A stretch of 64,000 bases of DNA from Tubulanus polymorphus (lineage: Eukaryota > Animalia > Nemertea): the NCBI RefSeq assembly GCF_964204645.1, contig NC_134032.1, positions 12,636,275-12,700,274 on the forward strand. Direction: 5' to 3'. How positions within the stretch are numbered: position 1 is the stretch's first letter; each line of letters begins with the position of its first letter. Shown here piece by piece: positions 1 to 64,000 of this stretch. The translations under genes and the position numbers were made by a program. Below the pieces are notes generated by a model, which made no database searches, was not told the DNA's origin, and saw only the letters and a list, made by a program, of their open reading frames with translations.

Positions 1-425
1 CTGGTGGATCCTCACTTGCCACAAGTGGAATCCTCTATTGCTGCAGTAGTTGTTGTTCTACTACGCACTAGCACACCTGGTGGATCCTCACTTGCCACAA
101 GTAGAATCCTATTACGACAGTCGTTGATGTCCTACTGCACACTAGCACACTTGAAATTCAAGAAAACATCCAAGCCTAGTGGATCCTCACTTGCCACAAG
201 TAGAATCCTCTATTGCCACAGTAGTTGATGTCCTACTCCACACTAGCACACCTGGTGGATCCTCACTTGCCACAAGTGGAATCCTCTATTGCTGCAGTAG
301 TTGTTGTTCTACTACGCACTAGCACACCTGGTGGATCCTCACTTGCCACAAGTAGAATCCTATTACCACAGTTGTTGATGTCCTACTGCACACTAGCGCA
401 CCTGGTGGATCCTCACTTGCCACAT
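1..425 (+). repeat. Tandem array (~5.5 units) of a ~75-bp repeat belonging to a family dispersed through the window
   Basis: The unit CTGGTGGATCCTCACTTGCCACAAGTGGAATCCTCTATTG...CACTAGCACAC restarts at about 1, 77, 176, 252, 328 and 402. Degenerate copies occur at ~845-910, 16455-16570, 29600-29935, 37060-37350, 42405-42510, 49115-49548 and 62100-62220, in both orientations. The array lies in an ATP6V1H intron. Confidence 0.9.
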
Positions 426-460
426 TAGTTGTCATGATTTTCATTCGTATTGTTTTTCAG

Positions 461-2818
461 ACTGATTGCAGTACTCGGTGATAAAGTCGGATTTCAAATT
501 CAATATCAACTCATCTTCTGTTTATGGTGTTTAACTTTCAATCCTAAACTAACCGACAAACTGTCAGAGTAAGTGGCTTGAATCGGAAACCTGGTTACTT
601 GGATGGATTGAATTGTTTTTCAATTATCATTTTTTTACTCTTTTCAGATATAATATCATCCCGATTTTGGCCGACATTTTGACGGAATCGATCAAAGAAA
701 AAGTTATTCGAATCATTGTGGCCACTTTCCACGTAAGTGAATTAACTTGAACAAAAAATGCGGTGCCTGCTATAAGTTTGATGGTGTAGATTTTAATAGA
801 AATATAGAAGAAATTGAAACGCAAATAACTGAGTAACTATCAGTGCATCTGGTTGATCCTCACTTGTTACATGAGTGGAATCCTCTTTTGCCACAATGAT
901 TGATGCACTAGTTAAATTTGGTCTTGTCATGAGAGGAATTCTCACCACAGATACACTCCAAAAAGCTCATTAGAAAATAAATCGATTTTAACAGAGTTTT
1001 TGCCTTTTCGGTACTAAATGCTTAGCATTTTGTTTTATTTTGTAGAATTTATTAGAGAAATCAACTGATAAGGATATATCGCAGATGTACGCGTTATCGA
1101 TGGTTCAGTGTAAAGTATTGAAGCAGTTAGATTTATTGGAAGGCAGAAAGTTCGACGATCCCGATATCACCAACGACATGGAATACCTAAATGAATATCT
1201 ACAAGCTAGCGTCCGCGACCTCAGGTGAATATTTCATGCGATGCGAGTATGATAAAACCTCTCGTAAATGCGAATCAACCATTCGTGTGAAGTGTGGATA
1301 ATTACGTGCGCTGATAAAATATCCTATGCTTGATGTTTATTGTTAATTTTCAATTAAAAATGTCTCAGTTGAAGTACTGAACACAGGTGAAGTGTGGACG
1401 ATAAGTTTTTGAAAGTGTGCTCATAAAATGTCTAATATCTGGTGTTTGTTGTCATTTTCAATCAAAAATGTCTCAAATGTCTCAGTTGAAGTACTGAACA
1501 CATGTCACATGTGAAGTGTGGATTTTTTTGAAAGTGTGCTGATAAAATGTCTTGTTCTTTAATTAGAAACACGGTTATTTCTTCTAGTTCCTTTGATGAA
1601 TACTCAACCGAAGTGAAATCTGGACGATTAGAATGGAGCCCGGTGCATAAAACGGAGAAATTCTGGAGGGAATGCGCTCAACGCCTTAACGAGAAAAACT
1701 ACGAACTGTTAAAGTAAGTCTGTGATGACAGAATATCTTCTTGAATTTTGACTACGCTCTGCTGAGCATCGCTCATTTCATAGAATCTTGTTCTTTCGTT
1801 TATTTGTTTTAGAATATTGATAAAATTGATGGAGTCGAGTCGTGATCCGTTGATTTTGTCGGTAGCAGCTCACGATATCGGGGAATATGTGAGGCATTAT
1901 CCTCGAGGAAAACAGTAAGTATTCATCCTACAGTGTCTCACGATGCCATCAGCTTGAAATCTTTGTTAGGGAGGATATGTCTATATTAGGGTAGAGGTTT
2001 ATACTGTGACAGAGTCTCACGATGTCATCAGCTTGAAATCTTCATTATATGTCTATATTAGGGTAGAGGTTTATACTGTGACAGAGTCTCACGACGTCAT
2101 CAGCTTGACATCTAGAATGATATGTCTATATTAGGGTAGAGGTTTATACTGTGGCAGAGTCTCAGATTGTTAATCAATTTTTCCTTCACGTTATTTTTCA
2201 GCGTAATAGAACAATTAGGTGGTAAAGTTTTAGTAATGAAAATGTTATCGCATGAAGATCCGAATGTTCGCTATGAGGCACTTCTCGCTGTACAGAAAAT
2301 AATGGTTCATAACTGGTTAGTATTTAAACCTGTGTTGAAATCTGTGAATGTTTCCAGGGGCCGATCTAGGGAAATTGGAAGCAGGGGTGCAGAAGAAAAG
2401 ACTAAGGGATTTTTCAGATAAGGCAAGGCGTCATAGGCTATAAGTAGGGTTCCCACTGGGGTTTAATGATGTTTGTCTTGACATAAAGGATACCCTCAAT
2501 TGGAAAGCAAGGGTTCGGACCCCTGAGACCACCCTGGATTCTTGAGTACATTGCTTACAATGTCTTAGACATAGACTAAAGCTTTACTTTATATATATTC
2601 TTGATTGATAAATAAAGCTTTTATTGAAAAAAAAGCTAGCCATTCAAACGAAAGAGCAAACAATTTAAAAGGATCTTTGGGTGTAGGCAATCTGATGATG
2701 TCATAAAGAGATGGAATTCCTTAAACTTTCCTAAATCTTTGTTCTTCATGCTTTGTAATTTTTGTACCTTTTTCATCTTTTTTTCAGGGAATATTTGTCG
2801 CGCGCTACAGGAGTATGA
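461..2818 (+). CDS. ATP6V1H: V-type proton ATPase subunit H, 3' part (5' exons lie outside the window)
   Basis: Phase-consistent GT-AG exons: 461-568, 648-732, 1046-1224, 1588-1713, 1813-1914, 2202-2315, 2788-2818 (TGA). The translation includes [88 protein letters not shown] and [23 protein letters not shown], which are hallmark subunit H sequences. Confidence 0.96.
1930..2165 (+). repeat. Intronic ~72-bp tandem repeat, ~3.3 copies
   Basis: Repeated ACAGAGTCTCACGATGTCATCAGCTTGA...ATGTCTATATTAGGGTAGAGGTTTATACTGTG. Confidence 0.85.
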
Positions 2819-5023
2819 ATAATTAGTAAACAAAATAGATGATTAAATATAGCATAAATCTTATATTCTCCATCTATAATAATAGTATGTTATCAATTAT
2901 ATTTGGGAGATGACGATATCTGGACTATCAGGGCGCGCTTGTGTGCGTGCTGTGCTGTGATGAGACCATCAAAAACGATGATGATGGTGATGATATCAAA
3001 ACCTCTCTAAAATCTAGTCATTCCATTTACATAATTCTCCATTCGGAAAAAATAGAAACACGTGTACGTTATATAGATATTAAACTTAGATGAAAATTTT
3101 ACATTGTATTCAGTTAAACCGTGGACTCGAGGCATGGTTAAATGCAGATGATAAGTTATTATGATAAATGTACGATAGATATTTGTGTCCCTGTTCGTGA
3201 TCGACCAATCGGATCGTTGGATTAAGACCATCGACCAATCGGATCGCTGGATTAGCTGGTTCCGTTGCATTTCAGTAGACTCCTCCTTACTGTAGTTCAT
3301 ATTTCACGATTTGTCGGTTGCTGAGTGAAAACCCTCAATCTTTTCATCCCTTTCGGTATTCGAACCTGATAGCAACGGGACTCGTTCACGATCAGTGTCA
3401 GGTTGGTGCGAGATTTCTCTGGTCGGTGACATCCGATTGTCAAACCACAGTCAATCCAGTAACCTAAAATCTTTACAAAGATCTTGGAATGACTTGAAAT
3501 GACTTCCAATTTTATTATCAACTCGGCGAAATATTTGCCGCTCCCCAACGCTATCTCGAGTTCCTCGATTCTATATTCCGATAAATAACTTCATCGAGTA
3601 AGGCCGAGTCCACTGTCGGCGAATGGAGCGTACTGAGAGAATTTTGTGCTAGCACCGAGCTAGAATTTTACCTGTTCTATTAGAATTATCTACAATGTGC
3701 TAAGAGAATCAAACTACAGTGTAGATGTAGCCGATACTCGTCTCGGAGATGGATTAGACTAGTGTATTGAAAGCCTGTTTATTGTATGCCTTGTATGTAT
3801 GCTATATTATGATGTATATACCTTGAATAATGATAAAAAGAAAAAACAAACATTGCTGTGAATTTGACTTGATTCTAATCTGATCGGTGACTCTGTTATC
3901 TGGACCCGGACAGTTTGCAATCATATTATAACTTCTAAATCAGCAAAGCTCCGTGACCTCATCCGTGGCATTCTGAAGAAGAGTGTCCGTCGCGGGAACG
4001 AGCATGTCCAACCATCTTACTTGAAAGGTGAAGGGATTTGAGGTCTGGGCGTGCTGGGGAGTCGGGGCGGATCTATAGGTCTGAGCGTACAGAAGAACAG
4101 GCACTTCGACTCGGCTAAACAGCACCCACGGCGAAGGTCACTAACGAGGCGCCACCCTCATTGTTAGACACGGAAGACATTGTTCTAGAACGATGCTACT
4201 TTGCGAGATGATTAGAGGTAAATAAACAGAGCCGATTTAAATGAGAACCAATCACCACAACAGGGAGATAAAAAGAACATCATGTGCCAATCAAAAGCAA
4301 TATATGGCTTTAATATATGGCTTTTATGAATTAATGTTGAAAGTTCGATTGTCGTCTTTCGTAACTCTCTGCCAAATCATCTTGTGTTATGTTCACTTGT
4401 TGATTTAGGTTCCCCACGTCAGGTCCACCTGCCATCTGAGCCCAGATGGAGGCAACCATCAAGCTTAGTAGAATAACGAGTTCGATAAAGTAATCTGAAA
4501 TTTTTGAACGCAAATGAGATACCATCGGAAAAAGTCGTCACAGATTATTGAACGATTTTAGAATTCCCCTGGAATTTTTCATGGCTTATGTAGATTAAGA
4601 GAACTTTTCTTGAGGAGAAATACCCTGGTTTGTCTATTTCACCGTTTTAATTTCGCTCCGGACACAGTCTTCAAAAAATTTAAAAATGACTTACTACTTA
4701 GCATTTTTGATGGCGGAACGCGTAAATCCTACACCAGTCCTGGAAAAGGATATTTCTGAGCACATGTATAAGAAACATTACATCGTCAATAAGCGCACAC
4801 AATCATGATCACTATCATCTAATAAAGCTATATTGTTTTATGCATCGTTTTAGCGTCCGTATTTGCATCCAGGAAACCATGATTTTTTGCATGGCGTATA
4901 TTGCATGGACGATTTTTTACTTGGCCCGAATCAGCACCGAATTTCTTGAATAGCCATTAAACTAATTTCCGATAGTATTAATAATTACGCAATCAAGCCT
5001 TATGGTGATGGCATCCGATATCC

Positions 5024-5552
5024 ACCCCAGTGAAGTTCATTACTTGTTCCTTATTCCTTATTCGATAACTTATTGAGAATTCATCTCCCAATAAGGAACA
5101 AGGAACAAGTAACTGTTACTTGTTCCTTATTCAGATTATCTCGTCTTAACTTCATCCCAATAAGGAACAAGTAACTTATTCCTTATTCCATTACTTATTG
5201 ATAATTCATCTAATAAGGAACAAGTAACATGTTCCTTGTTCCTTATTCAGATTTTCTGGTCTTTACTTATTGATAATTCATCTAATAAGGAACAAGTAAC
5301 TTGTTTCTTATCCCTTATTCCATTACTTATTGAGAATTCATCTCCCAATAAGGAACAAGTAACATGTTACTTGTTCCTTGTTCCTTATTCAGATTTTCGT
5401 CTTTACCGGTTCAATTTTCGTTACTTATTGAGAATTCATCGCCCAATAAGGAACAAGGAACAAGTTAGGCCTACTTGTTCCTTATTGGGCGATGAATTCC
5501 GAATAAGTAATGAAATAAGGAATAAGGAACAAGTAATGAACTTCACTGGGGT
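5024..5552. mobile_element. Non-autonomous foldback/Mutator-like element with modular internal repeats
   Basis: 39-bp perfect terminal inverted repeat ACCCCAGTGAAGTTCATTACTTGTTCCTTATTCCTTATT, extending imperfectly further in. The interior is built of AATAAGGAACAAGTAA / TTACTTGTTCCTTATT modules. A 9-bp target-site duplication CCGATATCC lies at 5015-5023 and 5553-5561. Confidence 0.88.
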
Positions 5553-5811
5553 CCGATATCCCTCCATCGTTGAGATCGGTGCAAGAGCGGAGGCGGGCTA
5601 AGTGGCCCGGGCCCCCTACTTTTTCGGCATAACAATTGTTCATTACCTGGCTTAAGAAAGTCACACATGCAGAGGCCATCTGTGTTATAGAATCGAAATA
5701 TGATCAATTTTTCGACACTCGCAGCCATGTACAAGTATATACGTACTATATACACCAATAAATCCAGGATACTTTGGCCCCCCTATTCTATATTTGGGTG
5801 CCACCCATAAG

Positions 5812-6105
5812 ATGGTTCTTCAATCACGATAGGTAGAACACAATATCCGTGTTGATGAGGAGAGAATCCCACAATGATAATAAAAAGTCCGAAAATGAAA
5901 CTTCGAGATAGTAGTTTATTTCAACGTTTCGACTATATCCTAATAGTCATCTTCAGGAATAATATTATTCCTGATTCCTATACATCTTATTCCTGAAGAT
6001 GACTATTAGGATATAGTCGAAACGTTGAAATAAACTACTATCTCGAAGTTTCATTTTCGGACTTTTTATTATCATTGTGGGATTCTCTCCTCATGGTTCT
6101 TCAAT
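5812..6105. mobile_element. Penelope-like element remnant (inverted pLTR palindrome)
   Basis: Perfect 108-bp inverted arms at 5855-5962 and 5987-6094, a 30-bp tail on one side only (5825-5854), a flanking 13-bp duplication ATGGTTCTTCAAT (5812-5824 and 6093-6105), and a hammerhead core inside the arms. Confidence 0.75.
5987..6033 (+). ncRNA. Minimal type I hammerhead ribozyme-like motif (mirror copy on the - strand in the other arm)
   Basis: CUGAAGA-U (5993-6000), stem II GACUAU/AUAGUC, GAAA, palindromic ACGU stem III, GUU cleavage triplet, short stem I UUC/GAA. Confidence 0.62.
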
Positions 6106-6571
6106 ACTTACGTGAGAAGAAGTATGTTGTTCGCTTGTTAGGTCTACAATGACTGCATAGTAGAAATCATCGAGAAATATATTGGACAGCGTGAATTCGG
6201 TTTGTTTTAACAGGTTCCATCTCGATCAGGATTGAAGTGAGTTGTTGTTCACTATGGAAAGATCACACCTGTCCCCCCGAGTATGAAACGGGATTCCTCA
6301 CTGTTGTTCAAAATCAGTCGATTTTTGAATCGCTTTTTCGTGCGAAGGTCAAATTCGCTCGATATAATTCCGCGGGAAACGGCATTATTTTTTCCCTGTC
6401 AAAAGAGCACCGCCACCAGAATGCCTTCTACGTTAATCAGGTAAACCTCGAAACGAAAAAAAGTATCATTTCCTCTTTGAATCTTTTGCGGTCGATTCGA
6501 TTGTGGTGATAATAGATGATTGTCAAGCGTCAAAATTATAACTATCAGAATATGTATAGGCAAAACTTTCG

Positions 6572-7955
6572 AGGTTCGTGAAGTTCAATTGACGAGTGAC
6601 GAAATTCGTCAATTTTTAAGGAGAAGTTATAGTTTGACGAATTGACGAATTGACGAAATCGTATTTTGGGTTTTTTATCACTACAGGGTCCCAGGGGCCT
6701 AAAACATATAAAATGTGTGATATAAAGAGGTGACCGGGCACGGGCCCGTTGGTGATATGGCTTTATTGCAAGGTTCCTTTCGTCAATTCTTCAAGCTGAA
6801 TTGACGAAATCGTATTTTGGGTTATTTTATCACTACAGGGTCCCAGGGGCCTATAACATATAAAATGTGTGATATAAAGAGGTGACCGGGCACGGGCCCG
6901 ATGGTGATATGGCTTTATTGCAAGGTTCCTTTCGTCAATTCTTCAAGCTGAATTGACGAAATCGTATTTTGGGGTTTTTTAGGCACTACAGAGTCCGAGA
7001 GCCTATAACGATATAAAATATGTAATTTAAACGGGTGACCGGGCACGAGCCCGATTGTGATATGGCTTTATTCCAAGGTTCCTTTCGTCAATTCTTCAAG
7101 CTGAATTGACGAAATCGTATTTTGGGGGTTTTTTAGGCACTACAGAGTCCGAGAGCCTATAACGATATAAAATATGTAATTTAAACGGGTGACCGGGCAC
7201 GAGCCCGATTGTGATATGGCTTTATTCCAAGGTTCCTTTCGTCAATTCTTCAAGCTGAATTGACGAAATCGTATTTTGGGGTTTTTAGGCACTACAGAGC
7301 CCGAGAGCCTATAACGATATAAAATATGTGATTTAAACAGGTGACCGGGCACGGGCCCGATGGTGATATGGCTAGCAATAACAAAGGTTACGGCAAATTC
7401 GATGGAATTAGAAGATATAATGGTGTGCGTTGACTTCAAATCCGTTGCAAAATCAATCCATGTCATATAGGGCCCGGTCCTACTGGTGCTATGACCTATT
7501 TAAACGAATCATGACGCGGAGAATTGTTGGTCAGCCATTCACAACGCTCTTGCGAGTGATCTTATTTCGTCACAACGTTTAAACAAACTTCGTGAATTTC
7601 GTCAATTTTTTCGTCAATTCGTCAGCTACATTGACGAATTGACGAAATCGACGAAATTGACGAAATCGTATTTCGGCATTTTTTGGGTTCTACAGGGTCC
7701 CCATGGGCCTTTTAGGATATAGAATACGTGATTTAAACAGGTGACCGGATGCGGGCCCGATGGTGATATGGCAATAGATAACAAAGGTTACAGCAAAATC
7801 TATAGAATCAGGACATATAAAGGTGTGCGTTGACTTCAAATTCGTTGCAAAATCAACTATAATCAACTATAACGTCAAACTATAACTTCTCCTTAAAAAT
7901 TGACCAATTTCGTCACTCGTCAATGCGTCACTCGTCAATCTTACTTCACGAACCT
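6572..7955. mobile_element. 1.38-kb non-autonomous Mutator/foldback-like DNA transposon with an internal ~152-bp tandem array
   Basis: The TIR AGGTTCGTGAAG...TTTTTAAGGAGAAGTTATAGTTTGACG is mirrored at ~7873-7955. A 9-bp TSD AAACTTTCG lies at 6563-6571 and 7956-7964. Internal units begin at about 6648, 6799, 6951, 7104 and 7258, with a further diverged unit at ~7656. No transposase ORF. Confidence 0.9.
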
Positions 7956-8361
7956 AAACTTTCGCATATATAGACGTGCATGCATATGCAGTCTACAGAT
8001 TTAGAAAATGGATATGTTTAAAATCTAAAATATATATTTCGAATTGAAAATACATCGTAAAAATAGCATTTGCAATGCAAGAATGGAGTAAAATAGTGTT
8101 CTATGCATATTCTATGATTAATTCATGGTCCTTCCTGGTGGAAAATCAGCCCTTCCCTTACCATTCAAAGTTGGATTGGTTCAGAAACAATTTTTTAATC
8201 GATGGAGTAATACGGACGCGTTACCCCACTGTCACTATCTACGAATGGCGCGGCGATAGTGGCGGTATATATCATAAAAGATCACTTAGCCTACATATCG
8301 TCTAGCGAAACGAAAACTACTTAAACTGATTAATTCTTCTTCAAACCCGGCCACTTAAGTG

Positions 8362-8375
8362 GTTGCCATGGCGAC
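8362..8375. promoter_or_regulatory. RFX X-box-like palindrome in the probable promoter of the Myb/SANT gene
   Basis: GTTGCCATGGCGAC differs by one base from GTTGCCATGGCAAC. It is followed by a (CT)n tract at 8434-8463, a probable non-coding first exon ending at donor CAG|GTAAGT (8687), and a DRE-like TATCGATA at 8769-8776. Confidence 0.45.
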
Positions 8376-9778
8376 CATTATCACCGAACGTCACTTAAGT
8401 ATAGCGACCCAATTTGCTCTAGCTAGCTCCATACTCTCTCTCTCTCTCTCTTTCTCTCTCTCTATCTACACAGTGCACGCCGTGTATAGATAGTGAATTG
8501 TGTTTGATATTATTAACGCTGTCCTTATTAAGTGAAGTATTCGACGTTATGAGGAAGGATTTTCAATGATATATCATTTTGCGTGTTGTATACGTGATGA
8601 TAGATAAAGCGGATGGCTGATCTGGTCTGCGGCGGCTGCTGCTGCTGAGAGTGAACGGAATAGAGCATTGGGGCAACTCATCAGCAGGTAAGTCCGCAAA
8701 ACGCGTCTCGTCCTCTTAGTCCTCTTCGACATAGCCAAGCGGATTCGAGTTTTTATTGTGAAGCTATATATCGATAAAACGATGTACTCGTATCGATCAG
8801 CGTGGTAAAAACCAGATGTACGTACTTCATATTTAGCAGTTATTTATTTAAACAGAGGAAAAATTCAATTGTCTGTTTAACGATCTATCATCTATAACCA
8901 TCGATTCTATTAACGAATCGTTTCAAGCCGACTCAGAGTGAAGACCAGAAGCCAAAACAACCTAAACCTACCAAGACGGACTAAGTATGATCATTGACTC
9001 TAAACCGGGCTCCGGTCGATTCGGGGAAATTCTGCGACCGCCAGCCATCACGCCGCGTCGCAGAGCAACAACTCTCGCATTGCGTCGCAAGTCGACCTAC
9101 GCCCGGCTTTAAGAGTCGTCCATGATCAAACTTTAGTTCATGTATTTGGGGCTCCTGGTCATCGAAGGTCGGACTGATCCACTGTGACCCCCTCTCGAAC
9201 TAAAGGTATTATGTTGATTGTCGAATAATGGTTCATCGATAAAAAATGCAGATTTTGACCCTCAACGCCAGGAGGGCATACCGGAAATTCATTCCACTTT
9301 AAAAAACCACTTAAAAAAATAAGGCGATACGATGATTGCGTCCGCATTTTTCGAATGTAAGATGCCGATTAAGGGATTTATAAAAAGTCCCATCATTTCG
9401 GTAACCAACTTATGTATCGTTTATAGCGGGAAAATAGATTCTCGTGGATGTAAAATTTCCTCCTGGTTTTAACAATTAAAGCGATGGAATTTTGGATCGA
9501 GAAATTTGTGAGTCGTTCGTTAAGATTCTACCCAGTACCCTATTATAACCTATTATATCTATATGCCATTCGCACTTGGGTACCGCGTTCGATGAGGATG
9601 GGGAGAGATCTGTGAAATTTCAATACACAGTGGTGGTACTGGTTTGTGAGGCCCACAGAATCATTGCCGCTTTTGCTAATTGTTTTACCTCTTCTTTACA
9701 GAACTGTCCTTTTATTTAACGGCCAAAGCTCCGAACAAGGATTTTCCAAGTATATATTATTACCGAGTGAAATCAATT

Positions 9779-11497
9779 ATGTCGACGGAAGTGTTTTCTG
9801 AGAAGAGCGGCGCATGCGCAGTGGTCGTCAAACAGGAGCCAATCGACGATTTTCCCGCCACGGCGCCAACGAATTCGTCGGTTGCCAAGGTACCGCGTAT
9901 CGTGCATCAGCGTAAAATGAACTTCACCCCCAACGAAGTTTCCGAACTGATCGGACTCATTCAGAAATACAAAGAATCCCTGTTCGGACCGTATCCGTTT
10001 CGAATCAAACGCGAATGTTGGTACCGCATCGCCAACGAGTTGGCCGACGTCGAAGGCGGTACGGAAAGGTCACCGGAGGAGGTCAAGAAAAAGTGGGAGA
10101 ATCTTCAACACGACACGAAGTCGAAAATCGCCATGTTTCAAAAATGTAACGGAAAAATACCGAATATCAATTGGACGGAAAATAACGACGTCGTCCTCGA
10201 GATAATCGAGAGTCGCAATCTATTGAGTATGTCAGCGCCATCTGTCGCCCAGATGACGAAAATATCCGAACAGCAGACGACAGGGAAACGTGGTTTAGCG
10301 GAAGATGGCGTCACCACCGTGGAGGGGACTGAATATCCACCGGAGAAAAGGTAAACCTGAGTTCATCGTTGGGTGATCGTATTTCTTAAAATACGGATAT
10401 TCATGTATTTGTCACTAGGGGGCGCTCGTACCGTGGTCCCGTCAGTTTTTTTGTAACTCTTCAGATGTTTCTCCCAATGATACCAATTCGATTTAGGCTA
10501 CCGGGCGTATGGCCCAGTCCAGCGATTCCATCAGTTGCTCGCGAGCATCCATGCCCCGAGGATATGTCCATTGGAGCTTGGGTTTGGTAGAGTCTCGTTC
10601 GAATCCTATGGGCCGAGACATCTTGTATTTACCATATGCGTCCTTATAACAGTTTTGAATTCGTATTTGCTCTTTTTCAGGAAGAAATCCACAGAGACGT
10701 CACAGCAGACGATCAGCTCAACGAGTTCGACGTTAACCCCTTCTTCCTCAGTAACTCTTACCATTCCTACTTTACCGGCTAGTATGCTGTCCGGTGCCGC
10801 CGATACATCAACCGGTCAAACTACGGTTAAGTATTGCAACCGGGCTTTCGTGAGCGGAGCATGCGCTCAGACGATAGTTCAATCGTCTGCCAGTGATCAA
10901 TACAACAACAACAACAATAACAGCACCACCTCAACTCATTCGAACATTGGACAAAATTTATCATCATTGTTGTTCAATTCTAACGCCGCTAAACAACCGT
11001 TACTGAGCAACCGTCGGCTCTCGGCGGCAGTGACGTCACTTACTGGAAATAACAGACCTAAACGGAGTGTACCCCACGAATTGGATTCGGGTTTTAATAC
11101 CGAGAGGCTGATGTTTTCCGAGGCCCAAAATGGGATTCAACCGAACGGTGAAATTTCACCCATGGCGTCTCCACTCTCGTCATCGCCTCGGAGTGTCACA
11201 AACAGTAGCGCCGCAGATCTTTGCGTGATAGGTGCCGAAAATGATTTCAGCCAACGCGATCTTAATCCAAATTTTAATAACCATTCGAACAACGATTTCT
11301 TGAAATTGCGTTCGTCTGAAATGAACGTTCCGTCACCCGGGGGCGATGCAGGTCGTCCCGCGATGGACGCGGAGGAGCGAGAAATTCGTTTGGATGTGCT
11401 GAAATTGGAGAAACAGGCGTGGCAGTTAAAAATCGATTTATTGGAGGAAAAATTGAAATATCAACGACGACTCAACGAAAAACTCTTAGCTGAATAA
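9779..11497 (+). CDS. Myb/SANT-like DNA-binding domain protein (MSANTD/NAIF1-like), ~462 aa
   Basis: Coding exons 9779-10350 and 10681-11497 with a phase-2 GT-AG intron; 5'UTR acceptor at 9701. Myb/SANT-like motif RKMNFTPNEVSELIGLI...KRECWYRIANEL...RSPEEVKKKWENL, a VKQE SUMO consensus, a Ser/Thr/Asn low-complexity middle, and a C-terminal coiled coil EEREIRLDVLKLEKQAWQLKIDLLEEKL. Confidence 0.9.
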
Positions 11498-12379
11498 GTA
11501 GTATTTTCGGTCTTTCCTTGATGACCAATCGACCTTAAATAAAGCGAGTCCGGTGGCCCATATTATGTAAAGAAGCCTACACGCGACTAATAGCCAAACT
11601 TGGTCAATTCCAATGATTTGTCCAAATAATAAGGATCTAATTTGAATAATAAAATATTTATTTTTAGCGACTTAATAATGCCCTGCTTGTAATTTTTTGC
11701 AATCCTTCTGAATCGTGATTTTGTTAGTTTTCTTTCAATTTGAGTTCCAATGCCAGCACGTGCTCTCGCCAACGGCACCGACCGCCAATACGTAACTACA
11801 AACTGGTGCTGCCACCTCGTTGTCGGTTATTAGATCATCACCAATCTGAAGGTCGTCGACCGACCTCATTATATTTTGTTTCACGAAGTTCGCGGAAACG
11901 GTGTCTGGAAAACCATTTTTACCGCATAAAATGAATTTGTAATTATGTATGTGAGGATTAAAATGGTTTCAGAATAAAGTTTTAGATGATGTTGACATTG
12001 TTGAACAGAAGCTGTGACGATGTTTGATGTTATGATTTGTTGTTAAGATCGATTCGTGAGGATGACATTTTGATGACATTTTGAAGCGCAGGATACACCT
12101 ACCGTCTCGATCTTTTCGAGAATGAGTTAACTTTTCGAGGATAAATTAATCTTGACGGTTCATTCGATCGATAGCGAGAGAAAGAGTTACTCTAATTTTA
12201 GTCGTCATTCCCGGATTGTGGACGTGGTTTAGTTTTATGATGGACAAACTCAAAAAAGCCTAAGCGACTGAATTTAAGTGACGAACTGATTAGAAATGAA
12301 CTTTTCTTTAATAAGATGATTGAAAAACATTTGGATTAAATGGATTTGAACAGAAGTGAAATTAAGATTATTATGAGTT

Positions 12380-15300
12380 ATGGACATGGATACGAGGTTT
12401 GAAATACTACTAGCAATCTTTTTATCATCGAAAGTTTTAGTTACAAAAGGAATAACGACGACACGAATTTCTTGTGAGCCTGGGACATTCTTGAATAATT
12501 CCGCTTCGCGTTGTGAGCCATGCCCGCCCGGTTACTTCTGTCTAACAAGTGCTATCGATCAACCATCCGGAATGTGCGCTCCAGGTATCAATAAAACTTT
12601 TATTTTCAGAAATGTATAAAATCCTAGGCTATCATACGTATGGACTCCGGCGAGTCCTATAGGTGTAGGCACGTAGTTAACTGAACGCATTTAAACATAT
12701 TATATTTGTCTTGTTCAGTTCTTCTTTCAAAATCCGAGCATCGAATATTTTGGACTACGCCTTAGAACTTTCTTGATTTTGCTTCCCTATAGCTTCCATG
12801 CTACGGCCTTCTCCACACGAAGTACTCAAATAGACAAGGCCCAGGTTAAGTCGTCGTATTTCGGGTTACGGAATGTAAGGCTAAACAAAAATGATTCCTT
12901 GTTTCTCCGCAGCGGCCGGGTCATTTTTGTAAAATATGATAAAATTTATAAACATTTCATTTCTATAGCGGCCGGGTCTGTTATGGTAAAATTGATCACG
13001 ATTTAAAAAAAAGTAATGTATAGGGTAGATAGGCGGCCGGCCGGGTCAACATTTAAGCTCAGCAGAGCGGAGAAACAAGGTATCAATTTTTTTTAGCCTA
13101 AAATTGTTTTTGGTCATTTTCTGGTCATTTTCATTTTAGGTTATTACTGTAAAGGTGGCGCTGTGACCGGGACCCCGACTGACGGTATAACGGGTAATAT
13201 GTGTGATAGAGGATACTACTGTCCGCGTGGCTCTGCTGGGCCGACCCCGTGCCCGACAGGGACGTTCGGAAGTCAAACCGCAGCATCGAAATGCGTGAAC
13301 TGTTCCAGCGATTCTTGCGTCACCGAGGATCGTAGCGAATGTAAACGTATGTATGCCTAGTTTAAATCATAAAAACGCCCCCAGGAATTTGAGTAGAAAA
13401 ACCCAAAACCAAAGTATAGTTTTTTTTAGGAGATAGCAACGTTTCAACCCAATTACTATGAGTTATGTTCGATATGGGTTACGTATGTCCGATAATGACG
13501 CATAGATATTGAGGCTATCGTATCGCTATCTAAATAAAAACGTTTTTAGTTTTTCTTTTTTTCTGTGTATTGGTTATCTTTTGTAAGACCCTCTTAGCCA
13601 AGTCCACAAAAGTAAAAGAAATAAACATCGCCTGGAATATTATCAACGGGACTCTTATGATCACAATTTTCGAGAGTCTTAAAAACTTTTCTGGTGGTCA
13701 ATGCATCATGAGGTTTTAGAGTCGTCTGGCTCTTCTCGTATCATTGTCAATCTGCAGTCTGGACCACCACGGTCTCTTCAGTGTGAAGTTTGGACGATCA
13801 TACTTTGAAAGTGCGCTGATAAATAATGCAGTAGTCCTATGATGTCATTAAAGTTGTCCATTTGAAGATTGGTCGATGGGTATTGGATCCAAGCTCAAAT
13901 TCTGTTGCAAATTGCCCGAAATCTCCAAATACCACAATCTCTTCAACAATTAAAAATTCAATTTACCATTCAAATATTCGTCTCTGTTTTTTCCAGCAAA
14001 CCAGCTCGTTGTCCCCGCAAACTCTCCGTTGGACGATGACCGTCGTCGGGTCATAGTCGCTTGCAACGGTGTCAAGACGCGCATTATGTGCTGCCCTGCA
14101 CCGGGCTACGATAGAATCATTTTTAGCCGGCAGATAAAGTCCATCTGGGAACCGTTTGATGACGGTCGATGGACGGGAGGAACCTACTATTTGAGTTCAA
14201 ATCGGCGCATTCTCGTCTTCCACAAATTGTTCCCATCCCTCACAAAAAATGATTACATGTGTACTGCTGCGGCAAGCGACTCTTCCAGGTCACTGAATGT
14301 GACGATTAAAATCAGCATTCAAGGTATCTATCCACCTCGATCAGGCGTTGGACATTTTTGAAATTACCACTTCGTTCAGATCTTTGATATCCCATAGCAG
14401 AGAATACGTAGCTCTTGAAGTATGGAACAACACCTTTTCAAGACATTGATATCTTCGTACATAGAACTCAAATCAAATTTATTTGAGTTCTATGCTTCGT
14501 AGCATTACATGCCCCCTTATATGGAAGTTTACCGAAAATTCCAATGTCTGGAGTTACGTGTTTTCAATTTAAAAATGTCTTGGGTGAAGTTCTGGACGAT
14601 GAAAGAAAACTATCAAAAGTTCCTAGCGCGAAATATCTTTTTTAGAATGTAAACCGGAAGCGTGCTCGTCAAACGACTCCGCATCAGTGCAGACGATGTT
14701 CACAGAGGGCAGCACCGATGCGAATGTAAACGTGAAAACCGGCAGCAATACGGAGATGATTTGCCAGGCGTCCAGATATCTGTGTCATGGCGGCGATAAT
14801 CTAGAGAAACTTGTGAATGATGCCGAAATGCGAGAACTGTGGACACCGTTCGAATTACAGTGGTTTAAACTGGATGAAAATGGTGAACGCGTGAAAATTG
14901 TTAATGTCGCAACTACCGAATCTATCTCGTAAGCATTTACATTTCTTAATTTTCAAATATACCCAATACAGTAGAGACTCCGAACTCAATAAACCACCCT
15001 CAAGTCTATTTCGGAGAGCTCCTTTTCCCTGCATCTCAACTCCGGTCTTCACAGTTCCAGCGTTACCGCCCGATAAGCGCAAGGTTGGAAGGTGTGCCCA
15101 CGAAGTTTGCTGGTACCCTATTCGGACCTTCTCATTTTCAAAACCCCTATGCATGTATATCCTGGTTTTTCTGAATATGGGTCTTGCTCACCAAAACTGT
15201 AAACATAAGTAAATGTAATTGTTTGTCGCCATATTTTTATGGTCTTTTAAATTTTGTCTTTTATCATTTGTTTCTAGTCAGAGTGAGATTAAATACACGG

Positions 15301-17454
15301 GCGATTTCAAATCTGTTTTACCTCTGCACGGAATAACAGCAGCCGATTTCGGAACCTACTTATGTGAGACACCTGACGGCCAGACCAGGAAATATCACCT
15401 TATTTCTAGCGATGGTTCGTTTGATTTTCTTTATACGTGCAGAAAACGACACATACGGAAACACAAAAAATAACGTGACGTAAATCACGCTGAGTGCTTC
15501 CTTCTGAATCTTGTATCGCAAGGACCTGGACCCGGTTACACAGTTTTGAGTTAGTGAGTTAAAGTTAGTTCATTTTCTATGAGTTTACTCAGAGTTAAAT
15601 CTTAACTCGGAACTATGGAACTGGATCCTGGACGCCAGGAGCCTGGATGACTAGTATCTTATTTGCTACTAGCGGCCTAATAGTTCAACCCCCTATACTT
15701 CCACCATTTGGGAAAAACATATATATCTCTAGGGGTGTACTCTTTTATCAGATAAGAGAATCCGTTTGCCTCCAATCGTCCTCTATGATTGGTTATGTGA
15801 CCTTTTGGAGAGTCCGATTTCGTGTGGAGCCAACCGGAGACTTCGGAGGTCATAAATTTTTATGCCCCTAGGGATATATAATTCATGAGACTTATATCAG
15901 GGTTACAGTTGCTTAAGAATGAATTTTATTGATTCCACAGTCGACAGGTCACCGTTCGCAGCGTTCGTTGTGATTCCCGTCGTTCTGATAACTGTTATAC
16001 TGATCGCCTGGTTCACCCGTATTGACATCCGATTGAAAAATTACATCAAAAATTACAACTTTACAGCAGGTAAAATCAGTGAATTAACTACTGATAAGGT
16101 CAAAACTCGGTAGATTCGAATGTTATTGATACTATTTTTTTTTTTCAAATTTTTAGACGGTGACTGTGATTTTTTCATACTTTGCTCTCAAACACTAATT
16201 GACAGTCAACTGGCCGTTGCTTTGTGTAAATATTTCGAGGCCCAGTTTGGTCATAAGATTTTCATCTTCGAAAGAGATGCAGAAGTTGGATTGTGTAAGT
16301 GTTGTATCATCGCTAAACGGAAACTTTTAGAAACTTTTAAAAACCCATTTGAAAATGGGCTAAAATCTAGAAAAATGTTCTGTAATTTGTTAGATGGTCA
16401 ATCATTCACTTGATAAATCTAACTGCATGTATTTTAGAAATTTCTTTGCTTGCGATCCTGATGGATCCTTGCTCGCTTCAAGTGGAATCCTCCATTGCTG
16501 CAATAGTTGATATCCCACAGCATACTAGCGCCACCTGGTGGATCCTTGCATGCCACAATTGGAATCCTTAAGCGTTGAAGGATCCCTTTGGATTCAGCTT
16601 CAACTCAAATATAGGCCTATATGTATGTATCGGTTCCTAAGCCGTATTCTTAGTTTTTTCTCAAATCCACTTTTCCAGATAAGAGTGAAAATCTGAGGCG
16701 AGGCATACTGTCGAGTAGACGGATTCTAGTGATATTGTCTCCCTATTTCGTGCAGGAGAGCTGGTCACGTGGTGCTCTAGAGGAAGCTAAACTATTCAAC
16801 AAACAAATATCGTTTTGCTACTTCGCACCGGAAGTGACACCTACGTGTGAGTTTCTGCAGACGGATAAAAGTCTAGCGGCCGATTTCGAACGTTGCGATC
16901 GTAAGGTCGTGTGGAGCCCGGAATACGCGCACTTTATTGATTTCCATCCGGGACCTTTACCTGCCACGGACAACTTCGAACAACTTTCGAACGGAGGAAG
17001 TATACTACCGTTGCGTTGTGTAACCGAGGTTAAGGTAGAGGTCACCACTTGCCGGCCATGTTGTCCGGTGGCATCGGTCGGGAATGATCTTCGTCAGAAA
17101 TTACGGACCTTGAGAATGATGCGAAATTTTCAGGTTTTCATGATTAAACTTCGAAGTTTTCTACCGAAATCAAAATCGATCAGCCGCCGCCGCTCAGGTC
17201 CTGGTAGTCCGTCGGTCTCATTGGACTCAAAATCCTCCAGCAGCAACCATCAACTGCTTATTTCACCAACAGTGTTATTGGACTCGAAATATAACAGTGA
17301 CCGCCAACCAGTAATATCGAACGCGAAATACAGCAATGACCGCCGGCCAGTCTTATCGAACGCGAAACGCAGCAATGACCGCCAACCAGTCTCTTCGTAC
17401 TCGAAATGCAGCAGGGACCACTTCCAACCAGCGTTAGCGGAATCTGCTACATGA
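12380..17454 (+). CDS. IL-1 receptor-like transmembrane protein: signal peptide, Cys-rich repeats, 2 Ig domains, TM, TIR; ~733 aa
   Basis: Eight phase-consistent exons: 12380-12584, 13140-13346, 13997-14323, 14646-14928, 15278-15414, 15941-16069, 16157-16294, 16679-17454. Cys-rich repeats CPPGYFC/CAPGYYC/CDRGYYCP. Ig F-strand-like motifs NDYMC and DFGTYLC, plus an LQWFK C-strand. TM segment FAAFVVIPVVLITVILIAWF. TIR motifs DFFILCS, KIFIFERDAEVG and SRRILVILSPYFVQESW. Confidence 0.85.
12879..13098 (+). mobile_element. 220-bp PIF/Harbinger (Tourist-like) MITE, copy 1, in intron 1 of the TIR receptor
   Basis: TIR GGCTAAA..AAAATGAT.CCTTGTTTCTCCGC, TAA target duplication, nearly identical to the copies at 21038 and 21844. 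Confidence 0.88.
17278..17436 (+). repeat. Coding 39-bp (13-aa) tandem repeat in the cytoplasmic tail of the TIR receptor
   Basis: LDSKYNSDRQPVI / SNAKYSNDRRPVL / SNAKRSNDRQPVS / SYSKCSRDHFQPAL. Confidence 0.8.
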
Positions 17455-19091
17455 TTATTACACTGTTTCGATATTTCAAGTGTCTACGCATGATTCGCGT
17501 GGCCAGTTTTGCCGAGAGGATATGAGATTTGGGCAAAGCGGTTGGTTGCAAAGCAAAAATCTGGCGTGGTCCAAAATGGCTGTGAAATAGATGTATTTTA
17601 AGATACCGGAATATATTTTGTCTGTATTTGTTGTACATTTTGACGTAATTCACATTGATTCTATCTAGGTACAATATGTGTCGTCTACTGCCGAAATTAT
17701 TCACCATTAAAATGTCGGTGTTTTAGTATACATATTTCATCCAAAAGTTCAATACTTCATCAATACTTTTATATATGCAGTTAACACCCGCTACACCACC
17801 CCCGCCCGTGTGTTTTTTTTAATGAACGCAACATCTGTACTTTGTATCGGAACCAGTCCAAACTAACCTACGATTGTCATACTCTCTCCATACCACCAAA
17901 ATTCAGAATTCTAAACGGGTGTTGGCGGTTTATCGGCCGTTGACTGTTTACATTCATATCTACCTGTATTTTGTAATTTACGATATTAAATTTACACGAC
18001 GAGATTGTCCTTTATTCGTATATTTGATAAATAAAGATTCTCAATGAATCGATTCAAACAATATGCATCCTGTTAAGTTTACAAACGGCTATGACGTCAC
18101 CGCGAATCGCGGCGGGTGTGCCACCTATTAGTGGTTTGGTTAACTAACCATTCGTTGAACTACCTAGCAAGCACATCGGTTATGGGGCCATGATCGATGA
18201 TGAAATCTCTACACGAAAGTCACCACATTCTAAGAATTTTCTTTTGATTGACTCAACTATGGACTCTGGGAGTCAACGTTTGAATCAATAATCGTTACAT
18301 TATTTAACACAGCTAAACGTTGGCAGATGGGGAAAACCCGATGATAAAAATGTATGCGAGAGATCGCCTACAGTGCGATAATCTATTTATTGATGCAAAC
18401 AAAAACAAACAAAAAACACAATAATTACCACATTTCATAAATTCCCCTATGTTTATATCGTGGGGAAATGTGTGCGAACTGTCAGAAAATGAAATATGTA
18501 TGTTTTCCAGAGATCGGCGGTGACGACAGCTTGTGCACTCGGTTTCAAAGAGGATTATCCGCGAACGGTTTGAAATCCTAACAACTGTCAGCGATTTGTT
18601 GTTTTCGTCGGCTTACGATTGGCGCATTATCATGATGCGTTTGACATTCAAAAATATTGGCGCAAAGACTAGACTTTCTACTGCCGCTGATTTAAAACAG
18701 GCTTCCCGCGGTGCTGGTTATCAGAGTCGGTGATACCGTGGTCGGTATTTTAGGTGTGGATGAAAATGAAATTGAAGCCGTGCGATGTGGATGGCACCGT
18801 AACACGTTTGACATCAATTGCGGGAGCACAAAATAAAGCACAATAGTTTTTTTTTTTAATTTGAATTGACGAATGACTTTTATTACTCCTTACCACAGCG
18901 GGGATTGTTTAGACGTAGCCCGCATTATCCTGTTACTGGAAGCTATCATCCAAAATGGCGCCCTCGAAACTCTCCGAAAGTCGGATTCTATTCGCGATCG
19001 GAATTTACGCAGAAAGTACTCCCAGATTTAGATCCGTTTCACCACGATTAGGGAGGGGGGTCTAGCTATAACAGCGTTGATGAAAGTTCGT

Positions 19092-20141
19092 TCAATAGCG
19101 ATCAAGCTGACGATTCGATACGTTAGACCCGGATGAATCGCTATTATAAGAATGAAATAAGTATCCGACACTTCGATCGAGCCAACCTTTCAGAACTGCC
19201 CTCACCTCTTTGCTCGTTCCGATATAGATGAACACGTTGACGCTGAAATTCACATCCATGAGAAAGTTGGTGACTGGTCGGATCACGTTTATCGGGCTAT
19301 CGGGTCGTATTGCGATCGATATAAATACGCACGCATTCGGGATGAGGCATACGACGAAGGTGATCGTAACCACTAACAAGAGTTTAGTCACCTGACGGAC
19401 TTGGCGTTTGTGTATCTTCCCGGCCACGGTGACTCTTCTTCTCGTGAGCGAAACCATGATCATAGCATTGCAGGTTATGATAATCAACAACGGGCAAAAC
19501 ATGGCCAGCGTTATCGCTTTCAGCGTGTGCGACTTCTTCGAAGCCTTGTCGCTAACGCATCCCAGACCATCCACGTAGAAATGTCTGAACGGCGGAAAGA
19601 GGCTGTCGATGTGGATGAAAACGCCCGCCATAACGGTACATAATGTGACGATGATGGCATTTTTTCGGCTGTACAAGAACCTACCAACAATCGGAAAGCA
19701 AACGACGATCAAACGCTCGACGCTTAATATGGTCACCAGCCAACTGCTCTCGACCATCAGTAAGTAACAGGCGTACATCGTTATGCGACAGGTGTAAACG
19801 TTAGTAATTCGAATGGTAATTCGCCCGGTTACCAAAACCGACACCAGATTTATCCAGAATATCAGTCGGGTGACGATGTTGCCCAAGTCGCAAACGGATA
19901 GCGCCGTCAGGTACACCGAATACGTGTGCTTCCTCATTCTTTGGCTGGTCATGATCATCAACGCCAGCGGATTGCTTATCAGTCCTAAAACGATGATGAT
20001 TAGAGTGGTCACAAAATGAAACCATAGTTTCCACGGCGCTCCGTTGACGTAGGTGACCGGCTGTATGAACAGATATTCATAAACCATAGCGTAACCTAAC
20101 GCACCAGTCAAATTCCCTGTATCGTTATGCGTCGATACCAT
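19092..20141 (-). CDS. Intronless rhodopsin-family (class A) GPCR of the peptide-receptor-like type (FMRFamide/GPR139-like clades), 349 aa
   Basis: Seven hydrophobic segments. GLISN (TM1), YLTALSVCD (TM2), Cys at the top of TM3, LSVERLIVVCFP (DRY changed to ERL), FVVCLIP (TM6), NFSVNVFIY (NPxxY variant). N-terminal N-glycosylation sequons NDT and NLT. Confidence 0.93.
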   Translation of the reverse strand: MVSTHNDTGNLTGALGYAMVYEYLFIQPVTYVNGAPWKLWFHFVTTLIIIVLGLISNPLALMIMTSQRMRKHTYSVYLTALSVCDLGNIVTRLIFWINLVSVLVTGRITIRITNVYTCRITMYACYLLMVESSWLVTILSVERLIVVCFPIVGRFLYSRKNAIIVTLCTVMAGVFIHIDSLFPPFRHFYVDGLGCVSDKASKKSHTLKAITLAMFCPLLIIITCNAMIMVSLTRRRVTVAGKIHKRQVRQVTKLLLVVTITFVVCLIPNACVFISIAIRPDSPINVIRPVTNFLMDVNFSVNVFIYIGTSKEVRAVLKGWLDRSVGYLFHSYNSDSSGSNVSNRQLDRY

Positions 20142-21037
20142 TTTTTCTTGATCTATACTGCTAATATATGTTGCCTATTTAAACACTTGTTTGGTATATC
20201 AGAAAATACCTTTACACGTCCGATCAAAATGTTGAAATGATTTATTTCATCAGAACTTTTGATACTTATATATAAAGGTGTAGTCCGGCAGTGATGTCTC
20301 ATTTAACACCTGGCCACGTGTAATTACTATTTCACTCCTCCGCTTTGTGTTGATGGAAAGTACTAATTTACTCTAAATTTAATGTAGATATCTAGAAACG
20401 GAAATAATTTATCACCTCAACCTTGTATCTGACACCTTTTCCCGAAGTGTTGATGAAGGGTGTGCTCCGGTTAAAGAAATTTCGTTGGTTTGTACCGGAA
20501 GACAGAAACCTCTGACGCAGACGATTTGGAGTGTTTTCAAGTATCTCAATTTCAAGTATTTCTATACAAGCGCCCCTCCCCCTCCCCCGTTCTAACAGAC
20601 ACGACCTTACACATGTTTTCGACAGGCATTCGCCATCCTAGGTCGTCAAGAAATCGTCGATTGCTGTGCGCTATAACTCCTTGTAGAATAGACGTGATGC
20701 AGAAAAGGCAACAACAAAGATTGAAACCCATTACCAAAAAACTTAAAGTATCAGATTTATTACCAAGAATTAAAACCAAATGACGAATAACCAAATAATG
20801 AAAAATTCTTTTTAAACTGAGGGTAGCAAATTATGTAACTGTGAAAAAATAGATGTGATCAATTGAAGTTTGTGAATATCAAGCAGTTTTGGAATATCCG
20901 CGAGAGATCGGCGAGATTTGCTCGAGCCAATAAAGGTTCTAAATTCGAAATACAAGCGTTCCCCCTTGGAATATTGCAAATGTGAATGTACAAGACAGAA
21001 GTAAAGATTTTTAACACACATGTGCATAAGATACTTA

Positions 21038-21258
21038 GGCTAAAAAAAAATTGATACCTTGTTTCTCCGCTCTGCTGAGCTTAAATGTTGACCCGGCCGG
21101 CCGCCTTTCTAGCCTATACATTACTTATTTTAAAATCGTGATCAATTTTACCATAACAGACCCGGCCGCTATAGAAATGAACTGTTTATAAATTTTATCA
21201 TATTGTACAAAAATGACCCGGCCGCTGCGGAGAAACAAGGTATCATTTTTGTTTAGCC
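21038..21258 (-). mobile_element. 220-bp PIF/Harbinger MITE, copy 2
   Basis: Reverse complement of the 12879 element, with a TTA target duplication on both sides. Confidence 0.88.
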
Positions 21259-21843
21259 TTAGCTAGATTTTTTTCCGCGAGACAAGAAAATATTTTGGTG
21301 AATAACCACTTTTGAATAGTGAAGGTCTAACAGTCGTTTCTCCGATGGGCCGCTCGCCAGGAATCGGCTGATCGTTTTTTTCTCTAGAAATTAATTACAG
21401 TTAATTTAATGAACTACTCAAGCATTTCTCATCGTAACTCCTTGATTGAATTATACCAATATAACGCTTGAGTATACACAAATTAACACCACAAAAACAG
21501 ACTCTAAATTGTGGATACGTCATCGGATCATACGTTATGCGCGGGCGACACTTCAAACGCCGTCCTGTGGAGAGGTTAATGAACAATCCGAACGATAGTC
21601 TTGCGCGGAGACAATAACAATAACAAAAACAAACAATACGACACTTTTTGGGTGTACAATAGAGGCTTGGTCCTACATTGGGGCAGCTGGGTCTTAATTT
21701 CAAAAACTTCCTCAGAATATACATGAAAAATGAGGTTTTAGTATTACCGTGTATTCTATAAACGATTTCTTCGTTTAATAGTCCGCAGTATATGTTGCGC
21801 GTTGAAAGTATGGTGGATCTTTTCACAGATGCTGAACTGGTTA

Positions 21844-22062
21844 GGCTAAACAAAAATGATACCTTGTTTCTCCGCAGCGGCCGGGTCATTTTTGTAAAAT
21901 ATGATAAAATTTATAAACAGTTCATTTCTATAGCGGCCGGGTCTGTTATGGTAAAATTGATCACGATTTTAAAAAAGTAATGTATAGGGTAGATAGGCGG
22001 CCGGCCGGGTCAACATTTAAGCTCAGCAGAGCGGAGAAACAAGGTATCAATTTTTTTTAGCC
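21844..22062 (+). mobile_element. 220-bp PIF/Harbinger MITE, copy 3
   Basis: Near-identical to the 12879 element, with a TTA target duplication. Confidence 0.88.
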
Positions 22063-25000
22063 TTAACCTTGAGGATAGTACGTCTGAAGACGACGTACAG
22101 TCGTTTGAGTAGCTCTACGACACGATTCATGCATGCACCACTGGCAGGTCTTCAGCAAACTGGCCGGAGAAAATGTCGGAGAAAAGATTGCCAAAGATTG
22201 CCAGCACCCGCAGTCGGTCCCCCATCGAGGACAATCGTAAATATCAACACGTCTCCCCAAGACATCCCGGCCAATGTGTGGTATAAGCTGTTTCAGTGCG
22301 GGATTCTCAGTTTAGAAAAAAATTAAAATTAATTCATGAGTTCATTAATTCATTTTCTAAGGGCAGATTTAGGGGGGTGGACCGGATGGTTTGGTCCACC
22401 CCCTTCAAAATTCGAATGTGCCCTCCAAAAAGGCTGAAAAAATTTTAAAAAGACTAAAATAAACAAGAAAAGCCCCTCTGATTGTCCTGGATATTCTGTG
22501 GGAGGGCTAGAAGAGCCCCTACCGATGTATTTTGCAGCCCTCGCATTGCCAAATCTGCCCTTTCAAATTAGGTGCCCTTTCCAATTTAAGGGTCACCCCT
22601 TTCAAAGAATCCTAGATCCGCCCTTGTTTTCAATGAGTTGACTCTACAAAGTACGTATCCGCACTCCTCGGGAAGTTAAATCTTCTCCTGTACAGCAACT
22701 AGCCTACATCAGTAGATATGGGATCTTCGAAAAATTTAAAGCCCGTTTTTTCAGTGTTAAAAATTTAGAGCTTTTTTCACAATTTTGGGAAAATTATTTT
22801 AGTTTCTTTTTAGTGCGACGCCGGATGTGTCTGTTCTTGATAAGGCTGCCCGGAGGTTTCGACCGCACGTCATGGTGCTCCGGCGTCACTACTCGTGAAC
22901 TGGCTTCTCGGGTGCTTATGTCATGTTTCAGCTTCGAACGACACTCACAGTGACCTTGCGTCTTATCGTCAACAACTCTAGCGCGTGTACTTTAGATGAA
23001 CCCTGGCTGATAACCGTGGTGCGTAGACACCGTTTGATGCTAAATATAAAACTGATCGAGGCAAACACTATAACGACTCCCGGCGACCCGACGCCTTCTT
23101 AGACTTCTTTTGTGATGATATAAATAGCTGAACCGGATACCATCCTACATTCCATAGATGCGTCGCATGGAAAGGGCCTTTGAATATTTGTTTTTCACGG
23201 GGATATTCATACGTTTATACGTAATAGCGCTGCGTCTGTGGCGGCGGCGGCACACGCTCGGTCCTGCGCTGTATGTGCCATTGTGAGCTGGTGAGTAGCG
23301 AGTAATCGCGCGTTGTCAGATTTACACTCCGGCACCGTCTGCCAGAGGCTTCGAGTCCGTCTAGTGCTGAAACTACAATATGGATATCGTGTTGTTTATT
23401 GTCGGATTTATAATAATACTGATTGCTGAGAATTACGCGAAAGAATACACTAACAGACCCGGTAAGAAATTGCATAGCCATATGAGAAGAGTGCATTGTG
23501 AACACCAACGTAAACAGTTGTTGCGGTTGAAATATTTTCCTCCCATAGACCTATGAATTTTATACTCCAAAATTCCATCTCCAGTCGAATATATTTTCAT
23601 CATCTTTTAAAAATTCGATTTAAGCGTAGGCGATTGTATAGTATTAGAAAGTACACGAGTTTCTTGCATGAGACCCGCCAAGACAAACAACAACGAACTA
23701 CAATGTAGAACTTTCCAGTCTAGGGGATCCCTAGTTAGTTACCTAATCGTTGGTGGTAAGCTTTTTATAATCGGAAGGGCTTATGTGGTTTGTGAAAATA
23801 TCCGATCGTGAAACTAAACCACAGTCAGGTCACTGACTAAGGGAATCCCCGTAGGACAGTACAGGGAAGGGCATCTAGAATGATGACCAACGGATGCTAG
23901 TTGTCAGTTAATGCCATTCGATTGTCTACAATGCCTATAAAGTAATACTTAAATTATCGTATGTATTATACTTTCATTACTAATGGTTTCATAATGTGGT
24001 TTATACTGTAGTAGCCTACGGTACGCTGTACATAACAGTGTGTATTGCGTATATGCGCGAGCTTTTAGTCTATGCTAGATATTATCTGGTCTACTTTTAA
24101 TTGGTGTATATGTATACATCTGCATTAACTATTTTCATTACACACAGTTAACAGAAATGGAATATCTGGGCCAATGGGACAAGAAATTCACTAGACTATT
24201 GGCTACGTAGAAAGTTTTGGCCGCCAATGTCCAAAAATTCTCAAAGGTATAGATTGGAATAGACGTCTCAAGGCTTATCCAAGTTGTTATTTGTTCCATT
24301 GATCAATGTCGTCACCAGCAATATCAATCAAATCATATCGCGTTTATATCAATGTTGTTTCATCAAAAGTGTCCATACGCTGGTAAGTTTGCGGATCTTT
24401 GTTGAAAGCGTTTGCCATACCACCAGTTTCACAATCCCTGCAAGGATTGCTAGATATATTGGCTGTCTCCCACCGAAGCTCACGCCAACTTTGAACCTTT
24501 GGAGGGAAAAATGTTCCGTAGGAGAGTCTCGCGATGCCATCCGGTTGAACTAGTCAGTAAGTTAGGATTGGTGTGTTTCCAGAGACATCAAGAAGTTGAA
24601 TCTCGTACCAGAGACTGTCACGGTGACCCAGTCCCAGTAAAACCCCCTCTCGTAGCCAGAACAACTCTCGTTTAAGCGCCCATGCTGCTTTGGTAGTATC
24701 GGCGATACGGTCTCGCATCTCGACCGCGGAAGTGCACTTTCCAAAACAAATAACATTGAACTACGAGCAATTATAATAGCATTGAATAAGTGGTTCAGCT
24801 GAACAATATTGGTTGAAAGGTTCTGCGTTCCGAAGTGCCGTGTGCGTCGCTGGTTTCGTAGTAAACAAAACAATCCAGAAATCAATTAACCCTATACGAG
24901 ACACAATACGTGTATTGCGCAGAGCGAATTACTAGAATTCTCACGTGGTAATTTCGTATTCAAGAGTCAAAGATATAAATACACAATGAAACATCGTTAT

Positions 25001-27460
25001 AACGAACTCGCTTAAAACGATTCCTCGCTGTAACGAACTGAGAATTTCGTCACAAATTAAAAAACGATTTTCAGAATTTCATACTGGACATAACGAACTA
25101 TAATCAGGGATAATGCGCAATTCTTGATCCGGTCTTCTCTGAAGTCATGGGATTCAGGGTTCGGCTCCTTTTTCGTCGTGCGGCGAATAACAAGTTTCCC
25201 GAGAACGACGAATATTCCTTTTTTTTCACCTTAAAAACTTCTTGGAATCTGACACGAGTGAAGTGCACTGAGGTCTTACCGACTGCTTTAAGAGTCATTT
25301 GCCAAAGACAGAAGGCAGCCTCGGGGAAGACCGTTGCGGGACGCACTTGTTGGTAGGCCTTAATCTTAGTCGAGTAAAATTAGATCCATCCGTAAGTAAA
25401 AAGCGTCTATACCATGATACAGGAAGCTGCGTGTATTGCGTTTAAGCTGTCAGTTCCAATTTCTAGTATTTGAAGACGTGGGTTAGCTTGTAACATCGAA
25501 AGCGACTGTGGCGGTGCCTTGATGAGGGAGGGAGTCGTTGCTGTTACACCTGGCGCTGAAGTTGTGTATTTTTCTCATACGGACGTCGATTCCGGTCACC
25601 TTCGAACAGTAAGCCGCTTGCTGCAGAAGATCTATGCTAGCCGCTCGGGGAAACCTGGATCAGATCGGGATCCATCGTGTTGACAACCGTTTTTGAGGCT
25701 GATTGACGGCCATGTCAATCAGCTTAGTATCCTAAAAGGCGTTGAATAAGATTACCTCGATTGATAGTGTAGATAGTGTAGGGACTAAAAGAACGATATT
25801 TTCTGATTTTCCACTGCTCCGTTATCCATACACAGTGTTTATACATGACCAGAAAAGAGCATTAGAAACCTTGTCTAGATAAAGAATAGGCATTGATATG
25901 CAGAGCACGCAGAACAAAAACAAGATTTATTTTTTAGGCTGTTCATGTTTGTTTATCTTTCATGTGGACACAATTCACATAACTTTCAGGATTCCGATGC
26001 ACAGCTATATCGGGGCTCAAAAAAAAAATTTTGGGACGTTGAAATAATAATGTTTTGTTTACCGCTGTGAAAACAATTCTATAGGCGAAACAAGTTTGAC
26101 CTTCGCAAAAACGAAAGCAAAATTCATATGCCAGTGGGAAGTCGTGCACAGAAAAACAAAACAATATTCAAGGCCACACACATACAAACTTGATCATGCA
26201 AAAACTACATTTATATCGCAAAAACATAGCGAATGTTTTGTGTTGTGACTCGGGGGGAATCTTCGAAATTCTCTCTAACAGTAATACGAGGCGTTTATAA
26301 AGTGTTGTTTATTCGACACCTTATTTCGCGCAATCAGTCGTCACACGATGTGAAAAAATCTATACCGATAACAATGCATTTTATCTACAGCTACTGCAGC
26401 TTGTCTTAGTCGATACCGGTTTTGACTATGGATATCACGTTTACCGTATATGTTGGAGGCTATACTTAAGCATATCAAAATAACGCTTTGAATTTATGTG
26501 GATATTGATAAAAATATTTCACATATATAAAAATAGAATGTGCACGTATTTCCTTGTGTAATTCCGCCACCTTTGATCAAACATTTTAATCACTGCCGGG
26601 GCTTTTTAAGTTGGGGAAGGGGGGGGGTGAATTGTAGCTTAGATAATCCATCCCGTACCAATAAAATATAGATAGAAAAGGGTGGCAACTCGTATCCAGA
26701 CACTTCAATTTGAATTGGCTATAACTCCTAGAATGTTCACAGGATTTCCCTGAAATCTGTTCATGTTGTTCACAACATTCTATATTTTTAAAATAGGTCT
26801 ACTTAAAAGCCTTTTGATGACGTTTCATAGCTCAAAAATGTGATTAAATGCGACGGAGATCCCTCAAAGTATCCAGTACGGCAAATGGTATAGTGGCAGC
26901 AAATATCCTCTACCTTTCAACTTTGAAGAGCCCCTGAAAAGCTTTGTAGATATGTATATAGTACCTGGGATATTGGATGATTTAAGTTACTATTCGCCCC
27001 AAACCTAAGTACGAGCCACCAAGGAATTAACTATACTCAAAATGATATGTTCACGAATTTTCGAGGTTTTAGTGAGTGAACCTGGATTAATCGTCTAAGT
27101 TGACGATCTTAGTAAATTGAATCGGAAATTGGGACTCAAAAATAGTGACCACTTATGTATTAAATGATTATCTGATGACAAGACTTCTCAACCGAGCGCG
27201 ACTGCAATCGATCAACACACCGCTTAAGACGGCGGATTTTTCAAAGATCTATTTGGAAAATCTTCTCTGATTCTCGCAGTAACAAAGGGTGGAATAGCTA
27301 CCGATCAGTAAAAACATGAGTTGACTTCGACGGAGTCTCACGGTGAATTTATTGGAATTTCCTACGGATGTTTCGCATATCAGGGATATCAGACACGGAT
27401 ATTGCTGGCAACAACAACAGCACAAGCTGTCACCGCTCGTTTTAATTCAGCCAACTGTTC

Positions 27461-27688
27461 GCCAATGACTCATATAAATACCTCCCTACGTAGACTGAGC
27501 CGTCATTCTGAGTCTTAACAAATCCATTTTAAGAGTCCACGTTTTTTTTTAAATCTTAAAATAGGGATTGATCCCGTTTTTTTTATTTGATTGGTAGATT
27601 TCGTTTGATTTTTTTGATTTGGTGTCCCTTACAAGCCCATCACACCTGAGCATTGAACAAAACTGAACTGTACTTCACATTGTGTTAG
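27461..27688 (+). promoter_or_regulatory. Pol II core promoter (CCAAT, AP-1, TATA, Inr) and probable non-coding first exon
   Basis: CCAAT at 27462, TGACTCA at 27466-27472, TATAAATA at 27473-27480, and Inr-like TCATTC at 27503-27508 (about 30 bp downstream of TATA). An ATG-free exon runs to the donor TAG|GTAAGG at 27688. Confidence 0.55.
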
Positions 27689-28546
27689 GTAAGGACTCGA
27701 GAATTCAAAATGGTCACAAAAATGCCCTGTTTTAAAACTGTCGAATATAGCCCTCGTGTCCAACTCCCCGATTTATATCTTTCCATATATAAGGATTCTT
27801 ACATTTTCACCTGATGATTTTATTTTTATCATCTTTCCCCTCCTCTCCTCTGCCTGTCTGTCTGTCTGTCTCTCCCACTCCATCCGAAGGTACATGTTGA
27901 TTGATAACTGCTTATGGTATTATCGATTTTATGATTGATTTACGATTATGTGTTTGTGCGCTTGAGAAATTTATCCCGTCGACGAAAGATGATAAGCTCT
28001 TATTACTTAGCTTATCAGTGAACGACTTCATCTTATATACGCCGTATTAGACACTTTCTTTACAAACAGAGCAATCGTCTTAGTCAGTCATGCGATGCTT
28101 CCCTATGAAAGTTAAGATCCTTGGACTTAATTAGAATGATCTATGTTGTTCTTCTATGGCGGCTGTGGTTGTTTTGGTTGGTTTATTCTGTTTTACGTCA
28201 ATATGTTGGCCTGGCATAAATTTTCTACACTTTCATGGAATCAGCTGACAGCTGATGGGACCACAGAAAATATCATCAATTCCTTTTCTCTTCTTCGTCA
28301 ATAGCAGCCAACGTTACGAGCAAGAGCTCAAGTGATCAAACCTCTGGGTTACATGTATTTTCGTGTATTCCTGGGTTCTATATTCTCGAGTTAACGTAAA
28401 TAAACGCGCCCGTGGCTACGGGGAGGGGGGGGGGTAATTAAGGGGGAGGGGTCGAGTGCTTTCTGCTTCTGATTTACTCATGCACGCTCTACGGGAAGCT
28501 AATAAAACTGTCGTTGATTTTACGTTTGCATCGTTTACGCAGCAGT

Positions 28547-28682
28547 TGCGTCAATAAAACCGGGACTGCCCTTATATATCACCCTATGACGTCAATAAAA
28601 ACCGGGACTGTCCTTAAAGATCACCCTATGACGTCAATAAAAACCGGGACTGCCTCTATAGATCACCCAATGACGTCAATAA
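28547..28682 (+). repeat. 42-bp tandem repeat (~3.2 copies) containing TGACGTCA
   Basis: TGACGTCAATAAAAACCGGGACTG...ATCACCCTA repeated; TGACGTCA at 28587, 28629 and 28671. Confidence 0.85.
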
Positions 28683-29183
28683 TTACGTATAATGAATATG
28701 TTGACTCATGTTTAGAAAAGATGACCGCCTAATCATCAGAAAATGTGGATATAAATCATTAATGACGTCACTGATAACCCCTTGATGAAACTTTCGAAAT
28801 TGACGAAGCTTTCGTGAAAAGGGCTGAAATAATACTAATGATGTAAATGCATCAATTAAGCTAACCAGAATGGTAAAAAGGACATATACCAATGTATCCT
28901 TCCATCGAGAAACAAGGTTATTCAAAGATATCATATAATGAGGATTTTACTTGTAAACGGCAAATAACTGGACGAGTCGAAAGAGATATTCTTCTTGAGA
29001 ACCTTCTGTCAGAATGATTCGAACTCAGTGGTATAGCCGGTATTCTGTGGAGGGATAGTTTCTGGCGTGTGTCAATTTTTCAATGTTTGTAAATTGCTTT
29101 TTATTTTCGTTGCAGACAATTCTTTTCCATCGACGAACCTAGTAGCCAACCATCACGTGACGTGCGGTGACCATCTGCCGGGA

Positions 29184-32100
29184 ATGTTTCCATCTAAAAC
29201 CTGGACCTGCAATGATTTCAAGTAAGTGCCAATATAATGGTCCAGAACCATATTTGCGTGGGTTTAATTTGACTCGGGATCCAGTTCCAAGCAGTTAACG
29301 TCATAACGTCATAACGTCATAACAAGCCAGTTTTTTACTCTTTATCGACGTGAATTTTCTCAAAGACGTTAATCTTGGTTATGTTGGAGCTGGTTTCTTT
29401 TTAACTTGCCGATTCATCAAAAGATTGCTGTTTTTTCCTGCCCCAAAGATTTTACATATTAACGTAGAGTGAATCACGATCTAAGATGCTGATAATTGAG
29501 CTTTAAGTCTCATCTGTATTCTATGCGCGAATTAAGCTTTCTACCGTTTTTCGTAACGGGATGAGTAGCTACAGATCCGTGCGTGATCTGAAAGCAAATC
29601 GCTACTGTGGCAATTGAGGATCCACCGGTGTGGCAATCGTGGATTCCAATTGTGGCAAGTGAGGATATACCAAGTGAACTAGTGTGCAGTAGGATATCGA
29701 CTACAGTGGAACCTCGTTACAGCGAATTTCATGGGACCAGAAAATCTGTCCGTTATAATCGATAGTTCGTTGTATCCAGTATGAAATTAATTTAATTGTC
29801 TTACTTGGGACAAACTTCTACACATGTATTTGTTATTTCCGATGAATCGTCGTATCATAGTTCGTTATAACGAGGTTCCGCTGTACTGCGGCTACTGATA
29901 ATTCCACTCGTAGCAAGTGAGGATCTGATGTGCAGTCGGATCTTCCGTGTCTTGCACCTGGATGATTTGACTATTCTTTTCAACGTCTGCTTTGTTCTCC
30001 GAACCTTCCCAAATACTCTACGAGTTCCGAACCAACACTTCTTTATGTTTGTAATCACGCTTTGCTTACTTGATTTCCTTTTCTACTAGTTACCTACTCT
30101 TTCTCTCTCTCCCTCTTCCCTCTCCCCAAAACTCGTTTTTGAAAAATTGTTTGGAAGTGGAAAAAATCTCAATAATCTAAGTCAATCAAAAACGAATTTA
30201 TTTTCATCAAGTGTTTGTCTGACAATATAACGGCACCGTCTTGATTTTTTTCAGGGTCGAAGGAAAGCGTTTATCGTACGGTTACTTACCGGGGTTTGGA
30301 GCCACGGATCGAAATTGCGAGGAAGACAACGGCCGGAACGATATAGCCGCCATTTGTCGACATCTCCTACAAAATTTAGGAATAACCGACCCCTTATGGG
30401 GCGCATTTGTAAGTATATATGATAATTTTCGGTATAGAAATCGCCTGAACCGTATGCGCGTGCTGCCCCCTATTGTTTCAAAGCGGCGAGTTTTATGTCG
30501 AATATTTCTACATTTGAAATGAGGGACTTTTTATCTGGGATTTTGAGATCTTTTTGAATCGGTTTTCGGCTGTTCACTGAGAACGTGAACGTTTGTGGTC
30601 GATCGTCGCACAACTTAGTCGTGGCATCGTTTCATGGTTTCGTCAGATTTAAATCAGCACGCGTCAAATTTCATCGTCTGATCCAAAATAATCGATATGT
30701 CGTTGTACTAATTGTACATACCCTACTTGTCTCTCGCCTCTTTCATGATATTCTCACTACTCTCTCATCTCTCTCCGCTCCTCTCTTCTCAAATTGTTCC
30801 CACGTCTTCCGTTCCTCTTTGAGAAATCTTTTTCATTTTCTATACCCTCTAATTCTCTTCGACCTCCCTCTCTCTCGTTAGGTGAAATCATCATTATACG
30901 TATGTTATTTTTCCTGTGCGTGACGAGCGACTATACGCGAACCAAATACAAATCTGTTTTGAATGCAGAAATGTATCTCCCGAGACATTTCATTTACGAC
31001 GACTTTCTTCTCACATTTCTTCTTCTCCGTTCCCAATCGTCAACTCTCACTCCCTCCCTCCACCCCTCTTCCATCTGCACGACTAACTCTCTCTCTCCTG
31101 TCTCTCTTGCTCTCTAGTCAATTATTATATCGCCATCTCTATCTTCTCCCTCTGGTTGCTTCGCCCTCTCGTTCTCCCTCTCTCTCTCTTCACTCTCAGC
31201 TGATATGAATGATTCATTACCTCGGTTCATGTTTCGGTAATGGAACTGTCAAAGTGAAGGGCATGCGCTGTGAAATTTGATATTTATGGATTTAGTGTCT
31301 TTACATAGATGAATCTTGTGCTCGTTGTAGATGTAACTGATTGTACAAGCGGGTTTCTATGTAGGCCAATGTCCCCAAGGTCAAGACACATGTCTTACAC
31401 TAGAAATTCAGCTAGTTGCCTATACAATCCGGTGGATAGATGTGAAATTAGGATATTGCTCTGATGCTATGTGTTGCTCCCACCTCCCGATTAACAAACT
31501 ATGTAAAAGCTCCTCACTTGGGAAGCGTAACTGATATGGAGCAGAAAGCAGCTACCACTATCTCCAAACTCTTTAAGGGACTGTAAGGAGATATGTGACC
31601 TTCTACGTGATGAAGTCATCTTTGAACGGGAGGTATGTTACCTCCAACAAGGGGAGGTATGATAAGATTTATAGCTCCCGTTCAGAAGTATAAAGGTGCC
31701 ACGGAGGTATGGAATGATGTAAACGAATAGCTAAAAAAAGCGCTGCTGTGAGGATTAGTCGTATTGAAGCACCTGTTTTGTAGTGTTATTGATAGGCTCG
31801 AGATTAATTTGCCGTATTTCAGCGAAACGTCGAAATCATGATTAATGATTAACGATAGCAATTTGCCGCTTGTCGCAGGCAATTCCTGTCGCATTCACTG
31901 ACAACCTGTCCCACCGTGGGCGATTGCTAAGTATCAAGAGACAAGGAGAAAATGGGAACCCGTATCCCCGTAACGCGCGATAAGGGGGGCGGGGAGGAGC
32001 GTGACCATCAGGAAATCTATACCAGTATGTGATCCGGATGGGAACAGCAGGTTGCGAGCGGCAAATTTCGTCCAAAAAATCCACCAGCCTGCCCACAGCT

Positions 32101-34132
32101 ATACTGTATTGAGTTTTTAGTCACAACCTTTTAGTCAAACCTGTAAAATGCACGGTTAAAATGGTGAACTAATTCGGCAAATTCTTGAGTCCGTTGAGAA
32201 AGTGTTATTATGATGTTTTCTGTCACGCGATTCTACGGCATTTTGTGACAAATTGCTCGGTTCTACGGAGAAAAGATTGCGTGAGGAGACGTCCGTTAAT
32301 CTTTTGGAGTGTTTATAATATCGACGTCACGATGCTTGCCGGAATCTAGCGAGGTTTACCCGAATCTAACGAGGTTCACCGAAATCTAACGAGGTTTACC
32401 CGAATCTAACGAGGTAAACTGGAATCTAATTAGGTTAACCGGAATCTAACGAGGTTAACCGGAATCTAACGAGGTTTACCCGAATCTAACGAGGTTACCC
32501 GGAATCTAACGAGGTAAACCGGAATCTAACGAGTTTTACCGGAATCTAACGAGGTTTACCCGAATCTAACGAAGTTAACCGGAATCTAACGAGGTTAACC
32601 GGAATCTAACGAGGTTAACCGGAATCTAACGAGGTTAACGGGAATCTAACGAGGTTAACCGGAATCTAACGAGGTTAACGCGAATCTAACGAGGTAAACC
32701 GGAATCTAACGAGGTAAACCGGAATCTAACGAGTTTTACCGGAATCTAACGAGGTTATACGGAATCTAATGAGGTATACCCGAATCTAACGATGTAAACC
32801 GGAATCTAACGAGTTTTACCCGAATCTAACGAGGTAAACCGGAATCTAACGAGGTTCACCGGAATCTAACTTCTTATTTGAGTCATGATGTTTACCGCAA
32901 TATCATGAGGTTTGTTATGTGAGTCACGACATGTTTACCGGGATCTCGCTAACTCGGATTGTTTTCGGATCCCTGAAGGAATCGCTGTTCTCGTTGTGTC
33001 CTTGAGTTTTATCTTTGAAAAGTCAGTTCGATAACGGACTCGCAATGTCTCTGTCTCTCAATGCAGGCAACGTATTTCTTCCCTTCATTCCTCATTATCC
33101 TTCTCTCTCCACCTATCTCTCCATCGCCCCGCCTCCACTCCCCAGCCTCCATTTCCTCTTTGGCCCCATTCTCACTGTCCTCCTCCTCTTGTTCATCCTT
33201 AAACCCACCGCGCACCTTCGCCCCGATAGAGCATATAATCGTTCAGTTTTACAGTATCCTCGGTATAATCATCATTTTCAAGTCGTACTGAATCGACATG
33301 CTTCAATAACGGTTTTCTGTGATATCGTTGATCGAGATAAAGCTGGCGAGCGCTTGAAGTTATCGCGCAGCGTGTGATTGTATACGCGTTTTAGTGAAGA
33401 ACTGCCACGTGAATAATTGATCTCCGATAACACTTTAACCCTTTCGCATGGAATGCATTTTCAAGGCGACAGATCAAGAAAATACCACGAGGGCGTTTCG
33501 ACTTCCTAAAGCTTCTTAGGTTGCGGCATAGCCTTGTTGTTATTCAGTAACCTATCCGTGGATTAGTTTCACGATCGGGTATCTGAGGAAACATTGATTA
33601 AATGCTCAAAAATGTGTAGAGTATCGCTCAAATCTTTATGGTACCCGCGCTGGTAAAAGCTTGCCGCCAACGATTGGTTCGTTTGGCTGTATAACTAAAT
33701 GGCTACAGAACTCCAAGGTTGAACTTCAGTTGTTATATGATTAGGAGAAGTGACTGCACCGGGATCGGACCAGCAAGCGTGTTTACCAGTAGACCAATAG
33801 AACAATTTGGCCAGTGCGTAGAACTATAACAGAAGGGAAGGCCGACTCGTGACGTCATTAATACATTGTCTTATTCCGTAATAGTTCTCCGTTATAGTTT
33901 AGTTGGCCAGTACATCCTCGCTTGCCAGGGTTCGATTACCGTTTTGACCGAGTTAGATGTAAAATAATGTTTTTTTCTGTGTTATTTTCAGGTGTCGAAT
34001 ATGAGTTGCGAGAAGAGCCCAGAAGAACGACTGATATTTCGTAATACGAGCAAATATCACCAATGGATGCAGGAAGATGCCGGACACGGCTACGTGTTGA
34101 CGTTGCAGTGCATGATAGCGCCATCTACCTGA
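29184..34132 (+). CDS. Uncharacterised 110-aa protein with three coding exons
   Basis: Coding exons 29184-29221 (exon begins at 29116 after TTGCAG), 30255-30408 and 33992-34132. Acceptors have polypyrimidine tracts with CAG, donors are GTAAGT, and the phases match (2 and 0). Translation: MFPSKTWTCNDFKVEGKRLSYGYLPGFGATDRNCEEDNGRNDIAAICRHLLQNLGITDPLWGAFVSNMSCEKSPEERLIFRNTSKYHQWMQEDAGHGYVLTLQCMIAPST*. No family recognised. Confidence 0.6.
29704..29883. mobile_element. Tc1/mariner-superfamily (pogo/Tigger-like) MITE
   Basis: TIRs CAGTGGAACCTCGTTA.A.CGAA and TTCGTTATAACGAGGTTCCGCTG, TA duplication. It is inserted into a unit of the ~75-bp repeat family. Related fragments at ~24980-25100 and ~44100-44280. 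Confidence 0.8.
32341..32870 (+). repeat. 20-bp minisatellite, ~26.5 copies
   Basis: Units of GGAATCTAACGAGGTTAACC in exact 20-bp register. Confidence 0.97.
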
Positions 34133-35228
34133 TCTATTGCGAACTATATACATTGTATTTATACATTGTACGAATAATTCAAGGTTTTGGTAATTCAATG
34201 TGATAAAGGAACATTTTAAATGTCTCAAGGAGTTGTCGGAAACCTAAAAAGTTTTTGGGTGAATTCTTAATTATAGTTTCTCCTTAAAGAAATTGCAAGT
34301 TGTACAATGGATGCCCTCCGAGTTGTGGACAGGAGTCTCAGCTATGAATACATGACTGAATGCGCATCCAATTTGGAGTCATCCATCTCGAAAATAACTA
34401 TTAAGTCACTGAACATTGTCTCATAATCATTAATGACAGGACCAGCCTATTTTTTCTAAACTGTCTTCGATGACTGTTGCGTCGAAATATTTGAAGAGTC
34501 GAATCTGCTGAGTGGACTAGACCGAACCATGGACTCTAGAATGACTCAAGAATTCGTCAGGTCGCACTTAGATCCGACGCGAGTCTCGGCCTTTTCGCAA
34601 TGCGACCTGAGTGTTCTTATTAAAGACCTAATTGCAGACGATTGCGTGGGATCTTAGTGCGGTCTTAGTGCGACCTGACTTATGCGTAAGAGTCAACAGA
34701 TGATATATATTTTTGTAAATTTGATCCAGGCATGATGCAGGATGCGTCGGTTCTATCGCTTTAATAGTTGACTTTAGTTAAAACATCGCAAATCATCTAA
34801 TTTTAACTGCGAAGTCCAACCTAACCAGGAACTATCGAACCGGATACTGAGGTATAATTATATAAAGTAAGGTGAATGATGTATATATTTGTTTATACCT
34901 AAAGGCATTTCTGACGTTCTGAAACATTTCCATAGATTTTCTAACCGTAGAATTCACTGTTAGATTTCGCTAATGATAATGATGATGATAATAATAAAGT
35001 AATACCTATGTCAGAAAGAGTTGGAAAGGTTTCCTTTAGCTGAGAGTATATTTTCAACGTTTCCACTATATCCCGATAGTCATCTTCGGGAATACTGAAT
35101 TCGTGATATAGTCGAAATGTTGAAAAAAAAATCATCGAGGGATTTACCTTCGATAATTCGGAAACATCCCGGTCAATATCGGTAATCGATCCAAGTTGAT
35201 CAGATCGAATTGAGCGGGGTGTATCCTG

Positions 35229-35524
35229 CATCCTCCCCCGGCAGGGATTCGAACCTGGTGGCATCGAAACTCGCCGGTACGGAACCCTGACACACTACCC
35301 AAAATGCGCAGCCTATAGATGATGCCACTATTAGCCAATCAGAAATCTCGTTTTATCTTAGCCCGGGTTTTTTCTAGTTATAGTTTATCCGTGAAGTTTG
35401 CTTGAGCGATTATACAACGGGCAATCTGATTGGTGCTGCAAGTTTTTCTGCGGTAAACCTGGGGTTCGCACCGTTGCTCAGTGTAGCGATGCCATCAGAT
35501 TCGAATCTTTTCCGAGGGAGGATG
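35229..35524. mobile_element. CATC...GATG-ended MITE (Mutator-like), copy A
   Basis: TIR CATCCTCCCCCGGCAGGGATTCGAACCTG.TGGCATCG; homologous to 37433-37771; TSD is degenerate. Confidence 0.75.
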
Positions 35525-36335
35525 GGTCTACTGTTAGAACGGAGTGATGTGAACGTAAGTATAGCTTTTTGGAATCCCAATGGCACGTTTTAATCGTTAA
35601 TGTACTGTCAAAATTGACTGTTTATTATTTGAAATAAGAGATTATCAATCTACGGAGAAACATCCGGCATTTGAGAGATTAGCGGATATTAAGACGTTCG
35701 TTTTTATATGAAAAGATGCCGGAAAATGTAATAAAAAATCGATTGAAATAGAACGTGCTGAGGGATGATTAAGATAATTCTCTCGGCATATTGAAACGGA
35801 TTAAATTTGAAAATCCCAGTTTGTGACGATGAAAAATCCTAGGTGTATCATTACAGAATATGATTGAAAGTGCTCATTACCAGAAATCTCCGGTGAAAAT
35901 AGCCAGAAAAAACTAATTTGAAAGTTTATTATTTCCTTGAAAATAGCGACGTTAATCATATGATGTATGTATTGCTTAGAATTTTCGATAATGTATAACT
36001 TGGTAAAAGATATTACAGTGATGTAGTGCACACCCATTTAAACACTACCTTAATAATCAGAAACATTCATCATGAAAACTCATTAAATAGAAAAACACTC
36101 CATTATTCACAATTGTTATTTCTAAACGCCACTATCGATGACGTAGTACACAAAGTCATCACCTCTTAATGCGGACTCAGATCACAAATAGTTACTGTCA
36201 ATATAAAAAGCCCGTTGTTGTGACGATTTTTACAGCGTCAGGAAATCAATTATGCAGCTGTAGCGGCGGGAGTATCTCAGCTGCGTAGAACTGATACCTG
36301 TAGCGTACGAATCTGTAGCGTTTTACCTGTTATTG

Positions 36336-36662
36336 CATCCTCGCTTGCCAAGGGCCCAGTATCACTCCCGAACTCGCTTCCACCAGCCCCCTGGCCTCAC
36401 GAAGCGTGATTTCATTACTGGCGCTGTTGCGCATGAAGTCATATATCGATTTGCGAAATACTTCCTTGTTCGGTAAAACATTCGCTGATTGGTCCATTTA
36501 ACGGGAAAACCAACAGAAGTCTACTGTCGGTTTGTTACAAGCGCTGTGATTGGTACGACCGGATTCTGGTCGGCTAGTAACGACTCCAACGACTCGTGAG
36601 GTCAAGGGGTTCGGGGAACAGCTTTAGCGTAGTGGGTTCGAATCCCTTGACGGGTGAAGATG
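36336..36662. mobile_element. CATC...GATG-ended MITE of a related family
   Basis: Imperfect TIRs CATCCTCGCTTGCCAAGGG and CCCTTGACGGGTGAAGATG. Perfect 9-bp TSD CTGTTATTG at 36327-36335 and 36663-36671. Confidence 0.78.
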
Positions 36663-37432
36663 CTGTTATTGTAGCTGTAAGCATCGACAATCAATTTACT
36701 GTAATTGGAATGAGCTTGTTAATCAGCCTTTTTTCATAATGATTAGCTAAACGAATTAAGATACAATGTACTGATATATCAATTTGGTTTTAGTTAATTT
36801 TTAACAAGTCGCGCTGATTAATTAGTCGAATTTGATAGATGAAGTGTATTATCGCTATATCAATATTAATCAATAAGTAAATGGATATGTATTATTTTAC
36901 TTGTTAATAATGAAATGTATTAAATTTTCCAAATATATGATATTTATGTAAAAATACTTGAATAGATTGTTAGCTCTGTTGTTTTACCTCTTTTCAAAAA
37001 ACTCCATCAAAATGGTTGAATTTCTTTGCGTTGTAGTGCAACACTGCCCGTGCAATATAGAGGACTATCTTGTGACAAGTGAAAATCCACTAGGCTTGCT
37101 AGTGTGCAATAGGACATTGTGCCAATTGAGGATCCGTTTTGTTTCAAAGTAAAGATTCAGCAGGTGTCGCTAGTGTGCAGTACGACATTAACAACTGTAG
37201 GAAAACTATTTTCCACTCGTAGAAAGTGAGGTTCAAGAAGGTCAGTGTGCAATAGGACATCAACAAACAAACAGTATCTACTACTTGTTAATAGAGGATT
37301 TCGCTTGTGGCAAGCGAGTTTCCACATGGTGCGCTAGTGTGCAGTAGGGCACAAATATCCACCGAATTCTGAACACAACATCGAAGTTGTTTCTTCCAAT
37401 CAAAGACGTATAAACGATACATATAGGCCTAC

Positions 37433-37771
37433 CATCCTCCCCCGGCAGGGATTCGAACCTGATGGCATCGAGATTGCCACGGCACGAAACCCTGCCATAA
37501 TCGACCGTGTGCGCAGATACATGCGCAGTTCAGATGATGTGATTTTTAGCCAATCAGTAATCCCGTTTTATTTTAGCCCGGGTTTTCCCATTTATAGTTC
37601 TTCCTTGAAATTTGCCTCAACGATTATACAACGAGCAATCTGATTGGTGCCGCCAGTTTTCGTTCGGAAAGCTGCGCATGTAGCTGCGCACCCGGTCTAC
37701 TGATGCAGGGGTTCGTGCCGTGGCTGAGTGTAGCGATGCCATCAGGTTCGAGTCCCTGCAGAGGGAGGATC
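37433..37771. mobile_element. CATC-ended MITE (Mutator-like), copy B
   Basis: Same TIRs as the 35229 element; flanking direct repeat ATAGGCCTAC at 37423-37432 and 37772-37781. Confidence 0.8.
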
Positions 37772-39721
37772 ATAGGCCTACGTGCATGCTTCAATGGACC
37801 TCATTACGCAGCTGATTGCGAAGTGAAGCCCCGCTGCAGGTTTCCAATTCCACACAAACTAAACCCTTTGGCTGCCGGGGATATTTACAATACCACGCGT
37901 TACTTAATTTGTTATTCGATCGCCGTGTTACAAGGGCGAGCGACATTGCAAATAACCGAAACCGCCCCTGGCAGTCGGATACTCAACCCGTCCCGCGATC
38001 ACCATAGTAACGAACGTATTTATTACATATGGATATAAAAACCAAACTGTCCCTCTTGTGTTTGCCGCCTTGCATCTTGGAGTATAATCAGGCTGAATAC
38101 CCCAAGCTTGCATGAGGCATCAATCGTCTGATTCTCGGGTGACTTGCAGTGGCTTCAGTAGAAGTTCAAAATTCTGAAATGGAAATTCGCGCGAACGGTT
38201 GCCCAATTCGTCGCTAGGCAACGTAAATTGAATATTGACGTTTGCGCAATCGATATTTTTCGGAGAAATGAAAATAAATGACATTTTCTCTGACATTCAG
38301 TAAACACTGACTGAATCCCTCGTCGATGCGCGTTGCGCGGCAACCGACAAAATTGAATCAGCGGTCAATATTGACCAGACGACAGCTCGTTGCTTGGCAA
38401 CATCGACGAAGAAGTTTGACAACATGAGTTTGGAACGAGCAACCCCGGCGGTCGTAGATTTACATATTACCCGCTTCACGGTAAAATTCTGCCATGAATC
38501 ATAATCAGTTATTCAAATGATCGAATCTTTCTATAGCGATCTAGCGCAGATTACCTGATTTATGAGAGTAGGGAGAGAGGGGTTCGAAGGAGTAGATAGT
38601 ACAGGCGGAAAGGAAAAAGGGGAGGGACTAGGAGGGAGTGGAAAGAATAGAGGTCAGAGGAGATGATTCTGGAGGTGTAGAGGGATTAAGAGGAGGATAA
38701 AGAAGGTAGGTTGATATTCTTATGCGCATAGAGGCTTAAAAATCTTAAAGCACCTGACAGATTAGCTATCAGAGAGAGAGAATAGAACAAGATGAGAGCG
38801 ACGCTATGACTTAGTAATTCAAGAGCAAAGAACAACATTTTCTAGGCCACTGAACAGATACTGTGTATGGCGAAAGAAGAAAGTTTCCCAGCGGAAAATA
38901 CCGTACGTCTTTTTCACTGGCGAAAGAAGATAAACCCGTATGTCTTTTTATCAAATACAGGTGGATTTTGTCAGTCTCCGACATTATCAAATAACATCTC
39001 GACATTTGATAGATATGCATTACATGACCTAAGCCATAAGATTATCAACAAAAATAGATACCAGCGCTATGCTATTGATTTCGTTCGTTCTAAAATGGAG
39101 TGGATAATAACAATTAATGATAAATAGGTAGTTTTAGACGCCTAAACAAGTGTTGATCCTCCAACAACTGATACATGTAGGTGTGGTTCATTAATATTGA
39201 TATCTCCTTAGTTAAACTTATTCAAACACTCCTCCATTGGATCAACATTGGCGACAATAGATAACATTTTATGAAATTATATGATATTAGGGCAGTAAAG
39301 AGATTTTCAATTTGAATATATCGATAATTGAATTGAATTGACCGGCAACCAGTCTAGTCCGGATATATTGATATTGTAGTGCATATCCTTTCGAAAATGA
39401 TCGTCAAAATCTATCAAAATATAACCAGGGAAGTATCACACTTCCCTGATATAACATAAGAGTTAGAAATATATTTAATTACTGGATAAACGCACGAATT
39501 CATATTATTTGTTGGAACGACAATATTGATGTCGTAGTGCACATTGACTCGCACAATACCTCTTAAATAACGCATTCAATGTGATTCAGTACTGGTCATG
39601 CTGTACTGCGTAACCAGATGATATGATCATCTTAGGGATTATCGGATTATCTGGTCTATTTCGAACTGAAGAAGAATTCTGCGTAATGATTGCGCGCTAG
39701 TGATTTGCATTTTTGAATTCT

Positions 39722-39994
39722 AATACGGGTTATAGGCCTTACGTTCGGTACCGGAAGTAGGTCTCAGTTTTCGCGTCAGCCAACTACATTTCAATGAAAA
39801 TCCGTCGGTTCAAGTTTCCAGTAAGCATTTTCTCAAAAAAATTGGGAAATCTTGGAAAAGGTGAGTGCGTGTATAGTTTTTGAGAAAATGCTTACTGGAA
39901 ACTTGAACCGACGGATTTTCATTGAAATGTAGTTGGTTGATACGAAAACGGTTACCTACTTCCGGTAAAGAACGTTAGGCCTATAACCCGTATT
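39722..39994. mobile_element. Palindromic MITE with ~115-bp inverted arms
   Basis: AATACGGGTTATAGGCCT...CAGTAAGCATTTTCTCAAAA is mirrored across a ~40-bp spacer; possible TA duplication. Confidence 0.8.
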
Positions 39995-42220
39995 TGGAGC
40001 AAGCAGTAGGCCAGTGTATTTAAGAATTCTGGCTATCTTTGGGAAAGGCTGATGCACGCGCCTCGGGGCGTTCGTCTGGAAGATTTATGTGCGATGGAGC
40101 GGATAATCTAATGAGGTGACTACTGTGGCTGTTGTAACTGCTGTTAATTACAGCATAAAACTTAATTAACACACAGACAGATGCCAGTCCCACAGTGTTG
40201 CGTGGGTTTGATATAATTCTAGACCAGGTTCAGTTTAATCATGGGCTCTAAAGACCATAGTTTAGTTTGAGCATCGTGCATCAAGTTCTATATCGATTCA
40301 ATAACCAGTTTCACAGTTGTGCGGGTTTAATCTGATTCAAGACCCAGTTCCACAGTTGCGTGCGGTTTAAGTTGACTATGGATCCGGTTCCAAAGTTATG
40401 TGGGCGTACTTGACTGGGCACACAGTTTCACAGTTATGTGGGTTAAATTTAAATGTGGTCATATTTCCACTTGTGGGTTCGGCTTGAGCCTGGCCTGGTC
40501 CCGGCTGTACAGATGTTGATGGCTCCATGTACGTCCTCGCGTCTGTTAAGATCTTTTAGAGACGCTACTGATTTGCACCTCGGAGGCATTGTCACTGAAG
40601 CCATAAGTGCTGATTTAACGCTGTCTATCATTAGCAGACGTTTATCTGTCTGCCGTGCTAGATTCTCGATTGGACTTCAAGGAATAAAACAGACAATCTC
40701 GGCATTGACGTCTCTGTAGAAAGGTGAGAGGATGCCACTTACTGATGTGACGCTATCCGCTATACTGTATCAACCTTTCTCGCACGGAATGGTATTTTGC
40801 GAGGCCCTGCAACAGTACAAACATCCTGTCCTAGTACGTCGTAGACACCTGTCACACAATGGAACGCAACCCTCATAGATCAATTCAACCCACACAGGGA
40901 TTCATACCTGATGGCATCATGGACTCCGCCACGAACCCCTAAAAGGCTCGCTTATGTCGACAAGTGACCTCCTGAACCCATCCCCAGGACCTGTTAAACT
41001 TCTGACACTGCCGTAATATGAAACCCTGTCCTCGTAGACCCATCCTCTCACACAAACATTTAATGGTGAATATCATGTATCACATTGTTGTTCTAATCGA
41101 TGCAATCTTATAACATTCAGATCTGACAAGAATTCTTTTTTCAATATAGACGAAAGAAAACGGAACACTCCCCTCCTTGTTGAACCTACCGCCATCACAG
41201 AAATAGATCGACTTGTTTTTATCGTTATCAACATCGAATATCTTTATTTCTATTTCTTATGTGGGATGATGAATATGAACAAAAGCATCTCTCGGCAAAT
41301 ACGCCGACTTCAAAGAAAGGATGAGAAGTAAAGTAGCTTGTCGACCTAAAAGGAACTCGCGTTACTTTGTATTTGAAGTTGAAAGGTGGCGGTACAGCGG
41401 TAATGTTTATCTCAAACGACACGTTGTTATTAAAAACGCCTGCGTCGCTTTTCATCTCCGTATCGCAATAATCATAAATGTCTGAGACGACAATAATTCG
41501 TATGCCGTACAACGCCGGAGATCTAGCGATGTTAAAGTCGGAATGAAATGAGGAAATGCCAACGATACTGCGCTACGTTGAAGTCTTGAATATAACTACA
41601 TAAGAAGCGCAATGACGAACCGGTCAAGTACGTATCAGGTTTTCTAGCGCTGGTCTCCAGGGGTTTGATTAATCTTTGTGGTAGCATTCAATTAGTCCTG
41701 TTTCTCGTTGATGCGAGGTTCACTGATTCGAACTCCTATGCGCTCATATATTCTGCTATGTTCTCAGTCCTTTATTCCGCTCAATGCTCCGCAGTATATT
41801 TTTGCTTTGTGCTTTACTGTAAAGCCCAACGCACTCGACGCAAGGAAACACGGAAACAGGAAACAGTGTTTTGCTATGTCGATGCTTATACGAGAAACGA
41901 GAAACATGGTTTCGGGAAACATGGTTTCCGTGCTTCAGTGTTTCCCTGCGTCGTGTGTGCATTGGGCTGCTTTATGATTTTTTCTCTGTATACCACGACC
42001 ATACGCTGGTATCTTCGGCGGCGTTCAGTAAATAACTTGAAAAAGCGTTAATTGAGCCTAGACTATGTACGTACGTGTTCGACGTCGATGCTAGAAGGCG
42101 TATTAGATGCGGAAGTTGGAGTTAATGCAAATGAACGATACTCTCGTCTGGCAGACGAGTGATACTGGGGGGCTGCGTGCGACCAAAGCGAACCGGGAGA
42201 TAAGCGATAGTTCCAGCAGC

Positions 42221-42368
<148 letters not shown>

Positions 42369-43202
42369 TGACCTCTACCGAATAAAAAGGGTCTCGAATT
42401 GAAGATAGACTTGTTGCAAGTGAGGATCCACAAAGTGCGCTAATGGGTAGTAGGACATGAACTACTGCGGCGATAGAGGATTCCACTTATGGCAAGTGAG
42501 GATCCGCTAAGAATACTATCGCGCAGGAAACGACTGCGGGAGGTACTAGGACTCGACGAAAGTGCCACGGAAGGCAAAGAAAAAACCAGATATGAAGGAA
42601 CAAAAATTACATCGTTTTTTGCTAGACTAGTACATTTATTCTATTCCAACAATTACCAATTACGTTTAGTGAATTTGGGTCGGTATAGTCCATTGGATTG
42701 ACGAGCAGTCCATTCCCAGTTTAGCCCGTACAAGGGTAGCCACACGTTGTACATGTGCAAGCAGCTGAAAAATAAAATGAAATTCACGAACATTATCTAG
42801 ATTGGATCTAAGTCCACCTAGTAACCCCCCCCCCTCCCAAAAAAAGAAAAAATTCCGAATTTCCAATACTGGACTCGGTTTCTTTACTCGTTTGAATGAT
42901 GCAACATTGAGTCAAAATAAACTAAAACGAAAACGTAAATCGATTTCACAGTCGTTGGTGAAGGCCAAATTTGATTCTAGAACTTTGTTGTTGGATCCAT
43001 TTGAACGACCAGAGTAATGTAGAATTCCCGGTAGGTGGCACTATAAATGGATCCGTCACAGGCTGACCTCAGAGTAGCTCGGGATGAGGATGTTGGGGTT
43101 GCATTCAGCTCAGTGAAGGGCCAGTTTGAGTCCGACTGATCAATTAATTTTCCTAAATGTCGCAAAATCTATACATCATGGACTTGTAGATATCGCTAAG
43201 AA

Positions 43203-43509
43203 TATTATATGCATATTAGAACGATAACCACACTCAAACGTGGTGAACGGATAATAAGATAAAATCCCACTATTTACAGATTACAAGAATTTAAAAACAA
43301 GAATTTATTTATTAAATCTAAAATATTTAAAAGAGACGACGTTTCGATCTCACCCTAGAGATCATCGTCCTGCCAACACCTGACGATGATCTCTAGGGTG
43401 AGATCGAAACGTCGTGTCTTTTAAATATTTTAGATTTAATAAATAAATTCTTGTTTTTAAAATTCTTTTCATCTGTAAATAGTGGGATTTTATCTTATTA
43501 TATGCATAT
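43203..43509. mobile_element. Penelope-like element remnant (inverted pLTR palindrome), second family
   Basis: ~120-bp inverted arms spanning 43251-43501, a 34-bp tail on one side (43217-43250), a 14-bp duplication TATTATATGCATAT (43203-43216 and 43496-43509), and a hammerhead core inside. Confidence 0.78.
43376..43417 (+). ncRNA. Minimal type I hammerhead ribozyme
   Basis: Stem I ACAC/GUGU, core CUGACGA-U, stem II GAUCUC/GAGAUC, GAAA, palindromic ACGU stem III, GUC cleavage triplet (43411-43413). Confidence 0.75.
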
Positions 43510-43766
43510 ATTTGTCGCTCTATTCTTTCTCCTTTTCCTTTATTGTTTTACTGTTGATCCTCATTTTTCATTTACAATCATGTACTTTCGACTATTGATA
43601 GATGAAATGAATTTGGATTTGCTATGGCTGCTTTCAGTGCTGTCTCATTGCGGGGTTATATGTGGGCTCTTGTCCTTGGTAAGTTTTGGGAAACCACGAT
43701 CCGAACGACGTCAAGCCAAACAAAACCCGGAAATGCAATAGGTAGACTTACGTGATATTCCACCGT

Positions 43767-43898
43767 CATTGCCATTGCCATTGCCATTGCCATTACCATT
43801 GCCTCCGCCATTGCCTCCGCCATTGCCACCGCCATTGCCTCCGCCATTGCCCCCGCCATTGTCCCCGCCATTGCCATTGCCGTTGCCATTGCCATTGC
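43767..43898 (+). repeat. (CATTGC)n / (CCGCCATTGCCT)n compound simple repeat
   Basis: 6-bp and 12-bp periodicity directly visible. Confidence 0.92.
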
Positions 43899-45944
43899 TT
43901 CTGAGGTATCTGCTTACTGGAATAATAAAAAGAGGAAGAGACTCTTTTGTCTGCTCTGTCCTTCTATTGTTTTTCAGAATGATATTTAGGGGCTAGTTCA
44001 ATTGACAATGAATTGAGTTAACCCCAGGTTAAAGTTTATATCAGTCTTTAGAACTGGCCCCTGAAGTTCGTTGCAAAGTCAATCTGTATCTGTATTATAG
44101 AACTACGGTCAATGAACAGATTTTCTGGCACCTGAAGTTTTTAGAGACGCTTATGAGTATCGAAGAGGGGGATGTGAATCGGATGGAGGTTCGTCACCAC
44201 AAGATCTCGACTGGATAGAATAGGTTAAAACAAACTATCGGTTATAGCGAACAGGTTTTCTGGTGCCTTGAAGTTCATTGAGGAAACATTTCTCTAGAGA
44301 AACTCTCGGTCGTCCGGTTTTCCCCGGGGTGGATTAAGGGGGTTCAGAGACCAAGAAAAAATGTTCATAACATGCTTAAAAAGTTGCACAAACGATGGCA
44401 AATTATTGTTGCAAATTTTTTTTTTTTCGAATCGCCCTCGATACCTAGAAAAATAAAAATTCAACGAAAATGATTTTCAAATTTCCCCCAAATGTAAGTG
44501 ACCCCCATCCCCTCCCCAAGTAGCGGCATCTTCTATGCATCCTCTGTTCATCTACCACGTACATGTACAAATAACTTTTGTTTTGGGCACCCTTTTCCGG
44601 ATCCTCCCATTTTCCTTACCTGCTCCGGCTCGCTTGTTCTCAGCGAGCGTCAGTGCGATCACCAGAGCTGACAGCAGCAACGAAACTATCAATGTTCTCG
44701 ATGTCATTGTGAAGTCGATATACAATCACCATCGTCTCCGTAGTCAATTTTATACAGATCCATGTCCCATCCTACGACACGCAACGCAAGGAGATAAAAT
44801 GCAAATTTGCATTTGCGTGCTTGCGGTGTGCGTGTGCGTTCACAAAATCATTCCGGTTTTTTTCAATTGACAGACAGATTGTCATCTGGACCCCGCGGCC
44901 TGATGCCATTTTATCTATCCAGTCGGACTATCATCCGTTTCTGCAACCGACGTCTGCGGGCCATTTATGAACGTGGTATTTTACCATTTTTTATGTTATT
45001 CACGTCTGTGGCTGGATAACTTTGTAAAATCATTTTTGTATTTTGTATAATCTCAGTAGTAAACGCTTTTTAGCTATCTTACACCACTATCTGGCCGCTT
45101 AGGAGCCGGGTGAGACCACGAACCCCTCAAATATCAGGAGTTGACCCAGTAGCCAAAGCTCGTGCGAAAACTAGTTAACCTACAAAGCACTATTCGTTTT
45201 GTTGAAATAATATCAAATACATCATGAACATTGTGATTCAGAAATGAAACTGTTCTTTTATGTTATGGATAGTGAAGTTTTCTATTGTGAATTCCACCAC
45301 GACGGGGTACTTAAAAAACAATAGATCATCTATACCCTGTCTTTGGTCGTCTGTTTCGATCAGCTGCCAGAGGAGAATTAATATTTAGAGATCATGTTTA
45401 CCAATTCAAATCTTATTCAAATTCACAATTTGTATTTACTCACTGAATAAGATTCTAGATTCAACATTTAACGGTTTTGTTTGTCTAGATTACCCATTTA
45501 AACACGAGATTCTATGGTCATTTCTCGGGGAACCTTGGCAATTAAGCCAATAACTAAACATTTCTTCAGAAATCATATTGTTGAACTGTTTTAAGTAAGT
45601 ATTGGCAGTACCTATTTAGTCTAGCTATTCGTGAAGTCGGTAGATATTTCTGGATTCTAACTCCTGATAATTCAAGATGTTGTTCTGTACTCTGACAATC
45701 TTAGTGTTGATCATATCTACGTCTGTTCGAGGTAATTTTTTTGCGTTATTCATTACACACTTTGTAGCTTTCATCTGTAACTCGACTACCACGTCACGCC
45801 ACGTCAAAGGCTTTATTGAATACATTTAATTCCGTAGCAAATATCGTGCAGGCTTACAACTGCGGTAGATATTTGATCATTTTCTCGTTAAAACATCGGT
45901 TCACTAGATATGGTATTTTATGAGATTTGTTGTCGTTTGTACAG

Positions 45945-46893
45945 AGACGACTGCACTGAAATGCTACTCGTGTGTCGGGCCTCAATGCGCCGCTAGACCA
46001 ACATCCGGGAAACTGGTGACCTGCGACTACGGACAACATTGTTACGTATGTTTACGAAAAAAAAACTATAACGAACTCAAAAATCATTTTCTAAACTCTT
46101 TCCTTCTAGATCACAATATCCTCTCTCTGTCTTTGCATCAGCCTCTCCCCTCCCTCTGTCTACTCACTCTCCCCGCCCTAAAGTATCTTCTGTTTCTGCA
46201 TTGGCCCTACTCCCTCTCTCTCGCACTGTCTCTTCCGCTCTGTTGTCTCCCTCATCTTTCCTCTGTTCCTTCCTTTTCACCTCCATCATTTTCCAGCCAC
46301 TTCTTCCGTCACTCCATTGAGCCCACTCCAATATAGCTTGACGATCCTTTCCGGTACCGTCTGCATAAAATCCATTAACTTAAAAAAAAATATCACCGCT
46401 TCGTTTTACAGTATAGAATTACTACTCGCCATTTTCTTTTAAAGATTGAAATGAGAAAAATCTGAAAACACCCCTGTAGCTATTATCACTTTCTCTCACG
46501 CCGTTCTTTTCCTCTAATACGCATAAAAACCCGCCGACCGAGTTTCGCAGCTGTAAATTGCGCCTATCATCGCTAGCCATTATTACCATCGTCTGTATGA
46601 AGAAAAAATCTCACACAATCTCGTTTCTCATTCTCGTTTTCTCTCGTTTTCACCTCTAGGTGCAAATAACGGCCACTAATGGATTACAGTCGGGGGTACG
46701 CGACTGCTTCTTGGGTACCCGGATGAAGTGTAACGTCGAGGCGGAAGAACTCCTAGAACGAGGCTACCTCGTGGCCGCCTGCTGCGATGATAAAGATGGC
46801 TGCAATGGCGCCCCGAGCGCTCATTATAGCGCAATGCTTTTAACTCTATCCGTAACTTATGCAGTTCTTTTCACCTTAGCGAAATCTTTTTGA
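45945..46893 (+). CDS. GPI-anchored Ly6/uPAR three-finger protein (quiver/sleepless-like); signal-peptide exon uncertain
   Basis: Exons 45945-46045 and 46660-46893 join in phase 0: LKCYSC..C..C..CY..RDC..C..CCDDKDGCN (10 Cys), followed by GAPS and a hydrophobic C-terminal GPI signal. A candidate first exon ends at the donor TTG|GTAAGT at 43678 (ATG at 43624, phase 1, or ATG at ~43607, phase 0). Confidence 0.88.
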
Positions 46894-48728
46894 GACGAAT
46901 AAGACATTTCTGTATTACACTATTGTAAATACCTCTCCCAGAAAAAATGGCTACCTCAAGATTTCCTGTATGACGTCACTAGTTACCATGGTGACGATTT
47001 TCATTTTTAAAACATTTTGTTTTCGAATTTGAATCAATTTGTGAATCAATTCGCTTATAGGTGAATTAGTGACGTCATAGGGGGACGAAGTAAGCTCAAG
47101 TATCTTTTTGAGACAAAACAGATTGTATTGTTTATAAACCAACAGTATTCCATGTCAGAATTTAACAATTTATCATACGCATGTTTTATGGACTTTTTCT
47201 CAATATTACCACAGGTTGGTGGGACCGACATGTTGATCTGTCGGTTTGTTGGTGTGTCGGTATGTCGGTATGTCTGTATGTCGGTATGTCGGTATGTCTG
47301 TACCTCTGTATCGCGTAACGTAAAGCTAAGATTGAATCGGTCCAATATAATAGCGGATTAATTTTAAATACCAGTCCGATGTCATTAGTCTCTATAGAAT
47401 TATTTAATGCTATAATGAACTTGAGCCGTCGGTTGGTATCTATTGTAGTCCCCGTAAGGAAATTCCGACGAGACCAGATGGAAAGACAAATCAGACAAGT
47501 CAGTTCACATGGTGCCATACTGTTCAGATCGACAGTCTCCTTACACATTGGTGAATTGATTTCACACAAAAAAGAAATCCTGACGGATACTTTAAAAGAA
47601 GTCTTATTTATGATAGCTTTCTATGATTTTCTATCTGCTTCGAAATAATCTCAAAGTATATAAATTTACTAACGGACCAGGAAATAGATAAGATTTTGAT
47701 GAATCTTTTGCAACGTTCGTCGCGTTTGAGTCGTTGATTTTCCTCGAAAAACTGCCGTGTATGGGCGCATCTAGGAAAATTGAGAGGCCGGGCCCTGAAG
47801 GAAAGAAGCCTTAAGGCAACAAGCAGTTGCTACGCTCGGTGTTAGCTATTCTTTAGAGAAATTGATCCGAAAGGATGCAATTTCCGAATTAGAATTTCCG
47901 AAGATTAGTATCAAATTTGCAGGTTTTAAAGATCTCTGTCCTGGCGAAAAGGGAAACCTCGATAAGGAGGCCCACGAAACCCCCAAATTCGCCCGTCGTG
48001 ATCCAGTCATTTGCCTAGAAAGGCCTGAATCAATAATATAAAGTCAAATAGAGTTACATTCAAAATCCCGGTCATCCAAATGTTCAGGGTCAGGAAGGTG
48101 ACGCTGGACCTGACCAGGATCTATCATCGTCATCTGGACCGAAGGATACTCTGCAACGGCTACTCGCGGGAAACTTAAAATACGAGACGATTAATGATTT
48201 CAAGTAGGTACAGGTACAAGTTTTTTCGAAAAAAGGTATTTATATACACACGCCGGCTGTGATGGAAAATAAATTCAGTAGTCAGCTCAATAAACTATGA
48301 CAAGTGATTTTTATACGCCAAGCTCCACTATTTCGCATCGTAAAACGAGTCTCGAAGCAACCGAACATCGCGACGACGGCTGCTGTCAGGCAACACATTG
48401 CAAGAATGGCAAACCAATTAGCGCGCTGTACGAGCGCAGAGTTCTGCACAATTTGGAATCGGCGAGAAAAAAAACCGACGAGAGGTACTTACTTGCGTAT
48501 GATCGGCGGATTAATGATGCGAGAAAAATCTCACTCGTCTTTCAGAGTGCTTTATCCGCGAGCGATCTAGCGACTGCGCGTAAATTCATTTACATTCTTC
48601 TAACTGCGTGGAATGATGCAGTGTATTGTAGTTTCTCAAACCACTCAAAAGCGCCGGTCACTAGGACGATATAACTAGATCGTGATTTCTCCCTCTTAAA
48701 GGGGTCAGAAAACAACTGTCGACTACGA

Positions 48729-48982
48729 GTTCCATAGTCATCACTTAAGTCCAAAAGTGGTCCTTAATCTTAAGACTGGTCTTACGGTAAGTTTTTAGAT
48801 TAGCTATAGAACTAAGATAGTCTTAGACTAGTCTTAAGTCTAAGCCACGACTATGAAACCGGCCCAAGGGCCCGGCTTTGTATATGGAGTGGTATTAACT
48901 TTAACCCGCGGGCTAACTCAATTCATTTTCAGTTGAGTAAAGCCCTGGGTTAAAGATGATACCAGTCCATAAAACTGGGCCC
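48729..48982. mobile_element. Two abutting ~115-135-bp Harbinger-like MITEs
   Basis: 48729-48865 is homologous to the 56406 element. 48868-48982 has GGGCCC.G termini and resembles 43988-44061. Confidence 0.65.
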
Positions 48983-48991
48983 TGTAAATTA

Positions 48992-49063
48992 CCAGGTTTC
49001 GAACCTGTGAACCCGCGAATGATGAAACCAGTGACCGATGGCTTAAACCTCTTGACCATTCCA
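48992..49063 (-). mobile_element. tRNA-derived SINE head (fragment)
   Basis: On the minus strand, an A-box-like TGGTCAAGAGG and a B-box GGTTCGAAACC at tRNA-like spacing; no complete cloverleaf. Confidence 0.4.
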
Positions 49064-49114
49064 CCTTTCAAATATGAAGGATGGTAGTTTTTATTGGATA
49101 TTGAATTTTATTAT

Positions 49115-49548
49115 GCAGTATGATATCAACTGTGTGAAAATTGAGGATTTCACTTCTGGTAAGTGAAGATTCAACTGGTGCGCTTGTGCAGTAGGACATC
49201 GACTACTGCGACGATAGATCATTCTTTTTTTGGCTTGTGAGGAACCACTTGGTTCCCCTAGAAGTGTGCAGTAGGATATCAACTTCGGCGGCAATAGAGG
49301 ATTCCACTTGTGGCAAGTGAGGATCCACAAGGTGTGTTAGTGTACAGTAGGGTATCAACTTACTGTGGTAATTGAGGATTTTCACTTCTGGTCAGTGAGG
49401 ATTCAAGGTACTCGAGTGTGTGTAGGACATCATCGACTTCTGCGAAAATAGAGGATTCCACACTTGTGGCAAGTGATGATCCACCAGATGTCGCAGGAGC
49501 AGTAGGACATCACCTACTGCAGCAATAGAGGATTCCACGTGTGACAAG
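49115..49548 (-). repeat. Degenerate tandem array of the ~75-bp repeat family
   Basis: Repeated AATAGAGGATTCCACTTGTGGCAAGTGAGGATCCAC...GTGCAGTAGGACATC. Confidence 0.85.
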
Positions 49549-52500
49549 TCTGGCAAATCGTAAAAACGGAACAACCCTTTTTGGTTTTTTTTAACAGCAG
49601 CTTTTTTATTCCCATGTAGAAATAAAGCGAACACATATCAATTATAGTATATAGTTACATAGTCATAATTCAAACACAGAATTTCTACTTAAAATTCCAC
49701 ACAGTTTTAAGACTAATCTCGGATCGGATACGCCATTAAGATTAGCTCCTGTTTATGGTGGCGCTGCTGGTTCAAACGAAATACAAATCAGTTTACATGT
49801 TTATGCAAGAGCTTACTCAAATCCCATTGTCGTTAAGCTAGATTGTATCAAATTACTCCATTACTCCATCCTTGCTTCATCTATTCTAAGACTAGTATCT
49901 AAGCGAAGGCTATTAGCTCAGCAGGTACGAATTTTATGATACACATTTTTTTTTACTCTTTCGCACCCATATTTGGTCATATTAAATTAGTTTTATAATA
50001 ATAGTATCAATAATCAACAATAGGTTATAATTATAATAATTGAATAATAAATTATGGTAATTTTATGACAAGCTTCGTTTTCAAAGAAAACAACAGGCCA
50101 CAAAAAGCCTTTGCAACAAACTTTTTACCGGATAGAATTTCAAAGCCCATTTTCAGGGAAAAAATGCCCCTCTCCTGTCGGGCAATTTTGAGGGCACCTT
50201 AAAAAGTAACGTGACAAATTAAGGCAATCATCATTCTTAACAATCTTAACTTATCATTTTTAATCGTGACAGCAGTTTTGAAATAATAATACATTTTCGG
50301 TTTTTCGTTATCAAATTCGAATATTTCCAATAAACGTGGCTACAAACATTAACTCTAGCCTGGATTTTATACACGAAGGTACTACGTATTCGTCACTCTA
50401 TGGGTTCCTAAATTACATTTACCCGATGTCTTTCTCGGTCGTTTCGACATTTAGAGGTCGTGCATATGACGTAATCAGTTTTTACAACGCCATATTGATG
50501 TCGTGCATGTGATGTAACCGTTATGGTCACTTGGTTGCTACAACCACCACGGAACCGGTTACATCATTTACATAAGATGAGGATGTAGAAACTACTGGGA
50601 TTTGTCACACGTAAACGTTCAAACAAAAATGGGGATGTAGAAACTTACTGGGATTCGTTATGTAAATGCGCTCGATCGCCAATATGGCGTCGTACAACCT
50701 CCCCCATTGCAGGCGACCTTGACACGTATTTGAAGTGTAAACAGCGCATTTCTTAAATCAACGAATTAACAACTAATCAAATAACAAACAAATCATTTCC
50801 TCGAATCCAGCACTAATTACATTTATCACTTAGGTAACGTGATAATGGAATTAGTTTTAGGCGGATGAATCCTATGTTAACGAAAGTGAACGCTATCATA
50901 TTCATATTGTTAACATGTTTAATGTCAATTTTGAATATCATGATAAATATTCAGTTGAATAGATTTGGGTAACATTTGGTTTTAATTAACGACATTGATT
51001 GATTTGAGCAACTTGTCTGTTAACCTGTGTGGGTGGGTGTTTGCATTTCTAGATAATGAGTACCACACCGGTTCATTCGGATAGGGGTCATTTCCGCGAG
51101 ATGTCGGTACGCCAGGTTGACGAAGAGCTATGAACAACGAAAGAATTTGTGAAACTACCCCTTAAAGTGACCACTACATCACGTTTAACCTACGACATCA
51201 ATTCTAGATATTTATATGCTATTCTATTAGGTACACCAACTTCACAATTACAACCTACGCCACCCATTGGTTTGCGAAGAACCATTAACATATGTTATAC
51301 GCGTGACCTTGATATGATGTATACAGTGAAATAAAATCAATAATACGGTTATAAAGACACTCGAATAACCAATGCAGATGCGAGTACTGAAAATGTCACA
51401 TGACCTCCCCAAGAACCGCAATGCCTTAGAAAATCGTTCCAAGAAATTTGGACAAAAATAAACGGAAAGGTTCAGAGGAATTTTGAAAGAAGTCAGAAAA
51501 AAGTGAGAAGTTAGTTACCAAAAGTTTTAGATAAAACCCCGCGCTAGGCGTTATAATAGGGTCCATTGCAGCATCGGGTTGCTCAATTTTAGGGCACCTC
51601 CTGTAGCAAGTGAGGCTCTCTAAAACTCTCCGAGGCTGCATTCACCTGTTAAACACTTCGTCTAAGGTTTCGAAACTAAAAAGTGACATAAAAAGAAAAC
51701 TATACCAAGAAAGAAAACTAGTGCACGTATCGTAAGTAATAATGTGCATTGACTTGAATTGACGAGACAATTGGTAGTAATAAAGTGAATTGTCTTTGAA
51801 TTGACGACGAGACATACTATCGATTTATGAAGTGAAAATCGATGTAAAGATAACATGGAAAATAACAGATAAACGTATGAATGTACAGATACAAAAAGAG
51901 AGATGGAAAAAACGGTAACAATTTTTCTGATTCTAATTTTTCTATATGAAAAATCACTTTTACGCTAAGCCTAATTATATAATCATACAGACCCTGGGCA
52001 TGCATCTGAATTTTTTGTTTTACAAACCTAAAAAAGAAGGTACAAAGAAATTTTATATCCGTCAAATCGCTACGTGATTCTACTAGGTTTTAGAGTTTGT
52101 TAACTACAAAATGCTTTCTTTTTAAAGTTTGAAAATGCATTTGATCTTTAAGTACGAAACACAGGAGTCAGTTCCTCAGTTGTGAGTTAGAGATTTGACT
52201 GCCGAGTTAAAAATACGTTCATTTTCAATCAATTAAATTGGTGAAGAGTAAAATTCTAACTCACAGAGGGTCCAGACATCGACACCACTGCTGGATCCAG
52301 TTTCGCAGTCGTGGAGTTAAAATAAAATTCTTATAAACACGAAAATACGGGGCCCGTTTTATAAACGAAATTCTCAAGAATACATTTAAAATACACATAC
52401 GAACGTAGCTCGAAATTGATTTGAGAATTTTGAAATCTGAAGTCAGTCTTACATCTGAGGAGGTGAAAACGTTCCAATTGTTACTACATGACTAATCACA

Positions 52501-54203
52501 ATTTCGATCAAAATATGAACGAAATGGAACAAAAATTCGGACATCTAAAAGACTAGACATTTAATGAAAACGTCTCCACCTCTTATTTTAACAGTCTCAA
52601 ATTGAGCAATGAATCTTAACATAGAAATAACGATGTAATTATACTACAAACGACAATGTAAAAATATTTTGAGATATTTGGAAAAATATTCTAACAAATC
52701 TTTATGTAATTTCTACGTATTTTCGACGATCGCACAGCGTCAATTTTTGTCATAACATCATGATATTTTTTATACAAAGTCAACTGTCACCAATGAACAC
52801 TATGTGGCCACTGGTTACTTAGACTTCGTCTTTTGGCAAAAGAAGAGATACCCAGGACTCAGTTCCACAGTTGCGTGTGAGAATTCAAATTTTCTATTCA
52901 ACTGTATCATTTCAATACAAAATATTGGAGTCGAAATTCTAAGAACTTACAAGGATGGCACCAGTCCTGGGCTCAATTCTACCGCTGCGGGAAATAGCAT
53001 TAAAGAAGCAAATATAGAATCACAGTCAACCCCGATATATCATGACAGACTTTGGGATCGAAACACCTGCATTTAGTGTTGGAAATTGCCAAAATGATTC
53101 CCTATATATCGCCATATACTCTCCTACATCACCGATGTGGGCGGTATACTGAGGTTTGACGTAATTCATTTTTTATTTGTTTACCTCAATTCGATTTTGT
53201 TTTTCAGCCAACAAAGCCCTCAAATAGCAAGCAAATTGCTCTTTAATCATTACCGCGGTTATTTTCAGTTCATTCAATCTGAAAAGTTTACGTCATCGAA
53301 AAACGTGACATTCATTAGAAACCGAAACCAACAAATCGAGGCCCGGTTTCAAGAGGAGTAAAATTACACCGACAAACCGAGCTGAACCGAAACAGCCCGA
53401 GGGATTATAATTCTTAATGTCAGCTTCTTTTTAGTGATTTAAATGTCATTGCGGTAGCTGAGCGCAGATGAGTCAACGTGAATTATGGATACAATGTGGC
53501 CGAAGATTCTCAGAAAGTGAAGCGAGCTTTAACCTTTAGAATCTGTGAAGTTAATGAATTTTTAATAAATTCTAATTCGACTCAGGATCAAATTTGCACA
53601 GTCGAGACTTAAATCCTTAAATAGCCTTAAAACTCGTAAGACTAGTCCATGAAACCGGGCCCCATTCGTACGTATTGAACGCTCGTGAAACAAAAATCAA
53701 AAAATATCTTCTCAAAAAAGAAAATTCGAACAAGTTAAAAGATACATCAACTGTTTGATTTATTTTCGCCGAAGTTTTGTCATAGTAAACTGATTAATCG
53801 TTTTTGCAGCTTTTTCAAAAGCGAGGGTTATAAGCGATACAAGCCTTGATCACTCGTAGCGCCATACGAAAATAAACTGATTTTTATTTTGTATAAATTA
53901 CTGTTTTTTTAAACTTTTTCATCGAATGAAGCGCAAAAATGCGATGAATTTCTTATTTTCATAATGAGTATTTTTACAACGATAACGAAAAACAAAATTA
54001 CGAAAGCTTTTCTCTTTCTGGAAATTTGTCTTCACAATGCCGCAGCATTATTTTGTTCGTTGCGTACAAATATTCATTCCACCCCGAATTTCTTTCAAAT
54101 TTCATCCTTTTTTTTATACGAAAAAAACTAGCAAGATTACATAGACAAAACGAGGACAGACGGACAGACACATGTATAGCGATGTTTTTGATGATGAAAG
54201 TTT

Positions 54204-57200
54204 TTAAAGAATTTCGCAGCTCTTACTGGGAGGTTTAGTCGTTTTTTCCGTTTCTAAGATCGCTTTGACGCCTGCCGCCATCTCGCGGACGGCGTCGATT
54301 TCAGACAGTCCCAGGCGGCGCTTGTTGGATAGATCGTAGACTCCGCCCACACTTTCGGTGTGTTCACCGTGAATTCCTAAAAGAAATCAACAGCAGGAAT
54401 GAATGAAATGGACAACATTTATGCGTATCCGAAGTTTGGGCGCTACTCTGGAACCAGCAAGAACTCTAACCCGTGAACCCTGGATCGGTGAGGCTATACA
54501 GGGCCATACAACAATAAGCACTTACATTTCTTATAGCTTTCTTATAGTTTAGTGAGGCTTATGTGTATTATGGGCGAAATGGCCACAACGGTTCCGAGAC
54601 ACGATCCAAAAAGAAATATTTTATACTATGTAATTTGATGTCGTGGGTTCTATCATGGCAGCATCCATATTTCTAGAAGAGTCTATAGATAAAATCACAA
54701 GGAATTTGATCATGTCATGATGGGATTTATGGAGGGAGCACACCCATCCATTCTGAAACGGTCAAGAGTATCTGAAATGCTTTCTTATTCGATGATATCA
54801 TAGGGAGATTTCGTCGAAGCGGCTATATGGTCTTACTATGATGAACGTGCATTCTAAATTCTCGATGGTTTAAACATACAAACCTCTAGCTTGGATGTGG
54901 TGTTGCTCGCAAAGTGGTTTGAATTCCTTGCTAGCAGCTGCCAAGTTTGGAACTTTAGCGTGTACGCTGGCGCGCAGGGTCGTGCCAAGATTCGTCGGAC
55001 AGAAAGTCAAATATCCTAACTTATCGGCCTTAGCGAATGTAAGCGTCTTTTCTAAATGATGAATCGCCTGAAATATAGATATGATTTTTGTCATTAGTAT
55101 TAACATACGATTCCCACGCGCAAACATGCGATACAGTAGACTCCAACCAGATTCCAATTTCACCAACTCTAACTCTGAAATTCACTTCGACAGAACTTTT
55201 TTTCCCACTTTTTCTTACCCTCACGAGACGCTTGTAAACCTCGGCGAGGTTTCCTCCTTTCTGCATGGATATGATTCTCATGTGATCCTCTTCGTTGCAC
55301 CAAACCAAAAACGTTTTGGCCTCGTTGAAAAAGATTCCTCGACCAGACGGCCAATCTCTGTATCCACCCGCTGACCTCAAAAACCTTAATTATAGTTGAT
55401 GGACAAATTCAGTTTAATTATTGGGCTTAATTAAACAACTAGTAAGATATTTTGAAGAAATATTTTACCTATCATGATCGTTGAATAAGAAATGATCTTC
55501 GACCAGTTTATCTTGCGTTTCCTTGTCCATTCCTTCCAACGAATGGTACGTTCCCTTCAAATCGTCTGTCAACGACTCGAGAGCGGCCTTCACCTTCGAT
55601 TCAATTTCCAGACGTTGCTGAAAAAATAACGAATCGGGAAAGTCATTAAACGAAGAAAACAATGAAACAAAGTGTCTGTCACGTTCCACTTTTATGGGAT
55701 TCGAATCCGATCAATGTATGGAACCAATCAGGTTCCTATACACCCGATGATTTTTCTTTTAGATTTGACGAGATATGTTATTTTTAGTTCCACTCGTCAG
55801 AAAGTTATTAAGAATTTCTTGAAGAATCTTATAAAATGTTTGCCATTATCTTATTTTACCTCGGTAGTTATACACGGAGGGAAGGGGTAGCCCTCTAATG
55901 AGCGACCGACTCGAACTCGAGTCGAAACCACCTGCGAATTATCCGGGTCCAAATCATCGAATCCCAACTCGTCCAAATTTCCCAGATCGGGTGTAGGATG
56001 GCTGATTTCTCCCTCGACTTTGTGGTAGTCTTTGATGACAGGATTGAAAATGTCTTCGAATGTCGAATAGGCCTCCGGGTCACAGGCGTAGATTCCTACT
56101 GAGCTTTCCGGATTCTCAACGCCTGCAATCAAACGTAAACACGTTTTTTTTCACGGTAACAAGAGGGCTCTGTATTAAAAATAACAAACACGTTTTCAGT
56201 GTTTATTCATTGAAATATGAACCGAGAATGGGCTTCATTTAATCAGTAATGAATGTGCACATATTACCTGGTTCCATAGTCATGGCTTAGACTCAAGACC
56301 AATTTAAGACCATCTTAGTTCTATAGCCAATCTAACAACTTAAGACCAGTCTTAGAATTTAAGACAATTTTTGGACTTAAGTCTCAACTGAGGAACCGGG
56401 CCCAGGGGCCGGTTCCATAGTCGAGACTTAAGTCCAAAAGTGATCTTAAATCTTAAGACTGGTCTTAAGCTGTTAGATTAGCTATATAACTAAAATAGTC
56501 TTAGACTAGTCTTAAGTCTAAGCCATGACTATGGAACCGGCCCCAGAATGGGTAAGATCCTCAGTTACACATCAAACATTTTTGTTTAAAGTATTCTGTT
56601 ATACCAAGGGGTAAGACCTTCGGTAACGCATTTCAAAATTTCCGTTCAAGATAATCAGCTTTCAAGAGGGTAAGACCTTCACTCAGTTACACGTTTAGTA
56701 TTGCGGTACACAACAAACCGATCAAATCAGTATTTCTCAAGTCAAAACACTAACTAGTAAATACCGATAGTTTGAATGATTTGTGGAGCAGCTCAGTGAC
56801 AATAACAATGCCTGGTTATTATACGTTGCAGTTAAAGTCGATGTGGGTATCAAATATCAAGTTTTGTTTGCCTCACCAGATTTGATGGAATCATACAGCG
56901 TTCCTCCCAATGACGTCTTCACTTCGTCGTACTTCTCAACAACTTCCGGCGTCAGATGTTTCTTCAACAGCGAGTGACACTTTTTATTAGCTTGCAGTTT
57001 CTTCTGAGCTTGTTTCAATTCGGATCCCATCTCTTTCTCCAGTTTGATGATTTCGGCCAGACCTTCGGCCATCTCCTTGACGGCGTCGATTTCGGTGAGA
57101 CCCAGTCGTCGCTTGTTGCTGATGTCGAAAACTCCGCCGACGCTTTCCGTGTGTTCGCCGTGGATACCTGGACATGTATCAAAGGTGAGCACAAACATGA

Positions 57201-60200
57201 GGGAACATTGAAACAGAAGAATTTGTTGGAATTAAACTCCCAAGTAATAGAACCGCGATCTTATTGAGACGATCTGGCCCGGTCCAAACTCCCCCGTTCC
57301 AGGCCAAATATAGATTTGGCCAGCGCTTATAATTAGAAAGTGCGTTCACTCGTAAATCACTCACTCGTTAGTGAAATGCTATCAAAACCTGATCCTGATC
57401 CACGGGCCTGATCCGACGTTTTTGGTTGGGCCAAAGTCAACCGAGGCGAAACAGGCATGGATCGATTTGGTACCGGTGTGAGCGGTTGGCTCGGGCCAAA
57501 AACGTTCGAGTGATCGCTGCTTAGGGAACTCTTTCATCGGTCTCCTCAAACAAGGGTTTGTGGGTACGAATCCGTTAATGTAAAGGACAAGAGCAAATTA
57601 ACAAGGACAATCCACATTTCTTATCGAATTCACTTGACACTTTTCAAGAAATCCTATAGGAATTTACGATAAGAGTTTTATTTCTAAGTGTGAGACGTTA
57701 CCTCTGGCTTGTAGATTATACTTGGCGCAGATATCTTTGAAATCCGATCGGGCGCTCACTCCGGGAATGCGCACGTGTACGCTTGCGCGGAGTGACGTGC
57801 CCAGGTTGGTCGGGCAGAACGTCAAATAACCCAGATTATCGCTGTGAGCAAATGTTAGTTCTTTGTCCAACTTTTGGACAGCCTGGAAAATAAAATTCGA
57901 CGAAGATTTTAGAATTAATTGTGCGAAAAGGGGGTAATAATCTTCGTGTAGAATTGAAGATAACAAAACAAAATCTTTCATTGGCAATTAAGCCAGTTAA
58001 AGCTTTGCCCATTGGGCTGATTTTATGGATCTGGACCCAGTTCCACAGTCCTCTGAGTCAAGATCTGACCGAATAGTTAAGATTTACCCACTGAAAATGA
58101 ACTTGTTTTAACTGAGAGTTATATCTACTCGCAACTGTGGAATCAAATCAAGTTTGTGTCTATTAAGCCAGGGATGAAAGTTAGAAGAAAATTGTCCACA
58201 AAATTCGTTTGATTTAACAAGTCATTTAATAGTTTTCTTTTTAAATATCTGTCCCTGGTGCTCAGCTAAAGTGGGTATTGATTAAGACTTACAGTCGCGA
58301 ATCGCTTGTAAACCTCGGCGAGGTTTCCTCCTTTCTGCATGGATATGATTCTCATGTGATCCTCTTCGTTGCACCAAACCAAGAAAGTTTTAGCGTCGTT
58401 ATGGTAGATACCTCTGCCCATTGGCCAGTTCCTGTAACCGCCAGCCGATCGCAAAAACCTGCAATAAGAGATACAACAAATGCGCATATAGTTTGTAAAT
58501 TCCCCCATACACAACCCCATCCCAAAGTCCCAGTTGTGATTGTGATAAGTATCATAGCCTAAGATGTTAGCTTCAAACAGGTTCTTCCAGGACCTTGCCT
58601 GAGACATGTGGCGTGAGAAACAAAACATGGCTCGACGCTACGAATAATTTGAAGACTATTGAACTGACGATTCTGCGCACGTCCCCGTTAAAACACAACT
58701 GATTTTGAGCATCTATGAACTTGGTTTGAAAAATATTCACATCGATACAAACTGTGACCAAAGAGTGACGACTTTCAGACACTCTTAGATTCACTTAAAA
58801 AGTGGCTGAATCATAACAGATGCTTATGGCGAATTCATAGATAGATTTGCATCAATTGATATTGAAACACAAGCTTCATTTCTTCCAAATCGTACCTGTC
58901 GTGATCGTTGAAAAGGAAATGATCTTCGGTAAGTTGTTTCTGCTGTTCTGGTGTCATCGCGTTCAGAGGGAAGTACGTGCCCTTCAGCTCATCCTCCAGA
59001 TTATTCAATGCGCCCGTGATTTTCCCTTCCAACTCAGCCAAATTCTGTAAAATGATTTATCACAAAAAGTTTTTACCTTCAGCATTGGGAAACCGAGAAC
59101 TGTTGAATCTCTAAATTGCGCGAAGATGTTTACCCATTCTATTCGTGGTGTTCCTCAAAATAATAACTTACCTCCTTTGGAATAACAGGCGGAAAAGCGT
59201 AACCGGTTATACTCCTTCCGCAGCGGACTCGAGTCGAGATGACGAACTTTCCTTCCGGATCGACGTCGCCGAACGGCAGATTTTCCAAATCGCCGAAATC
59301 GGCTTTCGGGTGGGTCAGTTCGCCGTGAACTTTGTGGTAGTCTTTGATTACCGGGTCGAACATTTCCGGGAAGGTGGCGTAGGCCTCCGGGTCACAGGCG
59401 TAGATTCCTACTGAGCTGTCCGGGTTCTCAACGCCTACAACGAGATATGGCAAACATTTTCTTTGAAATATGATGATGGCAAAATACGATGAATTCTATG
59501 ATTGTTGGGTCTACTGTTCAAGGCCCAAATACTAGGTCTTACATCTTAAGACTGGTTGTTAGAGCGGTCATGGAACCAAAATGCGCGTGGATGGTAAATT
59601 TGGTCCGCGTTAAGCGAAGACCCGAGTCAAGGATCCGAAAATATGTAAGGATATCAGAAACCGATTTCGTTTCTGAACGAGTAAGTCATAAGTTCGAGTG
59701 TGTCTGAGCTAGGCGAGATTTACTGTAGAAAATGAGGCAAATATTCAAAGAGAATATCAACTGACCAGATCGAATGCATGCCGCTAGAGTTCCGTTCAAC
59801 GAGGTTTTCGTGTCCTTGTATTTCGTCGGGTTGTTCTTCAAGTATTTCTTCATCAACGATTTACAATCTTTCACCGCCGAGATTTTCTTCGCCATGTATT
59901 CGACGTCGTCTCTGAGCGCTTTCTCCATCTCGATTAGTTTCACGACGCCTTCGGCCATCTCTTTGACGGCGTCGATTTCGGTGAGACCCAGTCGCCGCTT
60001 GTTGCTGATGTCGTAAACTCCACCGACGCTTTCCGTATGTTCGCCGTGGATACCTGAATCGAAGCAGACGACAGTTAAGACCAAACATTGTTTTTCAAAA
60101 ATGGCCCAGATTACACATAGAAATCTGTAAAAAGGCAGCGGCGAATTTTAATGAATATGATTTCATATCCTACGCAGGATCCAGTTCAAAGTTGTGAGTT

Positions 60201-63200
60201 ATATACAATTACTTCATTTCCAATGAGAACTGTGGAACTGGCTCCGTTTCAACAGTCGAGAAGCTAATTATGGCTTAGTGTTTAAGAGAGAAATAAAAAT
60301 CAAGTAATAAAATGGCAATGGGTTTAGTTAGAACCTGGCTAAAGGTCTAAAATTTGTTAGAAAAGTGTCGTAAAGGAGCCGTGACTTGTGTAGAATAGAT
60401 ACGAGACGAGAGGTTAACTAATTCTATTTGATGCACGATGTTTCGCTACTAGTATATAGTATTCACCTGATGATACTAGTATATTAGTATCATCAGGTGA
60501 ATGAGTGTCACCTGATGATGCTGCTATACATTAGTGGCGAAAGCTCGTGCATCAAATAAAATAGTTAACCATTACAGCACTCTCGTTGAGTACAGTGTAA
60601 AAGTGCATATCGAAAAAATGCACTTATTTTCAATATGAATTCTCAACCGTTCGCTCTAGTCAGTGATGTATGTTAAGACTTACCTCTCGGTTGTAGGTTC
60701 ATTTTTTCACAGGTTTCCTTGAAGTCCGGTTTCGATGCCAACAGCGGCAGTCTGACGTGTACACTGGCGCGCAGGGTCGTTCCAAGATTCGTCGGGCAGA
60801 ACGTCAAATATCCGTACTTATCGTGATGGGCAAACTTCATGTTGGTTTCCAATGATCGGATACCCTGAAAAAGACGTCGAATTAAACCCGAACGAATGTG
60901 AGTGCAGAGTCATATCAAACCCACACAACAGCTGTGGAATTGGCTTCCGAATCAAATTAAACCCAGACAACTGTGGAACTTGGTCCAAAGCAAACTTAAA
61001 CCAATGCATTTTCTTTCAAACTAACCTTCACTAGTCGGTTGTAAACCTCGGCGAGGTTTCCACCTTGTTGCATGGATATGATTCTCATGTGATCCTCTTC
61101 GTTGCACCAAACCAAAAACGTTTTATCGGAGTTATGGAAAATACCTCGACCAGACGGCCAATCTCTGTATCCGCCTGCTGACCTCAAAAACCTAGACGAA
61201 TATTTAATCTCCAATATAATATCCAATATCTGTTTTAAAGTTACGCGGACGTGCAAAGGCAATTTTAAGACGTCAAAGGTGAAAGATCGAATCAACGACT
61301 ATAATTCGACTATGTCATTGGGGGATTTCGCGAAGGCACCTACCGATCATGGTCGTTGAATAGGAAGTGATCGTCGGTGAGTTTCTGTTGGGTGTCTTTA
61401 TCCATTCCAGTCAGTGGGTAATAGGTACCGGCTAACTCGGGAGGCAAATCTTCCAACGTCTTCTTCAGATTGTCTTCAATCGACAGACGTTCCTACGGGA
61501 TAAGCACAGAATTGATATGAAGTATGGACTTAAAGGAATATAGGAGCTAAGATAACAAAGGAGCCAGTAGTTGAAATGGCAAGGAAGCATTCAGGTAAAA
61601 TTGTGATGTTATTCAAATATTCCAACTTTATCAAAGTATTCCAACTTTATCTTCATTCTAAAAACTAGGGTCAAACCTATCTTTTTTCTCAGTCCAATTT
61701 TTCCCTACCCTATTACAAAGTAGGGCTGATACCTGAGGCGTGGACTCGGAAACGGTAAGCATACAGTCAGGTAATTAGAGGTAATTCCCGCCTGAAAACA
61801 CGATCGACTGAATATGTTATTAACGGGCGGTGTGTAATTCAAACCTGCAGTTATTTAGTCGAGTATATGATCAAGGTGTGAGCAAGTACTATATACGAAT
61901 AGGTTGATGATTAACAGATGTGATCAGATCGTCTGTTTTACGATCAGCAGCCGGTTTGCCGACGCCAGATACTACGCGAAGGGCAGCTATTGAATCGGAT
62001 TTGAAAAGCTCCAAAAGCGTCCTATTTCATCATATTTCTTTAAATGATTATTTCTTTTAATTAACAGTTTTACTTAACAATAGGTTTTATTATGAGCAAT
62101 CGAGGATTCCACTTGAGGCATGCGACGATCCACCAGGTGTCGCTAGTGTGCAGTAGGACATCGACCGCTGTGGTAATCAACTTGATTCCACTCGAGGCAA
62201 GTGAGGATCCACCAGGTGGATAGCGTGCGATAGGGTTAGTTGATAAATCAAACTCCAAAATCCTCCTGTTTGTTAGTTATTTAATTCCAAATGATTGAAA
62301 TGGTTAATTTTTTTTCAAATCAAATTCGAGTTTCTATTTCAACAATATGATTTTTTGCTTCAATTTCCTATGAATCCAACTATAATTTCAAACGAAGAAT
62401 CGACAAAAAATTACTAAGTGCATTGCCTGTACCAACCTCGCTGCTAATCATAGGCGGATAAGGCAACTGGTCGATGCTGCGTCCAACTCGGACCCGCGTC
62501 GAGACCACGTACTCATTATCGGGGTCAAGGTCGCCGAACGGTAAGTTATCGATGTCTCCGAAATCCGGGGCCGGGTGACTGATCTCATCTGCTTCGACTT
62601 TGTGATAGTCCTTGATGACGCGTTGGAACAGATCACCGAACGTATCGTAACATTCGGCATCGGCGGCGTATATACCGGTACCGGAATCCAGATTCTCAAC
62701 ACCTTAAAAGATATGATTGAAAATCGTAATTGAAAATGTTTTTATTATTCCATACATGAAACAAGTCTCTGTATCTGCTTGAGGGGTTCACGCAACGGGA
62801 GAATAAGGCAGGGTTTGACACGTAGGTCAGTTTAGATATAGCTATTCCGGATTACACCCTTTTACCGGTCGCTTCTATCAGGTTTGATGCTATTCCGGAA
62901 TAGGTAGTGTAGTGGTCGAAACGAATGCCTCTCCCCCGTCACGCAACTCGCAAGCACCCTTGTCTGGTCGTTCGGGAGCGACACATTTGGATGGGGAAAT
63001 TTTATCTTCATTCACCTATCAGTTATACATGCACATTCGAATTTCAAATATTCAATGCCAAGTTTTGATTTAAAGTTATTTAATTTTCGACGAGATCAAT
63101 TTCAGTGACTGAAATCATAGAACTATGCTGAAATACAACTTACATGATTTGATGCAATGCTGTAAGGTGGCGCCACTGGCCGTTTTCGTATCCTTGTACT

Positions 63201-63300
63201 TCTCGACGAGGTCGGCGCTGAAGTGTTTTTTAGCGAGCGCCTTGCAATCTTTCGACGTGGATAACTTCTTGTGGTAATCCTGCAATGTTCCGACTTCCAT
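54204..63300 (-). CDS. Three-domain (contiguous trimer) arginine kinase, ~1063 aa, with a C-terminal CaaX box
   Basis: Sixteen phase-consistent exons, listed 5' to 3': 63144-63300, 62437-62702, 61344-61492, 61026-61191, 60684-60864, 59766-60053, 59172-59434, 58896-59044, 58293-58458, 57702-57882, 56877-57167, 55860-56122, 55469-55617, 55219-55384, 54884-55067, 54204-54376 (3192 nt in total). Each domain has an AK-type guanidino-specificity segment ([11 protein letters not shown] / [11 protein letters not shown] / [11 protein letters not shown]), KDYHK, STRVRx[38 protein letters not shown] and SNKRRLGL. The protein ends [16 protein letters not shown]. Confidence 0.95.
56270..56543. mobile_element. 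Adjacent inverted pair of ~135-bp Harbinger-like MITEs in an AK intron
   Basis: 56406-56543 has TIR GGGCCGGTTCCATAGTC and a CAG duplication. 56270-56402 is a diverged copy in the opposite orientation. Confidence 0.82.
60412..60570. mobile_element. Penelope-like palindromic remnant in AK intron 5
   Basis: Outer inverted arms GGTTAACTA..TATTTGATGCACGA and TCGTGCATCAAATA..TAGTTAACC, an inner palindrome at 60461-60502, and a hammerhead core. Confidence 0.65.
60509..60549 (+). ncRNA. Minimal type I hammerhead ribozyme (antisense to the AK pre-mRNA)
   Basis: Stem I CAC/GUG, core CUGAUGA-U, stem II GCUGCUA/UAGUGGC, GAAA, palindromic AGCU stem III, CUC cleavage triplet. Confidence 0.68.
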
Positions 63301-64000
63301 TCTTTCGGCGTTTATAGTCGTTAAACTGTTACGGATGAGAAGAAAATGCAATCTGAAAAGAGTCAAACAAAGAGCTTGAAAAAATCAGGTCTGCGCACGT
63401 GATGCCTGAAACCTTGGTTGTTTATACATTTTTCGATCGCAATTTGAGTGACGTCTAACCCGGACCAAACGACTGCAGGTCTGGATACTATGCTATCAAG
63501 GGAGAACCCAGCCGGTCAGCAAATGGTTTCGTAAAAAGGATTTTGTACGGAAATCCGTGCTCTGCTTACCGATAGAGGCCTTCCTGCTGAGAGGTCTAGA
63601 ACTGTAATGTACCCGGTCGGCGGGTACTACATACGGATTAGTCTGGAATCAGATATCAGTTCGTCTGCACTCTTTATTGAGGTTTCGGTTGGTTACAAAC
63701 GATCGATCAACCGATCGAAGTAATCGACCTTTAGTTCGCTAAAAGTCGAACATTTTACCGTCAACGAAGCAGAATTTAGCCAGACTTTTGATGACGCAAC
63801 ATGTACGTAAGCCGTGGTGATTAAAACACTAGATGCTCCAAATCATTAGGCATGATTGGATACAGCAGGGTGCTTGCTGAAGAGTATATCAAGTCTACAT
63901 TTGGACACGTTTTGATATAAAAATCACGATCGCGTGTAACTAATGGAAATCATTTTACTATTGAACACACTGACGGGTTTATTGTCGTTTGTAGTAGTGA

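What the first reader, a model, noticed from the sequence alone, without database searches (positions are those of the whole stretch)
54204..63300. Contiguous three-domain arginine kinase with a C-terminal prenylation (CaaX) signal: candidate membrane-tethered phosphoarginine shuttle
Seen: the scattered kinase fragments in the ORF track are not three genes. They splice into one ~1063-aa frame with three complete AK domains, all keeping NEEDH, CPTNLGT and GEHTE. There is no stop between domains: exons 59766-60053 and 56877-57167 each encode the end of one domain and the start of the next. Established: two-domain AKs occur in some bivalves and sea anemones, and two-domain taurocyamine kinases in trematodes. 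The classic contiguous trimer is flagellar creatine kinase, which is anchored to the sperm-tail membrane by N-myristoylation. Inference: this is an independent, convergent version in the AK lineage, with a trimer plus a lipid anchor at the opposite end, serving cilia or sperm flagella. I know of no characterised animal three-domain prenylated AK, but I could not search.
Basis: partly seen in the sequence, partly recalled or inferred. Interest (0 to 1): 0.9.

Follow-up and report, generated by a model that had tools for sequence, protein, structure and literature searches.

The report
Three-domain prenylated ribbon-worm arginine kinase
This is a real ribbon-worm gene for an energy-buffering enzyme with three catalytic units in one chain and a lipid-anchor signal at its end; each feature is already known from other animals, and only their combination in ribbon worms appears undescribed.

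Summary
Observation confirmed. Sixteen GT-AG exons (63300-54204, minus strand) give 1063 aa with three intact phosphagen-kinase domains, ending CEIL-stop. Spliced contigs of one sample cross both domain junctions. The protein is identical to RefSeq XP_074655963.1 of the nemertean Tubulanus polymorphus, auto-named 'taurocyamine kinase-like'. Lineus longissimus has a 73%-identical three-domain orthologue ending CTLL, and the domains pair D1-D1, D2-D2, D3-D3, so trimer and CaaX predate their split. The domains fall in the spiralian arginine kinase (AK) clade, not with creatine kinases, and keep the AK substrate residues. Arginine is likely but unassayed, and D1 groups with flatworm taurocyamine kinases. 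Novelty is lower than claimed. A Nematostella three-domain AK is deposited (BAL73225.1; it starts Met-Gly), a crinoid AK with a prenylation signal is published, and gastropod two-domain kinases carry the same tail. The ciliary or sperm role is untested; Lineus also has a flagellar creatine kinase trimer. RefSeq isoforms add an internal splice that removes the CaaX and an upstream exon with a mitochondrial-like leader. The scan also noted a six-domain relative 135 kb away (not checked). Verdict: new variant of a known kind.

The parts
63144..63300 (-). Exon 1 coding part, start ATG (MEVG..., strong context); domain 1 N-lobe
   Evidence: start conserved in Lineus orthologue P0001
62437..62702 (-). 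Exon 2, domain 1 guanidine-specificity region (D62,S63,G64,T65,Y68 equivalents)
61344..61492 (-). Exon 3, domain 1
61026..61191 (-). Exon 4, domain 1 NEEDH
60684..60864 (-). Exon 5, domain 1 CPTNLGT
59766..60053 (-). Exon 6: end of domain 1 (GEHTE) and start of domain 2, boundary near 59914; no bridge intron
   Evidence: record 25
59172..59434 (-). Exon 7, domain 2 specificity region
58896..59044 (-). Exon 8, domain 2
58293..58458 (-). Exon 9, domain 2 NEEDH
57702..57882 (-). Exon 10, domain 2 CPTNLGT
56877..57167 (-). Exon 11: end of domain 2 and start of domain 3, boundary near 57028; no bridge intron
   Evidence: records 19, 23
55860..56122 (-). Exon 12, domain 3 specificity region (Glu at the Asp62 position)
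55469..55617 (-). Exon 13, domain 3
55219..55384 (-). Exon 14, domain 3 NEEDH
54884..55067 (-). Exon 15, domain 3 CPTNLGT
54204..54376 (-). Exon 16 coding part: end of domain 3, tail and stop
   Evidence: records 17, 21
54207..54218 (-). CaaX codons (Cys-Glu-Ile-Leu), predicted geranylgeranylation signal
   Evidence: CTLL in Lineus
54221..54226 (-). Internal splice donor (GTAAGA) just upstream of the Cys codon; its use removes the CaaX
   Evidence: explains RefSeq isoform X2 ending TKPPSL
52020..52027 (-). Start of the inferred alternative terminal exon (strong pyrimidine tract, Ser-Leu-stop), 2199-nt intron from 54226
   Evidence: acceptor inferred to fit isoform X2, not seen in reads
63301..63352 (-). 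Acceptor at 63352 and in-frame leader; joins an exon 16.4 kb upstream (outside the window, L002 6001-6107) to give the 53-aa extension of RefSeq X1/X2
56280..56550 (.). High-copy inverted-repeat (MITE-like) element in intron 11; not part of the gene product
   Evidence: (summed depth over 30,000 in DNA contigs)

Best explanation
A nemertean arginine kinase made by two old tandem duplications and fusions of a spiralian AK gene, giving three catalytically intact domains in one 119-kDa chain. The main isoform ends in CEIL. It is most likely geranylgeranylated on the Cys, trimmed and methylated, and so tethered to a membrane, where it regenerates ATP from phosphoarginine next to ATP-consuming machinery (ion pumps, ciliary or cortical motors): three active sites per anchor. 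Shown: gene structure, splicing across both junctions, conserved catalytic motifs, AK-clade placement, and conservation of trimer and CaaX in Lineus. Inferred: arginine specificity (about 80%), prenylation and membrane binding (about 80%), activity of all three domains. Which membrane is unknown; ciliated epidermis is my preferred guess (about 35%), ahead of muscle or nerve plasma membrane and sperm.
For: Model and motifs; spliced contigs; identity with RefSeq X3. The orthologue is 73% identical over the full length and ends CTLL. D1, D2 and D3 each pair with Lineus at 99-100 bootstrap, inside a spiralian AK clade at 100/99, with CK as outgroup. AK residues Asp62 (Glu in D3), Ser63, Tyr68 and Arg193, which are needed for activity in Nautilus AK (PMC11492440), are kept, as is the AK-length specificity region; trematode TKs lack these features. 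Cys at -4 is strongly enriched across relatives. Precedent: lipid-anchored flagellar CK trimer (PMC3080659) and trypanosome flagellar AK with a proposed acylated N-terminus (PMC4517888).
Against: There is no assay, proteomics or localisation. D1 is sister to the flatworm taurocyamine kinases (99/97), the best PDB hit is Schistosoma TK 4wo8, and RefSeq names the gene TK-like. Glu at a1 is atypical, and the tail is only weakly basic (3 K/R against 2 D/E), so there is no strong second membrane signal. RefSeq X2 lacks the CaaX.
Confidence: 0.62

Rival explanations
1. It is specifically a ciliary or sperm-flagellar phosphoarginine shuttle, a convergent counterpart of flagellar creatine kinase.
For: Trimer plus lipid anchor mirrors flagellar CK. 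AKs are known in ciliate cilia and trypanosome flagella. CaaX-tailed multi-domain kinases occur in gastropods, chitons and nemerteans, which from general knowledge have heavily ciliated epithelia.
Against: Lineus has a three-domain flagellar CK with a Met-Gly isoform, so the sperm role is probably taken. The -1 residue is Ser, as in non-ciliary Rheb (-3 Ser is INPP5E-like), which is not the high-affinity PDE6delta signature (that rule comes from mammalian farnesylated cargo). No tissue data were available.
Confidence: 0.33
2. It is a taurocyamine (or other non-arginine guanidine) kinase, an early member of the AK-derived TK lineage of flatworms.
For: D1 of both nemerteans is sister to the flatworm two-domain TK clade (99/97), and a nemertean-only clade is rejected at p-AU 0.02 (group chosen after seeing the tree, LG+G4). 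Best PDB hit is TK. Lineus has phase-1 bridge introns, and so does Clonorchis TK.
Against: The specificity region is AK-like in all three domains ([24 protein letters not shown]) and Arg193 is present, whereas trematode TKs have a shorter region without Tyr68, Asp62 or Arg193. Identity to Nautilus and Cellana AK (58-61%) exceeds that to the TKs (50-58%). The RefSeq name is automatic.
Confidence: 0.15
3. One gene supplies a whole phosphoarginine circuit by isoform choice: an upstream exon adds a mitochondrial leader (X1/X2), the internal donor at 54226 removes the CaaX (X2), and the plain form (X3) is membrane-anchored.
For: RefSeq lists X1 (1116 aa), X2 (1111 aa) and X3 (1063 aa). The 53-aa leader has 8 Arg/Lys, 1 acidic residue and an amphipathic stretch (hydrophobic moment 0.89). 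Donor GTAAGA and a strong acceptor at 52027 reproduce the X2 end exactly.
Against: Neither feature is conserved in Lineus: there is an in-frame stop eight codons before its ATG and GC instead of GT at the donor. The leader includes a poly-Ser microsatellite, and its ATG has a weaker context, so it may be 5' UTR. My reads showed only the CaaX form and did not cover either alternative exon.
Confidence: 0.2
4. It is an ordinary soluble muscle AK; the CaaX is unused or incidental and the fusion only raises enzyme dose.
For: Fusions of phosphagen kinase domains have arisen many times. Myristoylated and non-myristoylated pools coexist in flagellar CK.
Against: A CaaL-type tail is kept between Tubulanus and Lineus and across many gastropods, on an otherwise variable extension.
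Confidence: 0.12

Closest known systems
Nematostella vectensis three-domain arginine kinase (BAL73225.1 / I0FXI8; Uda, Ellington and Suzuki 2012, PMID 22305986)
   Same: Three fused AK-lineage domains, about 1080 aa, with a predicted lipid anchor (it starts MGLFPSK). From memory, the paper showed AK activity and noted a myristoylation signal; I could not read it.
   Different: Cnidarian AK clade, 46-50% identity per domain. A shared clade with the nemertean and flatworm domains is rejected (p-AU 1e-5). N-terminal Met-Gly instead of C-terminal CaaX.
Gastropod and chiton two-domain 'taurocyamine kinase-like' / AK proteins with CaaX (Haliotis XP_046345804.2, Lottia, Patella, Gigantopelta XP_041355015.1, Biomphalaria, Liolophura)
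   Same: Spiralian AK clade, AK-type specificity region, 58-64% identity (Gigantopelta), near-identical S-C-a-a-L/I tail.
   Different: Two domains; they group with molluscan AKs (88/90), not with the nemertean domains, so the fusions are separate events.
Prenylation-signal arginine kinase of the crinoid Tropiometra (Chouno et al. 2015, PMID 25964010)
   Same: Animal AK with a prenylation signal (title seen).
   Different: Echinoderm enzyme; its sequence and domain number were not checked here.
Trematode two-domain taurocyamine kinases (Schistosoma 4wo8, Clonorchis, Paragonimus)
   Same: Closest characterised clade to D1 in the tree; contiguous domains; intron phases match the molluscan-AK type; phase-1 bridge intron as in Lineus.
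   Different: Two domains, no CaaX, altered specificity region, taurocyamine as substrate.
Flagellar creatine kinase (contiguous CK trimer of sea urchin, Ciona and others)
   Same: Three contiguous phosphagen-kinase domains with a lipid anchor.
   Different: CK clade (100/100), 39-44% identity, CK-type specificity insertion, N-myristoylation; Lineus has its own copy.

Membership tests
Phosphagen kinase (ATP:guanido phosphotransferase) | PF02807 + PF00217 domains with NEEDH, reactive Cys (CPTNLGT) and GEHTE loop | tested here: met
   three complete copies
Arginine kinase | Groups within the AK lineage, apart from CK/GK/LK | tested here: met
   spiralian AK clade 100/99; CK outgroup 100/100
Arginine kinase | Asp62, Ser63, Tyr68, Arg193 and AK-length specificity region | tested here: met
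   all kept; D3 has Glu62, position 64 is Ser in D2 and D3, position 65 is Thr in D1
Arginine kinase | Phosphorylates L-arginine | not testable with these tools
   needs an enzyme assay
Trematode-type taurocyamine kinase | Shortened specificity region lacking Tyr68, Asp62 and Arg193 | tested here: not met
Trematode-type taurocyamine kinase | Inside the flatworm TK clade | tested here: not met
   D1 is sister to the clade, not inside it; D2 and D3 lie further out
Flagellar creatine kinase | Three contiguous domains | tested here: met
Flagellar creatine kinase | CK-clade domains with CK-type specificity region | tested here: not met
Flagellar creatine kinase | N-terminal myristoylation (Met-Gly) | tested here: not met
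   starts MEV or MRC
Cnidarian three-domain AK (Nematostella type) | Domains descend from the cnidarian two-domain AK clade | tested here: not met
CaaX-prenylated proteins (GGTase-I type) | Terminal Cys-a-aliphatic-Leu, conserved among orthologues | tested here: met
   CEIL and CTLL; enrichment at -4
CaaX-prenylated proteins (GGTase-I type) | Actual prenylation and membrane binding | not testable with these tools
   needs labelling or mass spectrometry
High-affinity ciliary PDE6delta cargo | Hydrophobic residue at -1 and Ser at -3 before the Cys | tested here: not met
   -1 Ser, -3 Ser; rule derived from mammalian farnesylated cargo

The most novel reading that the evidence does not exclude
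A single nemertean gene encodes a trimeric AK whose address is switched by splicing (geranylgeranyl-anchored, soluble or mitochondrial) and supplies a complete phosphoarginine shuttle for ciliary gliding. One of its repeats (D1) marks the lineage from which flatworm taurocyamine kinases arose.
Probability: 0.12. Interest if true: 0.7.

Novelty: new variant of a known kind. Interest (0 to 1): 0.38.

Why it matters
It adds an independent case of the design 'fused phosphagen-kinase repeats plus lipid anchor', after flagellar CK (N-myristoyl) and Nematostella three-domain AK (Met-Gly start), here with the anchor at the C-terminus. It also shows that CaaX-tailed multi-domain AKs are widespread in snails, chitons and ribbon worms under misleading 'taurocyamine kinase-like' names; my paper searches found no study of them. 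If D1's link to flatworm TKs holds, the enzyme is a handy outgroup for how trematode TK, a proposed drug target, changed substrate from arginine. It does not overturn a principle.

Tried and rejected
Three separate tandem genes: rejected, because there is no stop or intron at the junctions and spliced contigs cross both. Assembly or recent-duplication artefact: rejected, since the domains are only 62-66% identical and each pairs with its Lineus counterpart. CK lineage: rejected. Common origin with the Nematostella trimer: rejected. The joint '60055 goes back to 54959' is read as exon 5 sequence laid on its look-alike exon 15 (exon 5 was outside the stretch), not as a circular or scrambled RNA. 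No synteny signal was found between the Lineus downstream sugar-transporter region and the window, and there is no other phosphagen kinase sequence below 54000. Searches of the open literature found no paper on nemertean AKs or on gastropod CaaX AK localisation; the two key papers are not held. The mixture-model tree finished only as a quick tree. Database searches used single exons by window reference or public proteins returned by the tools, by id: P0001 and P0159:54-404. The latter is the RefSeq record of this same gene and is identical to domain 1 of my model. The model was assembled only inside local scripts, for frame checks, alignments and trees. No structure was predicted.

Full report
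Observation. I rebuilt the gene from the minus strand. It has 16 coding exons from 63300 to 54204, all introns GT-AG, and 3192 nt giving 1063 aa (119.4 kDa) with one terminal stop. The three repeats (about aa 1-353, 354-702, 703-1053) are 62-66% identical. Each keeps NEEDH, CPTNLGT and GEHTE and the same five intron positions and phases. Exons 6 and 11 each carry the Pfam C-terminal domain followed by the N-terminal domain, with no stop between. The chain ends in a short extension, [10 protein letters not shown]-stop.

Expression. Of the public runs that hold the region, X5 and X6 (one 2014 sample, kind not on record) behave as transcripts. They have essentially no depth in unique intron sequence, and they show joints for introns 6-13 at the predicted sites, with intron 15 seen as adjacent pieces of one contig. 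Records 25 and 19/23 cross the D1-D2 and D2-D3 junction exons into the next exon. Record 17 runs from exon 15 through the CaaX codons and carries about 1.5 kb more sequence beyond the laid stretch, probably 3' UTR. Limits: these are contigs of one sample, none spans the gene, intron 14 was not shown cleanly, introns 1-5 were outside the 6-kb stretch, and the tissue is unknown.

Identity. An exon-6 search of the 50% representatives returned a 1060-aa protein at 67% identity: Lineus longissimus XP_064653124.1, 'taurocyamine kinase-like'. Searching with it found Tubulanus polymorphus XP_074655962.1, 100% identical to my model over 1057 aa. Isoform X3 (XP_074655963.1) equals the model exactly. So the window is from the nemertean Tubulanus polymorphus and the gene is already automatically annotated, though I found no paper on it. 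The Lineus orthologue is 73% identical over the full length, starts MEVG and ends SKSCTLL.

Phylogeny. In per-domain trees (56 rows, LG+G4; 95 rows, quick mixture model; near-identical tandem copies and redundant taxa left out), Tubulanus D1, D2 and D3 each pair with their Lineus counterparts (99-100 bootstrap). The trimer therefore predates the split of these two nemertean lineages. All lie in a spiralian AK clade (100/99), away from flagellar CK and from the cnidarian AKs. A clade joining them and the flatworm kinases with the Nematostella trimer is rejected (p-AU 1e-5). D1 is sister to the flatworm two-domain kinases, including trematode TKs (99/97), and a nemertean-only clade is rejected at p-AU 0.02. 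That result is tentative: the group was chosen after seeing the tree, the model is simple, flatworm branches are longish, and patches of nucleotide identity between repeats point to gene conversion. Gastropod CaaX dimers group with molluscan AKs (88/90), so they are a separate fusion.

Substrate. The specificity region has AK length and reads [16 protein letters not shown] and PESSVGIY; Arg193 is present in all three domains. Mutating Ser63, Tyr68, Asp62 or Arg193 damages Nautilus AK (PMC11492440). Trematode TKs have a shorter region and lack these residues (PMC3836730). Identity to Nautilus and Cellana AK is 58-61%, to trematode TK 50-58%, and to flagellar CK 39-44%. Arginine is therefore the likely substrate (about 80%, inference). 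The best PDB match is nonetheless Schistosoma TK, so an assay is needed.

The anchor. CEIL fits a GGTase-I type CaaX (established rule, from my own knowledge; Glu at a1 is atypical). It is conserved as CTLL in Lineus. Equivalent tails sit on two-domain kinases of many gastropods and a chiton, on a single-domain chiton AK, and on four- and five-domain proteins from metagenome contigs, two of which I fetched and found intronless. Cys at -4 occurs in 43 of 297 fetched kinases against 0-2 at neighbouring positions. The tail is only weakly basic and has Ser at -1 and -3. In mammals, high-affinity ciliary PDE6delta cargo has a hydrophobic -1 residue, while Rheb-like Ser marks low-affinity, non-ciliary cargo (PMC5512577). 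This gives no support for exclusive ciliary sorting, though the rule may not transfer. Lineus also has a three-domain flagellar CK with a Met-Gly isoform, which weakens the sperm-tail reading.

Isoforms. RefSeq X2 ends TKPPSL without the CaaX. The window explains this: a GTAAGA donor at 54226 and a strong acceptor at 52027 give exactly Ser-Leu-stop. X1 and X2 add 53 aa, from an exon 16.4 kb upstream that joins at 63352. The leader has 8 Arg/Lys, 1 acidic residue and an amphipathic stretch, like a mitochondrial presequence, as the scan's note s1-509300 suggested. Neither feature is open in Lineus, and I could not test them with reads, so they may be minor or non-coding.

Mechanism. Shown: one transcript unit encoding three intact domains and a conserved CaaX. 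Inferred: prenylation tethers three active sites to a membrane, where phosphoarginine arriving by diffusion regenerates ATP beside pumps or motors, as the lipid-anchored flagellar CK trimer does (PMC3080659) and as proposed for trypanosome flagellar AK (PMC4517888). Confidence about 0.6 for 'membrane-tethered trimeric AK' and about 0.33 for a specifically ciliary or flagellar role.

Comparison and novelty. A three-domain AK is on record from Nematostella (BAL73225.1, named 'three-domain arginine kinase'; starts MGLFPSK; Uda et al. 2012). A prenylation signal in an animal AK was reported in 2015 (Chouno et al.). I saw both papers only as titles in PMC6429109. Further three- to six-domain AK-lineage proteins are deposited from Pinctada, Macrostomum, a prawn and a Lineus paralogue. 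What appears undescribed is the combination of trimer and C-terminal prenyl signal as a trait shared by two distant nemerteans, of independent origin. That is a new variant of a known kind; interest 0.38.

Method note. Searches used single exons by reference or tool-returned public proteins by id, including P0159:54-404, the RefSeq copy of domain 1 of this same gene.

Noticed in passing
window 59766-60053 and 56877-57167; L001 13092-13422 and 17138-17701: The Lineus orthologue has 18 coding exons, with phase-1 bridge introns (331 and 564 nt) at both domain junctions. Tubulanus lacks both, most simply a precise loss at two paralogous sites. Clonorchis TK also has a phase-1 bridge intron.
   Followed up: partly
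window exons 61026-61191, 58293-58458, 55219-55384 and the first 105 nt of 60053-59766 and 57167-56877: Long runs of identical nucleotides between repeats (82-88% overall against 52-64% in other exons) suggest gene conversion between the three domains.
   Followed up: partly
window 56280-56550: Very high-copy inverted-repeat element (MITE-like) in intron 11; similar-looking copies lie near 59560 and 53650.
   Followed up: no
protein P0166 (Lineus XP_064652496.1): A second three-domain AK-lineage kinase on a Lineus contig of the same length as the orthologue's (probably the same chromosome), with an Arg-rich leader and Met at the Tyr68 position. It may be related to the six-domain kinase the scan noted 135 kb from this window.
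   Followed up: no
L003 3001-7347 and L004 3001-7674: Intronless four- to five-domain phosphagen kinases with CaaX tails on metagenome contigs (unidentified, probably protists); in the tree, L003's protein and similar ENA proteins sit near cnidarian AKs, a separate case of repeats plus prenyl signal.
   Followed up: partly
proteins P0156, P0161 (Macrostomum), P0164 (Pinctada), P0003 (Macrobrachium): Other independently expanded three- to six-domain AK-lineage proteins, one fused to ankyrin repeats; gene models not checked.
   Followed up: no
L002 537-2797: A sulfotransferase-family gene (PF03567) lies on the same strand just upstream of the distal leader exon.
   Followed up: no
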